A stretch of DNA of 64,000 nucleotides from an uncultured Acidobacteriota bacterium. GTDB taxonomy: Bacteria > Acidobacteriota > UBA6911. The DNA lies in assembly GCA_963827655.1 (NCBI GenBank), contig CAWHCF010000026.1, positions 274,708-338,707 of the forward strand, written 5' to 3'. This document shows positions 1-64,000 of the stretch, piece by piece. Position numbers and translations under genes: made by a program. The number at the start of each line of letters is the position of its first letter. Position 1 is the stretch's first letter. The notes beneath the pieces are model-generated. The model had not been told where the DNA came from. It worked only from the letters and a program-made list of their open reading frames with translations, and did not search any database.

Positions 1-107
1 GCAGAATTTTACCCGGTTCCTGAAGGGAAAGGAGAAAAAGCAGGATCTTGGCCGCGGTCGGGTGATAACCTTCGGTTATCGAGCCTGAGATATTATTGGA
101 GGCCAAG

Positions 108-422
108 GGCGAAGTAAGCTTCGCCAGGCCCGTAGGGCCGACAGTGCGTAGCTCCGGACCGTTAAGGCCGGGTGGCAGCAAGACCGTAGTCTGAGGGCCG
201 AAGGCCCGGCACTGCGACACAGGATTTGTGCCGGTCCTACGGACCTCCATGTCATCTGCACACGAACCACGCCCTGACGGGCGTGGCTACTCACTGCCGG
301 GCCTTCGGGCCTGGCTACCGGCACCCGAGCTTCTGTGCCTGTGAAATGTCCAAGCTCCATGGCGAAGCAAGCTTCGCCCAACCAGGGCGGTAGCAAGCTC
401 AGCAAGCTACCGCACTCCAGGA
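108..422. repeat. REP/BIME-like palindromic intergenic repeat cluster
   Basis: Contains palindromes GGCGAAG(T/C)AAGCTTCGCC (108-125, 361-378) and GCAAGCTACCGCACTCC (402-418). Segment ~127-360 recurs, diverged, at ~32677-32880. Confidence 0.75.
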
Positions 423-490
423 GCGCCCTTGTGTCGCGGCAGCTTGCTGCCGCGCCCAGGGTTCGCAAAATAAATAAGGTCACGCCAACC

Positions 491-2090
491 ATGACGCAAA
501 ATTCTATTCGCAGGTTGATGATGCTTCCCCTGTTCGCGGCTCTTCTTTTGCTGGCTTACTGGAGCCTGGGTCTGGACCGGCTGGAAGGGCGCATCCTGGA
601 TGACAAGACTGGCGAGTCCGTCGCAGCAACGCTGGTGCTTGCTGATGGAGAAGGAAAGCCGCTCGAAATCGAAGGCAGACATTCCCACGTCGAGTACCTG
701 GGCAAACGCAGATGCTACGTAGACGGGACCTTCGTATTGAACTCGCGCCCCCGTCGTCTCGTGGTCGAGCTGAGGCGTGGTCTCGAAATCCTCCCGCTCA
801 AGACCGAGGTCGATCTGACCCAGCCCGGCAGCGAGCCCTTGACTTTCCGCCTGCGGCGCTGGGTGGATATGCGTGAGCTGGGCTATCTGAGCGGCGACAC
901 CCATGTCCATCTCCTGTCGCAATCCGAGTCGCATTTGCAAATGCGAGGCGAGGATCTGAATGTTTTGAACCTGCTGGTCAGTGACTTTACGCGTGACCGA
1001 GAGAAGTTCACCGGCAAACTCGATGCGGTCTCGACTCCTGGTCATGCCGTATTCGTGGGTCAGGAGGCTCGAGACTGGCAACAGGGACACGTTGCTTTGC
1101 TGCGCATTAATCGAATTGTCGAGCCCTTCGAGCCGTTTGGAGGGACGTTTCAGGGGCGAAGTGAGCCCAATCTCGTGCTGGCAAGAATTCTCAGGGAAGC
1201 GCACCGGCAAGGAGGCGTTGCCACCTGGGCCCATTTCTGCAATTTGCCGGGGGCTGAGTCTCCTATCGACATTGCTCTCGGGTTGGTCGATGCCATTGAT
1301 CTGATTACCTATGACGACCCGACTCAACTTCCCAGTCACTGGGGCCCCTGGAAGAACTCCGGGATGTCTCAAGCCGAGTTCACCGTCATGCGCTCCATGG
1401 ATCTCTACTATCAGTATCTCAACTCCGGCTTTCGAGTTCCGATTGCCGCGGGCACGGACAAGATGGGCGATGATATTCCGGTGGGGAGCAATCGACTCTA
1501 TGCGCGCCCTGTGGGCGAGCCGAACTACGAGGGGTGGCTGGCAGGGCTCAAAGCAGGAAATGGCTTCGTCACCAATGGCCCGATGCTGACCTTCGACGTG
1601 GAAGGTCACACCTCCGGCGAGGTCGTTGAATTCACCGGGAGACGCAAAGTCAGGGCGCGAGCGACGGCCAGGTCCATTCTGCCTTTTGGAAGTCTTGAAA
1701 TTGTGGTGAATGGAGAAACCGCGGCAATCAGGCGCATGCCCAATCGAAACCGTCCCGGCGCCGGATGGCCTGTACACGTTGGAGCTGGAGGGAACGTTCG
1801 ACCTCGATCGAAGCAGCTGGCTCGCCGCGCGAGTGGCTGAAGATCCCGCCAGCAAGAGCCGTATGCTGCCTCGGGGTCTGACCGTATTCGCTCACGCCAA
1901 TCCGATCTATTTTCTGCGGAGCGGGGCCAAAGTCCGGGAACTATCTTCTATCCGTTATTTGCAAAAGTACCTCAGAGGAAGCGTCCACTGGCTGAACACA
2001 GGAGCTCGCTTTGCCACCTCGGCCGAAAAGGAAGAGGCGCTACGCCTGGCCGATCAGGCGCGCCGCCTCTATGCTGAGCTGGAAAAATGA
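491..2090 (+). CDS. CehA/McbA-like PHP-fold metallohydrolase, secreted or membrane-anchored; frameshift near 1750
   Basis: N-terminal hydrophobic segment, then GDTHVH, WAHF, AGTD and GFVTNGP motifs. The C-terminus (SSWLAARV...FAHANPIY) continues in ORF 1710..2090. Confidence 0.7.
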
Positions 2091-2107
2091 AGGCATTGAT
2101 CGGCGCA

Positions 2108-2390
2108 GTGCGGTAGCTCGTGAGACCTGTGCACGCATCTTGTGTTAGGTCCAGAACGGGCGGTCAGGCGCAAGCCCGCGCCCTGAAGGGCGACGGAAAT
2201 TAGTCGAGGTCAAGCGACGAGCGCTGCCCGACGGTGCGCACACAGGCTATTGAACCGCGGCCCTGCAGGGGCGCTGGATGCGACTGTCCATGACCTGCGC
2301 CCTGACAGGGCGCATGGACTATTCAATGCCCGAGCTGCGCTTCGCTTGCCTGGGCTAATTCCGTCGCCACGCTCCGTGGGCTGCAATCTC
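2108..2390. repeat. REP/MITE-like composite repeat
   Basis: Shares GTGCGGTAGC, CACGCATCTTGT and CTGCGCTTCGCT...GGGCTAAT blocks with 14750-15020 and 55245-55385. Confidence 0.6.
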
Positions 2391-2452
2391 TCGAGAGCAT
2401 CGGATGCAGTGTCAAGGTTCAATGCAAGCACGCGCACTCCAACGAGCCTGTA

Positions 2453-3238
2453 TCACGCGCGCGCGGTCAGGCCGGCGCGGATGCCGGCGATTCCCTGGCG
2501 CAGCCCCTGCTGGTAGATCCAGATGTCGCCCCAGTAGGCCAGGCAACGGAAGCCCCTCTGGACCAGCGCGCGCCCGTCTTCCACGCTCGATGTCATGAAG
2601 CCCGCGGCCTTGCCGTTCTTCCGGCAGGCTGCCAACACCCGGTCCACCGCCGCCTGGTAAGCCGGGTGCGCGAACTGGGCCGGAATCCCCATCGAGTTGG
2701 TGAGGTCGAAGTGGCCGATCCAGAGCACATCGATGCCATCGAGCGCAGCGATGCTCTCGACATTCTCGATTCCCCGCGCAGTTTCAATCAAGGCGATGAG
2801 CATGGTCTCGGCGTTGGCGCTTTCCATCTTCCCCTGCACGTCGCCTTCGCTATAGTCGTCGTGCGCGACGTGAAACGACGCTCCGCGGCGGCCTGCCGGA
2901 GGGTACTTCGCCGATTCGACGATCATTCGCGCCTGTTCGACGCTCTCGACCATGGGCACCATCAACCCCATGGCGCCCACGTCGAGCGCGTGCGCCAGGA
3001 AATGATAGTGCGTCACCGGTACCCGGACCATCGGAACCAGATCGGCCGCTCGCGATGTCGCCATGAGGGAGCGCACGGTTTCAAGGGACCAGCCGGTATG
3101 CTCCATGTCGAAGAGCACAAAATCCGCCCCGGCGCCGGCCGCGATCCGGGCGATGCCCGTCGTGTTGAACTCGAACACCATCGTGCCTAGCGCCACGCCC
3201 CCCTGGCGCAGAGCCCGTTTCACTTTGTTTTCTCTCAT
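2453..3238 (-). CDS. HpcH/HpaI family class II aldolase
   Basis: DMEH, VRVP, LDVGAMGLMVPMV, YPPAGRRG, IET and GHFDL motifs. Confidence 0.9.
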   Translation of the reverse strand: MRENKVKRALRQGGVALGTMVFEFNTTGIARIAAGAGADFVLFDMEHTGWSLETVRSLMATSRAADLVPMVRVPVTHYHFLAHALDVGAMGLMVPMVESVEQARMIVESAKYPPAGRRGASFHVAHDDYSEGDVQGKMESANAETMLIALIETARGIENVESIAALDGIDVLWIGHFDLTNSMGIPAQFAHPAYQAAVDRVLAACRKNGKAAGFMTSSVEDGRALVQRGFRCLAYWGDIWIYQQGLRQGIAGIRAGLTARA

Positions 3239-3244
3239 GCGCCT

Positions 3245-4279
3245 CTACCTCCGCGCTCCGAGTTCCCGGAGCCTCTGATCGAGTCGTGGGTCCTGCAGAA
3301 CCTCGCGATTCACGACATCGCGCGGGGTCCGCCCGGATGCAACATCGAGAATCGCGCTGCAAGCGCTCTGGCCGATTCTGCGAAGACACTCGTCAGTCCA
3401 GCAGAGCGCATGCGGGCTCACGATGACCCGGTCCAGCTTCAGGATCGGATCTGCGGGGTCGATCGGCTCGGTCTCAAAGACATCGAGACCTGCCCCCTGG
3501 ATCCGGCCGTCGGCGAGCGCGCGTGTCAGCGCCTTCTGGTCAACGATCGGCCCCCGTGCCATGTTGACCAGGTATGCCGTAGGCTTCATCAGGGCGATCT
3601 TCTCCTCATCGATCAAGTGCCGGGTTTTGGGCGTCAGCGCGCAGAGGATGCAGACGAAATCCGCCTCGCGCATCAGCGACTCCAGGTCGACCAGTTCGAC
3701 CCCGATGGCGGCGAGAGACTCGGCGCTCACGTACGGATCGTAGACGATCTGACGCATCTCTAGCGGGCGAGCCAGGGCGAGAAGCTCGCGGCCTATGTTG
3801 CCCGCCCCCACCACGCCGAGTGTCCGTCCCGTCAGTCCCATCCCCATGTGATCGAGCTTCTCGGCCCATCGGCCGGCTCGTGTCAGGCGGTCCTTGATCA
3901 GCAGCTTGTGGCTGAGCGCCAGGATCAGCGTCAGAGCGGCTGCCGCCACCGGCCGCCGCACGCCGTCGGGAGCAATCGTGAGGATTGTGACATTGCGGGT
4001 GCAGGCTTCGACATCAACCGTGTCATAGCCCACACCGAAGCGGGCTATGATTGCCAGGCGGCCCGCCTCCGCCAGTGTGGCCGCGGTCACTCGCGGAGCC
4101 AGCACCAGAAGCGCATCGTAGTCCCGAACCTGATCGCTTCGAAGCTCGCGGCTGTTCTCGGCCAGGAACTCATACTCCACATCGGGATTCTCATGGAACA
4201 GACTGAGGCCAATGTCACCGAAGCTGAGGGTGCCATCGGGCCTGAGGAAGTCGCGCGTGATACCGATCCGGAATGTCAT
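3245..4279 (-). CDS. D-isomer-specific 2-hydroxyacid dehydrogenase
   Basis: GVGYD, GAGNIG, NMARGPIVD, LDVFETEP and SPH motifs. Confidence 0.92.
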   Translation of the reverse strand: MTFRIGITRDFLRPDGTLSFGDIGLSLFHENPDVEYEFLAENSRELRSDQVRDYDALLVLAPRVTAATLAEAGRLAIIARFGVGYDTVDVEACTRNVTILTIAPDGVRRPVAAAALTLILALSHKLLIKDRLTRAGRWAEKLDHMGMGLTGRTLGVVGAGNIGRELLALARPLEMRQIVYDPYVSAESLAAIGVELVDLESLMREADFVCILCALTPKTRHLIDEEKIALMKPTAYLVNMARGPIVDQKALTRALADGRIQGAGLDVFETEPIDPADPILKLDRVIVSPHALCWTDECLRRIGQSACSAILDVASGRTPRDVVNREVLQDPRLDQRLRELGARR

Positions 4280-4280
4280 A

Positions 4281-5993
4281 CTACTTCCGATACACCACCT
4301 GGCCGCCGACCATGGTGTAGAGCACCTCGGTGGCGGGAATCTCGTCTTCAGCCACGCTCATGATGTCCTTGGAAAGCACGGTGATATCCGCCACCTTGCC
4401 CGGACTCAAAGAACCCTTGATGTCTTCTTCGAAGGCGGCGTAGGCGGCATTGAGCGTGTATGATCGGAGCGCTTCTTCCCGGCTCATTCGCTGGCTGGGA
4501 AAGAAGACGGAGCCGTTGTTCAGTTTTCGCGAGACCGAAGCATGAAAGCTGGCAATCGGACTCACGTCTTCGACCGGCGCGTCGGTGCCGTTGACGACCA
4601 CGGCGCCCGATTTCATCAACTTCTGCCAGACATAAGCGCCTTCCTTCGCCCGGTTTTCTCCCAGCCGGGCCAGAACGTAAGGGGCATCCGAGGTGCAGTG
4701 AATGCCCTGCATCGAGGCGATAACATTCAATTGTCCGAACCGGGCAATATCCGCGGCGGCCAGGTGCTGGGCATGTTCGACGCGCCAGCGCAGGTCCTTC
4801 TTTTCGGGGTGCGACTTGAAGGTTCTTTCGAATACATCCAGCGTTTCCCGGTTGGCCCGGTCTCCGATCGCATGGACGCATAGCTGGAATCCGTTCTCGA
4901 CCGCAAGCCGCGCAGTTTCGGCGAGCTCTCCAACCGGAGTGGTGTTCAGCCCGGTGCTCGAAGGGAGGTCGGAGTATGGTTCAAGCAGCCACGCGCCGCG
5001 CGGACCCAGCGCTCCGTCAATCGATTTCTTGATGGCGCGCACGGTCAGGCGCTTGCCTGCAGAGTTGATCCACCGATACTTGGGGAGATTCTGCGCCAGG
5101 CTTGCGTTGGTTTCTCGCACCATGACCCAGAGTCTCAAGCCGAGCTTGCCTTCCTCAGCCAGCTCCTTGAGCAGGTCGATCGTGGCAAAGGAAGAGCCTG
5201 CGTCCTGGAAACTCGTGACGCCTTGCGCAAGGCACTCCTGGATTGCCAGCTCTATTTCCTTGCGCGCCTGGGCTTGAATCTGCTCGGGAGAACGCCGGCT
5301 GCGCGCCTGGGCCAGGGCTTTGCTGACCAGCCCCGCCGCCGTCTCGCGCAAAACTCCCGTGGGCCTGCCCTGCGTGTCCCGGAGAATCTCGCCCCCTGGC
5401 GGATTGGGAGTGTTTTTGTCGATGCCGGCGAGCGCCAGGGCGCGCGCATTGGCGAAGGCGGCGTGGCCGCTGGCGTGAGTGAGTAGAACCGGATTGTTGG
5501 GAGAGACCTTCGAGATGGACTCTTGGGTCGGAAAGCCTTCCACGTTGGGCGCCGGTTTCTTATCCCATTTCTCCTGGTGCCAGCCTCGCCCGAGGATCCA
5601 GTCGCCCGGTTGTGCTCGCGTCACGGATTCGGCGACCATCGAGACCACCTGATCCCAGTTCTTGACCGTCATCAGATTGAGGCTCATCCTGGCCGAACCA
5701 AGGCCGGTCAGGTGGCCGTGCCCTTCAATGAAGCCCGGAATAGCCAGTTTTCCAGCCAGATCGATGACCTGCGTCGACTTCCCGATGTGCTGCTGCACTT
5801 CCTGATTGCTGCCGACTGCAAGGATAGTGTCCCCTCGAATCGCCAGCGCCTCGGCGGACGGTTTGGTCCGATCCATGGTGACGATCTTGCCATTTCGCAA
5901 GACCGTGTCGGCCGGCTGCGCGCGAGCATTCGCCCACGCCAGGACCATCAGAAGCGCAAGGAGCATGGATCGATGACGAGCCCGATTGAGCAT
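4281..5993 (-). CDS. Amidohydrolase-3 (YtcJ-like) with signal peptide
   Basis: PGFIEGHGH, HAIGDRA, RVEHAQ and GTDAPV motifs. Start moved to ATG 5993 because the longer ORF overlaps the next gene. Confidence 0.88.
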   Translation of the reverse strand: MLNRARHRSMLLALLMVLAWANARAQPADTVLRNGKIVTMDRTKPSAEALAIRGDTILAVGSNQEVQQHIGKSTQVIDLAGKLAIPGFIEGHGHLTGLGSARMSLNLMTVKNWDQVVSMVAESVTRAQPGDWILGRGWHQEKWDKKPAPNVEGFPTQESISKVSPNNPVLLTHASGHAAFANARALALAGIDKNTPNPPGGEILRDTQGRPTGVLRETAAGLVSKALAQARSRRSPEQIQAQARKEIELAIQECLAQGVTSFQDAGSSFATIDLLKELAEEGKLGLRLWVMVRETNASLAQNLPKYRWINSAGKRLTVRAIKKSIDGALGPRGAWLLEPYSDLPSSTGLNTTPVGELAETARLAVENGFQLCVHAIGDRANRETLDVFERTFKSHPEKKDLRWRVEHAQHLAAADIARFGQLNVIASMQGIHCTSDAPYVLARLGENRAKEGAYVWQKLMKSGAVVVNGTDAPVEDVSPIASFHASVSRKLNNGSVFFPSQRMSREEALRSYTLNAAYAAFEEDIKGSLSPGKVADITVLSKDIMSVAEDEIPATEVLYTMVGGQVVYRK

Positions 5994-6055
5994 TTGTGGA
6001 ATCACGATTGGAGTCTTTGCGCCTTGGCGGTGGCTTCTGGGTTCGCGGCCGCCAC

Positions 6056-7513
6056 TCAGGCCGGCACGGCGCCGAGACCTGGGCCTGTGAGAGTGCTGGT
6101 TTGCAACGTGCCTTCTTTGATGCGAAAGATTCCAGGGAATCTTGCTTCCCAGGGCTGATTCGCGGCGGGCACGTACTGCCGCGCATTGGCCTCTATCCCC
6201 GAAGAGCCCGGCACGTGAGCCGCGAGACCGGCCGAGTGGATCAGCGCCGCGCCCGGACAGGTGAGATCCTGAACGCAGAGAAACATCTTGTGCTTCTGCG
6301 CCGCCGCGCCCATCAGCAGCGCCTGGCTCTGTCCCTTGCACGCCTTGAGCGCCGCGCCCGTGTAGCCCATCTCTCTTGCCAGCATCAGGCTTTCCAGGTC
6401 GGTCAGCGACTCGTCGATTACCACCGGGCGCAGCTGTGAGGCCTGGTGCATCACGTTCGACCGATTCGCCTTCAGGTCTCGCGCAGTGGGCTGTTCGACA
6501 TACTGAATGCGATAGAATCCCTTTTCAGTCTGTTCTTTCACCTTCCGGAGGAATTCGAGGACGAAGGCGACATTCGGACAATTCTCGTTGAAGTCGAGGC
6601 AGTAGAACCACTCGTCTACGCCGCGTTTCTTCTGAGTTTCGGCCGTTACGCGATCGATTCGGACGGTGCGGTCGATGTCTCCCGCCAGATCCTCGCCGTT
6701 CAACTTGATCTTGACGCGAATCAGACCGTTGTACTGAATCCAGTCCGGCAGCGTTTCAGGAAGGCCGTCGTTGAGGCGGTGCTTGAGGTCGGCGTCCGTT
6801 ATCGCGTCTCCAGCTCCTACCGAATGGAACAGCGGCGTGCGCGGCGCCGGTTGCCGCTTCACGTACTGTTCCAGGTACTCTCCGGCGAAGTCGCGCCCGA
6901 GATAACGGGAGAGATCGTAATTGAAGAAGTCAGGGCCGTAGGTGGAATAGCAATTCAGGCCATGGAGTTTGCCGAACGCATCGTGGATGGCGGCATCGAA
7001 CGGACTGGCGGTCACCTGGGTACAGAGTTTGGGAATCGGCGCAGCCAGCTTCAATTGTCTGGAAACTTCTTCGGCGGCCTTGAGGTATTCCGGTTCCAGC
7101 TCGCTGTTTATTTCTACCGGATGCCCCCATATTTTGCCGGCGGCCGTAATTTTCGAGACCCGGTCCGCCAGGACTTTCATCGCCCCGAGCGTCGTGTCGT
7201 ACGACATGGTTTTCGAGGGAAAAGCCCAGACGTTGCCGAGCGGCATGGCTGCGAATCCCTTTGCCACGCGGCCATTCCTGGCATGAACTGTGCAGCGGAC
7301 ATTCAGGATCGTGGCGCGATCGACTGTTCTGCCGCCGAACTGGTAGGGCGCGCGGTATCGGAACTCATCGTACTGGTACGAGACGTCATCGATGATGATG
7401 TCAGTGGGCTTCGAGGAGCGCATGGCGAAACTGAACGGTCCTGCGCTCCTCAAACAGACGATGGGCGAAACGACGGCGGCCTGTATGAGACGTCGCCGAG
7501 TCCACTTGGTCAT
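6056..7513 (-). CDS. Enolase/mandelate racemase superfamily protein with Tat-like leader
   Basis: TRRRLI leader, KIK catalytic motif, and metal ligands DFNE, EQP, DES. Confidence 0.8.
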
Positions 7514-7561
7514 GGTCGATTCGTCAAGTTTTTGCGTCTTCGCGTCTCAGCGGTAAGAGCG

Positions 7562-8902
7562 CTAAACCTTATCAGGGACGACGTAGGGCGCGCGATAGCG
7601 GCGCGACAGATAACTGTCGGCTTGCTGATCGCCCACGAAACACTCGGTGTTGGGATCGAACACCAGCTGTCGCTTCAATCGATGCGCGATGTTGGACAGA
7701 TGGCAGAATACCGTCGAGCGATGCCCTTCCTCGATGTCGGCATTCAGATCCGATAGTTTTCGTGACCGCATGGCGTCCGTGAAGTTCTTGAAGTGTGGCG
7801 AATCCCCGGTCCCCTTGAGGTTCATAGGATCGGCCGCCCCCTCCTTCGATTCCATGCTCGGTCCTGGCTGATTCTTGCGTCCAAGGTAGGTCCGCCAGGT
7901 TGATCCGTTCAGGTGCATCCAGCCCTTGGATCCGTAGAACAGGTTTCCGATCGTGATCCCGTCTTCGGCATTGGTGTAGAGTCCGCGCACCTCAAACTGG
8001 AGAATCTTGCCGTCGGCAAATTCGAGGGTTGCCATTTGAGTATTCGGTGTCTCCTGATCGCAATCGAAGACGAAGTAACCCCCGGCGCAGTGAATCTTGG
8101 CCGGGTAGTCGTGCTTGTTCATTCCCCATCGAGCGATATCCATCTGGTGCGGCCCCTGATTCCCCAGGTCGGTGCAGCCATAGTCCCAGAACCAGTGCCA
8201 GTTGTAATGGAACCGATTCTCGTTAAAAGGACGATAGGGCGCCGGGCCCAGCCACAGATCGTAATTCACCCCTTCCGGAACAGGGCCGTTTTGCTTTCTT
8301 CCGATGCTCTCTCTCGCTTTGAAGCAGAGCCCCTTGGCCATGTAGATGTCGCCGATCCCGCCTTCATGGAGAAACTTGATGGCTGCCCGAACGTTGGCAT
8401 TGCTTCTATTCTGCATGCCCGCCTGCACGATCCGGTTATGCTTGCGCGCCGCTTCCACCATCTTTCTTCCTTCCCAGATGTTGTGCGACGTCGGCTTCTC
8501 CACGTAAACATCCTTGCCTGCCTGGCACCCCCAGATGGTGGCCAGGGCGTGCCAGTGATCCGGAGTGGCGATTGAGATCGCGTCGACTTCTTTGTCGTCG
8601 AGCACCCGGCGAAGATCAGTTTCGGTCTTCGGCTTCTTCGGTGAAAGTTTTTCCATGTTCGAGAGCGCCTTGGGAAACTCGCGCTCGTCGATGTCGCACA
8701 GGTAGCTGACTTCCACGTTGGGGATCTTGGCCCATTCGCTGTAGTGGGACTCCCCGCGTCCGCGGATTCCTATGACGGCAATGTGGATCGTATCGTTGGG
8801 ACTGTTGTTGGCGGACGACCTTCTGACCACGGGACCGGCCGCGAGAGCGGCTGCCACGCTCCCGGTATTCCTCAAGAAGTTTCGGCGATTTATCGATTTC
8901 AT
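7562..8902 (-). CDS. Gfo/Idh/MocA family oxidoreductase, Tat signal
   Basis: NRRNFL leader, GIRGRG, ATPDHWH, YVEKP. Confidence 0.92.
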   Translation of the reverse strand: MKSINRRNFLRNTGSVAAALAAGPVVRRSSANNSPNDTIHIAVIGIRGRGESHYSEWAKIPNVEVSYLCDIDEREFPKALSNMEKLSPKKPKTETDLRRVLDDKEVDAISIATPDHWHALATIWGCQAGKDVYVEKPTSHNIWEGRKMVEAARKHNRIVQAGMQNRSNANVRAAIKFLHEGGIGDIYMAKGLCFKARESIGRKQNGPVPEGVNYDLWLGPAPYRPFNENRFHYNWHWFWDYGCTDLGNQGPHQMDIARWGMNKHDYPAKIHCAGGYFVFDCDQETPNTQMATLEFADGKILQFEVRGLYTNAEDGITIGNLFYGSKGWMHLNGSTWRTYLGRKNQPGPSMESKEGAADPMNLKGTGDSPHFKNFTDAMRSRKLSDLNADIEEGHRSTVFCHLSNIAHRLKRQLVFDPNTECFVGDQQADSYLSRRYRAPYVVPDKV

Positions 8903-8977
8903 CTTCGTTTCCTTCCTCCTCCTCTGCTCTAAGAGGTAAAACGCCTGCCTGGGCGGATATCGCTCTGAAGTCTGACT

Positions 8978-9006
8978 ATTATAGTCCTAGGGCGCAAAAA
9001 TGACAG
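8978..9006 (-). promoter_or_regulatory. Possible sigma70 promoter of the 8902-2453 gene run
   Basis: Minus strand reads CTGTCA-17 bp-TATAAT, about 75 nt upstream of the start. Confidence 0.4.
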
Positions 9007-9153
9007 TGCTTTTCCTATTCTCACACCTGCGAGACGCGGATCTCGAACAACCGCGCCGACCACGGGCACGTTCCATACGCCGTACGGGAATGCGGTTTCC
9101 CCACGAGGGCGAAGCAAGCTTCGGCACCAGGCGGATCAAGTTGCCTCGATCGC

Positions 9154-9939
9154 TCAGCGGCCGAGGATGGCCACGATTCTTAACGGCCCGCCGCTTCCAC
9201 CCTGGATTTTCATGGGCAGGGCGATAACCTGGAAGCCTTTCTCAGGCAGCTCCTCCAGGCGGGCGACATTCTCAAAGGCCGGAATGCCCGCTTTAAACAG
9301 AATCTGATGGCTTTCGTATAACCGGGACTGACCCCGATCGATGCTCGGGGTATCGAGCCCGATCGCTGCTATCTTGCGATTCTCGACCAGCCATTTTGCG
9401 CCCGCAGGATCCAGGCCCGGAAAGTGCAGTTCCGCTACAGCCTCGCGGCCGCGCCGGTCGGTTCCCAGGTACTTCTTGCGATCGGGATAGAACTTCCCCC
9501 ATCCGGTTCGGAGTAGCACGATCGTATGGTCCGGGATGCGACCGTTCTTCTTCTCCCAATGGGTCAGGTCCTGAACCGATACAAGATAGTCCCGATCGTT
9601 CGCGGCGCGAGCCTGCACGTCGACTACAATTCCGGGTGCGATCAGCCGTTCCAGCGCAATCTGATCCACTGTCGCCATGCCCTGAGCGAAGTGAACCGGC
9701 GCATCGATGTGGGTTCCTCCGTGTTCCGCGGCGCAGAAGCTGTTGGCCGCGTAGTAGTAGCCTTTTTCGGTCAACCCCGCAGCCTCGACCTTCAGTCGAA
9801 ATCCTTCTTCGGTCGGCCAGTAGATCGTCTGCTCCGAGAATGAGTGAGTGAGGTCAATGAGCTTAGGGGATGGTGTTTGAGCCATTCCGAAGCAGGCAGG
9901 CAGGAACAGCCAGGAAAAGGTCAGGAGATGGTTTTTCAT
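9154..9939 (-). CDS. Cyclase / kynurenine formamidase-like metal hydrolase with signal peptide
   Basis: HGGTHIDAPVH, LLRTGW, GLDTPSID and GGSGGPLR motifs. Confidence 0.88.
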   Translation of the reverse strand: MKNHLLTFSWLFLPACFGMAQTPSPKLIDLTHSFSEQTIYWPTEEGFRLKVEAAGLTEKGYYYAANSFCAAEHGGTHIDAPVHFAQGMATVDQIALERLIAPGIVVDVQARAANDRDYLVSVQDLTHWEKKNGRIPDHTIVLLRTGWGKFYPDRKKYLGTDRRGREAVAELHFPGLDPAGAKWLVENRKIAAIGLDTPSIDRGQSRLYESHQILFKAGIPAFENVARLEELPEKGFQVIALPMKIQGGSGGPLRIVAILGR

Positions 9940-10213
9940 AGGCAATCCCAAGGGCTCGCGCAGAAATAACTTCACATTCTGGCGCGAGAGTCGGTGGTCA
10001 ATCATGAATCGGTTTCTGTTAGTTAAGCACGGCGAGGATCGCGCCCCTTCGGGCTGCGGCCCGCAGGCCCGCTGGCTTTGTTGCTCGCTCCTCACGTACC
10101 GCACCGGGTACGCATCGTCGCTCGCGCCTCGCCAGCGGGCCTGGGGGCCTGCAGCAGAATGCGAACTTATTTCTGCGCGAACCCTAACAGGCCGTCGGGC
10201 CGAGCGTTCCTGA

Positions 10214-11101
10214 TCATACGGCGAGGGCGCGAATCACGGCCGGCTCGGTTTCTCCGGGTTTGCGCTTCACCGTCCAGTTGCCGCGAACCAGCATCGCCAC
10301 GACAACCAGGTTGACAAGCGCCACGAGGATGCCTGATTCGCCGACCCAGACGGACTTCCCCTGGGTAGAGGCGTCGAACACACCCTGGATGATGGCATTC
10401 CACGCAGCATGCACAAGGGTAGCCGGCCAGACGCTACCCGACTCGAGCCGGAGGCGGGCCGCCAGGTAGGCGAAAACGGTGATGTTCAAGAGAAAGATGC
10501 AGGCAGACAGAGCCGGGTAGGGTCCCGACGCGTACTGCCCGCTCAGTATGAGCGGCAGATGCCACAGCCCCCAGATCAGGCCGCTCGCCAGAACCGGCCG
10601 GGGAATCTTTGCGTCGATCAGCCGCGTCAACATGTATCCCCGCCAGCCGATCTCTTCTCCCGCAGCGAACAGCGTCCCGAAGACAGTAGCAAGGCTGAAA
10701 GTGAGGGCGAGTAGCACTCCGAACCGGGTTAAAGGAGGCGCGAGCTGCAGGTTGAATGGTTCCAGGAGTGGCGGTGAGAAGACGGATAGACCGGCAAGCC
10801 AGGCGAATCCGTAGGACGGTCCCCCTACGGCCAGCGGATAAATCCAGGCAACCAGAAGGGCCTTGGCGCCTTTGACTCCGCCAAACCGGAACGACACATC
10901 TCGAATGCCTTCGCGCAGCAAAATTCGCGCGATGAATGAAGCGAGTGCAGGCACCCACATCAGCGCGAATACGAGTCCGAGATGCTTTTCGATCGGGTCC
11001 CCGGTCCTCAGAAGCAGCCATTCCAGTAACGCGGATGCTGGAACAAGCACCGAAAAATAGATCGCAAGCCCCTGCCGGGCGCGCTGGACACTCTGGCTCA
11101 T
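10214..11101 (-). CDS. CPBP (Abi/CAAX) intramembrane protease
   Basis: GEEIGWRG, WGLWHLP, HAAWN; multiple transmembrane segments. Confidence 0.9.
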   Translation of the reverse strand: MSQSVQRARQGLAIYFSVLVPASALLEWLLLRTGDPIEKHLGLVFALMWVPALASFIARILLREGIRDVSFRFGGVKGAKALLVAWIYPLAVGGPSYGFAWLAGLSVFSPPLLEPFNLQLAPPLTRFGVLLALTFSLATVFGTLFAAGEEIGWRGYMLTRLIDAKIPRPVLASGLIWGLWHLPLILSGQYASGPYPALSACIFLLNITVFAYLAARLRLESGSVWPATLVHAAWNAIIQGVFDASTQGKSVWVGESGILVALVNLVVVAMLVRGNWTVKRKPGETEPAVIRALAV

Positions 11102-11218
11102 GAAACTCTCGACCACGAATCTTACGACAAATTTTTATCGGCGTCTTGGTGTCTTAGTGCGGTTTCATGAATACGGCAAAAGTGCCTGTAGGGGAAGACG
11201 TAGGCTAGGCGAAGCGGG

Positions 11219-11265
11219 AATGGGGGAGAGAAAGAGAGTCGAACGGTTTGAGGATCTGATTGGGT
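11219..11265 (+). pseudogene. N-terminal remnant of a four-helix-bundle protein gene
   Basis: Translates MGERKRVERFEDLI, resembling the xERFEDL start of this family, then runs into repeat DNA. Confidence 0.4.
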
Positions 11266-11559
11266 CTGTGGACGCGGATCAGAGGCTGTCGCAAAACCCC
11301 GTCCATGTGCGGACGGGCTATCAAGCCCGTCTTCGGCCCTGGAGGGGCATTCCTGAACTTTTAAGGTAGGCATAGCGATTACGTAACTTGCGACGGGCCC
11401 AATGGCCCGTCGCCACAGCGTGCTCGGAAAGTGTCACGCGTACTTGGAGACGGCGGACTTACGAGCTAGGCGGAATGAAGTTTCGACGGGCGGCGCTTCG
11501 AGTGCGCCTGATCCGGCCTGTCGCGTGTTGGTCGCGGGGTTATTGCAGCGTGATCGGGT

Positions 11560-14230
11560 TCACTCCTGGCGCAGCGACTGCGCGGGATCGATCCTGAGCA
11601 CCCGCCGTGCGGGCACGTAGCAGGCCGCCATTGCGACAAGCGTGAGGCCGAGCGCCACGGCCAGCAGCGTCGAGTGGATCCGATGGCGACACGCCCACAA
11701 GCGCAGCCCGAATCAAGCCGCCCGCCACGTAGACGCCCGGCGCGCCGATCAGCACCCCCAGGCCCACGAGCCGAGCGCCCTCGCCCAGCACGAGTCGAAG
11801 GACGGTACGGTGATCGGCGCCGAGCGCGAGCCGCACGGCAAGCTCGTGACGGCGTCGCGTAACCGATCCCGAGATCACGCCGAACAAGCCCATCGCGGCG
11901 AGGAGCAGCGCGCCGAGCGCAAAGCCGGCGACGAGCACCGCGCTGACACGCTGCTGGCGAAGCGCGTCGCCGACGATCTCGTCCATGGTCCGCACATCGG
12001 CGAGCGCGAGTCGCGGGTCGATACGCCGGATTGCCGCTCGCACGTCCGGGACGAGGCTGTGCGGTTCACGCCCGGCGCGGAGCACGAACGACAGCGTGCG
12101 GTAGCCCCAGTCCTCGGCGCGCACGAAGAGCTGCGGACGGCCGTCCTGATGGACGTCGTACAGCCGAGCCTGCCCGACGACGCCGACGATGGTCAGCGAA
12201 CGATCGCGGAACGGGATCTTTGCGCCGAGCGGGTTGCCGGTCGGAAAGAACTGCCTCGCGAGGAGGCCGTCGATCAACGCCTCGCGCACGTCGTCGCGGC
12301 GCGCGTGGTCGAAGGCGCGGCCGGCAAGCAGCCGCATGCCCATGACCTCGACATAGGCCGCGCGGGTGCCGATGTAATCGACGAGCGGCGCGTCCCGATC
12401 GGCATCGCCGGTGTTCCCGGGCGCGCCCGGGATTCTGATCGTATTCTGACTGGCGGAGGCCGTGAGCGGCAGCGCAGATGTGGCGCTCACGCCCGTGACG
12501 CCGGGTATCGCCGCAAGCGCGTCCTCGACCCGGGCCTGGAGCGCGAGGGCGTCGGCGATTTCCGGGAAGATCTGGGACGGCATGGGCACGCGCATGGTGA
12601 GGACGCCCTCCGGCTTGAAGCCCGGGTCCGCACCGAGCAGCCGCTCGAAGCTCCGCACCACCAGGCCGCCGGCGCTGAGCAGCACGAATGTCAGGGCAAC
12701 CTGCGCGACCACCATGCCGCGTCGCATGCGGCCGTGACCGCCGCCGCCCCGCACGGCGCTTGCCGCGAGCAGCGACGACAGCGACGCGCGCGCCGCCCAC
12801 ACCGCGGGCGCGGTCGCGGCAATCAGACCGAGCAGCACACCCACGCCGATGACCATGGCTCCGATGCCCCAGTCGACCACGATCGCTTCGCGGCGCGGCA
12901 GGTCGAGCGGCGCGAGCGCGACGAGCGTGCGCGTGCCCCAGATGGCCGCCAGCGCGCCCGCCACGCCGCCCAGGAGACCCAGCAGCCCGCCCTCGATGAG
13001 GGTCGCGCGTACGATGACGGCGCCGTTGGCCCCGAGCGCGCGCGACACCGCGAACTCGTGCTCACGCTCGGCCGCGCGCGCCAGCAACACCGACGCGAGA
13101 TTCACCATCAACACGAGCACCAGGAACACGCCGGCGAAACCGAGGACGAGGAGGGCGGGGCGGACGCGGGAAACCAGGTCGGGCTTGAGCCCGACCGGAT
13201 ACAACTTCAGGCCCCGGCCCTTGAAGTCACGCGCGTCGACGGCTCTGCCGACGGCGGCCACGGCGGCCGCCACGGCCTGCGGCGACGTGCCGCGGCGCGC
13301 GCGGATCAGACCCGCGTAGGATCCGGCGCCCGGATTGGTCTCCTTGAGATTGACGCTGAACGTGACATACGCGTCGGCGGGCTGCGGCGGCCCTAGACTG
13401 GCGTTCTGGACGAACGCGAAGGTCGGCGGCATCACACCGATAATCGTGTGCGGCTGCCCGTTCAATCGCACGTCCGTGCCCACGATCGATGGATCGGCGC
13501 CGAGCCGGTTCCACAGCCCGTGCGTCAGCACGATCAGCGCCGGGCGGCCTGGGCCCGCTTCGCTCGAGGCGAAACCCCGACCGAGTGCCGGGCCCACACC
13601 GAGCAGCTCGAAGAGGTTCGGCGTCGTGACCATCACGGTGATCTCGGTCGGGTCGATGCCCTCCCGCGCGGAGAATGTTTGCCGCGTTCGCAGCAGACCC
13701 ACGGCGTCCTCGATGACGCCGCCGGACTGCTGCAGTTCCGCGATGTCCGTCCCGCCGAGCCAGCCTCGGTTGAGGTCGAAGTACGCCGTGTAGTCGCGCC
13801 AGACGAAGTAAAGATCGTCCGGATTCCGGTACGGCATGGGTTCGATGAGGATCTTCTGGACCACCGTATAGACGACCGCGAATGCGCCTAGTCCTACCGT
13901 CAGCGTCCCCACCATGGCCGCGGTCAACGCCGGCGAGCGCATCAGCCGGCGGGCCACCCTCTCCATATCCCGGCCCCAGTTGCCGCCGCGCCGCCACGCT
14001 GCCGCGGGCCGCGCGCGCTCGCCCGGACCGCTGCGCACCGAGTCGGCAAGCGCGTTCAACCACACGCCTGCGAGCCGAATGATGCCGCCGCGGTTCAGCG
14101 CCTCACGCGCGCGGTCCCGGTACGTCTCCACCATCGAGCCGCCCATATCGTCGCGGAAGTCGGGCGGGTAAAGCCGCAGCAGGAGCCTGAACCAGCGCTC
14201 GGACGCATTCATCAGGCGCTCGTCCTTCAT
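11560..14230 (-). CDS. ADOP-type duplicated MacB/FtsX ABC permease; one extra base near 11671
   Basis: Two MacB-like halves (REHEFAVSRALGA; RRHELAVRLALGA). The typical C-terminus ACYVPARRVLRIDPAQSLRQE* lies in another frame ending at 11560. Confidence 0.88.
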
Positions 14231-14580
14231 TTCGTTACCCTCGTGAGCAGGCCGCCGATCCGCGCCGCCCGCGTCAGCGCTTCCAGCCGCCGCGCCTCCG
14301 CCCTCGCCACGCGCAGGCCTGCAGCCGTGATGCGGTAGTAGTTGCGCCGCTCGTCGCCCGCGTCCGGCGCCGGCCGGCGGGCCGCCGCCTCGATGAGCCG
14401 ATTCTCCACCATGCGCGCCAGCGCCCGGTACATCGTGCCCACGTCGGGCACCCCTGTCTCGCCACGCGCCTGAATGTCCTTGATGATCCCGTAGCCATGC
14501 CGCTCGCCAGCAGCGAGGCTGAGCAGGATGTGAAACTCGACCATCCGTAGCGGCATGCTGCGGTCCCTGTCCATTGCCAT
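14227..14580 (-). CDS. PadR family transcriptional regulator
   Basis: ILLSL..GERHGYGI, GTMYRAL.RM, RRNYYRIT..G; overlaps the permease start. Confidence 0.9.
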   Translation of the reverse strand: MAMDRDRSMPLRMVEFHILLSLAAGERHGYGIIKDIQARGETGVPDVGTMYRALARMVENRLIEAAARRPAPDAGDERRNYYRITAAGLRVARAEARRLEALTRAARIGGLLTRVTK

Positions 14581-14620
14581 AGCGTCACCTCGCCAGCACC
14601 GGTGTGTGAGTGTGCAGCAC

Positions 14621-14650
14621 ATATATGCACTACGCATACATAGCTGTCAA
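14621..14650 (-). promoter_or_regulatory. padR promoter with overlapping palindromic operator
   Basis: TTGACA (14650-14645) followed by imperfect inverted repeat ATGTATGC-gtagt-GCATATAT (14641-14621). Confidence 0.6.
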
Positions 14651-14749
14651 GTCCTGCGTCAGGCTCTAGGTTCTACCCGGATTGCGGCTCAGACACTTTC
14701 CGAATCCTCATGTGGCGACGGGCGATCAGCAAGCGTCGCCGAACCATGA

Positions 14750-15022
14750 TCGGTAGGACTCTAGCCTAACACGCATCTTGTATTGGTCAGAAGACAGTTT
14801 GCCAGCTGCCCTTCAAAGGGCGAAGGGATTGCAGCAAGGCCTGCGTAGCAGCGAGCGCTGAACCGACGGCCACGCAGCGCCCCTTAAGTGACAAATACAG
14901 ATCCATGACCATGAGCTGCGCTTCGCTGCCACGGGGCTAATTTCCGTCGCCCCTCCGGGGCGAGATCGCGAGACCTGATGAGATGCGCGTAACGCTAAGA
15001 GCAAGCTACCGCACTCCAAGAG
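14750..15022. repeat. REP hairpin with nested MITE-like element
   Basis: CGGTAG...CACGCATCT...AGATGCGCG...GCAAGCTACCGCACTCC; same layout as 55245-55385. Confidence 0.6.
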
Positions 15023-15046
15023 CGCCCGCGTCTCAGGGCGGGCAGA

Positions 15047-15075
15047 TTGAATCGGAAGAAACACGCAGGTATAAT
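15047..15075 (+). promoter_or_regulatory. sigma70 promoter
   Basis: TTGAAT-17 bp-TATAAT, 33 nt upstream of ATG 15109. Confidence 0.7.
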
Positions 15076-15108
15076 ACTGCGCCACTATAGCTCGAATGGA
15101 GTTTCAGG

Positions 15109-15828
15109 ATGAATCGTTGCTGCCTCGCCTTGTACATTTGCCTGACGATCGGACCGGTTTCACTTCCGGCGCAGCAGAAGACCGCAACCATCGCATTCGA
15201 TAGCCTGACGAAGGACTTCGGGTCGGTCGTCGAAGGACAGAATCTCAAGCACGTTTTCAAATTCAGCAATAAAGGGGGCGCTCTCCTTCAAATAATCCGG
15301 GCTGAAGGTTCCTGAGGGTGCACTGCCACTTTGCTGTCAGCAAAGCAAATCGAACCGGGTAAGACGGGACAGCTTGAGGTAACGGTTCACACCGAAGGGA
15401 TTACCTCCAAGGTAACCAAGACGGTAACAGTCACAACCAACGATCCTCGACAACCTCAGGTCATTCTTACTGTGATGGCGACGGTCCGGTCGGAGTTCAC
15501 TCTTTCCGAAAACAGAATTTTCTTTGGAAATGTCCCGACAGGAAAAGAAGTTTCGAAAGAGATAGTGATAACCATCGTAGGCGAGCGTCCGCTCAAACTC
15601 TTGAGTGCTGTTTCCACCGATAACAACGTGCGAGTGAAACTCCAGCCTGTCCCCGGCTCAGGTAAAAGTTTCAAGCTGGTGAGCATCCGGAAACTGGACG
15701 CGAAACCGGGCCATCATTCCGGAAGCATCGTGGTGAGAACTTCCAGTATCTACAAGCCTGAGCTGAAAATCCCCGTCAGTGGCATGATCGCCCCATTCCA
15801 ATTGACGATTGATTCGATTTACGATTGA
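15109..15828 (+). CDS. DUF1573-like Ig-fold secreted protein; probable selenoprotein (in-frame UGA at 15313)
   Basis: ORFs 15109..15315 and 15331..15828 are in one frame, separated only by TGA. They read DFGSV...HVFKFSNKG..LQI..EGS-U-GCT...IEPGKTGQLEV...KTVTVTTNDP, where this family has SCGCT. Confidence 0.8.
15329..15345 (+). promoter_or_regulatory. Putative bacterial SECIS hairpin
   Basis: CTTTGCT-GTC-AGCAAAG is a perfect 7-bp stem with GU in the loop, the G lying 21 nt after the UGA. Confidence 0.65.
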
Positions 15829-15848
15829 CGATTTACGATTGACGATTG
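15801..15848. repeat. Heptamer array (ATTGACG/ATTTACG)n
   Basis: Read directly; an inverted counterpart lies at 16380-16411. Confidence 0.9.
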
Positions 15849-16064
15849 AAAAGTCACGGAAGAGAACGTGCGGTCTTGATTGAAGCGACAACCATGGAAA
15901 GGAGTTCATCGGCTTCCTTCATCAGATCGGCAACCGGCAGCCGATATTCGATTTACGATTGACGATTGAAAAGTCACGGAAGAGAACGTGCGGTCTTGAT
16001 CGAAGCGACAACCATGGAAAGGAGTTCATCGGCTTCCTTCATCAGATCGGCAACCGGCAGCCGA
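15829..16064. repeat. Tandem duplication, 120-nt period, of the 3' end of the four-helix-bundle gene
   Basis: 15829-15944 equals 15949-16064 except one base (15881 T vs 16001 C). Confidence 0.92.
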
Positions 16065-16327
16065 CTCTTGTGTCTCATTTCGTCAAATAACTCCAGCCAG
16101 TAGAGCGATTCGTCGCACTCCTCCTCAACAATCTTCAACTTCGCAATGAAATCGGCGCGCGATCGAGCCCGACATGCAGAACGATAATTTGCTCCCACCG
16201 AGGTCCCTGCACGAACCAGTTGTCCTCCTATTACGTAAGATGCTCCTGAGTTCGGCAATCCTTCGACGAACTGAATGACTCTAATGGCAAATCTCTTGGT
16301 TCGCTTCCTGAACTCGTCAGCATTCAT
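15974..16327 (-). CDS. Four-helix-bundle protein (23S rRNA IVS protein / Avd-like family)
   Basis: RTKRFAIRVI...QLVRAGTSVGANYR.ACRARS.ADFIAKL.IVEEE.DES.YWLEL. Confidence 0.92.
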   Translation of the reverse strand: MNADEFRKRTKRFAIRVIQFVEGLPNSGASYVIGGQLVRAGTSVGANYRSACRARSRADFIAKLKIVEEECDESLYWLELFDEMRHKSRLPVADLMKEADELLSMVVASIKTARSLP

Positions 16328-16379
16328 CTACCTTCTAACAGTGTGCCTTGAACAATTGCCAACAAAATCTCGGCTTTTA

Positions 16380-16411
16380 AATCGTCAATCGTCAATCGTA
16401 AATCGTCAATC
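16380..16411. repeat. Heptamer array (AATCGTC)n, inverted relative to 15801-15848
   Basis: aatcgtc aatcgtc aatcgta aatcgtc aatc. Confidence 0.9.
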
Positions 16412-16412
16412 C

Positions 16413-16895
16413 TTACATAAATGCTTTGATCAGTTCCGTCTGTATGACCTTCAGATTGTTGTGGGCATGGTCGAGTTCCGCAATCTTCGACTCCAGAGCG
16501 CGGATCAGGGCTCGTTTCTCGAGTCCGTTCTTGACTATCATGAGCAGAGCGTCGTTGTCCCAGGGCTTCTCGATGTACTGGTACAGGCCGACTTCGTTGA
16601 TTGCTTTGATGGCGTTTTCCTTGTCGGCGTAGCCGGTCAGAAGCACTCGCACGGCTTGAGGCTGGACGTCCTTGAAGACTGTCAGAAAACGTATGCCGTC
16701 CATTCCCGGCATCAAGTAATCAGTGATTACCAGGTCGATCGTATGGTTCTTGGCGTCCGCAAGAGCTTGTTCCGGAGAGATATGGACGACGAGACGATAA
16801 TCCGTTTGTAACCGGAAGAGGTTGCGCAACGAGGTCGTCACCATTTCCTCGTCGTCCAGGATGAGAACCGTAGGTCGGTAGTTTTGTTCAGCCAT
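16413..16895 (-). CDS. Response regulator (receiver plus short coiled coil)
   Basis: LDDE, TDYLMPGMDG, LTGY, IEKPW. Confidence 0.9.
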   Translation of the reverse strand: MAEQNYRPTVLILDDEEMVTTSLRNLFRLQTDYRLVVHISPEQALADAKNHTIDLVITDYLMPGMDGIRFLTVFKDVQPQAVRVLLTGYADKENAIKAINEVGLYQYIEKPWDNDALLMIVKNGLEKRALIRALESKIAELDHAHNNLKVIQTELIKAFM

Positions 16896-18595
16896 TCGCC
16901 TTCCTTTCCGCGCCTTCCTGTATGGGGAGCACAATGGTGAACGTTGTGCCTCGGCCTGCTTCGCTTTCAAGCTCGATGCGCCCGCCGTGGTCCTGGATGA
17001 TCTTCAGGCAAATGGACAGGCCAAGTCCAGTTCCCAGCCCCGCCTGCTTGGTGGTAAAGCCGGGGTCGAAGACCTTGGATTGGAATTCGGGCGGTATGCC
17101 CTTGCCGTTGTCGCTGATCGCTATGCGAACCGTTTCGTCTTCTTCCCAGGTCCGTATGCGGATCTCGCCCTCTCCCTCGATGGCCTGTGAGGCATTCACC
17201 AGCATGTTCATGAAGACCTGGTTGAGCTGGTTAGGGTAACACTCGATCTCACGCACCGCGCCAAACTCCTTGACCACGTTTATCCGGCGCTTGAGCTCGT
17301 GGGCGACCAGCGTCAGAGTACTTTCGATTCCATCGTGAATATTGACCTTCTTTCGCTCTGCCTCGTCGAGACGAGCGAAGTTGCGAAGGCTCCGGACGAT
17401 CTTCACGATGCGCTCGCAGGCCATGCGATTCGTCCGAATGGCATCGTCGACGATTTCGATAATACCTTCCAGCTCTTCGTTTGTGCCTTCCGGTTTCAGT
17501 TGCGACTTGAGGTAAGGCTGAACCTTCTGGAAGGTAAGGGCGAAAATGTCGTTATTGCTGTTAATACTGCCGAGCGGCGTGTTGATCTCATGAGCCACGC
17601 CGGCAACCAGGCTTCCAAGGGCCGCCATCTTTTCGGCTTGTAATAACTGCGCCTGCGACTCCAGAAGGAGCTTATGCTTTTCCGAAAATTTCCCTTCGAG
17701 CGAGCGGGTGTAGCTGGCCAGGTCCGCTTCCATCTTGCGCATCGTGGTCACGTCGCGGCAGATGCGGTGGATCAACTTCTGGCCGGCCGCCTCCAGGATC
17801 GAGCAGCTCACGCTCATGATGATTCGGTTCCCGTCCTTGGTCAGGAAGGGAAGGTCGCCGGTAACGCCACAGCCGCATCGCCTGCTCTACCAGGTCGGCA
17901 AATTCCTTGACCCGATCCATCTCGTCGGGCGGATACAGGTCCCGCTCGTTCATGCTGACGAGCTCCTCGAAGGTGTACCCGGTGATCCTCTCCGCTTGCA
18001 GGTTAGCGTCGAGGATTTCACCCGACGCGGCGTCAAGAGTGAAAATGGCATCGTTGGCAAGATTGAACAGTTCTCGATATCGCAGCTCGGTCTCGAGTAG
18101 CGCCTGGTTGCCTCGTTCGACGCGCTGTTCGAGAACGACGGCGTGTTTGAGCAGCATTTTTTCCGCTTCTTCCAGCCGGCGATTCTTATCTTCCAGCTCC
18201 TGCTGGTAGCGCAGATTCTCCTGCTCGAGCTGCCGTAGTTCGGTCGCGCGCCACACGGAGTTGCGCAGGTGAGCGACGTCGACGGGTTTCGTCAGGTAGT
18301 CCAGCGCCCCGTCGCGCAAGCTCTGGACCGCCAGGTCATGCGTGCTGTGGCCCGTGACAATGATGACGGGAGGCGATCCCGGGCGGCTCTTCAATTCCCT
18401 CAGGAAAGACATGCCGTCCATCTCAGGCATGTTAAGGTCGCTGACAATGACGTCCGGATCAAAGGACTGTTGGGTTTCGAGGGCTTCGCGGCCATTGGCA
18501 GCCAGCGCCACCTCGTATCCCAGGTCCTTCAGCGCCTCTCGCACAGTCTGGCGCGAGGCTTCATCATCATCGACAATCAGAACGCGATGAACCAT
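16888..18595 (-). CDS. Hybrid sensor kinase REC-PAS-HisKA-HATPase; frameshift near 17870
   Basis: REC (VDDD, SDLNMP, TKP) and PAS start in 17672..18595; AHEINTPL, NQVFMN, DNGKG and GTGLGL in 16888..17817. Confidence 0.85.
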
Positions 18596-18596
18596 G

Positions 18597-19023
18597 CTAC
18601 TGCTCTACCACGCTGGCCAGCCTGCGGAGTCGCTGTACCAGGTGCTTGAAAAGTCCCTCGACAATGTCCACGTGGTCGGAAAGGACTTCGTAGAAATCAT
18701 CCCGCGAGACAAAAAGCAGGCGAGACTCTTCCACAGTCTTGGCAGTTGTCGAGACGAGGCCCGTCATCGAAGAGAGCCCACACGCCGAAAGAGGTATTGG
18801 GGCCCATGCGGTCGATTTCCTCCTGTCCCCGGTGCATTCCCACAGATCCTGAAACGACGACGTAGAGTCCATCCGGAGCATCATTCTCCTGGTACAAGAC
18901 GCGCGCGGGCTGGACCGTGACCTCCTCGGCGATCGCGGCGAAAAAGGAAAGTTGTTCGGAAGTAACATAGGAAAAAAGATCGATATTTTGCAACAGCAGA
19001 ACTTTCTCAATAACGGTCAACAT
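18597..19023 (-). CDS. Cyclic-nucleotide-binding domain protein; frameshift near 18760
   Basis: EKVLLLQNIDLF...LYVVVSGSV...FG.WALFD..PR, continuing as TAKTVEESRLL.V.RDDF in the adjacent frame. Confidence 0.8.
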
Positions 19024-19130
19024 CGCTCATTACCAACAAAGCCGCGATTCTTAGCGTCTTTGCGGTTGGCACATCAAGACAAAAGCCCGCCGCAAGATAC
19101 AGAGGCCCGATTGCTTGCCGGCGGGCTCGG

Positions 19131-21906
19131 TCACCGCTCACGGCTTTCGATGCATTTCAACGCCCACTCCGCTGTCTCGCGAATCAACGGATCAGAATCC
19201 GACGAAAGCTTGCGGCACATATCCGCCAGATCAGAAATGCGCTCATCGCCAATCTGATAGAGGGCGCAGACTTTCAACCACACATCAGGCTGCTCGAGAA
19301 TCATCCTCAAAGCTTCCTTTCGCTCTCTTTTCTGGATGCCAAAGAGGCGCGACGCCCGATCGATAAGCCGTTCCGTCGAAGATTCCTCCAGCAAAGGAAG
19401 AATAATCGATTTCAGATTCTTGTGCAGCATGTTGTCCAGGAATTCAATCGCTGCGCTCCGGCGCTCGGCGCGAGCTCCCTTGAGCGCGTGGTATGCGGAA
19501 TACATGTCTTTCTGAGGATATTGCAGGCCCAGCAGCCGGAATATGATCTCGAGATTCTGGTCCAGTCGCTCTTTCAATGCGCGGCCCAACAATCTCCGGC
19601 CGTTCTTTTTGCCATCGGGCGCAACGACCCATGGCGAGCGCCAGCGCTTCGTAATAAGCCTGGGTTTCGGCATAGATCCGCTCGGCGATTTTGGGACGCG
19701 GCTTGAGAAGTCCCGGGTTCGATTCGTGCAGTCGATTGAGCGCCTTTACTACGCGGTACTTCAGCAAAGGATCCCCAACTCCCAGGTTGCTTATCAGAAT
19801 CTCCACCGAGCCTTCGCTTGGAATACGAGCGAGAATCCAGGGAATTTCGTGACGCAGGGCCACGTTTCTCTGCGGGTCGCAAAGCGCGTCGCCCAGGGTC
19901 CCCGTGATTCGGGCGCCATACTGGACGAGGGTCTCTCGAGACGCGGCCCGCAGGCGACGATCGGCCAGCATTGACATGATCTCCGCGACAAGCTCCACGT
20001 GGCCGGCGGCGCCCGCCGCTCGCGCGGCTGCGGCCGCGACCTGGCGATCGGGGTCTTTCAGAAGATCTTTGAGCAGAGGAACCGATTCGGCGGCCGGCAG
20101 CCGGACGGCCAGACGCGCCGCGGCCTCACGGGCTTCGCTGGCTCGGTCGCCCTCGACGTTCAGCAGACTTTGGATGAGTTCAAGGGAGGGCCGGAAATCG
20201 CTGCGTTCTGCAGCGTAGTGTGCTGTCGCCACGCGGGTGTCGAGATTTTCGTGACGAAGGAGGTGCTCGAGCTCTGACGACGTCCTGGCCGGATCCCGGG
20301 CGCACAGGTATTCTACGGCCGCCTGCCGCACCCCCGGGGAGCCGTCCGCTAACAGCCGCCGCGCCTCGGCCCTGAATTCACCTGGGAGCGCGATCAGAGT
20401 CCGGGTCGCCTCCTCCCGGACAAAGGGCGAATCGTGATTGAGAAGCGGCAAGAGTTGTGGCGCGAAATCGACGCCGCGGACTGATTGCAGCAGCCGAAGA
20501 GCATAAAGGATTTGACGCTCGTGCGCGCTCTCCAGCGTTGCCACCAGCAAGCGCACCGAGGCCGGGTCCGTGACGAAGCGCGACAGCGTTTCCAGATCCA
20601 TCTCTCGAAGCGCGAGCTGCTGGCGAAACGCTTCGACATAACTGTTGCGCAATCGCAGGGCGACTACCAGGCAAACCCCCGTGATGATCACAACGGCAAG
20701 CGCGGTCCCGCGCAGGCCGAAATCAAAGGACTCCGCGGTGAATAAGAGTATGACGAATGCCGCCGCCGCGCGTCCGAAGCGGTCAATGAACACGTCGATG
20801 AATAACTTGATCTTCTTTCGTACTTCCGGGGAGAGCGGCAGGTAAAGCAGCTCGAGCCCGGACCGGTTGATCGAGTAGCGGAAGACCGAGTTGAAACCGA
20901 GCGCCATGGTGGTGCTCCGAAGGGAGGGCGCCGTGAAGACGGCGATCGAGCTGAAGAATAGCCCTGCGGGCAAAAACAGGATCGACGCCCCAATGCCGAG
21001 CCGGCTGACCACGAAACCGGTCAAGGTCAGCTGGAGCAGAATTCCGGCCAGGTTCGTGATCAGATTGAACCTGCCGCGAAAGCCCTTGATCTCCTGCGCC
21101 ATTTCCGACTTGGGAAGATGCTGGAACGCTTGCTGGGTGGCGTAGTCTACCTGCCAGTCCGTGATCTGGGAGGCAATCATGGTCAGGAATATCAGGACCA
21201 CCAGGAGGACGAGATGGCGCGAGCCAAATACCAGTTTGTAAAGGTCGTAAAAGCGTTCGCCCGACGCCGACGCCTCGAACCGGCGCGACTCGGTGATTTT
21301 CTCCGCTTCGGCCCGGCGGTGTAGCCAAACGAGATGGCTCACCAGGATGAGCCCGAGGCAAATGCCGACGCAGATCATCAGCATCGATTCCGAATTCATG
21401 CGTTTGAGAAAATCCGAAAGAAAACTGCCGGCGCTGGCTCCCGCGATCGCCCCGGCCCCCAGCACACCATAGATTCGCTTCGCTTGCCGGCTGTCGTAGA
21501 TGTATCCGGCCAGTAGCCAGAACTGCCCCACCGAGACCACCGAGACGATCTGGACATAGACAAAGTAGGCGTAAGGAAGTTGAGCGAGGTTCCGGCCGAT
21601 TGCCCAGCGGAAGACGAAAAGCGATCCGATAATCGCGATGTTTGTGACCGTCAGCAGCTTGAGAGTGGAAAGCCGGCCGCTAAGCTTGAAAACCAGCGTT
21701 ACCAGCGGCCCCGCGATCAGGGCGGTCAATAGATACGCTTTGGGCAGATCGCTCGCGGGGAGTTCGCTGAGAAAGAGGGCGCTCCGCAGCGGCTTGAGGA
21801 TGTAATAGAACGTCAAGACACCGAAAATGTACAAGAACATCAGCCCGGATACACCCCATTCTCCGGGTTTGATCGGAAGGGCCTGAGCTAATCGCTTTAT
21901 CATCAA
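19131..21906 (-). CDS. Npt1/Npt2 (TLC nucleotide transporter-like) MFS protein fused to HEAT repeats; frameshift near 19625
   Basis: YYILKPLRSALFL, QFWLLA..YDSRQAKR.YG, RYSINR...ELLYLPL, K.FIDVFIDRFG, followed by HEAT-like repeats. Confidence 0.85.
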
Positions 21907-21942
21907 GTTCTAGCGTTTCGTCTTGGTGTCTTCGTGGTTGAT

Positions 21943-22533
21943 TTACTTCACTTCCTTTATGAATTCCTGCATTTCGAGAAAGAACTTTCGAATTCGCACG
22001 GGGAAAAGGGGCGTTTGCTTCAGATCCCTGGGGACGTTGCTGATGGAGTCAACCACTTTGAGGCCCGAAATAACTTCGCCGATGATGGTGTACTTGCCGT
22101 CGAAATAAGCCACTTCCTGCAAGCAGATGAAGAACTGGCTCCGGCTGGTAGAATCATCCTTCGGATGCGCCATCGACACTGTGCCGGGATGGTGCTTCAG
22201 ATCATTCGTTTCAAGCGCCACGGGTTCGACGGTAACTTCGGCCTCGAGCGCCTCGGAACGAGTTTGAGGATCGCCTCCCTGGATCAGCAAGCCGGGAAGG
22301 ACTCTGTGAAAGAGTATTCCATCGAAGAACTTCGCTCGAACCAGACTCTTGAATTTCTCCACGGTCTTCGGCGATTCCTGGGAAAAGAAGCGCAGGGTAA
22401 TTCGTCCTATATTGGTATCGATAACGGCAACTTCCTCCCGAACCTTTTCTTTCTTGGTCCCGTAGGCCGTCGTGCCCGGAAAAACCATAGCCGAACCGGC
22501 AAGAACGAGCAATGTACTAACCCATTTTGTCAT
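21943..22533 (-). CDS. Cyclophilin-type peptidyl-prolyl isomerase with signal peptide
   Basis: FHRV.PG..IQGGDP, GTVSMA, SQFFIC. Confidence 0.88.
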   Translation of the reverse strand: MTKWVSTLLVLAGSAMVFPGTTAYGTKKEKVREEVAVIDTNIGRITLRFFSQESPKTVEKFKSLVRAKFFDGILFHRVLPGLLIQGGDPQTRSEALEAEVTVEPVALETNDLKHHPGTVSMAHPKDDSTSRSQFFICLQEVAYFDGKYTIIGEVISGLKVVDSISNVPRDLKQTPLFPVRIRKFFLEMQEFIKEVK

Positions 22534-22568
22534 TGCCCCATCTCTTCCTATGCGCTAGATAAATTCCT

Positions 22569-24155
22569 GTGACGCACATTCGAAAGGTTTTTGGCGATTC
22601 ATTGCCTCTCCCCGTCTTCCGGGCGAACGTATCAAAACCGGCAAGACACGAATGCGCGGTGGGTCGCGGCGCTCTCAGCCGTCGAACTGGCCCGGCCTGC
22701 TCGAAACTTTGCCTGCTCATTATAGCTTGCTTTCTCTATTTCATGGGAAGAGCCCCATTCATGGGCCAGTGGGATAGCTTCGACTATCTGAAACAGATTG
22801 TCACTCATCAGTTTTCGGATTTGGGAATCGGACGCCCCGTTTTCATCGGATATAACATTATTCTCTGGGAGCTCGTGAGCAAAGTTTTCAGGCTTTCCGC
22901 GCTTGAGGTGGAGTCCGTAGTGGTCATCGAGATAGTTGTTCTCGGAGGCGCCGGAGTTTTGCTTTTCGATCGGCTGGCGCGCCGGATCCTGCCCGTTCGA
23001 GCCGCGCGGCTGGCGACCGTGGGCCTGCTTCTTTCGCCGGTTTATGCGCTCTACTCGGGTTACGTGATGACCGAGGTCCCCATGCTCGTGACGGCCATTG
23101 CCGCCGCGGCGATTCTCTGGGGAGCGGAGCCGGGCCCGCGCATTGGGCGCGAGGTGCTCGCCGGGCTGCTCTTTGGAATATCCGTCGGGATTCGAGAACA
23201 GGCCGTGACCCTGGCCGCGGCTTTCCTGTGGATACTCTGGGTGCGCCGTCTTGACTTCTCCTCCTGGGTACGCAGTTCACTGCGCTTCGGCGTCGCCTCC
23301 GTGCTGGTGATCGTGGCGCCTGCAGCTTTGTTCTATCTTTATGATCCTTCGAGATTCATGCAGCGAACCAGGGTCTGGCTCGGCATCCTTCCAACGGGCG
23401 AAGTCCACTTCTGGGAAAACGTCCAGGCAAGCCTGCTCTACACATTCGCAGTTTGTCCAGCCGCCTGGCTGGCGCTGCTGAGCGCGGGAATCTGGTATTT
23501 GTGGCGCCGGCTCCGCCGGGCCCGGAGACCGCTGGCGGCAGGCGGCGGACCGCCCTCCGCCGGCGACGCAGCGGGGATTCCGTCCCCCCTGCTTGGGTTC
23601 ATGTGCTGTCTGTTTATCCCCCTTGCGATTCTCTGGCGCGACGCCGACGTGCAGATACACCCTCGTTACTTGCTCGTCGTTCTACCGGCGTCGTTGATTC
23701 TTTGCGCCCGGCTCTATCACCGCTGGACGGGCACCACTCGGGCGGCCGTGCGATGGGCCGTCCTGCAGCTTGTTGTCTTCGGCATCGCCCAGGCCGGGAT
23801 GCAGCCGCTGCGGCAGCTCCAGGCGGAAAAGCGGGACTATGCGCAAATGGTAAGGTCTCTGGTTCCTGGAGAGGCGCTGTTGATTGCGGGAGGCTATAGC
23901 CCTATCCTGGACTACTATCGAGGGCTGCGAGACCGGCCCGGTTGGCGAATTCTCTGGTCTGGCTGGATATGGGACAGGGATAAAGCCGCTGCCGAGATTG
24001 CGCAGTCGTGGGCGCGCAATGAGCCGGTTTATCTGTGCGACGGACCGGCTGCCTGGCTCTATTTTGAGGATCAACGGCTGGACCTGTATTACATTTTGCG
24101 CGGCAGTCGAAGCGAGAAAGTAGCTCCTGGCCTGACTCGCGTCGAGCCAAGATGA
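22569..24155 (+). CDS. Polytopic membrane protein, GT-C (PMT/ArnT-like) glycosyltransferase candidate
   Basis: WDSFDY loop after the first TM, MTEVP, many TM segments, HPRYLL. Start codon uncertain. Confidence 0.6.
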   Translation: MTHIRKVFGDSLPLPVFRANVSKPARHECAVGRGALSRRTGPACSKLCLLIIACFLYFMGRAPFMGQWDSFDYLKQIVTHQFSDLGIGRPVFIGYNIILWELVSKVFRLSALEVESVVVIEIVVLGGAGVLLFDRLARRILPVRAARLATVGLLLSPVYALYSGYVMTEVPMLVTAIAAAAILWGAEPGPRIGREVLAGLLFGISVGIREQAVTLAAAFLWILWVRRLDFSSWVRSSLRFGVASVLVIVAPAALFYLYDPSRFMQRTRVWLGILPTGEVHFWENVQASLLYTFAVCPAAWLALLSAGIWYLWRRLRRARRPLAAGGGPPSAGDAAGIPSPLLGFMCCLFIPLAILWRDADVQIHPRYLLVVLPASLILCARLYHRWTGTTRAAVRWAVLQLVVFGIAQAGMQPLRQLQAEKRDYAQMVRSLVPGEALLIAGGYSPILDYYRGLRDRPGWRILWSGWIWDRDKAAAEIAQSWARNEPVYLCDGPAAWLYFEDQRLDLYYILRGSRSEKVAPGLTRVEPR

Positions 24156-24236
24156 GCGTTTCTTGCGTCTTCGCGTCTTGGTGGTATTTGTTCTGCAGCT
24201 CTAACCACGAAGACACGAAGACACGAAGAACATTCG

Positions 24237-26519
24237 ATGAGTAAACAGGAAGGATACCTGGTGAAGGGATTCCAACACTTCCTGCGACGGCTCGTGGGAG
24301 CCGGGCTTTATCTGATTCTGCTCACGCCCCTTCTGGTGTGGCATGGCTTCCTGTTCCCGCATTTGACGGCGAAAGTCCTTGCCTTCCAGGTCCTGGTCGA
24401 AATCGTCTGCGCCGCGGCTCTGGCCCTGGTGTTACTTCAGATTCGCCGGCCGGCTCGACCCACGAAGTGGCATGCTACAACGTCGTCGCTGACGATTGGC
24501 CTGGCTCTTTACCTGATCTACTCCGTGGTCAGTTCATTTTTCGGAATCGATCTCAGGCGAAGCCTCTGGGGTTTTGTAGACCGTCAGGATGGGCTGATCC
24601 TGTCGCTGCATTTTTTCGCATGGTTTGCCTTGCTGGTGTGGTTCTACTCGAACCCCAGGAATCTCTCTCCTGCGGAACCGCACGGGCATCCGGTCAAAGA
24701 CAAGGGCCATTCGCCGGACAGGGTCCATCCGCCGGGTTTGAAAGAGCCCAGGATCATTTCCTATGTGAAGTTTTCTTTCTGGGTGAGCTTTGCAGTCGCC
24801 GTGACCGCCCTGATGGAGTGGCTAAGCGTCAGGTACGCAGATAGCGTCCCTGTGCTCCTGCAGACACCGTTTCCGGAACGGCCCAGTGGAGTCCTTGGGA
24901 ATCCGATGGCGATCGGGCCCTATCTTCTGGTTCACTTTTTTTACGGCCTTTATTATCTCGTCGTCATTGCCCGTCGCGAGACGCCTCACCAACACGCTTC
25001 CAAGAACCAGCGCCGCTCTGGCGTCAAGCCTCGCTGGCGTCCGAGTTTCTTATCCATCCTGATTCTGGCGGCCGAGCTCGTCTTGCTCGTCGTCATCCTT
25101 CTGGGCCAGACTCGCGGCGTGATCTTCGCGCTCCTGGGCAGTCTCTTCACGGTAGCTGTCGTTTTCCTCTTCAAGGGAGAGGGAACACGCCGGCTCAAAT
25201 TCGCGGCTGTGATTCTCTGCCTGCTGGTACTCGCCGGTGGTTTGGCCGTCTGGAAGTTTCGCGAGACAGATGCCGTGAGAAAGATGCCCTTGCTGGAGAG
25301 ATTGACTCGCATTTCGATTACCGAGAATGAGAGCACCCGCATGCGTCTCATGGTGTGGCAGAGCACCGCGAAAGGCTTCCGGGACCATCCCCTCCAGGGG
25401 TGGGGGCACAACAACGTCTATTACGCCTTGAACCGGCACTATGATCCGAGACACGTAAGCTTTCAGCCGGACTTCGCGGAATCGAGAGCCACCTGGTACG
25501 ACAAATCTCACAATGCCTTGTTGGAGATGCTGGCTGAGAAGGGCTCTCTGGGAGCCCTCTTGTTCGTGGCAGTGGTGATTGCGGTTCTGATCAACTTATA
25601 CAAAGTGAGAGACAGCGCCCTGTGCCTGTGTCTGATCGGGGCTCTGTCGGCTTACGCTTTCAGCAACCTGGTCGCGTTCGACACTTTTGGCTCTCTGTTC
25701 GGGCTATACCTGTCCTTGGCTCTCCTGGCGGCGTCGACACACTCCAAGGAAGCAATAAATCCCGAGCCCAGGAAGAAGGCCGATAAGAAACCTCCGGGAG
25801 AGCTAGGTTTCGCCCGGCAGATAGGCATCGTGGCTATCTCGGCGGGGCTGGTGCTTGCGCTTTATGTGAATAGAGAAATTGCCGTCGCGAATGCGAGATC
25901 CTTTGAGGCGCACACTGTATTCGATCAGTCTCCGGCGAGTGGTGAAGCGCTCTATCAAGAGGCCTTCAAACATCTTTCACCCTACCTGCCGAGGGAAAAG
26001 CTCAACTACTGCTATCGTGTCGTCAACAGTCTTATCAACAAGAGACCGCTCGGGAATAACAGCCTGGAACAAGCTCTGCAGGGGGCGAGGGAAGCGGTGG
26101 CGGCGCATCCCTTCGATGTGGCGGGTTACATGATTCTCAACGAGGTGTACAACGGCCTGGGGCTGCACGTCGACAAGAAGTATCTCGATCAGGCCGAGGT
26201 GGCCGGCCGGAGGGCTCTCGAGCTCAGCCCGACGCGGCAGGAAGCGATCTTTTTCCTGGGCCGCACCTATATCTTGCGCAATGAGCCTCGCCGCGCGGTC
26301 GAGCTGAACGAAACGATGGTCAAGAGCTATCCCGATTTTGCCCTGGGTCACTGGTTTCTTGGCCTGTCTCTCATTGCGGACAATGCGCAGGAACGCGCGC
26401 GCGCCGAGATCAAGCAGGCTCTTCAGATGGGCTACAAGTTTCGCAATGACGAAGAACGCAACGTGGTGAAGCAATTATTTGGTGAGAAGGCTTTCAACGA
26501 GTTGATAAACCACCAATGA
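24237..26519 (+). CDS. O-antigen ligase (Wzy_C) family protein with C-terminal TPR region
   Basis: GVLGNP, QTRG, R...W......DHPLQGWG, KSHN..LE.LAE.G; TPR-like C-terminus. Confidence 0.85.
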   Translation: MSKQEGYLVKGFQHFLRRLVGAGLYLILLTPLLVWHGFLFPHLTAKVLAFQVLVEIVCAAALALVLLQIRRPARPTKWHATTSSLTIGLALYLIYSVVSSFFGIDLRRSLWGFVDRQDGLILSLHFFAWFALLVWFYSNPRNLSPAEPHGHPVKDKGHSPDRVHPPGLKEPRIISYVKFSFWVSFAVAVTALMEWLSVRYADSVPVLLQTPFPERPSGVLGNPMAIGPYLLVHFFYGLYYLVVIARRETPHQHASKNQRRSGVKPRWRPSFLSILILAAELVLLVVILLGQTRGVIFALLGSLFTVAVVFLFKGEGTRRLKFAAVILCLLVLAGGLAVWKFRETDAVRKMPLLERLTRISITENESTRMRLMVWQSTAKGFRDHPLQGWGHNNVYYALNRHYDPRHVSFQPDFAESRATWYDKSHNALLEMLAEKGSLGALLFVAVVIAVLINLYKVRDSALCLCLIGALSAYAFSNLVAFDTFGSLFGLYLSLALLAASTHSKEAINPEPRKKADKKPPGELGFARQIGIVAISAGLVLALYVNREIAVANARSFEAHTVFDQSPASGEALYQEAFKHLSPYLPREKLNYCYRVVNSLINKRPLGNNSLEQALQGAREAVAAHPFDVAGYMILNEVYNGLGLHVDKKYLDQAEVAGRRALELSPTRQEAIFFLGRTYILRNEPRRAVELNETMVKSYPDFALGHWFLGLSLIADNAQERARAEIKQALQMGYKFRNDEERNVVKQLFGEKAFNELINHQ

Positions 26520-26568
26520 ATGTAGTTTTGTTAGTATTTCTTCGTGTCTTTGTGTCTTAGAGGTATTT

Positions 26569-28005
26569 GTGGAATCGTCCGAAGTCAGCACGCTAATACG
26601 CCGGAAAGAGAGTCTAGCCTCGACTGAGCTAGACCTCTCGCGCCATCTCTTCCTGGTAGTCCTGGGGGACTGCGTCGTCGTGCTTGCGGCGTATGTTGTG
26701 GCATTTCAGTTGCGCTCTTTGGTTCCGATCCCGTTCACGAACGAACTGCTCCCATCCGAGCGCTTCTTGCAGGTGAGGCACTACTGGTGGCTCATCCTCG
26801 CCCTTCAGCCCGCGCTTCTCTTTCTCCTCGACACTTACCATGAGATTCGTCTCAAGAGCCTTCGGGAGTTCATCCAATCGATAGGCGCCGCCAGCGGGAT
26901 TCAGGTTTTGATCTTGATCGCGGTCTATTTCTTCAGCGGGAACCTGACGTTCCCGCGAACCATCTTTCCGATTTACTGGATGTTGAACTGGGCCGGCCTT
27001 GTGGTCTGGCGGCTGGCGGTCAAACGAACGGCGAGCCAGAGGAAACGGCGGGCGTTGATTGTCGGAACGGGACCACTTGCAGAGCAACTGATAGCAGAGT
27101 TAGAACGGACGCCCGAGATCGGGCTTGAGGTGGCAGGGATCGTATCGGATCGAGTAGGCAAAGGAGAATTCGTGGACCGGTACGAGGTTCTCGGAAGAAA
27201 CGAGGATGTCCCCGACCTGATCCGCTTGCATGAAATCGAGCAGATCATACTGACGCCGGAAGAAACCACCTGGAGAGACCGCCTGGTGCACTCGATCAGC
27301 CGGCTCGGGGCATCCCGGGTGAGCGTCAGCATAGTGCCTTCGGTTTACGAGATCCTGATCGGACGCATCAAACACTTCAACATTCGGGACATTCCACTCA
27401 TCGAGATGGTCGAGAAACCCAACGATCCGGTTGCCGCCTTTTTGCGCAGATCCCGCGACCTGGTCTTTTCGATCATGTTTATCCTGATTCTCATACCGTT
27501 GTGGGCGGTGGTCGCCGTGGCCATCAAGCTGTCGGACGGCGGTTCCGTGCTCTACGGTCAGAACCGGGTAGGGAAGGGAGGAAAGCTTTTTCGCCTGTAT
27601 AAATTTCGAACCATGCTGCAAGGATCCGAGGATGAAACCGGACCGGTCCTGGCGAAGGCGGATGATCCGCGTCTGACTCGATTGGGGCGATTCTTGCGCG
27701 GCTACCGGATTGATGAGACCGTCCAGCTGGTTAACGTGTTCAAAGGTGACATGAGTCTGGTAGGGCCGAGACCCGACCGGCCGGAGTTTGTGTCGCGCTT
27801 CGCCACGGAAATCCACGGATACGACGAAAGGCACAAAGTGAAACCGGGAATCACGGGCCTGGCCCAGATCCGCGGTTATTATCATACCGACCCCGCGATC
27901 AAGCTGAAGTACGACCTGGCCTATATCTATAACTACTCCTTTTTTCTGGACTTGATTATTCTGCTTGAGACATTCAGGATCGTGGTGCGGAGGCGTGGAG
28001 TCTAG
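26569..28005 (+). CDS. Polyprenyl-phosphate sugar-1-phosphate transferase (WbaP/WcaJ type)
   Basis: YKFRTM, DPRLTRLGRFLR, MSLVGPRP, KPGITGLAQ. Confidence 0.93.
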   Translation: MESSEVSTLIRRKESLASTELDLSRHLFLVVLGDCVVVLAAYVVAFQLRSLVPIPFTNELLPSERFLQVRHYWWLILALQPALLFLLDTYHEIRLKSLREFIQSIGAASGIQVLILIAVYFFSGNLTFPRTIFPIYWMLNWAGLVVWRLAVKRTASQRKRRALIVGTGPLAEQLIAELERTPEIGLEVAGIVSDRVGKGEFVDRYEVLGRNEDVPDLIRLHEIEQIILTPEETTWRDRLVHSISRLGASRVSVSIVPSVYEILIGRIKHFNIRDIPLIEMVEKPNDPVAAFLRRSRDLVFSIMFILILIPLWAVVAVAIKLSDGGSVLYGQNRVGKGGKLFRLYKFRTMLQGSEDETGPVLAKADDPRLTRLGRFLRGYRIDETVQLVNVFKGDMSLVGPRPDRPEFVSRFATEIHGYDERHKVKPGITGLAQIRGYYHTDPAIKLKYDLAYIYNYSFFLDLIILLETFRIVVRRRGV

Positions 28006-28022
28006 ATTCTTGGTGTTTCTTC

Positions 28023-29216
28023 GTGTCTTCGTGTCTTCGTGGTATTTGTTTCGTGCTCATCGGGATCGACGTAACCTCGGCGTTAGCCAGCCAGACCGGC
28101 GTTGGAGTCTGCGTCCGCGAGCTGGTCCACGCGATGCTCTCGAGTTCGAATGGCGGCAACACTTTCCGGCTGTGCGCGGTCTCCGCGCGCCGTGATTCGT
28201 TGCCGCGCCTGCGCCGCGCGTTTCCAAACGAACAGGTGAAGTTCAAGGTCCGGCGTCTTCCGATGCGACTGGCCCAGCCGCTTGCAGATTTCGCACCGCT
28301 GCTGAGCCTCGAGGCGATGTTCGGGTCCATGGACGTGTTTCACGCCAACCACCTCATGGTTCCCGCTCCGCGCCGGACTGCGACGTTGATGAGCGTCTAC
28401 GATCTGACGCCGCTCCGTTTCCCTGAGTTTCACCTCGCCAGCAATCGGTTCACGGCGCGCCAGCTGCGGCGCTGGACCGACCGGGCCGACCGTGTGATCG
28501 TGAATTCCCGGGCGACATCGCAAGACCTCCAGGATCTCGCCGGAGTCGACGCGACCCGGATCCGGGTCGTTCCTCTCGGGGTGCGAGCCTGTTTTCGTAA
28601 GCTCCCGGTGGAAGAAGATGCCGGCGGACTTCTGCGCGAGCTCGGGCTCGATCGGGACTATATTCTGGCGGTCGGCGCGCTGGAACCGCGCAAGAACCTG
28701 CCCCGCCTTCTCAGAGCCTTCCATATCCTGCGGGAGAATTACCGGATTCCCCACGTGCTCGCGCTGGCAGGTCCCAAGGGGTGGAATTCAGACGGAATTC
28801 TGGAGGCAATCCGGGAACTCAGGCTCGAGCAAGCGGTCCGGGTCACCGGATTCGTCGAGGACCGGACTCTGAACATTCTCTACAACCGGGCCTCCGTCCT
28901 CGTCTACCCTACTCTGTACGAGGGGTTCGGACTTCCTCCGCTGGAAGCCATGGCGGCGGGTTGCCCGGTCGCCGTCTCGAACTCGAGCTCAATACCCGAG
29001 GTGGTGGGCGATGCGGGCCTGTATTTTGATCCGGAGAAGCCGGACGAGATCGCCTCGGCGGTCTATCGGATCCTGGACTCGCCCGAGCTTCGGCGCAGGC
29101 TCGTGCAGTCGGGCCTGCAGCGGGCGCAGGATTTCGCGTGGCAGAAATCGGCGGAACGTGTGCTGGCAGTGTACGGTGAAGCCCGCGAGGAAAAGAGCCG
29201 GCGCGCAATACCATGA
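28023..29216 (+). CDS. Glycosyltransferase family 4
   Basis: [21 protein letters not shown]. True start probably about 28053. Confidence 0.92.
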
Positions 29217-30108
29217 GCTCGCGAGCAGCTAACGCATCCAGGCGAGAGGTGATTATCGAGCGCCGCTCGGTCTCGGCGCCTTTCGACAGCATCCTCAGGA
29301 ATCTGAATCCGCTCGCCCTGGCGCGCAACCTCTGGACGCACCGTGACCTGGTCCGGCAGTTCACCGGCCGGGAGATCGCCGGCCGGTACAAGGGTTCTTT
29401 CTTCGGTTTGTTCTGGTCGTTCTTTCACCCGCTTGTTCTTCTCCTGACTTACACGTTCGTGTTCGGTCTCGTGTTCCGCGCCCGCTGGGGCGAACGCGGC
29501 TCCAGTTCTCTCGGAGAATTTTCGCTGGTGCTGTTCAGCGGACTGATCGCCTTCAACATTTTCAGCGAGTCTGTGAACCGGTCGGCCGGCCTCATTCCCA
29601 CGGTGCCCAATTATGTGAAGAAGGTAGTTTTCCCGCTCGAGATCCTTCCGGTGAGCGTTCTCGGCTCGGCTCTTTTTCACGCGCTGGTGAGCCTGGCGAT
29701 TCTGCTGGGCGCCAGCCTCGCGTTCGGACCCGGGCTTCAGTGGACATTGATTTTGCTGCCGGTCGTAGCCCTGCCCCTCCTTTTCCTGACCCTGGGGCTG
29801 AGCTGGTTTCTCGCCGCGCTCGGGGTTTACGTTCGAGATGTTCACTACACGGTGACTCTGGCCGTTCAGGTGTTTTTCTTCCTGACTCCGATCTTTTATC
29901 CTTTAGAAGCCGTGCCTGAGGGCTTTCGAAGGCTTGTCGGACTGAATCCTTGAGTCCGGTGGTCGAAGATTTCAGGCGGGTAATTCTGTGGGGAACCCTG
30001 CCGGAGTGGAGGTGGTTTGGCGCCTGGCTCGCCGCCACGGCGGTCGTGATGCTTCTCGGATATGCCTGGTTCATGAAGACGAAAAAGGGCTTTGCGGATG
30101 TCATCTAG
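29213..30108 (+). CDS. wzm: Polysaccharide ABC exporter permease; frameshift near 29950
   Basis: RYKGSFFG..WS..HP, YVKKVVFP, TPIFYP, LNP; the C-terminus ...FMKTKKGFADVI* lies in another frame ending at 30108. Confidence 0.88.
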
Positions 30109-30144
30109 GCCCCGAATCCCCGTCGTGTTATATTCCTGACCCAG

Positions 30145-31617
30145 ATGATCGATCAAACGGCGGATATGACGCAGCCGGCGCCGGCCTCGGGGCTTGCCCG
30201 GGACGTGGCAGTCCGCGCCAGCGACCTCGGCAAGATGTACCGGATCTACGACCGGCCGGAAGATCGTCTGAAGCAGATGCTTCTTTGCCGTCTCGGACGA
30301 AGCTACGGGCACGAGTTCTGGGGTCTGCGCCACGTCAGCTTCGAGGTTCGCCGCGGAGAGCGGTTCGGGATTATCGGGAAAAACGGGGCCGGCAAGAGCA
30401 CGCTTCTCCAGATCATCGCCGGTACGGTCGCGCCCTCCGAGGGCGAGGTTCGGCTGCGCGGGCGCGTCTCCGCCTTGCTCGAGCTGGGTAGCGGATTCAA
30501 CCCGGAGTTCACCGGGCGGGAGAATGTGTTTCTCAATGGCTCGATCCTCGGAGTGCCGCGCAGCGAGATGGAAGCCCGCTTCGACGACATTGCCGCCTTT
30601 GCGGATATCGGCGATTTCATCGACCAGCCGGTGAAGCTCTACTCGAGCGGGATGTTCGTGCGCCTGGCGTTCGCGGTGACCACGAGCGTGGATGCGGATA
30701 TCCTGGTCATCGACGAGGCGCTGGCGGTTGGGGACATCTTCTTCCGCCAGAAGTGTTACAAGAGACTGGAGGAGCTGGTCGAGCGCGGCGTCTCGATCAT
30801 CCTGGTGAGCCATGCGATGACGGAGGTGGAGCAGTTCTGCCAGCGCGCCCTCCTGCTCGATCAGGGCGCGCCGTTGCTTGTCGGTTCGGCTTCTGAAGCC
30901 GTAAAGCGCTATTACCTGCTCGAGCAGCAGGACCGTTCGGTTCCTGCGCCGAAGGCGGGTGCTGCAAGCTCAAACTCCCCGGAGAGGTTGTCGGAGGGGC
31001 CGGAGCCTTTCTTCCGGCCTTCGCCGGAAAGCTTTCTCGACATCAGCCAGGTTACGCAGGTGAGCAATGGCTGGGCCCGATGCACGGGTGTTGCGCTCTG
31101 CAACACGCGGGACGAGCCCTGCGCGGTCTTCGAGCAGGGCGAAACGGCGCGGTTTTTTTACGAGTTCGAGTTGCTCAAGGACATTGACGTGCCCATAGGC
31201 GGCATCGTCCTTCAAAACGACAAAGGTGTCATCGTCCATGGCAAGAGCACGCTCGAATACGGCTCTGAAGCGCCCAATTCGGTCAGGCATGGAAGCCGCC
31301 TCTTGTTTCGACAGGATATATGCCTGGAACTGGGCATCGGCGACTATACCTTCGAGGTCGGATTGGCAACAGTATCGCCGGCGGTCTATGAACGCCGGCA
31401 TCTCCGCACCTGGCCGGAGTTGAGCTCGGCCATCGAACGGATCTGCCATTTGCCCGGCGTTGGTCAACTCGCGGTCATTTTCCGAACGGCTGCCGGTCCA
31501 ACTCAGCTGATGCATCACGGCGTCGCCAACCTTCCGGGGAATTGTCATCTATTCGTAAGAGCCCCGGAGGTTGAGCTGGAGAGTACAAGGCATCTTGGTG
31601 TTTCTTCGCGTCTTTGA
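30145..31617 (+). CDS. wzt: Polysaccharide ABC exporter ATPase with C-terminal Wzt carbohydrate-binding domain
   Basis: GKNGAGKST, YSSGMFVRLAF, IDEALAVGD, plus an Ig-like C-terminal extension. Confidence 0.92.
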   Translation: MIDQTADMTQPAPASGLARDVAVRASDLGKMYRIYDRPEDRLKQMLLCRLGRSYGHEFWGLRHVSFEVRRGERFGIIGKNGAGKSTLLQIIAGTVAPSEGEVRLRGRVSALLELGSGFNPEFTGRENVFLNGSILGVPRSEMEARFDDIAAFADIGDFIDQPVKLYSSGMFVRLAFAVTTSVDADILVIDEALAVGDIFFRQKCYKRLEELVERGVSIILVSHAMTEVEQFCQRALLLDQGAPLLVGSASEAVKRYYLLEQQDRSVPAPKAGAASSNSPERLSEGPEPFFRPSPESFLDISQVTQVSNGWARCTGVALCNTRDEPCAVFEQGETARFFYEFELLKDIDVPIGGIVLQNDKGVIVHGKSTLEYGSEAPNSVRHGSRLLFRQDICLELGIGDYTFEVGLATVSPAVYERRHLRTWPELSSAIERICHLPGVGQLAVIFRTAAGPTQLMHHGVANLPGNCHLFVRAPEVELESTRHLGVSSRL

Positions 31618-32547
31618 GTCTTGGTGGTATTTTGAGCCTTTCAGATCGGCTTCCCCGAATTACGGTAATCACTCCCAGCCTCAATCAGGGTGAGTTCATC
31701 CGGCAGACCGTTGATAGTGTCGTCTCCCAGGGCTACCCGGAGCTCGACTACTGGGTAATTGATGGTGGATCCAGCGACGGCACGCTCTCGATTCTCCGGT
31801 CTTATCAGAACGCGCTCCGTTACATCTCGGAGCCCGATGCGGGCCAGGCGGAAGCCGTTAACAAGGGGTTTCATCGGGCGACCGGGGACGTGATCGGCTG
31901 GCTGAATTCCGATGACATGTATCTTCCCGGCGCGCTGGAGACAGTAGGGATTTTCTTCCGCGACCACCCGGATACCGCCGTGCTATACGGGGACGCGTAC
32001 TACTGTGATGATTCCGGAAAGATTCTGGAGCCGTATCCGACCCGGGACTTCGACTGGGAAAGCTTTTCGAGCGAATGCTACGTTTGCCAGCCCTCCGTCT
32101 TTTTTCGCCGGCGAGTCCTTGAGGATGTGGGCGTGCTCGAATCCAGCGCTTCATTTCTCAATGGATTACGATTTCTGGATCAGGGTCTTTCGATTACACC
32201 CTCCGCGGCGCATCCGTCAATTTCTGTCGGTTTCGAGGATGTACTCGCGCAACAAGACATTGTCAAACCGCCCGGCAGGTCTGGCGGAGACCATCCGGGT
32301 AGTTCGACATCATTACGGCCGCGTACCGTATAAATGGGCCTTCGCCTACGCAAGTCATCTCAGGCACGGGAACGACCAGTACTATGACAGACGGGCTCCC
32401 ACGGTCGCCGATAGCCTGTCGGCCCTGCTCTGGCTGGCCTGGTTTAATCGAGCGAACCCTCGGTATTTCATCCAGTGCCTTGCGGAGAGGTTTCAGGCTC
32501 TGCGCTCCGTGGCCGCCCTGAAGCACTCGATTAATGAGCGATCCTAG
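31614..32547 (+). CDS. Glycosyltransferase family 2; frameshift near 32150
   Basis: ITPSLNQG, DGGSSD, LNSDD, CQPS, continuing as MDYDFW in ORF 32005..32547. Confidence 0.85.
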
Positions 32548-32554
32548 GAGACTT

Positions 32555-32890
32555 TGGAGTGCGGTAGCTTGCTTCGCCTGGAATTGCGACGGCCAGAAGA
32601 GACTGTCGCAAAAGTCAGCTCTACCCTGAATGCGGCTAGACACTTTCCCACGAAGTCTGTGAGCAAACAGCCGCAAGGCCCGTAGGGCCGACAGTGCGTA
32701 GCCCCCTCCGGGAATGGGCTCACTGAGCGCCGACAGGTGCGGCACGGTCGGAGTGCCGGTCCTCGGACCTCGGACTCGGGTCTGCCAGCTTCGCCTTGAC
32801 GGCGGGGCTATTCACTGCCGGGCCTTCGGCCCTGGTTAACTGCACCAGTATCCGTGCCTGCAAATGTCCAAGTCCAGGCGCCGCGCCATG
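32555..32890. repeat. REP/BIME-like composite repeat inside the polysaccharide locus
   Basis: GGAGTGCGGTAGCTTGC, GAGACTGTCGCAAAA, GACACTTTCC and a diverged copy of ~127-360. Confidence 0.7.
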
Positions 32891-32974
32891 ACGCTCGGGA
32901 ACGCTTGAGCGGAGTAGGAATTGGTTGAGGCCCGCAAAAGCCGGCAGCGGGGACATTTACTCTCGGTCTAATAA

Positions 32975-33820
32975 GTGCAAAATCTCTCGATGAAACAAGT
33001 GCTCCTCGCACCCAGTGACGTAGCCGCCGGCTACGAGAAAATGAGCGAAGTTTATCCCTGCATTCCCCCCTTGATTGTCTGGCGGGCGTGGGAGCTTGCC
33101 GCCTATAAGCGATACTCTCTGCGCGAGCCCATCCTTGATCTGGGATGCGGTGACGGTCAGTTCTTTCGTCAATCGTGGCCCGACTTGCGCGACGTCGTTG
33201 GAGTCGACATCAACCCGGGGACGGCGGATCTGGCCCGCCGGTCCGGAATTTATCGTGAAGTGTATGCTTCCCCGGGACATGAGTTACCTCTTGGCGCGGC
33301 GAGTTTTTCCTCGGCATTTGCCAATTGCTCCCTGGAACATATGGACCGTTTGCCGGATGTTTTAGCTGAGATCTCACGTACCCTTCGTCCGGAAAGTTAT
33401 TTTCTCCTCAGCGTCGTCACTGATAAGTTCCTGAAATGGGCTACATTGCCGCTCATGATCAGCGAGATGGGAGACCCGAAATGGGCGGAATCTCTTCAGA
33501 CCGGTTATGAGGCGTATCACCACCTTGCCAATCCTCTCCCGCTGGAAACCTGGACCGAGCGCCTGGAAGGGGCCGGCTTCCAGGTTCTCGAGCATGTTCC
33601 GATCCTGCCGGAGATGACGAGCCGGGTCTTCCTGTTTCTTGATCACCTGTGGCACATTCCGAACTCTTCGGGAGAGATCGGCAACATTCTTTACCCCTAT
33701 TTCCAGTCCCTGAGTCATTTCTCTGATGTCTTCCAACGAATCATGAACGAGATCTTGCAGCTCGAACGCGACTGGACGGTCGGAAGCGGAGCGGTTTTCC
33801 TGGCATGCAAAGCCAAGTAA
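32975..33820 (+). CDS. Class I SAM-dependent methyltransferase
   Basis: LDLGCGDG, GVD, NCSLEH, RTLRP. Confidence 0.85.
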   Translation: MQNLSMKQVLLAPSDVAAGYEKMSEVYPCIPPLIVWRAWELAAYKRYSLREPILDLGCGDGQFFRQSWPDLRDVVGVDINPGTADLARRSGIYREVYASPGHELPLGAASFSSAFANCSLEHMDRLPDVLAEISRTLRPESYFLLSVVTDKFLKWATLPLMISEMGDPKWAESLQTGYEAYHHLANPLPLETWTERLEGAGFQVLEHVPILPEMTSRVFLFLDHLWHIPNSSGEIGNILYPYFQSLSHFSDVFQRIMNEILQLERDWTVGSGAVFLACKAK

Positions 33821-35348
33821 GAAAGAAGGCTCCTCAAAGCTGCTGGTGCGGCAATTCCGCGCTCTCGCCATTTTCGCCAGGCTACTTGAAATGTGATGCC
33901 TGCGAGACGCTGGTCCTGGCTGACATGCCCGAACATGAAATCGCCAGGGTAGCGCGGGACGAAGACGGCCTGTACGGAAAGTGAATACTGGTTCTCCCAC
34001 CAGGAGGAGAATTTGGGAATCACGAATATAGAGCTCCGCGCGCGGACGGATCTACCTGAACGCTGTCTTCACTGGCTCAAGACGCTCCTGAGGTACAGGC
34101 AACCTCCCGCTTCCGTGCTGGAATTAGGGTGCGCGCACGGAGGTTTCGTCGCGCTCGCGCGAGCGGCGGGTTTTGACGCCACCGGCCTCGAACTGAGCCC
34201 CTCGATTGCGAATCTGGCGCGGCGCTTTTTCGACATTCCCGTTCTCGTGGGTCCGGTAGAGGATCAAAGGATTCAACCCGCCTCCCTGGATGTGCTGGCA
34301 AACTTCGACGTATTGGAACATCTCCAGGATCCGGTTGGAACGCTGCGTCACTGCCTCGCGCTGCTGAAGCCGGATGGACTTCTACTGATCCAGACCCCCC
34401 GTTACCGCGAGGGCAATACTTATGACTCGATGGTTGCAGCCAAGGATCCCTTCCTTAGTCTCTTGAGACCTGACGAGCATCTCTACCTTTTCAGCGAGAG
34501 CTCGATTCGCAGCTTCTTTCGCCGGCTGGGCGCCGATTTTCTTGAGTTCGAACCTCCGATCTTTTCCCACTATGACATGTTCCTCCTGGTCAGCCGCCAA
34601 CCTCTGATCCGTCACGACCGCACGCCTGCTCCATTGGACAGCGGAGTCTCGGGTCGCCTGCTTCAGGCGATGTTAGATCTGGATGCCTCGATCCAGGATC
34701 TCGTGAAAAAATACGGAGAAATGGATGCAGACCGCGCCGCGCGGCTTGAGGTGATTCACCAGCAGGGGGCGCGGGTAGGCGAGCTGGAAGCGGAACGAAA
34801 CAACCTCAAAGCCCAGCTCGACAGCTTGAGTCAGAGCTTTGCCTTCGCCGAAGCGGATCGCGCCGCGCGGCTCGAGGTAATTCACGCAGCAGGGGGCGCG
34901 GGTAGGCGAGCTGGAAGCGGAACGAAACAACCTCAAGGCCCAGCTCGACAGCTTGAGTCAGAGCTTTGCCTTCGCCGAAGCGGATCGCGCGGCGCGGCTC
35001 GAGGTAATTCACGACCAGGGGCGCAGGTTCGCTGAACTGCAGACTCAATATGAGGATCTTCGCGGCAAACTTGCTGAACAGCAATCCCTCGATCAAGATG
35101 TAAATCAGGAAACTCGGCGAAAGCGAGGAACAAAGATCTGCGCTGGCATTGGTTGCCGCGGCGCGGGCGGAGCAGATCCAAAGAATCTTGGCGCAGCTCA
35201 GAACTCTCCAGGACGCTGCTTCAGCTGAATCCGACATTCGAGAGCCTATCGTCTCATAAGACGTCTCGGCCGCTGGCGTTGGGTGGACGAAATCGTCAGC
35301 AAGTCGTTCAATGGGGTCAGTCCGCCTGACGAAAACAAAACGTCTTGA
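33805..35348 (+). CDS. Methyltransferase with N-terminal Cys cluster and C-terminal coiled coil (WbdD-like); several frameshifts
   Basis: ATG 33805 gives CWCG...CDAC; a shift at ~33982 leads into LELGCAHG and FDVLEH; 42-aa coiled-coil repeats follow, with further shifts at ~34885, ~35110 and ~35230. Confidence 0.7.
34730..35025 (+). repeat. 126-bp coding tandem repeat (~2.3 copies)
   Basis: Units start at 34730, 34856 and 34983, encoding DRAARLEVIHQQGARVGELEAERNNLKAQLDSLSQSFAFAEA. Confidence 0.92.
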
Positions 35349-37850
35349 CAAGGTTCACACAAACGAAGTTGAACTTTCTTATCCTGAACAAGGATCTTCC
35401 CGTTTTTCCCGGACGTGCCGGTCACGAGTACCTTCACACGACGCATTTGACCAGAGTGGCTCGAAAAGTTGGACTCGTCTCTCTGGTACATGAGCGCGAG
35501 CAGGAGCAGAAGAAGAGTAGCCTGATCGATTGCGGTGTCAGGCTTTACCTCTGGCGCAACCCTGATCTGGATGCGCCGGTTCCGTCCGGCCCAAGGCGTT
35601 CGTCCCTGCTGCGGCGGTTTGGCAGAGCGGTTTATGACAACATCCGCTCGCTCCCGGATCGACCCCTGGATACGATTCCGGAAGATCGCCAGTTTCGCAA
35701 TCTGTCAAATCCCATTCAAACTGCTTTGAGCGAGGAGATCTGGCAGGCGCTTCTGGTTGTCCAGAGCAGTCTGGCGCACTGGATCGATTATCTGCCTCGA
35801 ATGCCTGTCAGCGTCCTGGTGCTCCATGACGTGAGAGCCCTGGTTTACCGGCGCCGTTCACGTCTCGCTGGATCCGTCAAAGAGTGGCTCAGCTGCATGC
35901 GCGAGTATTACAGCTACTCCCGGTTTGAAGCCCGCTATTGCCGGGCTTTCGACCTGGTCATCACCGTTTCGTCATCGGATGAAGCATGGGTTGCCCGGAA
36001 GTACCGGCCACGAAAGCTGCTTACGATTCCAGTCCCGATAGATGTCGCGTATTTTGTCCCCGCTGCGTGGAATCGTCGAGTGCGAATTCCGGATCGTCTT
36101 CACCGGCCTGATGAACCACCCACCCAATACCGACGCAGCCGTCTTTTTCGCGCGCGAAGTCTTGCCGAGAATCCAGAGACAGATCCCGCAGGCTGAATTC
36201 TGGATAGTCGGACGCAATCCTTCGGAAGAAGTCCGCAGACTGGTCGGGTCGCCGGGAGTCGTGGTAACCGGGTTCGTCGAAGACATCCGTCCCTATATTG
36301 CCGAGGCAGCCGTCGTCGTGGTTCCCCTTCGCTTCGGATCGGGGATGCGCAACAAGATTCTGGAAGGTTGGGCAATGGAGAAGTGCATCGTCTCGACCAG
36401 GGTAGGCGCGGAAGGTCTCGATTATCAGGACGGACTCAATATCCTGATTGCCGATGATGCGGAGACGCTCGCCCATCGGACTGTCCAGGCGCTGAAAGAC
36501 CCGGCTCTCAGGTCGAGGCTCAAGCATCACAGCCGGCAGTGGGTGGCGACGAATCACGATGCGTCCCGGAATGCGCGTAGCTACTGCGCCGCCGTACAAG
36601 AGGTCGTGCGCGAAAAGCGGCAACGAAGCCTTCCTGTCAGAACTCTGATTGACTTGCGCTGGATGAAACCTGGAATTGCCGGAGGGATCGAAACACTATC
36701 GCGGTCTTTCCTCCAGCACCTGATGAAAATCGACGGTTTCAACCATTATCGGGTTTTGCTGCCCTCTCAGGCGAGGTACGATTTTACTTCGGCCGTCCAA
36801 CGGAATTTCAGAATGATCAGCGCGGATGGTCCCCTTCAAGACTGGCGTCGAGCAACCTGGAGGGCGGGCCAGTATCTTCACAGACGTCTCAAGATCGACT
36901 ACTGGCGCTCCCCAGACGTGGAACGGCTCCGTACCGCTCGGGGTTATGATTGCGAAGTGGCGCTCTCGATGAGCGGTTACATTCAACCCGATCTGTATCC
37001 GCTGGAAAATGTTTTGATCGTACCCGATATTCAGCACGAGTTCTGTCCCGAGTTTTTCACGGCGGCGAGCCTGGCAGAACGGCGACGGGTGTATGGCGAT
37101 GCGATTCGACGAGCCCGGCATATTTGCGCGATTTCCGAGTTCACGCGGCAGACGCTGCTCGAGAGGATGAACGTGCCGGCCGACCGGGTCACCACGACGC
37201 CCCTGGCGGCCGATCCCATTTTTCATCCCGGCAGCAAGTTCCGCGGGAGGTCCAGGGAAGTGCTGGCCAAGTACGGTTTGACGGCGGGTAGCTTTCTCTT
37301 TTTTCCGGGCAACACCTGGCCCCACAAGAATCATCGCACCGCTTTCGCGGCCCTGCGAGTGCTGCGCGACGAATACAAGCTCGATCCATTGCTTGTTTGC
37401 ACTGGAAGCGCCAAAGAAGCCCAGTCGGAGCTCCTGAAGCTGGTTCAGGATCTCGACCTTTCGGGCCAGGTTCGTTTTCTGGGTTATTGCCCGGTCGAGG
37501 ACATGCCTGGTCTGTACGAGGGCGCTGCCGCGCTGGTCTTTCCTTCCCTTTTCGAAGGGTTCGGGATCCCCCTCACCGAGGCCATGTGGTGTGACTGTCC
37601 GATCGTAAGCAGCAACGCGACCAGCCTCCCGGAAATAGCAGGGAACGCCGCTCTTCTGGTGGATCCGCGATCTCCGGGGGACCTTGCTCACGCTTTGAGT
37701 CAAGTCCTGACCGACGGGAACCTGCGCCGGGGCCTGATCGAAAACGGGAGGCTTCAGGTCAAGCAGTTTTCCTGGCACAGGTTTACCCTTGAGATTGTTC
37801 GCACTCTTTACCGGGTTCGTGAACAACGTTACTCCCTGGAGATTTCTTGA
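35345..37850 (+). CDS. Two-domain GT4-GT4 glycosyltransferase; frameshift near 36065
   Basis: PLRFGSG.R.KILE in domain 1; FEGFGIPL.EAM in domain 2. Colinear with the intact paralog 51020..53569. Confidence 0.85.
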
Positions 37851-37851
37851 C

Positions 37852-39198
37852 GTGGAGAAGCGGCCGCGAATCTCGATCATTACGCCATCTTTCAATCAGG
37901 GGAAGTACATAGCCGAGACCATCGAGTCGGTCTTCAACCAGCAGTATCCTGATCTCGAGCACATCGTAATCGACGGCGGATCGAAAGATGACACTCTCGA
38001 CATTCTCAGGAGATACCCGCATCTAACCGTGATCTCGGAGCCTGACCGCGGTCAGGCGGACGCGATCAATAAGGGATTTCGCCGCGCGACCGGGCAAATC
38101 TGGGGGTTCTTGAACTCCGACGACACCCTGTTGCCGAATTCGCTGGAGCGCGTGGCCCGTGAAATCGATCCGGTCAGAGGGCGCCACATTGTCATGGGGC
38201 GCTGCAGATTCGTCGACGAAACGGGTTGTTTCACCGGGATTGAACACCCGAGCAGGTTTGACGGCCACCGTAGAGTCCTCGAAATCTGGAAGGGGCACAC
38301 GATTCCCCAGCCTGCCGTCTTCTGGACGCCTGAAGTCTGGCGCGCCTGCGGGCCACTCGAGGAGGGTCTGAAATCTTCGTGGCTGGACTACGACCTGTTT
38401 TGCCGCTTTTCCAGGAAATACGACTTTTACTTCGTCGACCAGGTCCTGGCCACTTATCGGCTTCAGCCCGAATCCAAGACGGTCAGTCGCACCGAGGCCG
38501 AACGCCTGGCGGAGTGTATTCAGATCAGCCGGCGTTACTGGGGGTCGCGGTTTTCGCCGTTCTACTGGCGAATGGCACTTTCACTTCGGCGGCACCGGCT
38601 CACGCGCGACCGCATAGAGCGCGCCCGTAGCCTGTACCGGCGCTTCCAGGAGACGAGGCGGCACCAGAAACCGCTTGCAGCCTTGCCCTACGCTTTGGCT
38701 GCGGGCGTCCTTGCGCCGGAGGTCGCCTTTTACTACGGCGTCTATCCGGCGCTGCGCGACCGGGCAACCGGCGTGGCCAAAACAGTTCTGGAGCGTATCG
38801 GAGAGAAAAGACGTCTGGATCCGCAGACGGAGGTTTACCTGAACCACACCACCCTGTGGTCTGACGGCTGGGGCGGTCCCCGTCTGGTGTTTTCCCGAAC
38901 TGCTGGACCGGATGCTCGGATCCTGCGGGTTCGGGGCACGACCAACCTGAAGTATTTACGGAAGCCATTTTCCCTGAGCGTCCGGATCGACAACCAGGAA
39001 CCGAGTGGCCAACAGGTAGTTCAAAAGGGCGATTTCGCCCTCGAATTTGCGTTACCTCAGGCTGTTCCCGGTGGCGAGCACGAAATTGAGATCACGGCGA
39101 GCAGCTGGTTCGTTCCGCATCATTATTCACATAATCAGGATTACCGTCCGCTCTCCTGGCGTTTCGTGAGCGTTGAATTCGACACTGCTCCGCGCTAA
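37852..39198 (+). CDS. Glycosyltransferase family 2 with C-terminal beta-sandwich
   Basis: TPSFNQG, DGGSKD, LNSDD, DYDLF; ends ..DYRPLS. Confidence 0.88.
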   Translation: MEKRPRISIITPSFNQGKYIAETIESVFNQQYPDLEHIVIDGGSKDDTLDILRRYPHLTVISEPDRGQADAINKGFRRATGQIWGFLNSDDTLLPNSLERVAREIDPVRGRHIVMGRCRFVDETGCFTGIEHPSRFDGHRRVLEIWKGHTIPQPAVFWTPEVWRACGPLEEGLKSSWLDYDLFCRFSRKYDFYFVDQVLATYRLQPESKTVSRTEAERLAECIQISRRYWGSRFSPFYWRMALSLRRHRLTRDRIERARSLYRRFQETRRHQKPLAALPYALAAGVLAPEVAFYYGVYPALRDRATGVAKTVLERIGEKRRLDPQTEVYLNHTTLWSDGWGGPRLVFSRTAGPDARILRVRGTTNLKYLRKPFSLSVRIDNQEPSGQQVVQKGDFALEFALPQAVPGGEHEIEITASSWFVPHHYSHNQDYRPLSWRFVSVEFDTAPR

Positions 39199-39553
39199 CC
39201 ATAGCTATGCGAAGTGGGGGCCAACTTCGATGTGGCGCTACCGGCCACTCTGGTCAGTCTGTTCTCAGTTTCCGGTAAGCCGACTACACGGACAAGTGGC
39301 TTTTATTGGGGCCGTGGCTCACCAGCACCACTGGATCAGCGATGTGCTTTCTTCGTCAGACCGGAATTTTGCAGCGCCCAGAGCTAAGCTGCCGCGATGT
39401 TGAAGAACGCGAAATCACTGCGAGCACCGCTTGCCCGAGTTAGAGCTCGGAGCAACGTGATGCCGTCTTAGCCTGTAATGCGCTCCAGCATCGAGCTGGA
39501 CTGGAGCACCGATAACCTTTAGAATCTGCGACGATTAAGATTATTTGTCTGGG

Positions 39554-39775
39554 ATGGATATGACTATCAGGGCAAAGTACGAAGATGGCGTTTTTAAACC
39601 CTTGGATGAGGTGAACCTTAAAGAGGGTACAGTTCTAGAGATCTATCTGCCGTCGGGCAGGCAGAAGCGCATTCTTGCCGAGTCGCTTCCGATAACAGGC
39701 ATGTGGAAGGATCGCAAAGACATCAAAGACGGCGTGAGCTACGTGGATCGACTGCGAGAAAACCCACGGGCGTGA
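39554..39775 (+). CDS. AF2212/DUF104-like antitoxin
   Basis: TIRAKYEDGVFKPL..V.L.EG, GMWKDR. Confidence 0.75.
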   Translation: MDMTIRAKYEDGVFKPLDEVNLKEGTVLEIYLPSGRQKRILAESLPITGMWKDRKDIKDGVSYVDRLRENPRA

Positions 39776-39779
39776 ATGA

Positions 39780-39815
39780 ATGGCCCACTTGGTCGACACC
39801 GATGTCCTAACGATC
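39780..39815 (+). pseudogene. Remnant of a PIN/VapC toxin
   Basis: MAHLVDTDVL (PIN first strand) directly after the antitoxin, then truncated. Confidence 0.5.
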
Positions 39816-39864
39816 TGCGCACACACCGGGCGCAAAGACTCGTGCGGCCCGCCGTTTGCCGAAC

Positions 39865-40879
39865 TCAGGCCTTGGGCAGCACGAACTCGAGTTCGATCAT
39901 TTGCGTAAGTAATCGGGATAGTTGAGTTCGCGCCGACGCTCCGCGACGTGCCGGGTGTCGATGTAATACAGCGTGTGACCGCCGCCAGGCGCTTTGTACC
40001 GCGTGACACGCTCGGGAGCAATGCCGATAAGGTTGAGAAAATCCAGCAGCAGACCGTCGCTGAAATAGAAGCTGTGAAAGAGTAGCCGCGCCGGATCGCG
40101 CTCCCAACCGCTGGTTAACTCGAGCGAGTGGCCGGGCATATCGCGCACGCCGGTATCGAGGATGAGCGTCTCGTTGGCGAGGTGGACCAGGCGGCAGAGC
40201 CCATAGAACGGCATCAGAAAATGGTTGTGGACCTCGGAGAGGAACACCACGTCGCGGGGCTGCAGGGTCAAATCCATCAGGAAATCAGTGTTGAGGAACT
40301 CGACGTTCTTGTGACCGAGCACGCCTGCGGCCCACACGGCACTGGCGTATGGCTGCTCGACGACTTCCACGCCCGTGACCGACCCGGCGCCAGCCTCCGC
40401 GAAGCGGAAGCTGAAGAAGCCATTGCAGGTGCCAAGCTCGAGCACCGATTTGCCGCGCAGGTCGGGCAGCACGGGTTCGATGTAAAGCCATTTCGGAAAG
40501 GGCCGCATGATGGACGCTTCGTCGCTCGTGAGCCGGCCTTCGAGAGTGTTGAGGCCGCCTTCGTCGAAGCAAGCCCACTTGTGATTCGAGGTCGAGCTGA
40601 TGTGCTGCGCCGGGAACTCGATGCGCTGGAACCAGTAGCCCCAGAACGATTCAATCCCACGTGCCAGCTCGCTGTTGAGCGCGGCGAGCGTTTCGGGCGA
40701 ACTGTCCCGGGCGAGCGCCGCACGCACTTGCGCGACCATGGCCTTCGCGCTCTCGGCGGTGTAGAGCTCGCGTACTGGGCTGGCTGCGAACGGATCCGGG
40801 CCGCGCCGGATTCCTGTCTGAACACGGTGCCTTCCTGCAAGCGTTGGCTTTTTACCCAAGTCTCGCCTTTGTTCGTCAC
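39865..40879 (-). CDS. Class I SAM-dependent methyltransferase; probable frameshifts near 40790 and 39900
   Basis: LRGKSVLELGTCNG, GVEV. Ends rebuilt from ORFs 40277..40879 and 39865..40107. Confidence 0.7.
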
Positions 40880-41476
40880 GCAATCTCCTTTTCGACCTCA
40901 ACGACCGCCCGAGCACGCTCTCGTGCAAAGACTGGCCGCCTACGGATCCTGCTCAATGCCTCAGGATACCTTTCATAATCGCGGGAAAGCGGAAGGGGAA
41001 AATGAAATCACGGTTTACAATAACCTCCCCCGCTTCGCTCGAACGTTCTCCACTGGCTGTTCCGGAGTTTAACGACGCGCGGATTCTACACCATTGAAGA
41101 GGCACAGTTTGTGAAATTTGCAGAAATATCCTGTTGGCCGTCCTGGGCGGAGCCCGAACGGCGCGTCGAGATTTCCACACGGCTGCGGCCCGGACTCAGG
41201 CGTTGATTTTCGAAAAGTGGCGAAGCAAGCTTCGGGAAACAAGGCGGTAGCAAGTGACCGCACTCATCCACACATTACGGAACGATGTTTCGTGCTATTG
41301 CCTTGACCTGTAGCGCGGGGAGGCGTATGAACTTCAATTCAGAACTCCTTTATTATTGCGATGGCGATTGCGATGGCGCTCGTCGCGCCGCTGGTGGAAC
41401 TGGAATAAGAGCGCGTTACGGAGCAGCTCCGTTCCGCGCCCCTGCGCTGCCGCAGGTTCACATTCGAGGGGAGCCA

Positions 41477-44458
41477 ATGAACAGAAAAAACGGTGTGGGT
41501 CAGTCTATCCTGCTCAGTATCCTGCTCTTGATATTCGCGGCGAACGGCCAGGCACAGGTCACGACAGCGACGATCGAGGGCCTTGTCGTGGATCCGACCG
41601 GCGCCGCTATCCCGGGCGCCGCCGTCAGTGTAGCCAACCAGGGGACCGTCCTGAAGAAGAGTGCGATTGCGAACGAGCGCGGCGAGTTCACCGTCACGTT
41701 CCTGCCGCCTGGAATCTACACGATCACTATCGAGGTGTCCGGTTTCAAGGCGCACCGTCAGACCGACCTCGAGTTGGTCGCCGGACAGAAACTTCGACAC
41801 GACTTCAAGCTCGAGATCGGCACGATCGGCGAGCAGGTGACGGTGAGCGCCGAGCCGCCTCTCGTCAATGCCATGAACGCGCAGCAGGACATCAACCGCA
41901 CCGAAACCGAGGTGAAAGAGCTGCCGCTCGCGCGGCGGGATCTCAGGAACATACTCAACCTCGGGACCGGGATCTCCGCCCAGACCGACGTGGGAGTCTC
42001 GATGAATGGACTGCCACCCCGCGGCTTCCTTTTCACCATCGACGGCATCAACGCCGCTGGTGACGCCGAGCTTCGCTCGCTCGGCCTGTATCAGGACTTC
42101 AACATCATCAAAGGCGTCAGCATCGAAGCGGTGGAGCAGGTGCAGGTCGCCAAGAGTATTTTTTCAGCGGACGTGGCCAACACAGTGGGTGGAAACGTCA
42201 ACCTCATCACCAAGAAGGGGACGAATCAGCTTCATGGGAGCGTGTTCGAGAACTACCAGGCCGGCGGCCTGAATGCCCGCAACCAGTTTGCAACCACGCC
42301 AGAGTCTCTGGTCTTCCATCAGTTCGGCGGATCGGTCGGCGGCCCGATTCGCAAAGACTCGATGTTCTTTTTCGGCGCCTTTGAAGGATATCGGCTCACG
42401 GCCCAGCGGGCGCTCACAGGCTTCGTGCCGACCCAGGAATATCGAGACCTGGCCATTAAAGGAACTCCAGAGATGAAGGAGGCGCTGGATTTCATTCCCC
42501 TCCCGACCGATCCTTATCCTCCGGGATCGGATACCGGGTTCTACCGTGGCCGCGGCGCGGCAAAAGAGACCGAGAACCACGCTGTGGTCCGGTGGGATTG
42601 GAACGTCACTCCGGTAAACCTCCTGACCGCTCGTTACAAGCGCGGTCGACCCTACACGCTCTCGCCCCGCGTAGTAACCGCAAATGAGCAGACGCAGGTC
42701 GGAGTGGACGAGAGTATAGTCACCAGCTTCCTGCACGTCGCACCCGGCTGGAGCTCCGAAACGAGGGGTGGTTATAACCGGGACGATATGGATCGCATCG
42801 ACGGCTTGTACAACTACGGCATTACGACGATCGCGGCGCCCAACGTCGCCTTCGGTGACGGCCGCGTGTTCATCAAATCGGGTTCCACTTCGACGATCGA
42901 CCAGAACTTCGCTCTCACACGAGGTCGTCACGCGCTCAAGGTCGGCGGCACATATCAACTGTTGTATGTGCGCCGGCAGGACCAGGCCATCCCTACCTTC
43001 ACGTATCAGACACGGGCCGATTTCATCGGCGGGATACCCCTGTCGGCATCGTACCGGTTCGGGCTGGACCCCTGGCAGATGACCTCCTGGCAACTCGGTG
43101 CCTTTATTCAGGACGACATCAAAATCAATCGCAGGCTGGTTTTGAACCTGGGCTTCCGTTACGACTACTACTCCGTTCCGCGGGAGCGAGACAACCGCAT
43201 ATTCAACCACGACGGCCCAGGCGGCCCGTTCCGGCCCCCGGACTCAGCCTGGAACGCCCAGTACAAGAATTTCTCCCCTCGGATAGGCCTCGCGTTGAGG
43301 CTGGACGAGGAGGGAAAAACCGTCCTCAGGAGCGGCTTCGGGATCTTCTTCAGCAGTCAGAACCTCTTCTCCGGGCCGGTGGAGACGGTCCGAAACGGGC
43401 CCGGCATTCCCACGAGCGTCACTTTCAGTCAGGCCGAACTGACGCGGTATGGCCTGAACTATCCGGATGGGGATGAGGAGGCACTCGCCTTCTTGACGGC
43501 CTCGCCGATCAACACGGACCTGACTGTCGATCCGAACTGGAAGAACCCGTACAGCCAGCAGTGGACCCTCGGTATCCAGCGACAGTTGACCGGGACAATG
43601 GTCTTCGACGTGGCTTACGTCGGCAGCCACGCGCTGCGTCTGCCGTACAGCCCGAGCTGGAATCGCGTGGACCGCGTCACGGGCCTGCGCCCGATTCCCG
43701 GTTTCGGGGCATTTGACTACTATCAACCCGCGGATTCCAGCAACTACAACTCGTTGCAGACGTCGCTTCAGAAACGGTTCTCGCACAACTTCAATCTCAA
43801 CGTGAACTACACCTGGGCTAGCAACCTCGCCTACTTCCGCGGCGATATGCACTGTTGCGGCGCGGGGGAGCAACCTCAGGACCTGAACAACCTGCGGGCG
43901 AACCGGGGACCGACGACCTTCTTCGTCCAGCATGCATTCCGGAGCAACTGGATCTACGAGCTTCCGTTCGAGAGCTTGTCGAAGAGCAGGAGCCGGGTCT
44001 CCACCCTGGTGCTAGGCGGGTGGCAGGTGAGCGGGATCCTGATCGCCCAGACCGGCCAGTCTTTCGACGTTTCTCAAACCTCTGCCGTAACCGCCCGTCC
44101 GGATGTCGTGAGTCCGAACGTGTATACCAGCGATTGGAAAACGACCTTGCAGTACCTGAATCCCGCCGCATTCATGCGCGTGGCGGTCGATCCCGTCTCG
44201 AGGGCGACGGTTCGGCCCGGGAGCCTGGGACACCGCGCCCTGTTCCAGCCTGGCTACTGGACTACAGATCTCGCATTATCCAAACGGCTCCGGCTCAACG
44301 AGAGAGTCAATCTGCAGATTCGGGCCGACCTGTTCAACGCCTTCAACAAGACCTTCTTCGCCGGCGTCACGAGCGGCATCGACTCGACGTCCTTCGGACG
44401 GTTCACCAGCAGCCGCGGAGCGAGAGTCGTCCAGCTGAATACCCGGCTCCAGTTCTGA
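41477..44458 (+). CDS. TonB-dependent receptor with carboxypeptidase-regulatory-like N-domain (copy A)
   Basis: Signal peptide, G.V.DPTGA.IPGA.V, ITKKGTN.LHGS, LNLGFRYD, RADLFNAFN, terminal F. Confidence 0.92.
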   Translation: MNRKNGVGQSILLSILLLIFAANGQAQVTTATIEGLVVDPTGAAIPGAAVSVANQGTVLKKSAIANERGEFTVTFLPPGIYTITIEVSGFKAHRQTDLELVAGQKLRHDFKLEIGTIGEQVTVSAEPPLVNAMNAQQDINRTETEVKELPLARRDLRNILNLGTGISAQTDVGVSMNGLPPRGFLFTIDGINAAGDAELRSLGLYQDFNIIKGVSIEAVEQVQVAKSIFSADVANTVGGNVNLITKKGTNQLHGSVFENYQAGGLNARNQFATTPESLVFHQFGGSVGGPIRKDSMFFFGAFEGYRLTAQRALTGFVPTQEYRDLAIKGTPEMKEALDFIPLPTDPYPPGSDTGFYRGRGAAKETENHAVVRWDWNVTPVNLLTARYKRGRPYTLSPRVVTANEQTQVGVDESIVTSFLHVAPGWSSETRGGYNRDDMDRIDGLYNYGITTIAAPNVAFGDGRVFIKSGSTSTIDQNFALTRGRHALKVGGTYQLLYVRRQDQAIPTFTYQTRADFIGGIPLSASYRFGLDPWQMTSWQLGAFIQDDIKINRRLVLNLGFRYDYYSVPRERDNRIFNHDGPGGPFRPPDSAWNAQYKNFSPRIGLALRLDEEGKTVLRSGFGIFFSSQNLFSGPVETVRNGPGIPTSVTFSQAELTRYGLNYPDGDEEALAFLTASPINTDLTVDPNWKNPYSQQWTLGIQRQLTGTMVFDVAYVGSHALRLPYSPSWNRVDRVTGLRPIPGFGAFDYYQPADSSNYNSLQTSLQKRFSHNFNLNVNYTWASNLAYFRGDMHCCGAGEQPQDLNNLRANRGPTTFFVQHAFRSNWIYELPFESLSKSRSRVSTLVLGGWQVSGILIAQTGQSFDVSQTSAVTARPDVVSPNVYTSDWKTTLQYLNPAAFMRVAVDPVSRATVRPGSLGHRALFQPGYWTTDLALSKRLRLNERVNLQIRADLFNAFNKTFFAGVTSGIDSTSFGRFTSSRGARVVQLNTRLQF

Positions 44459-44512
44459 GCGTCGCGCTTTCGCTCCAAATGGCGCAATGGACTCCAGGAT
44501 GAGGGAAATGCC

Positions 44513-45613
44513 ATGACGACAACCAGACGAATCTTCATCGTGTCGCTCGCCCTGGCCTGCGTCTCGGGCTACCAGAGGTCGCCGGGCCCCGCGCATGTGA
44601 TCGTGTCCAAGGAACCGGGGCGATTCGGCGGCTGGCCGGCCAACAACGGGATCTGGTCGTGGGGGAACGAAATCGTCGTCGGCTTCGTGTGGGGATACTT
44701 CAAGAACACCGAAAGAGGGCACGCCATCGACGGAGAGAAGCCGTCTCTGCTGCGCTTTGCGCGCAGCCTCGATGGTGGCGAAACCTGGCGAGTCGAGGTG
44801 CCGTCGTTTCTGGATGACCAGGGCGGAGAGAGGGATCCGCTCGATTATCCCGGCGGGATCGACTTCAGCAATCCGGATTTCGCCATGCGGGTGCGGATGA
44901 ATGCAAACGGCGCCGCCCCCTCGCGCATCTATTACTCGACCGACCGCTGCAAGACCTGGCAAGGCCCCTACAAGCTCCCGATGTTCGGGCAGAAGCGGAT
45001 CATGGCGAGGACGGATTATCTGGTCAACGGGCCGGGCGATCTGATGGCCTTCGTCACCGCCTCGAAGCAGGACGGCAGGGAGGGGCGAGTCTTCTGTACG
45101 CGAACCATCGACGGCGGCAAGACGTGGGAGTTCGTCTCGTGGATCGGCCCTGAACCCAAGGGCTTCTCGATCATGTCGGCTTCGGTCCGGCTTTCACCGT
45201 CGAGGATATTGAGCACCATCCGGTGCAAGGAAGGGCCTTCGCACTGGATCGAAGGGTGGTTGTCGGAAGATAACGGGAAAAGCTGGAACTTTCTCAACCG
45301 GCCTGCGGAGTCGACCGGGGGGTCGCAGGGAAATCCCTCGAGCTTGACCAGACTGAAAGACGGCCGTCTGGCGATTACTTATGGGTATCGCTCGGAACCC
45401 TTTGGGATGCGGGCCCGGCTGAGCAGCGACGAAGGCCGCACTTGGGGCACGGAGCGCATCCTGCGCGACGATGGAGGTTGCTGGGATCTGGGATATCCCA
45501 GGAGCGTTCAGCGGCCCGACGGGAAGATCGTCACGGTCTATTACTTCAACGACCGGAAGGACAGCGAGAGGTACATCGCGGCGACGATCTGGGATCCTGG
45601 GAGCGGACAGTAG
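44513..45613 (+). CDS. Secreted BNR/Asp-box (sialidase-fold) protein (copy A)
   Basis: Asp boxes SLDGGETW, STDRCKTW, TIDGGKTW, SEDNGKSW, SSDEGRTW; DLGYP. Confidence 0.85.
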   Translation: MTTTRRIFIVSLALACVSGYQRSPGPAHVIVSKEPGRFGGWPANNGIWSWGNEIVVGFVWGYFKNTERGHAIDGEKPSLLRFARSLDGGETWRVEVPSFLDDQGGERDPLDYPGGIDFSNPDFAMRVRMNANGAAPSRIYYSTDRCKTWQGPYKLPMFGQKRIMARTDYLVNGPGDLMAFVTASKQDGREGRVFCTRTIDGGKTWEFVSWIGPEPKGFSIMSASVRLSPSRILSTIRCKEGPSHWIEGWLSEDNGKSWNFLNRPAESTGGSQGNPSSLTRLKDGRLAITYGYRSEPFGMRARLSSDEGRTWGTERILRDDGGCWDLGYPRSVQRPDGKIVTVYYFNDRKDSERYIAATIWDPGSGQ

Positions 45614-45615
45614 CG

Positions 45616-46566
45616 TCAGCTTTTCCCGGCACTGGCGATCCGCGACTTCAGCTCGGCCTTCTCCTCGGTTTTCAGCTCCATGAACGGAGGCCTGCAATAG
45701 GTCTCCCGCAGCCCGAGCTCGCCCAGGGCGAACTTCATCTTGGGGATATCACTGGGAAAAACTTTCGCGGCTGCGTCGAGCCGCGCCTGCGCTGCAGCCA
45801 GATCGTTGCCGGCGCGGTGCTCCCGGAAAACGGCCGCGGTTTCTGCCGGGATGACATTCCCGTTCCCTGTGATGGCGCCACCGCCGCCGTTCTGAAGCGC
45901 CATGCTGATCAGCCGGGGCGACCCCGTCAGGATTTTGAGCTTGGGAAACTCCTTTATGAAGTCGAGCAAGCCTTGCTGATTGCCGGAGGAATCCTTGATG
46001 CCGTAGAGCTTCTCGTACCGCGACAGGCGTCGAACCAGCTCCGGTGTGATGGGGACCCCGCTGGTTGCCGGGATGTGGTAGAGCAGCACGGGTATCCGAG
46101 CCTTCTCGAGCACGGGGACGTAGAAGGCTTCCAGTCCCTCCACGCTCGGATTCTTGTAGTAGTAGGGAGGGAGGACCAGCGCTTTGTCCGCCCCCGCGCG
46201 CGCGGCGTGATCCAGCAGCTCCAGGGTCTCGGGAAGATTCGGGGTCGCGACGTGGCACATCACGTCGAGGTTTCCGCGGTGCTGGACCATCACCTCCAGA
46301 ATCTTTTTGCGCTCGGCAACCGAGAACGAGCTGAACTCTCCCGTGGTTCCCAGCACGAGAACACCATCGACGCCGTGGCTCTGCAAATAGGCGAGGAGGT
46401 CGCGCGCGAGCCCCCCGTCGAATGCTCCCTTCCGGTCGACCGGGGTCAGCGCAGCGACGTAGAACTGCGGTCCTGACCGCGCCGGTTTCGGGACGGCCCA
46501 ACCGGCGGCTTGCGCAACGGTGACAGCCCCCAGACTGCTCAAGAAAGTTCGGCGGGTTGCCTGCAT
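45616..46566 (-). CDS. DHDPS/NanA family class I aldolase with Tat signal (copy A)
   Basis: TRRTFL leader, GTTGE, LYHIP, GIKDSSG. Confidence 0.88.
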   Translation of the reverse strand: MQATRRTFLSSLGAVTVAQAAGWAVPKPARSGPQFYVAALTPVDRKGAFDGGLARDLLAYLQSHGVDGVLVLGTTGEFSSFSVAERKKILEVMVQHRGNLDVMCHVATPNLPETLELLDHAARAGADKALVLPPYYYKNPSVEGLEAFYVPVLEKARIPVLLYHIPATSGVPITPELVRRLSRYEKLYGIKDSSGNQQGLLDFIKEFPKLKILTGSPRLISMALQNGGGGAITGNGNVIPAETAAVFREHRAGNDLAAAQARLDAAAKVFPSDIPKMKFALGELGLRETYCRPPFMELKTEEKAELKSRIASAGKS

Positions 46567-46680
46567 GGTGTCTTCCTCCTCGTCGTGGATATCTGGCACG
46601 ATCCAATCAGCGACGTCCGCTCTTCGGCGTCGCAGCCGCGGCGCTGACGCGCGTCGCGCGTGCTCAGATGGCTTACACGT

Positions 46681-46724
46681 GTTTGTATCGCGAAGCCGTC
46701 ACCGGAACAAGCGAATTCCCGCAG
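46681..46724 (-). promoter_or_regulatory. ~44-bp promoter-like direct repeat, copy 1 of 3
   Basis: Core ACCGGAACAAGCGAATTCCCGCAG is identical at 46701, 48322 and 60823; minus strand reads TTGTTC-17-TACAAA. Confidence 0.6.
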
Positions 46725-46910
46725 CAATCGGCGCGGTCGGTGGCTACACTACGATTCGGCATCAATTGGTTGGGATAGCGACTTGGATGAATGTCTTTAG
46801 GGCCAAACAGCGCGAGAGGGACTTGCGGACCCTGGCTATTCCATCCGTGGGCAGGGTGGGGTGGAAGCTTCTGGGACACGGTACTACTTCGCTTCCTCGA
46901 AAACGGTCTG

Positions 46911-48218
46911 CTACCAGTCGAGATCTCGCTCGTATCCGGTCGCGATCAGGTGGCCGCCGTACCGCGACTTGAACGACCTCTTCACCCGATCCGAAAAGTA
47001 TTGCCGCCAATCTCCGACGGCGCCTTTGCGGAGGTGAGACTCCCGATCCTCGAAGCCTCGCGGGCGGCCGCCACTAAGGGCCTGAAATCGATTCTGAACG
47101 ACGAGGTTCGCGAACGTGCCGCGATCGAGCTCGAGCCCGAAGTCATCGATCACGATCTCCGAGAGAATCTCCACGTCCCGCTCCAGCAGGTCCTCGAAGC
47201 GAATGAGTCGCTCTCCGGCTTCCGCCCAGGTCAGCTGGATCCGGGCGCAGACGGCCAACCACTCGTCCATCAGGTAAATCAGGCCATCATCGAGGTCCAT
47301 CCCCGAGAGGGCGCGACGCCACCGCACCAGGTTTCCATAAATCAGCGGATGGCTGTAACGGGCGCTGAAGTATGCGGATACCAGCGTGTCGCGCAGGTCG
47401 CGGACGACGACGAAGTGCCGTGACCCCGGCGGCGTGGCCGCGGCGTGGAACTCGTGGTACGTGACATACACCGTGGGGTACACTTTGCCCGCCTGGAGCG
47501 GCCAGTGTAGGAACTGCGTGTTGCCGAATAGAGGCGGCACGATGCGGTCTCCGAAGCACTGCAAGAGGATCCTGTACAACCATTGTGAGCCAGCCTTCCA
47601 GTGGGTCACGTGGAAGAGGGTCGGCGCGAATTCGGCATCCGGTTGTCCTCCGGTCGTCCGGGGTCCGGCCGCCAGCACCTCGAATGCGCACTCACTCGGC
47701 AGATCTACCATGCCATGATGAGTCAACTGGCCGTCGTCGCGCGGGATGACGGTGAAGTTAATGGCTCCTGGCACGCGGCATTCCTCCTGCAGGCGCGGCC
47801 CGAACCCTTCGTGTCTCAATCGGTGCCCCCGGTAGGCGTCGTATGCTTCGTCGTCGGTGGATGCGAGTCCGAGACAGATTTGGTACTCGCCGATGGCGAG
47901 CGACAGGCGCACGGTCTGATGGAACCGCAGCCGCGTTCCGGGATTGATGACGGCCGGCAGCTCCAGGCCGTACTGATAGGAGTTCTTGCCGAACACGACG
48001 CGCCCACTGGACTCGGATAGCTCGATCCCGCCGCTCGGCACCGTGATCGAATCGAGCAGGTCGAATTCGTAGAAAACGTGCGCCAGGTCTCCTTGGCGGA
48101 AGGCGGTCGTTGCGTGACCGGAGGCGTCGCATAATGCGAGTCGGCAGCAGCGAGCCCGCCGCTGGGTCAGTTGTTCGGCCTGCTCAAAGTCGATCCACGC
48201 GTCGTTCGTCGGCTCCAC
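46911..48218 (-). CDS. Wzt C-terminal-like domain fused to a sulfotransferase domain
   Basis: N-half aligns by eye to the C-domain of 30145..31617. C-half has THWKAGSQW, VRDLRDTLVS and RKGAVGDW (PAPS-binding motifs). Confidence 0.82.
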   Translation of the reverse strand: MEPTNDAWIDFEQAEQLTQRRARCCRLALCDASGHATTAFRQGDLAHVFYEFDLLDSITVPSGGIELSESSGRVVFGKNSYQYGLELPAVINPGTRLRFHQTVRLSLAIGEYQICLGLASTDDEAYDAYRGHRLRHEGFGPRLQEECRVPGAINFTVIPRDDGQLTHHGMVDLPSECAFEVLAAGPRTTGGQPDAEFAPTLFHVTHWKAGSQWLYRILLQCFGDRIVPPLFGNTQFLHWPLQAGKVYPTVYVTYHEFHAAATPPGSRHFVVVRDLRDTLVSAYFSARYSHPLIYGNLVRWRRALSGMDLDDGLIYLMDEWLAVCARIQLTWAEAGERLIRFEDLLERDVEILSEIVIDDFGLELDRGTFANLVVQNRFQALSGGRPRGFEDRESHLRKGAVGDWRQYFSDRVKRSFKSRYGGHLIATGYERDLDW

Positions 48219-48302
48219 CGCGTCTTCTCAGGCGTATCACTCATCGTGGAGTCCACTCTGGCTGCCTGGATCTTCGGACCACATCCGAAAACCTTATAGG
48301 TA

Positions 48303-48348
48303 TTTGTATCGCCAAGGCGTGACCGGAACAAGCGAATTCCCGCAGTAG
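48303..48348 (-). promoter_or_regulatory. ~44-bp promoter-like direct repeat, copy 2 of 3
   Basis: Same core as 46701; upstream of the sulfotransferase fusion. Confidence 0.6.
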
Positions 48349-48465
48349 ATTCGCGCAGTGGATGTCCACATCAGGCTCAGATCCTATGGTCTTGATCACC
48401 TGTGTCGAACACGGGAGACGTTTCAGGTCGCTCGGGGCGGATGGTAATCACGCGTCCTCCAGTCG

Positions 48466-48563
48466 GCCAAACGTTCGGCATCAGCCACGGGCGCGCTGTC
48501 ATCCTCAGACAACGGACGAACGCCAACTTTCGCGCCGCCGGCGGCTGAATGCCGTTGTTACCC
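48466..48563 (-). mobile_element. Integron attC-like site (degenerate)
   Basis: Minus strand GGGTAAC...TTCAGCCG...GGCTGATGCCGAAC-GTTTGGC. Confidence 0.65.
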
Positions 48564-48840
48564 CGCCGCCTCAAGAAGAACCCGCGGGTTCTTGTGTGCG
48601 ATTGCGAGGAGCGCGCGGGCCGGTCCTGACGGAACGCGGCGCCCCCTGCTCCCACTCCTGCAACGTTCGGACGGAAACATCGAGTAGCCGCGCAAACTCC
48701 GACTGGGACAACCCTACTCGAGCCCGGGTTTCTGAAACCGGAGGAACCGTGACGACACGGCCAATTTCCTGCGTTTGAGCCGACGAATCCCTTCCAGGAT
48801 TTCAGCTCCAATATCGCGTGGGCGCTTCTTAGGCGCTTGG
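48558..48840 (-). pseudogene. Degenerate HTH antitoxin (copy of 61830..62111)
   Basis: Aligns to the intact copy but with indels and a lost start. Confidence 0.75.
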
Positions 48841-49003
48841 TGAAACATTCAAACCACCATGTTGTCGTTCACAACGGGCCTTCCGTTCGAGGCGAAGTCC
48901 CCGAACGAACCTTCGACATCTTGCAGTCTCCTCACGAATCTTGCGCAAACATGGCGAACCAAGTATACGGCAGAGACGGACATCATGCTAAAGGGACAAA
49001 GCG

Positions 49004-49115
49004 GTCTAATGATCGGCGATGAGCGGCGGCCTGGCGACAATCGAGGTGTACCCACAAAGCTCAAACAAGACGGCTGCCAAGCCTTCCGGTTGACGGCTCG
49101 AGCGCAAAGTTGGGC
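49004..49115 (-). mobile_element. Integron attC-like site
   Basis: Minus strand GCCCAAC...CTCGAGC...GCCGCTCATCGCCGATC-ATTAGAC, right after the DUF2442 stop. Confidence 0.6.
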
Positions 49116-49118
49116 GGC

Positions 49119-49397
49119 TCAGCTCACCGCTGCGTCTTTAGCATTCGGCCGCCGTGCCGGCACGCCCGTCAGCATTCCCTGGGCGCTGAGGTCTTCATCG
49201 ATATCCGGCCAATGCACTCCCTGACCATCACCAATGATCTCGTAGTGCGCCCTTTGTTCGGGCGTAGCGTCCGAGAGCCGCCATGACCATGCCAGTGGAA
49301 CACTCACCGTCCGACCATCTACGAGTTCGAATGTGATCCTGTCATCCGTCACTGACACTGCCTTTACACGCGGTTCGATGCTAATTACAGTGCTCAT
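49119..49397 (-). CDS. DUF2442 family protein (copy A)
   Basis: L.DGR..SVPLAW..RL..AT.EQR..Y....G.GVHWPDIDEDLS. Confidence 0.85.
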   Translation of the reverse strand: MSTVISIEPRVKAVSVTDDRITFELVDGRTVSVPLAWSWRLSDATPEQRAHYEIIGDGQGVHWPDIDEDLSAQGMLTGVPARRPNAKDAAVS

Positions 49398-49517
49398 CCC
49401 ATGCCTCGATAATCTTCGCCAGGCTGGAGCGAATCTGGTTTCGAATCGTTGTCAATTCACGCGGTGAGATGTAGAAGAAGAATCGATAGGGTCGGCAATG
49501 TCCTTGATGCGCGTCAT
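49381..49517 (-). pseudogene. DUF4160 gene with ~100-nt internal deletion
   Basis: Matches both ends of intact 62847..63083. Confidence 0.8.
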
Positions 49518-49680
49518 GCACTTTTCATTCATTTCGCGGAGTCCGAACACGGCTTACTTTAGCACACCGACGCTAGTGAGCTAGCGTACAAGTTTCTTTC
49601 CGGAGGCGCTTGCCGGAATGACTGTTGGCAGGCGCTGGACAGAGATTCATCGGACGGTGCGCCCCTTCTACGGATAGTTC

Positions 49681-51023
49681 TTAGCTGCCGGAGACGAGTT
49701 CAAGCTTTTCGATTTTGAAAGAAAGAGGACGATAGTCGTCGTTGCCCAGGATTTGATGAGGCACGAGATAGGAGCTGGAATTGATTCGCAACTGGTAAGT
49801 ACCCCGGTGCGGGATTCCGATGGGCACGTGCAGTGAAAAACAAGCCGGAGTCTGGATGGTTGTTTGTGCCAGGCGTTGGTTGTCGAGATAAATCTCCAGC
49901 TGCAATGGTCTCATGGGGTCCAGGGCACCGTGGCTCCCTTCGAGGCGGATGTGTGTATGGCCTGGTTCGATCTGGAGCAGCGTATGGAATTGGGGACCAA
50001 CCCAGCCGTCGGCGTGTCGGGCGACGAAGTCCTTCCAGGCGAGAGTCTGCGGATATGAAGGAGAGCGAGCGGGTTTCCGGGGCGGGCGGCGGATTCGCCT
50101 CACTGCGTTGGCAATGCGAGGTTTCATTGCCGGAATGAGGACGACGTCGAAAACCATGTCCGGAGCTAGAATCGTGCCGGTCGTGAGATGGCCGATGGCG
50201 CCAAAATGATGCGCGCGTCGCCACATGTCCCGGCCCCTTCGGAAGTGGGAGAGGGCCCGCCCGCGCCGGTCAAGGCGGAAAAGAAGATACGAGAACGTAA
50301 GTTGCCAATAGAGAAGCGAGAGCGGACTGCCCCAATGCCGCCGGCTGACTTGAATGGCGGGTTGAAGTCTCTCGAGGTCCGCAACTGAAGCTGTGTTGTG
50401 ATCCCTCATGCAGTCGGTAAGTTGCAAGGACCCGATCGACGAAATGGAAAGTGTAATGTCTGCTCAGCCGGCAGAAAAGGTCGTAATCTGGAAGCAGATG
50501 TTCAGTGGGGTCGAACCTGCCTGCCCGCTCCCAGGCTTCGCGTGACCAGAAGACGGCCGGTTGCGGGATGCAGTTGCCCCTTCCAGATCTCCAACACCCT
50601 GCGATGGCTCTGAAAGTGGCTTGGGTGTTCAACTCCCATAAACTGTCCGTCAGAGTCCACAAACCGGCAGCGACCTAGAACGACATGTTTTCGCTGCATA
50701 TTGCCCAGTTCACGAGCGACAGTGTGAAGTGCGCCGGGGAGGAGAGTATCACCGGAGTTCAGAAATGTAAGAATGTCGCCGGTCGCCAGAGCGAAGCCCT
50801 TGTTCAAGGCGTGTGCCGGCCGGGAGTCCGGTTCTCTAACCAACACGAGATGATTGTATCGGTTGAGAATCGCACAAGTGTGATCGGTGGACATCCCGTC
50901 AACAACTATGTGTTCCACATTTGGATAGTCCTGGATGAGAACGCTTTCAATAGTCTCTTGTATGAAGCGATCCTGATTGAATGAAGGCGTAACGATCGAT
51001 ATTCGAGCCGGGGTGTTCATCAA
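49681..51023 (-). CDS. GT2 glycosyltransferase, paralog of 37852..39198; frameshifts near 50575 and 50410
   Basis: Three overlapping ORFs give TPSFNQ, HRRVLEIWKG, IPQPAVFW, DYDLFCR, DYRPLS. Confidence 0.8.
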
Positions 51024-53569
51024 CTTGATGGTTGCTGTCGAAGCCGGCGATGAAGTTTGTAAAGCAGCGCTATGATTTCGAGGGTGTGCCGTCTCCAGGA
51101 AAATTGATCCGCGCGTTGTTGGCCTCGTTCAACAAGTTCTTTCCTGAGTAGTCGGTCATTGTACAGATTGTGAACGGCTGCTGCCAATCCCTCGGCATCG
51201 CAGGGATCACGCATCAAGGCGGCCGCCCCCGCGATTTCAGGAATGCTGGTTGTGTTACTGCAGACGACGGGGCAGCCAGACGCCATCGCTTCGACGACTG
51301 GCAGCGCGAAGCCTTCGAAGATAGATGGAAACAGGAGGGAGAGAGCATTGCGATAGAGAGCTGGTAGATCGGAGGCCGGGCAGTAACCAAGAAAGCGAAC
51401 TGCATCCGTCAAATGAGCCTTGCAAATCTGCTCGTCAATTTCAGCCTGGGCCTCGCGGGCGCCACCGGTGCAGACAAGCGAGAGGGAAAGCTGATGCCGG
51501 TCTCTCAAGATCTTGATTACCTCGATGGCGGTGCGATGGTTCTTGTGCCTCCATGTGTGAGCGGGAAAGAAAAGATACTGGTTTGTCTCCAGGCCGTATT
51601 TCCTGAGGACCGCTCCGTCGGACGGACCGGAAGCGGGACTGAACCGTGGGTCTGGAGCGAGATGTACGGTTGTTACCTTGTCGGGGGGGATGCCGAAGCG
51701 CTCGATCACGGTGCGGCGGGTATATTCCGATATGGCGCAAATATGATCTGCGCGACGGGCGCCATCTGCGTAGAGTCGGTGTCGTTCCTCCAGAGCCTGA
51801 GGCGAGAAAAACTCAGGATGGTATTCATGCTGTAGATCCGGAATGAGGAGCAAATGGCGCAAGGGGGTAGTGTCGGGATAAATGTACCCCGGAAAGGAAT
51901 AAACCAGGTCCGCTTCAAGGGACCGTAAGAAGCGCAGGGTAAGTACGTCGGAAGACTGCCAGTAGTCCAGATGTAACCTGGCTGAGACAGAGCGAAGAAA
52001 ATAGCGCGCTGCGCGTTGCAGGTAGCGACCGAACGAATCTGTTGCAATAATTTTGACATTGGGGTTTCTGCGAGTGTCGAAGTCATAGCGACAGCGGGCA
52101 GGCAGGATAAGGGTGTAGAAATTGTGCCGGTCAATTGAAAGAAGATGGGGAAGGAAAGAGCGAACCAGGTTCTCGAGCCCGCCGGCCAATCCGGGCAGCA
52201 TCCAGCGCAAATCGAGTGCTACGCGCATGGGCGCTTCCGTACTGGATCGGTTCGCGACGACTTGCGCGATCTCGCGGCTGTAGTCGCGGGCGATTTGCTC
52301 TGGATCGTGATGTTGAAGAACTGTCTGACGACCGTTCATCCGGATCCTGTCGCGGAGGTCGGAGCTCTGGAGAGCGTCAACAACCGTAGCCGCCAGTTGG
52401 TTGGTACGATCGGCAATCAGGATGTTAACGCCGTCCTCATACTCCAGACCTTCGGCGCCTACGGTCGTTGAAACGACACACTTCTGCATGCCGAATGCTT
52501 CAAGTATCTTCTGGCGCGCGCCGGAGCCGAAGCGCAAGGGGACGACGACAACCGCGGCCTCGGCAATGTATGGTCGAATGTCCGGGACGCCGCCGGTGAC
52601 GTGTACGGCAGGCAGAGTGCCGAGAGCTGTGACTTGGGGTGTGGGATCACGACCGACGACGAAGAATTCGGAGTTCGGGCAAGATCGCCGAATGAGCGGA
52701 AAGACCTGGCGGGCAAAGTAAATGGCTGCATCGGCGTTGGGCGGATGATTCATGAGGCCGGTGAAGACAATTCGTCCTGGAATCTCCTTGGTGGATGGCT
52801 GCGGCTGAAAGTAGCTGGCGTCGACAGGGAGAGGTACCGTGATGACCTTGCGCGGTTTGTAGTGCAGCCGGAGCCAGTCCGCGTCATTCTTGGACACGGC
52901 CACGACAAGATCGTACTGCTGGCAGTAGTACCGCTCAAAAGCGCGATAGCGCCGCGCCTGGCGCCGGGCGACGAAACGAGACCAGAACGAAGGAGCGTGA
53001 TCCGCGCTTCGTTCGTACATGACGGCTCTGATGTCATGCATGACGAGGATGCTGACAAGAGGCCGTGGTATATAGTCAATCATTCTGGCTGCGGTGCTCT
53101 GGATTACGGAAACGACCTGCCAGTTGTTCGAGGACAGAGCCTGGAAGATACCGGAGGACATGTTTCGAAAACACCCATCCATGATTATCGTGTCGACTGG
53201 CCTGTCGGGCCACGCTTTGGAAGCCGCGACGGCGCGTTGCAGCAAGCGGTGGAGGGCCCTGAGAAGCGGGCGGGAGGATGTGTCGTGGGGTGGCAGGTCG
53301 ATGCCTGGGCTCTCCCATATGTACAGGTTCACACCCTCGTCTGCAAGGGCGCTTGCGATGCTAAGGTCGTTCCGAGTGTGTGCCATTGACACGAGGGCGA
53401 TGTGATCCACGACTCTGGCAAGATTCCTGGTAGTGAGGTATTCGACTCCGCCGCCGCCGGGGAAAACGGGCAGATGGGTATTGAGGATAAGCAGATTGAA
53501 GTGCCCGGCCGAAGGAAATTCGGTGACTGGCTCCAAATTGCCTGGCAACACATCCAATCCTTTGGCCAT
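51020..53569 (-). CDS. Two-domain GT4-GT4 glycosyltransferase, paralog of 35345..37850
   Basis: LPVFPG, FTGLMNHPPN.DAA, PLRFGSG, DLRWM.PG.AGG, FEGF.LP..EAM. Confidence 0.9.
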   Translation of the reverse strand: MAKGLDVLPGNLEPVTEFPSAGHFNLLILNTHLPVFPGGGGVEYLTTRNLARVVDHIALVSMAHTRNDLSIASALADEGVNLYIWESPGIDLPPHDTSSRPLLRALHRLLQRAVAASKAWPDRPVDTIIMDGCFRNMSSGIFQALSSNNWQVVSVIQSTAARMIDYIPRPLVSILVMHDIRAVMYERSADHAPSFWSRFVARRQARRYRAFERYYCQQYDLVVAVSKNDADWLRLHYKPRKVITVPLPVDASYFQPQPSTKEIPGRIVFTGLMNHPPNADAAIYFARQVFPLIRRSCPNSEFFVVGRDPTPQVTALGTLPAVHVTGGVPDIRPYIAEAAVVVVPLRFGSGARQKILEAFGMQKCVVSTTVGAEGLEYEDGVNILIADRTNQLAATVVDALQSSDLRDRIRMNGRQTVLQHHDPEQIARDYSREIAQVVANRSSTEAPMRVALDLRWMLPGLAGGLENLVRSFLPHLLSIDRHNFYTLILPARCRYDFDTRRNPNVKIIATDSFGRYLQRAARYFLRSVSARLHLDYWQSSDVLTLRFLRSLEADLVYSFPGYIYPDTTPLRHLLLIPDLQHEYHPEFFSPQALEERHRLYADGARRADHICAISEYTRRTVIERFGIPPDKVTTVHLAPDPRFSPASGPSDGAVLRKYGLETNQYLFFPAHTWRHKNHRTAIEVIKILRDRHQLSLSLVCTGGAREAQAEIDEQICKAHLTDAVRFLGYCPASDLPALYRNALSLLFPSIFEGFALPVVEAMASGCPVVCSNTTSIPEIAGAAALMRDPCDAEGLAAAVHNLYNDRLLRKELVERGQQRADQFSWRRHTLEIIALLYKLHRRLRQQPSS

Positions 53570-53990
53570 TCTTAACCGGGCAATTTGGTGCCTGTCACCG
53601 AATTTAAACCAGCCTGCAAAAGGGAATAATGTCGCTGTTGCCGCACCAGAAACCCGGGGGCTTATCTCAGCGGCCCTTGGTGCTAGAAAGACCTGGCCGC
53701 CTCCGGTCGCCCAATCCTGCTCAATGCCTCAGGGCAAAGCGGAAGGTCAAAATGAAATCACGGCTTACAACGACCTCCCCCGCTTCACTCTAACGTTCTC
53801 CACTGGCTGTTCCGGAGTTTAACGACGTGCGGATTCTACACCATTGAAGAGCCACAGTTGTGAAATTTGCGGAAATATCCTGCTGGCCGTCCTGGGCGGA
53901 GCCCGAAGGGCGCGTCGAGGTTTCCACACGGCTGCGGCCCAGACTCAGGCGTTGATTTTTCGAAAAGTGGCGAAGCAAGCTTTGCCAAAC

Positions 53991-55243
53991 TAAGTCGTCA
54001 TGGCAATAAATACGGTAACCAAAAAGTAATTGAAAGACGCCCCGCATCTGACATCCTCATGACCCAGCGGAGGCGTGAAAATGCCGAAAGAGTGGCCATA
54101 CAAGATCCTTCTTTCCTCAGAGGAGAAGCGCGAGTTAACCGCAAGGGCCGCAAAATATTCGTTACCGTATTTTCAGGTTCAACGATCAAAGATGATTCTG
54201 TTGGCGGCTCAGGGCTTGGATAGCAATGAGATTGCTCGTCGCCTCGACACTCGAAGGAAGGTTGTTTGGTTGTGGTGCAAACGGTTTTACGAAAAGCGAC
54301 TCCAGGGCCTGGACGAGCTCCCTCGCCCGGGTCGCCCCCGGGCTTTTCCCCCCAGAGATCGTAGTTCAGGTAAAGGCTCTGGCGTGTGAGTTGCCGTCTA
54401 CTTATCACATCCCGCTTTCGCGTTGGAGCAGAGCGGATTTGGCGGCTCAAGTGCGTCAATCCGGATTGGTCGCAAGTATTAGTGGAACCACCGTATGGCG
54501 ATGGCTTAACGAGGATGTGATTCGACCTTGGTACCACCGATGCTGGATTTTCCCTCGCGACCCAATGTTCGGAGAGAAAGCGGGCCGGATTCTCGATCTT
54601 TACGAGAGAATCTGGAAAAAAGAGCGCTTGAAGGATGACGAGTTCGTTTTGTCTGCCGACGAGAAAACCAGCATCCAAGCACGGGCCCGAAAACACAAAA
54701 CGCTTCCGCCAAGATCTCGTTCTGCAATGAAGGTGGAGCATGAATACAAACGGTGCGGTGCTTGGGCCTATCTGGCCGCTCTCGATGTTCACAGGGCCAA
54801 ACTGTTCGGCAGATGCGAACCTAAGAACGGGATTGAGCCCTTTGATAGGTTGGTTGGGGATGTAATGGCACAATTGCCCTATCGCGAGGCACGACGTGTC
54901 TTTTGGGTCCTCGACAATGGTACCGCGCACCGAGGGCAACGTTGTGCAACACGGCTGCAGGCGAAACACCCTAACGTGGTTGTGGTCCATGGACCTGTTC
55001 ACGCGAGTTGGCTCAACCAAATTGAGATCTATTTCTCCGTCCTGCAACGCAAGGCACTAACACCAAACGACTTTTCTTCTCTCGAGGCCCTCAAAGAACG
55101 GATCATGGGCTTTCAATCGCACTACGAAAAAACGGCAAAACCATTCGAGTGGAAATTCACCCGTTGTGATCTGGCTAGGCTACTCGAAAAAATGCGTGTT
55201 GCCGCTTAAGTTTTGGTTACCGTATTTATGAACCAGAGTACTA
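53991..55243 (+). mobile_element. IS630 family insertion sequence
   Basis: TA at both ends (53991-2, 55242-3); 19-bp inverted repeat ATAAATACGGTAACCAAAA (54006-24 / 55211-29); absent from the matching site in copy A (~41240). Confidence 0.92.
54075..55209 (+). CDS. IS630 transposase in two frames joined at TTTTCCCCCC (54344-54353)
   Basis: HTH ORF ending PRPGRPRAFPP; DDE ORF with DEKTSIQAR, LDNGTAH, SWLNQIEIYFS. Confidence 0.88.
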
Positions 55244-55244
55244 A

Positions 55245-55385
55245 GGCGGTAGCGAGCTCTGAACCTTACACGCATCTTGTATTGGTCCAGAACCAACGGT
55301 TACGCCAGCTCGCGCCCCCTCCGGGGCGAAATCGCCGAGCCCGATGAGATGCCTGTTAAGGTTAAGAGCGAGCTACCGCACTCAT
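55245..55385. mobile_element. MITE-like element nested in a REP hairpin
   Basis: Inverted ends GCGGTAGCGAGCTC.GAACCTTACACGCATCT / AGATGCCTGTTAAGGTTAAGAGCGAGCTACCGC; the ~115-nt interior is absent at 41243-41266. Confidence 0.65.
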
Positions 55386-55595
55386 CCACACCTTCGGAAC
55401 GATTGTTTCGTTGCTATTGCCTTGACCTGTACCGCGGGGAGGCGTATGAGCTTCAATTCAGAACTCCTTTCTTTGTCAAAACGGCTTGCGATGGCGCTCG
55501 TCGCGCCGCTGGTGGAACTGGAATAAGAGCGCGGTACGGAAGCAGCTCCGTTCCGCGCCCCTGCGCTGCCGCAGGTTCACATTCGAGGGGAGCCA

Positions 55596-58577
55596 ATGAA
55601 CAGAAAAAACGGTGTGGGTCAGTCTATCCTGCTCAGTATCCTGCTCTTGATATTCGCGGCGCACGGCCAGGCACAGGTCACGACAGCGACGATCGAGGGC
55701 CTTGTCGTGGATCCCACCGGCGCCGCTATTCCGGGCGCCGCCGTCAGTGTAGCCAACCAGGGGACCGTCCTGAAGAAGAGTGCGATTGCGAACGAGCGCG
55801 GCGAGTTCACCGTCACGTTCCTGCCGCCCGGAATCTACACGATCAATATCGAGGTGTCCGGTTTCAAGGCGCACCGTCAGACCGACCTCGAGTTGGTCGC
55901 CGGACAGAAACTTCGACACGACTTCAAGCTCGAGCTCGGCACGATCGGCGAGCAGGTGACGGTGAGCGCCGAGCCGCCTCTCGTCAACGCCATGAGCGCG
56001 CAGCAGGACATCAACCGCACCGAAACCGAGGTGAAAGAGCTGCCGCTCGCGCGGCGGGATCTCAGGAACATACTCAACCTCGGGACCGGGATCTCCGCCC
56101 AGACCGACGTGGGAGTCTCGATGAATGGACTGCCACCCCGCGGCTTCCTTTTCACCATCGACGGCATCAACGCCGCTGGTGACGCCGAGCTTCGCTCGCT
56201 CGGCCTGTATCAGGACTTCAACATCATCAAAGGCGTCAGCATCGAAGCGGTGGAGCAGGTGCAGGTCGCCAAGAGCATTTTTTCAGCGGACGTCGCCAAC
56301 ACGGTGGGTGGCAACGTCAACCTCATCACCAAGAAGGGGACGAATCAGCTTCATGGGAGCGTGTTCGAGAACTACCAGGCCGGCGGCCTGAATGCCCGCA
56401 ACCAGTTTGCAACCACGCCCGAGTCTCTGGTCTTCCATCAGTTCGGCGGATCGCTCGGCGGCCCGATTCGCAAAGACTCGATGTTCTTTTTCGGCGCCTT
56501 TGAAGGATATCGGCTGACGGCCCAGCGGGCGCTCACAGGCTTCGTGCCGACCCAGGAATATCGAGACCTGGCCATTAAAGGAACTCCAGAGATGAAGGAG
56601 GCGCTGGATTTCATTCCCCTTCCGACCGATCCTTATCCTCCGGGATCGGATACCGGGTTCTACCGTGGCCGAGGCGCGGCAAAAGAGACCGAGAACCACG
56701 CTGTGGTCCGGTGGGATTGGAACGTCACTCCGGTCAACCTCCTGACTGCTCGTTACAAGCGCGGTCGACCCTACACGCTCTCGCCCCGCGTAGTAACCGC
56801 AAATGAGCAGACGCAGGTCGGAGTGGACGAGAGTATAGTCACCAGCTTCCTGCACGTCGCACCCGGCTGGAGCTCCGAAACGAGGGGCGGTTATAACCGG
56901 GACGATATGGATCGCATCGACGGCTTGTACAACTACGGCATTACGACGATCGCGGCGCCCAACGTCGCCTTCGGTGACGGCCGCGTGTTCATCAAGTCGG
57001 GTTCCACTTCGACGATCGACCAGAACTTCGCTCTCACACGAGGTCGTCACGCGCTCAAGGTCGGCGGCACATATCAACTGTTGTATGTGCGCCGGCAGGA
57101 CCAGGCCATTCCTACCTTCACGTATCAGACACGGGCCGATTTCATCGGCGGGATACCCCTGTCGGCATCGTACCGGTTCGGGCTGGACCCCTGGCAGATG
57201 ACCTCCTGGCAACTCGGTGCCTTTATTCAGGACGACATCAAAATCAATCGCAGGTTGGTTTTGAACCTGGGCTTCCGTTACGACTACTACTCCGTTCCGC
57301 GGGAGCGAGACAATCGCATATTCAACCACGACGGGCCAGGCGGCCCGTTCCGGCCCCCGGACTCAGCCTGGAACGCCCAGTACAAGAATTTCTCCCCTCG
57401 GATAGGCCTCGCGTTGAGGCTGGACGAGGAGGGGAAAACCGTCCTCAGGAGCGGCTTCGGGATCTTCTTCAGCAGTCAGAACCTCTTCTCCGGGCCGGTG
57501 GAGACGGTCCGGAACGGGCCCGGCATTCCCACGAGCGTCACTTTCAGTCAGGCCGAACTGACGCGGTATGGCCTGAACTATCCGGATGGGGATGAGGAGG
57601 CACTCGCCTTCTTGACGGCCTCGCCGATCAACACGGACCTGACTGTCGATCCGAACTGGAAGAACCCGTACAGCCAGCAGTGGACGCTCGGTATCCAGCG
57701 ACAGTTGACCGGGACAATGGTCTTCGACGTGGCTTACGTCGGCAGCCACGCGCTGCGTCTGCCGTACAGCCCGAGCTGGAATCGCGTGGACCGCGTCACG
57801 GGCCTGCGCCCGATTCCCGGTTTCGGGGCATTTGACTACTATCAACCCGCGGATTCCAGCAACTACAACTCGTTGCAGACGTCGCTTCAGAAACGGTTCT
57901 CGCACAACTTTAATCTCAACGTGAACTACACCTGGGCTAGCAACCTCGCCTACTTCCGTGGCGATATGCACTGTTGTGGCGCAGGGGAGCAACCTCAGGA
58001 CCTGAACAACCTGCGGGCGAACCGGGGACCGACGACCTTCTTCGTCCAGCATGCATTCCGGAGCAACTGGATCTACGAGCTTCCGTTCGAGAGCTTGTCG
58101 AAGAGCAGGAGCCGGGTCTCCACCCTGGTGCTAGGCGGGTGGCAGGTGAGCGGGATCCTGATCGCCCAGACCGGCCAGTCTTTCGACGTTTCTCAAACCT
58201 CTGCCGTAACCGCCCGTCCGGATGTCGTGAGTCCGAACGTGTATACCAGCGATTGGAAAACGACCTTGCAGTACCTGAATCCCGCCGCATTCATGCGCGT
58301 GGCGGTCGATCCCGTCTCGAGGGCGACGGTTCGGCCCGGGAGCCTGGGACACCGCGCCCTGTTCCAGCCTGGCTACTGGACTGCAGATCTCGCGTTATCC
58401 AAACGGCTCCGGCTCAACGAGAGAGTCAATCTGCAGATTCGGGCCGACCTGTTCAACGCCTTCAACAAGACCTTCTTCGCCGGCGTCACGAGCGGCATCG
58501 ACTCGACGTCCTTCGGACGGTTCACCAGCAGCCGCGGAGCGAGAGTCGTCCAGCTGAATACCCGGCTCCAGTTCTGA
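55596..58577 (+). CDS. TonB-dependent receptor (copy B)
   Basis: 993 aa; only a few substitutions relative to copy A. Confidence 0.92.
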   Translation: MNRKNGVGQSILLSILLLIFAAHGQAQVTTATIEGLVVDPTGAAIPGAAVSVANQGTVLKKSAIANERGEFTVTFLPPGIYTINIEVSGFKAHRQTDLELVAGQKLRHDFKLELGTIGEQVTVSAEPPLVNAMSAQQDINRTETEVKELPLARRDLRNILNLGTGISAQTDVGVSMNGLPPRGFLFTIDGINAAGDAELRSLGLYQDFNIIKGVSIEAVEQVQVAKSIFSADVANTVGGNVNLITKKGTNQLHGSVFENYQAGGLNARNQFATTPESLVFHQFGGSLGGPIRKDSMFFFGAFEGYRLTAQRALTGFVPTQEYRDLAIKGTPEMKEALDFIPLPTDPYPPGSDTGFYRGRGAAKETENHAVVRWDWNVTPVNLLTARYKRGRPYTLSPRVVTANEQTQVGVDESIVTSFLHVAPGWSSETRGGYNRDDMDRIDGLYNYGITTIAAPNVAFGDGRVFIKSGSTSTIDQNFALTRGRHALKVGGTYQLLYVRRQDQAIPTFTYQTRADFIGGIPLSASYRFGLDPWQMTSWQLGAFIQDDIKINRRLVLNLGFRYDYYSVPRERDNRIFNHDGPGGPFRPPDSAWNAQYKNFSPRIGLALRLDEEGKTVLRSGFGIFFSSQNLFSGPVETVRNGPGIPTSVTFSQAELTRYGLNYPDGDEEALAFLTASPINTDLTVDPNWKNPYSQQWTLGIQRQLTGTMVFDVAYVGSHALRLPYSPSWNRVDRVTGLRPIPGFGAFDYYQPADSSNYNSLQTSLQKRFSHNFNLNVNYTWASNLAYFRGDMHCCGAGEQPQDLNNLRANRGPTTFFVQHAFRSNWIYELPFESLSKSRSRVSTLVLGGWQVSGILIAQTGQSFDVSQTSAVTARPDVVSPNVYTSDWKTTLQYLNPAAFMRVAVDPVSRATVRPGSLGHRALFQPGYWTADLALSKRLRLNERVNLQIRADLFNAFNKTFFAGVTSGIDSTSFGRFTSSRGARVVQLNTRLQF

Positions 58578-58631
58578 GCGTCGCGCTTTCGCTCCAAATG
58601 GCGCAATGGACTCCAGGATGAGGGAAATGCC

Positions 58632-59732
58632 ATGACGACAACCAGACGAATCTTCATCGTGTCGCTCGCCCTGGCCTGCGTCTCGGGCTACCAGAGGTCG
58701 CCGGGCCCCGCGCATGTGATCGTGTCCAAGGAACCGGGGCGATTCGGCGGCTGGCCGGCCAACAACGGGATCTGGTCGTGGGGGAACGAAATCGTCGTCG
58801 GCTTCGTGTGGGGATACTTCAAGAACACCGAAAGAGGGCACGCCATCGACGGAGAGAAGCCGTCTCCGCTGCGCTTTGCGCGCAGCCTCGATGGTGGCGA
58901 AACCTGGCGAGTCGAGGTGCCGTCGTTTCTGGATGACCAGGGCGGAGAGAGGGATCCGCTCGATTATCCCGGCGGGATCGACTTCAGCAATCCGGATTTC
59001 GCCATGCGGGTGCGGATGAATGCAAACGGCTCCGCCCCCTCGCGCATCTATTACTCGACCGACCGCTGCAAGACCTGGCAAGGCCCCTACAAGCTCCCGA
59101 TGTTCGGGCAGAAGCGGATCATGGCGAGGACGGATTATCTGGTCAACGGGCCGGGCGATCTGATGGCCTTCGTCACCGCCTCGAAGCAGGACGGCAGGGA
59201 GGGACGAGTCTTCTGCACGCGAACCACCGACGGCGGCAAGACGTGGGAGTTCGTCTCGTGGATCGGCCCTGAACCCAAGGGCTTCTCGATCATGTCGGCT
59301 TCGGTCCGGCTTTCACCGTCGAGGATATTGAGCACCATCCGGTGCAAGGAAGGGCCTTCGCACTGGATCGAAGGGTGGTTGTCGGAAGATAACGGGAAAA
59401 GCTGGAACTTTCTCAACCGGCCTGCGGAGTCGACCGGGGGGTCGCAGGGAAATCCCTCGAGCTTGACCAGACTGAAAGACGGCCGTCTGGCGATCACTTA
59501 TGGGTATCGCTCGGAACCCTTTGGGATGCGGGCCCGGCTGAGCAGCGACGAAGGCCGCACTTGGGGCACGGAGCGCATCCTGCGCGACGATGGAGGGTGC
59601 TGGGATCTGGGATATCCCAGGAGCGTTCAGCGGCCCGACGGGAAGATCGTCACGGTCTATTACTTCAACGACCGGAAGGACAGCGAGAGGTACATCGCGG
59701 CGACGATCTGGGATCCTGGGAGCGGACAGTAG
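58632..59732 (+). CDS. Secreted BNR/Asp-box (sialidase-fold) protein (copy B)
   Basis: Three amino-acid differences seen relative to copy A. Confidence 0.85.
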   Translation: MTTTRRIFIVSLALACVSGYQRSPGPAHVIVSKEPGRFGGWPANNGIWSWGNEIVVGFVWGYFKNTERGHAIDGEKPSPLRFARSLDGGETWRVEVPSFLDDQGGERDPLDYPGGIDFSNPDFAMRVRMNANGSAPSRIYYSTDRCKTWQGPYKLPMFGQKRIMARTDYLVNGPGDLMAFVTASKQDGREGRVFCTRTTDGGKTWEFVSWIGPEPKGFSIMSASVRLSPSRILSTIRCKEGPSHWIEGWLSEDNGKSWNFLNRPAESTGGSQGNPSSLTRLKDGRLAITYGYRSEPFGMRARLSSDEGRTWGTERILRDDGGCWDLGYPRSVQRPDGKIVTVYYFNDRKDSERYIAATIWDPGSGQ

Positions 59733-59737
59733 CGCCG

Positions 59738-60688
59738 TCAGCTTTTCCCGGCACTGGCGATACGCGACTTCAGCTCCGCCTTCTCCTCGGTTTTCAGCTC
59801 CATGAACGGAGGCCTGCAATAGGTCTCCCGCAGCCCGAGCTCGCCCAGGGCGAACTTCATCTTGGGGATATCACTGGGAAAAACTTTCGCGGCTGCGTCG
59901 AGCCGCGCCTGCGCTGCAGCCAGATCGTTGCCGGCGCGGTGCTCCCGGAAAACGGCCGCGGTTTCTGCCGGGATGACATTCCCGTTGCCTGTGATGGCGC
60001 CACCGCCGCCGCTCTGAAGCGCCATGCTGATCAGCCGGGGCGACCCCGTCAGGATTTTGAGCTTGGGAAACTCCTTTATGAAGTCGAGCAAGCCTTGCTG
60101 ATTGCCGGAGGAATCCTTGATGCCGTAGAGCTTCTCGTACCGCGACAGGCGTCGAACCAGCTCCGGTGTGATGGGGACCCCGCTGGTTGCCGGGATGTGG
60201 TAGAGCAGCACGGGTATCCGGGCCTTCTCGAGCACGGGAACGTAGAAGGCTTCCAGTCCCTCCACGCTCGGATTCTTGTAATAGTAGGGAGGAAGGACCA
60301 GCGCTTTGTCCGCCCCCGCGCGCGCGGCGTGATCCAGCAGCTCCAGGGTCTCGGGAAGATTCGGGGTCGCGACGTGGCACATCACGTCGAGGTTTCCGCG
60401 GTGCTGGACCATCACCTCCAGAATCTTTTTGCGCTCGGCAACCGAGAACGAGCTGAACTCTCCCGTGGTTCCCAGCACGAGAACACCATCGACGCCGTGG
60501 CTCTGCAAATAGGCGAGGAGGTCGCGCGCGAGCCCCCCGTCGAATGCTCCCTTCCGGTCGACCGGGGTCAGCGCAGCCACGTAGAACTGCGGTCCTGACC
60601 GCGCCGGTTTCGGGACGGCCCAACCGGCGGCTTGCGCAACGGTGACAGCCCCCAGACTGCTCAAGAAAGTTCGGCGGGTTGCCTGCAT
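59738..60688 (-). CDS. DHDPS/NanA family aldolase with Tat signal (copy B)
   Basis: One amino-acid difference seen relative to copy A. Confidence 0.88.
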   Translation of the reverse strand: MQATRRTFLSSLGAVTVAQAAGWAVPKPARSGPQFYVAALTPVDRKGAFDGGLARDLLAYLQSHGVDGVLVLGTTGEFSSFSVAERKKILEVMVQHRGNLDVMCHVATPNLPETLELLDHAARAGADKALVLPPYYYKNPSVEGLEAFYVPVLEKARIPVLLYHIPATSGVPITPELVRRLSRYEKLYGIKDSSGNQQGLLDFIKEFPKLKILTGSPRLISMALQSGGGGAITGNGNVIPAETAAVFREHRAGNDLAAAQARLDAAAKVFPSDIPKMKFALGELGLRETYCRPPFMELKTEEKAELKSRIASAGKS

Positions 60689-60802
60689 GGTGTCTTCCTC
60701 CTCGTTGTGATGTCCGGCACGATCGAATCAGCGACGTCCGCTCTTCGGCGTCGCAGCCGCGGGCGCCGAAGCGCTTTGCGCGTGCCCGGATGGCTTATGC
60801 GT

Positions 60803-60849
60803 GTTTGTACCGCGAAGGCGTGACCGGAACAAGCGAATTCCCGCAGTAG
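60803..60849 (-). promoter_or_regulatory. ~44-bp promoter-like direct repeat, copy 3 of 3
   Basis: Same 24-bp core as 46701 and 48322. Confidence 0.6.
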
Positions 60850-60954
60850 TCCCGATTGCCCAGTTTGAAATCCGGTGCGTGAAGCTGCGTTCGTGACGCG
60901 ACCGCGACACAAAAACTGCTGGAGCCGGATGACATGGGCGATTAGAATAGCCGT

Positions 60955-61191
60955 ATGACGAGAGCCTACGAGGAAGTCATCGATTTCATCGCAGCCGGAA
61001 CCACTCCGACCCGTGTAGCAAATTTCGAGGCCTCACCATCCGTCAAGGAACGGGCGGCCGATTTGATCCTGAGAGAGAAGACTACTGGTCTTTCTCCCGA
61101 TGAGAAATCGGAGCTGGATCACTACATGGAGCTGGAGCACATCATTCGATTGGCCAAGGCCCGGGCGCGCCAGTATCTTGGCCAAGAGTGA
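60955..61191 (+). CDS. Small helical protein, putative antitoxin partner of the HNH nuclease
   Basis: L..REKT.GLS.DEKSELDHY..LEH..RLAKARA; overlaps the HNH gene. Confidence 0.7.
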   Translation: MTRAYEEVIDFIAAGTTPTRVANFEASPSVKERAADLILREKTTGLSPDEKSELDHYMELEHIIRLAKARARQYLGQE

Positions 61192-61606
61192 ACGCATTGG
61201 CAACGAGATCCGTAACCTTGTTGCCACCCGCGCCGAACAACGCTGTGAGTACTGTCTCATCCATGAAGACGACACCTTTCTGGGGTGCGAGGTTGATCAC
61301 ATTATTAGCCTGAAGCACGCTGGCCCAGATGACCCTGGCAATCTGGCTTTTGCTTGCGTCTTTTGCAATCGCCATAAGGGAAGTGACATTGCTTCAATCT
61401 TCCCCCCAACAGGCGAATTAGTTCGTCTATTCAATCCTCGCGAGGATCGCTGGGCCGATCACTTCCGGATTGACGGTGCCCGGATCCTGTCTCTAACGAA
61501 GATCGGAGAAGTTACTGCTCGAATCCTCGGCTTCAACTTCGCAGAACGAATTCTAGAACGGCAGGCATTGCTCTCCTCCGGTCGTTACCCACGCCCAACT
61601 CACTAA
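61178..61606 (+). CDS. HNH endonuclease
   Basis: RCEYC, EVDHII..KH.G, NLAFAC.FCN.HKGS, LFNPR.D.W.DHF. Confidence 0.88.
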   Translation: MAKSERIGNEIRNLVATRAEQRCEYCLIHEDDTFLGCEVDHIISLKHAGPDDPGNLAFACVFCNRHKGSDIASIFPPTGELVRLFNPREDRWADHFRIDGARILSLTKIGEVTARILGFNFAERILERQALLSSGRYPRPTH

Positions 61607-61732
61607 CCGCATCCATCGGCCTTGCCACTCGACTAGCTCGGGCGCGATCCTACGGGTCTTGATCACCTGTGTCGAACCCGGGAGGCGTTTCAGGTCGCTC
61701 GGGGCGGATGGTAATCACGCGTCCTCCAGTCG

Positions 61733-61835
61733 GCCAAACGTTCGGCATCAGCCGCGGCCGGCGCGCTGTCATCCTTTTGACATCGGACAAGTGCGCACTT
61801 TCGCGCTGCCGGCGGCTGCATGCAGTTCGTTAGAC
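61733..61835 (-). mobile_element. Integron attC site
   Basis: Minus strand GTCTAAC (contains the upstream gene's TAA)...ATGCAGCCG...CGGCTGATGCCGAAC-GTTTGGC; 103-bp imperfect palindrome. Confidence 0.75.
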
Positions 61836-62111
61836 CGCCGCCTCAAGAAGAACCCGCGGGTTCTTGTGTGCGATTGCGAGGAGCGCGCGGGCCGGTCCTG
61901 ACGGAACGCGGCGCCCCTGCTCCCACTCCTGCAACGTTCGCACGGAAACACCGAGTAACCGCGCAAACTCCGATTGGGACAACCCTACCCGAGCCCGGGT
62001 TTCTGAAACCGGAGGAACCGTGACGACACGGCCGATTTCCCCGCGTTTGAGCTGACGAATCCCTTCCAGGATTTCAGCGCCAATATCGCGTGAGCGCTTC
62101 TTATGGGACAT
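61830..62111 (-). CDS. HigA-like Xre/Cro HTH antitoxin
   Basis: GLSQSEFARLLGVSVRTLQEWEQGRR.PSGPARALL. Confidence 0.88.
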   Translation of the reverse strand: MSHKKRSRDIGAEILEGIRQLKRGEIGRVVTVPPVSETRARVGLSQSEFARLLGVSVRTLQEWEQGRRVPSGPARALLAIAHKNPRVLLEAAV

Positions 62112-62430
62112 CTTGCATCAATCTTCCATCAACCGACATTCTTGCGGAGAACATGGGCGGGAATCTTGTCCGCCACATTCTTTGCATAAAGCGTAAGCAT
62201 CCAAATGACTCCAGGCCGCGTGCGCCCGTAGTAGATCACGCGAAGGCCACCCCGTTAGCCCGGCCACAAAGGCTCACCGGAGCTTACGCACTCCACCACT
62301 GCCAGGAATCGGGCGCCCGCTTCTGGGTCATTCTCGATAAGGCCGCCTGCTCGCAGCTTGAGGTACTCATCCTCGGAGAGGTGATCATAGACAAGGCGAC
62401 TAAATAATGGAGTCTCGACGCACGCAAACA
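62105..62430 (-). pseudogene. RelE/HigB-like toxin, multiply frameshifted
   Basis: Fragments VETPLFSRLVYDHLSEDEY, PGSGGVRKLR, GGLRVIYY and IWMLTLYAKN lie in different frames. Confidence 0.7.
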
Positions 62431-62475
62431 CAAACCAAGTATACGGCAGAGACGGACATCATGCTACAGGGACAA

Positions 62476-62582
62476 GCGTGATCGCGATGAGCGGCGGCCG
62501 GCGACAATCGAGGTGTACCCACAAAGGTCAAACAAGACGGCTGCCAAGGCTTCCGGTCGACCGCTCGAGCGCAAAGTTGGGC
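62476..62582 (-). mobile_element. Degenerate attC-like site (copy of 49004-49115, distal core box lost)
   Basis: Direct alignment with the copy A site. Confidence 0.5.
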
Positions 62583-62590
62583 GGCTCAGC

Positions 62591-62863
62591 TCACCGCTGG
62601 TCTTTCGCATTCGGCCGCCGTGCCGGGACACCCGTCAGCATTCCCTGGGCGCTGAGGTCTTCATCGATATCCGGCCAATGCACTCCCTGGCCATCACCAA
62701 TGATCTCGTAGTGCGCCCTTTGTTCGGGCGTAGCGTCCGAGAGCCGCCATGACCATGCCAGTGGAACACTCACCGTCCGACCATCTACGAGTTCGAATGT
62801 GATCCTGTCATCCGTCACTGACACTGCCTTTACACGCGGTTCGATGCTAATTACAGTGCTCAT
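62591..62863 (-). CDS. DUF2442 family protein (copy B)
   Basis: Same motifs as 49119..49397. Confidence 0.85.
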   Translation of the reverse strand: MSTVISIEPRVKAVSVTDDRITFELVDGRTVSVPLAWSWRLSDATPEQRAHYEIIGDGQGVHWPDIDEDLSAQGMLTGVPARRPNAKDQR

Positions 62864-63083
62864 CCCATGCCTCGATAATCTTCGCCAGGCTGGAGCGAAT
62901 CTCGTTCCGAATCGTTGTCAACTCACGCGGTGAGAACCCATGATTCGAGCAGAGTTCAACGGGCTCTAACCAAAACTTGGAAATCATGTTCTCCCGGCGG
63001 ACGTGGATGTGCTTGGGCTCATTACAGTCAAAGCTGTAGAAGAAGAATCGATAGGGTCCCGCAATGTCCTTGATGCGCGGCAT
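62847..63083 (-). CDS. DUF4160 family protein
   Basis: GPYRFFFYS.D..EP.HIHV...KFWLEP...AWDEH. Confidence 0.85.
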   Translation of the reverse strand: MPRIKDIAGPYRFFFYSFDCNEPKHIHVRRENMISKFWLEPVELCSNHGFSPRELTTIRNEIRSSLAKIIEAWDEHCN

Positions 63084-63242
63084 GCACTTTCATTCATTTC
63101 GCGGAGTCCGAACACGGCTTACTTTAGCACACCGACGGTAGAGAGCTAGCGTACAAGTTTCTTTCCGGAGTCGCTTGCCGGAATGACATTGGCAGGAGAT
63201 GCACAGAGACTCATCGACCGTGCGCCCCTTCTACTGATAGTT

Positions 63243-63355
63243 TTTGAGCTGCCGGCGATGAGTTCAAGCTTCTCGATCTTGAAGGAAAGAGGACGATAGT
63301 CGTCGTTCCCCACGACGCTGACGAGGCACGAAATAGGAGCTTGAATTGATACGCG
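63243..63355 (-). pseudogene. 3' remnant of GT2 gene (copy of 49681-49790)
   Basis: GNDDYRPLSFKIEKLEL is shared with the 49681 gene. Confidence 0.75.
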
Positions 63356-63496
63356 CGCTTCGGTGCTCAAGTTTGTGAGACCCGATTGCCTCGGCCTTAC
63401 AGACGGGCTACGCGGTGGCGGCCTTCCCCCAGCGCAGATCCATGTCGCAACTTTGAGTTGCCGCGCTTAGACGCGTACTTGACTTGTGCTTTCAAT

Positions 63497-63513
63497 GTGA
63501 TTACCGTAATCAC
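63497..63513. promoter_or_regulatory. Palindromic operator of the mazEF-like pair
   Basis: GTGATTAC-C-GTAATCAC, 22 nt upstream of ATG 63536. Confidence 0.7.
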
Positions 63514-63535
63514 GGATTTTTCAGGAGCGCTTGTT

Positions 63536-63808
63536 ATGGAAAGGAAACTTCAGGTCAAGAGACGCAAGAGGATAAGGCTCGTTGCAATTGGAAACTCAAG
63601 AGGAATTCGTCTCCCTAAAGAAACGTTGTCGGAGTACGGTTTCGGCGAGTCCCTGATCATGGAAGAAACGGACAAAGGGCTTCTGCTGATGAGCGAAAGA
63701 CGCGGGAAACTGTCCTTGAAGGAGGCAGCGCGGGAAATGGCGAGTGAGAGGGAAGACTGGACTGATTTTGATGTGGCGGTCGCGGATGGCTTGGAAAGCG
63801 GCCGCTAA
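63536..63808 (+). CDS. AbrB/MazE family antitoxin
   Basis: LVAIGNSRGIRLPK. Confidence 0.85.
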   Translation: MERKLQVKRRKRIRLVAIGNSRGIRLPKETLSEYGFGESLIMEETDKGLLLMSERRGKLSLKEAAREMASEREDWTDFDVAVADGLESGR

Positions 63809-64000
63809 CATCAAGCGATACGAGATCTACCTCGCAAATCTCAGCCCGACTCTTGGCGCCGAAATCAGCAAAACACGGCCGGTGGTTATCGTGAGCCCTG
63901 ACGAATTCAATACTTACCTGCAAACGGTTACCATCTGTCCATTGACAACGAAAATTCATCCGCGATGGCCTACTCGGCTCCCGATTTTTTGCGCAGGTAA
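63786..64000 (+). CDS. PemK/MazF family toxin (partial, runs off the window)
   Basis: Own translation: RYEIYLANLSPTLGAEISKTRPVVIVSPDEFN..LQTVTICPLTT. Confidence 0.88.
   Translation, partial: MAWKAAANIKRYEIYLANLSPTLGAEISKTRPVVIVSPDEFNTYLQTVTICPLTTKIHPRWPTRLPIFCAG

Follow-up and report, generated by a model that had tools for sequence, protein, structure and literature searches.

The in-frame TGA codon at positions 15313-15315 of the window, as we call the whole 64,000-nucleotide stretch of DNA analysed here, very probably encodes selenocysteine in a functional selenoprotein gene, judging from comparison of its sequence with that of relatives. The segment 15109-15828 on the + strand forms one reading frame, and its sole in-frame TGA lies within GGT TCC TGA GGG TGC ACT. 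Under translation table 11 this frame is split into a 68-aa ORF (15109-15315) and a 165-aa ORF in the same frame that begins at a TTG (15331-15828). The split by the TGA alone, from which an initial annotation of the window had proposed a hidden selenoprotein, is seen directly in the sequence. That proposal is supported by the pairing of Sec and Cys codons among relatives, a hairpin linked to the TGA forms, Sec machinery in the genome, public contigs and a DUF1573 domain that runs across the TGA. The features of the gene are as follows.

15047..15075, + strand: putative promoter, TTGAAT (15047-15052) and TATAAT (15070-15075) with a 17-nt spacer, 10 of 12 positions matching
15098..15101, + strand: Shine-Dalgarno-like GGAG, 7 nt before the ATG, read from the sequence
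15109, + strand: ATG start codon, read from the sequence
15109..15828, + strand: predicted selenoprotein coding sequence as assembled, 239 codons and a stop
15109..15171, + strand: signal-peptide-like N-terminus, residues 1-21 (MNRCCLALYICLTIGPVSLPA), cleavage guessed to fall after A21
15190..15480, + strand: DUF1573 Ig-like domain, residues 28-124, holding the U-G-C motif (PF07610, 87.9 bits, E 4.9e-25)
15313..15315, + strand: predicted selenocysteine codon UGA, residue 69, motif S-U-G-C-T (TGA/TGC pairing in the aligned column; unchanged in the contigs of four runs)
15329..15345, + strand: putative SECIS hairpin, 7 bp with loop GUC, encoding (T)LLSAK (a hairpin at the equivalent place in 15 of 15 TGA loci)
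15496..15792, + strand: second Ig-like beta-sandwich, about residues 130-228 (modelled strands, pLDDT 93-97; tandem Ig/ASH-type matches)

We searched 61 genomes, namely the source genome (G000) and 60 relatives, for homologues of the protein. Matches were found in 41 of these genomes, and by a hand count of the resulting table 39 of the 63 matches contained an in-frame TGA. The translated frames of the 30 returned loci were aligned to the window's protein; 29 covered the column of the TGA, and the thirtieth (L056) had lost it to a contig end. The results showed that the aligned codon was TGA in 15 of the 29 loci and TGC (Cys) in the other 14, with no other codon at this place. An in-frame UGA is found where homologues have cysteine, which is the Cys/TGA pairing that the initial annotation had suggested looking for. 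Full-length database homologues carried S/A/T-C-G-C-T/Q at the U-G-C site, and one of them (P0012) had W at the column, which stands either for a TGA that its source rendered as Trp or for a true TGG. The Cys-form orthologues were single proteins of 215-249 aa. Among 43 database relatives, 25 were of about 158-165 aa and started at [L/M]LSAKQ, seven codons past the U column, the pattern left by gene callers that restart past a UGA. A maximum-likelihood tree built from the 24 orthologues that reached an alignment score of at least 400 (six lower-scoring loci were left out) required three Sec/Cys changes, and its well-supported branches alone forced only one.

The hairpin CTTTGCT-GTC-AGCAAAG at 15329-15345 begins 13 nt past the UGA; counted from the UGA, the loop G at 15336 is base 21, exactly as first described. 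Its folding energy was unexceptional, since 169 of 200 shuffles of the 66-nt stretch folded at least as well (z = +0.99). We dropped hairpin stability alone as support for a SECIS, because this stretch folds no better than shuffles. The promoter gave a similar picture. The TTGAAT-17-TATAAT site of the initial annotation is present and its position fits the gene, but one site in 1.8 kb is what shuffled sequence yields (mean 1.4), so it is not statistically distinctive. With both the energy and the promoter statistics unremarkable, support for the hairpin was drawn from comparison with the relatives.

All 15 TGA loci had a hairpin of at least 7 bp with a loop of 3-5 nt at an equal distance from the UGA. 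The loops were GUC in 13 loci, GAU in one and AGUUC in one, with the G in first or second position. The 17 nt of the window's hairpin were identical in 12 of 13 close orthologues, although at the protein level these share only 41-57% identity with the window's product. G004 had a compensatory change from U-A to C-G in the stem, and G037 and G042 had unrelated stem sequences at the equivalent place. Most loci close the stem with G-C and G007 closes it with A-U; in four, the window (A.C) among them, the closing bases do not pair. On alignment A2, in which MAFFT gapped two divergent rows so that some pair counts depend on that alignment, 94% of the cells of the named structure were paired, four of its eight pairs were changed on both sides, and none of 500 shuffles scored as high; registers slid along the same alignment were only 22-50% paired. 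The mean hairpin energy in a fixed 30-nt window was -9.9 kcal/mol for the TGA forms versus -5.4 kcal/mol for the TGC forms (Mann-Whitney p = 2e-4, with kin that are not independent). The window's hairpin was the weakest of the 15, at -6.7 kcal/mol, with A.C in place of the closing G-C. In most TGC loci the hairpin was weak or absent, and the same L-L-S peptide was encoded with varied codons. A search of 15200-15500 against Rfam returned no SECIS-type or other credible family, the best match being an unrelated snoRNA model (E 0.29). These results indicate that a 3' stem-loop with a G in the apical loop is conserved with the UGA, although the window's own copy does not stand above shuffles; the covariation that the initial annotation had proposed to look for is present as compensatory changes, and the Cys forms are mostly without the hairpin.

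The bSECISearch criteria for such elements reportedly come from work by Zhang and Gladyshev in 2005. In the fdhF-type SECIS of E. coli, an in-coding hairpin directly 3' of the UGA is decoded via SelB. Like that element, the window's 17-nt stem-loop starts 12-13 nt after the UGA and opens its apical loop with a G, and G000 holds selA, selB, selC and selD, as in the E. coli system. Unlike it, the window's hairpin is without the bulged U, has a 3-nt GUC loop and shows neither sequence similarity nor an Rfam match; SelB binding is predicted.

We compared the locus with the Logan contigs of three DNA runs (X1, X2 and X3) and one RNA library (X15), which come from four studies. The contig records that span the site covered 15077-15422, 15121-15791, 15249-15794 and 15245-15470, and none differed from the window at 15313-15315 or in the hairpin. 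Sequencing error is thus not the source of the TGA, and the check at 15313 that the initial annotation had asked for is answered by the contigs of four runs. In some runs, parts of 14900-16000 had no contig cover. A contig of the RNA library across the TGA is a weak hint of transcription.

The 3' end of the gene showed one difference. A contig of X3 (15765-15841) was without one base at 15796, and when one T of the TT at 15796-15797 is dropped, the frame ends in ...I-A-P-S-N-stop, with a TGA at 15803-15805. Relatives end in the same way, with ...IAPSN in P0010, ...IAPSND in P0003 and ...IAPSTN in P0002. An indel error of the assembly probably accounts for the last eight codons, and the protein would have 231 residues, eight fewer than the 239 first given. 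The assembled tail FQLTIDSIYD is read from a dispersed repeat that starts at about 15801-15817, where the depth in X3 reached about 11,000 with many loose ends. The indel at 15796 agrees with the other indel errors of the assembly. The essential, single-copy genes rpoB and rpoC (contig C8 of G000, 77700-86155) are each split between two frames, which indicates that the assembly carries consensus indel errors, and broken genes in this assembly should therefore not be read as pseudogenes without reads.

The read-through product matched PF07610 (DUF1573) over residues 28-124 with 87.9 bits, well above the gathering cut-off of 26.1, covering positions 1-96 of the 98 of the profile. The domain consequently runs across the TGA at residue 69, and the DUF1573-like assignment made earlier holds. 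We built an AlphaFold2 model from a 42-row alignment, with a mean pLDDT of 91.1 and values of 91-98 for residues 21-230. In the model, the strands at 28-127 and those at 130-228 make up two beta-sandwich domains in tandem, and residue 69 falls in the turn between strands 60-67 and 71-75. Neither half of the split ORF is a domain by itself; one Pfam match and one beta-sandwich cross the TGA. The second Ig-like domain (15496..15792) matched no Pfam family above the cut-off. Residues 1-20 had pLDDT values of 49-62, and full-length relatives have a similar N-terminus; the protein may be exported through a cleavable N-terminal signal peptide. After residue 21, U69 and C71 are the only Sec or Cys residues.

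Foldseek matched the model to tandem Ig/ASH-type domains (E 6e-9 to 9e-12) in HYDIN, other ciliary central-pair proteins and 2qsv. A profile search of PDB sequences found the same proteins, among them residues 118-219 of 2qsv (E 3.5e-8), and a single-protein sequence search of solved structures found nothing relevant. The window's protein shares its tandem Ig-like beta-sandwich with 2qsv, an uncharacterised protein of Porphyromonas gingivalis W83, and with the ASH/HYDIN-type central-pair proteins (7sqc, 7n6g). However, 2qsv has no C-G-C at the aligned place in the printed alignment, the eukaryotic matches are structural components of the axoneme, and neither informs on the Sec/Cys site. The window's protein does not belong with the thioredoxin-fold thiol/selenol oxidoreductases: its model is all-beta and Ig-like, and its motif is UxC rather than UxxC or CxxU.

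A family of this kind is already catalogued. According to its published entries, OS_HP2 was a predicted selenoprotein in Olavius symbionts (Zhang et al. 2007, PMC1976440) and appeared in the GOS study as a pfam07610 protein with UxC, two Sec sequences and 354 Cys homologues (Zhang & Gladyshev 2008, PMC2398784), and two reviews are sources for the OS_HP2 or 'DUF1573 domain-containing protein' selenoprotein family (PMC9312934, PMC13188914). These lists and the NCBIfam model NF041425 ('OS_HP2 family (seleno)protein') answer with a yes the question, left open by the initial annotation, of whether the DUF1573/OS_HP2 U-G-C selenoproteins are catalogued. A full-text literature search for 'DUF1573' found no paper on function, and the main text of the BSepDB paper contained neither 'DUF1573' nor 'Acidobacteri'.

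As far as these entries describe OS_HP2, the window's protein agrees with the listed family in having PF07610, Sec at the first Cys of C-G-C (UGC/UxC) and many Cys homologues. On the same entries, its clade differs from OS_HP2 in length and architecture (about 235 aa, with a second Ig-like domain), in source (soil Acidobacteriota-type, judged by the source names of the relatives, versus marine symbionts and ocean samples) and in a strongly conserved SECIS sequence of its own. NF041425 was by far the best match of the window's protein, although it scored below the cut-off of 100, with 95 bits when C replaced U and 77.1 bits when the stop was kept. All seven full-length clade members tested against this model scored 75-96 bits, and the three distant relatives of about 340 aa all scored 105-116 bits. 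The clade of the window is a sister group just under the NF041425 line.

We examined the neighbourhood of the gene in the window and in its orthologues. Upstream in the window are a divergent PadR regulator and a MacB/FtsX-type permease; downstream are a 23S_rRNA_IVP four-helix-bundle gene and, on the other strand, a response regulator/histidine kinase pair. Among the largest frames flanking 24 orthologous loci (46 in all, within about 1.5 kb), no conserved partner was shared. The families that turned up were response regulator/histidine kinase, in the nearest kin, and besides these MFS transporters, phosphodiesterase, CLC channel, glycosyltransferase 28 and NTP transferase; another 18 frames matched no family.

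The surroundings of the gene also contained repeats. The 23S_rRNA_IVP gene (15974-16327, - strand) lies between inverted arrays of the heptads CGATTGA/CGATTTA, with arms at 15816-15853 and 16374-16411, and a 120-nt tandem duplication occupies 15822-16061. Soil metagenome contigs contain the heptad stretch in huge excess, with a depth of up to about 11,000 in one run, and the gene with its arrays (15816-16411) resembles a cassette that is dispersed and perhaps mobile. A further dispersed repeat, 14915-14969, lies immediately before the promoter-like site: about 50 nt with a G+C-rich palindrome (GCCCCTCCGGGGCGAG) and raised depth, where the contigs of four runs diverge from the window at both ends. 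The G+C content drops from about 0.71 in 12001-14000, which holds the PadR and permease genes, to 0.54-0.58 downstream; between 11540-14700 and the sequence from 14700 on, this makes a marked local step in composition beside the selenoprotein gene.

C-X-C motifs are known from redox proteins, as in the C-G-C shuttle disulfide of the sulfhydryl oxidase Erv2, and CGC peptides serve as PDI mimics. By analogy only, the U-G-C of the window's protein likewise sets two chalcogen residues around one Gly, which could form a strained, reactive bond; unlike Erv2 and the CGC peptides, the protein has another fold and compartment, and Sec replaces the first Cys. As Sec69 and Cys71 are the only Sec and Cys of the mature protein and lie in an exposed inter-strand turn of the model, a reversible selenylsulfide redox centre is the likeliest role for the U-x-C site, a reading that we hold at about even confidence.

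The same two residues, two positions apart in a turn, would also suit a different use, in which Sec is inserted but the U-G-C serves as a ligand pair for a soft metal or metalloid (for example Cu(I), Hg or Zn) and not as a redox centre. The Ig-like sandwich, in place of a thioredoxin fold, speaks for this use, and several selenoprotein families in the published tables, as far as these describe them, are metal-related. However, two ligands alone would make a weak site, no metal-related gene was found beside the window's gene or in the flanks of the 24 orthologous loci, and the tables of PMC2398784 place UxC among redox-type motifs. Metal binding is the main alternative to the redox centre, and the less likely of the two.

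We searched G000 for the Sec machinery by profile. The results showed selB in a single open frame (380 bits), selD of the Cys type (GGCAAK, 384 bits) and a tRNA-Sec (74 bits), which ARAGORN calls as tRNA-SeC with anticodon tca. The genome thus contains selB, selC and selD, all above their cut-offs. A second selenoprotein gene, OS_HP4_CYCXC, scored 96.8 bits, above its cut-off, and carried one TGA. The fourth component, selA (contig C23 of G000, 243600-245000, locus L009), scored 398 bits in at least three frames, so the Sec machinery that the initial annotation had proposed to look for is present, with selA alone in pieces. Its three frame breaks in 1.4 kb are denser than those in rpoB and rpoC. 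Because these two essential genes are broken too, assembly errors are the likelier cause of the selA breaks. A search of the protein collection for an intact, near-identical selA found none, the best full-length relative being 73% identical.

These breaks are what would suggest that the gene is a selenoprotein gene by descent that is silent or truncated in this strain, with selA truly inactivated and the UGA terminating translation. The density of the breaks beside the single ones of rpoB and of rpoC, and a best selA match of 73% identity with none near-identical and intact, both fit such a loss. Against it, rpoB and rpoC are frame-broken as well and the extra T at 15796 probably adds another indel error; selB, selD and tRNA-Sec show no damage; open frames persist in at least two selenoprotein genes with a TGA, that of the window having a SECIS as well; and four other data sets contain near-identical copies that share the TGA. 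We regard this silent state as improbable and a functional selenoprotein gene as the far better reading.

Some further observations concern selD. It was found in 60 of the 61 genomes of the group (a count that includes the unpublished genome G046), mostly with an in-frame TGA of its own; the selD of the relatives is mostly of the Sec type, with one such TGA, versus the Cys type in G000, and a few genomes have a second selD that forms part of a long fusion frame, about 800 aa in length. Directly upstream of the Cys-type selD of G000, on the same strand, lies a 136-aa single-domain DUF1573 paralogue (site of the pair: contig C50, 86189-87553; locus L017, 1393-2979, - strand), which has the Cys form G-C-G-C-T and scores 98 bits to NF041425. 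We rejected a conserved linkage of DUF1573 with selD, as the neighbour was found in one of 30 selD loci, that of G000 itself (one of the loci coming from G046).

Separate translation of the two ORFs would yield a 68-residue exported peptide and a 165-residue protein re-initiated at the TTG at 15331, with GAGGG (15314-15318) as the ribosome-binding site. This GAGGG lies 12 nt before the TTG, and gene callers predict the second ORF in 25 of the 43 database relatives. However, the split would fall inside one beta-sandwich domain and one Pfam match, the second product would be without a signal peptide, the Cys-form orthologues of 215-249 aa are single proteins, and the GAGGG is simply the U-G codons, which together make two products very improbable. 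A plain nonsense mutation or sequencing error, with the ORFs as pseudogene remnants, would fit the stop of table 11 and the other lesions in the assembly, but it is already refuted, as far as sequence comparison goes, by a TGA at the same column in 14 other genomes that pairs only with TGC, an open and conserved downstream part in relatives, a hairpin tied to the TGA forms, the same TGA in four independent runs and known assembly errors that are indels, not substitutions.

Under the selenoprotein reading, we infer that selenium is actually inserted at the UGA. SelB with Sec-tRNA(Sec) would bind the hairpin at 15329-15345 and deliver selenocysteine at the UGA of 15313-15315 during translation; a single product of about 231 residues would result, in place of a stub of 68 residues. 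A signal peptide would export the protein and be cleaved, leaving a mature protein of two tandem Ig-like beta-sandwiches, the first of them DUF1573. In the turn between strands, Sec69 and Cys71 would form a reversible selenylsulfide and act as an extracytoplasmic redox centre.

Truncated "hypothetical proteins" of about 159 residues stand on record for the gene and for at least 25 database relatives, since the UGA is taken for a stop codon and the clade scores just below the NCBIfam selenoprotein model; lying just under the OS_HP2 cut-off, the clade is systematically shortened in databases. It is conceivable, though we put it forward only tentatively, that these two-Ig-domain proteins of about 235 residues from soil Acidobacteriota-type genomes form a distinct selenoprotein subfamily, whose U-G-C on an Ig scaffold could be an undescribed extracytoplasmic selenol redox centre or chalcogen/metal-handling centre. 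Repair of the annotation would add a common, putatively exported selenoprotein to soil Acidobacteriota-type genomes. With its clean, Sec/Cys-paired U-G-C and two reactive residues only, the protein would be a convenient model for DUF1573 chemistry.
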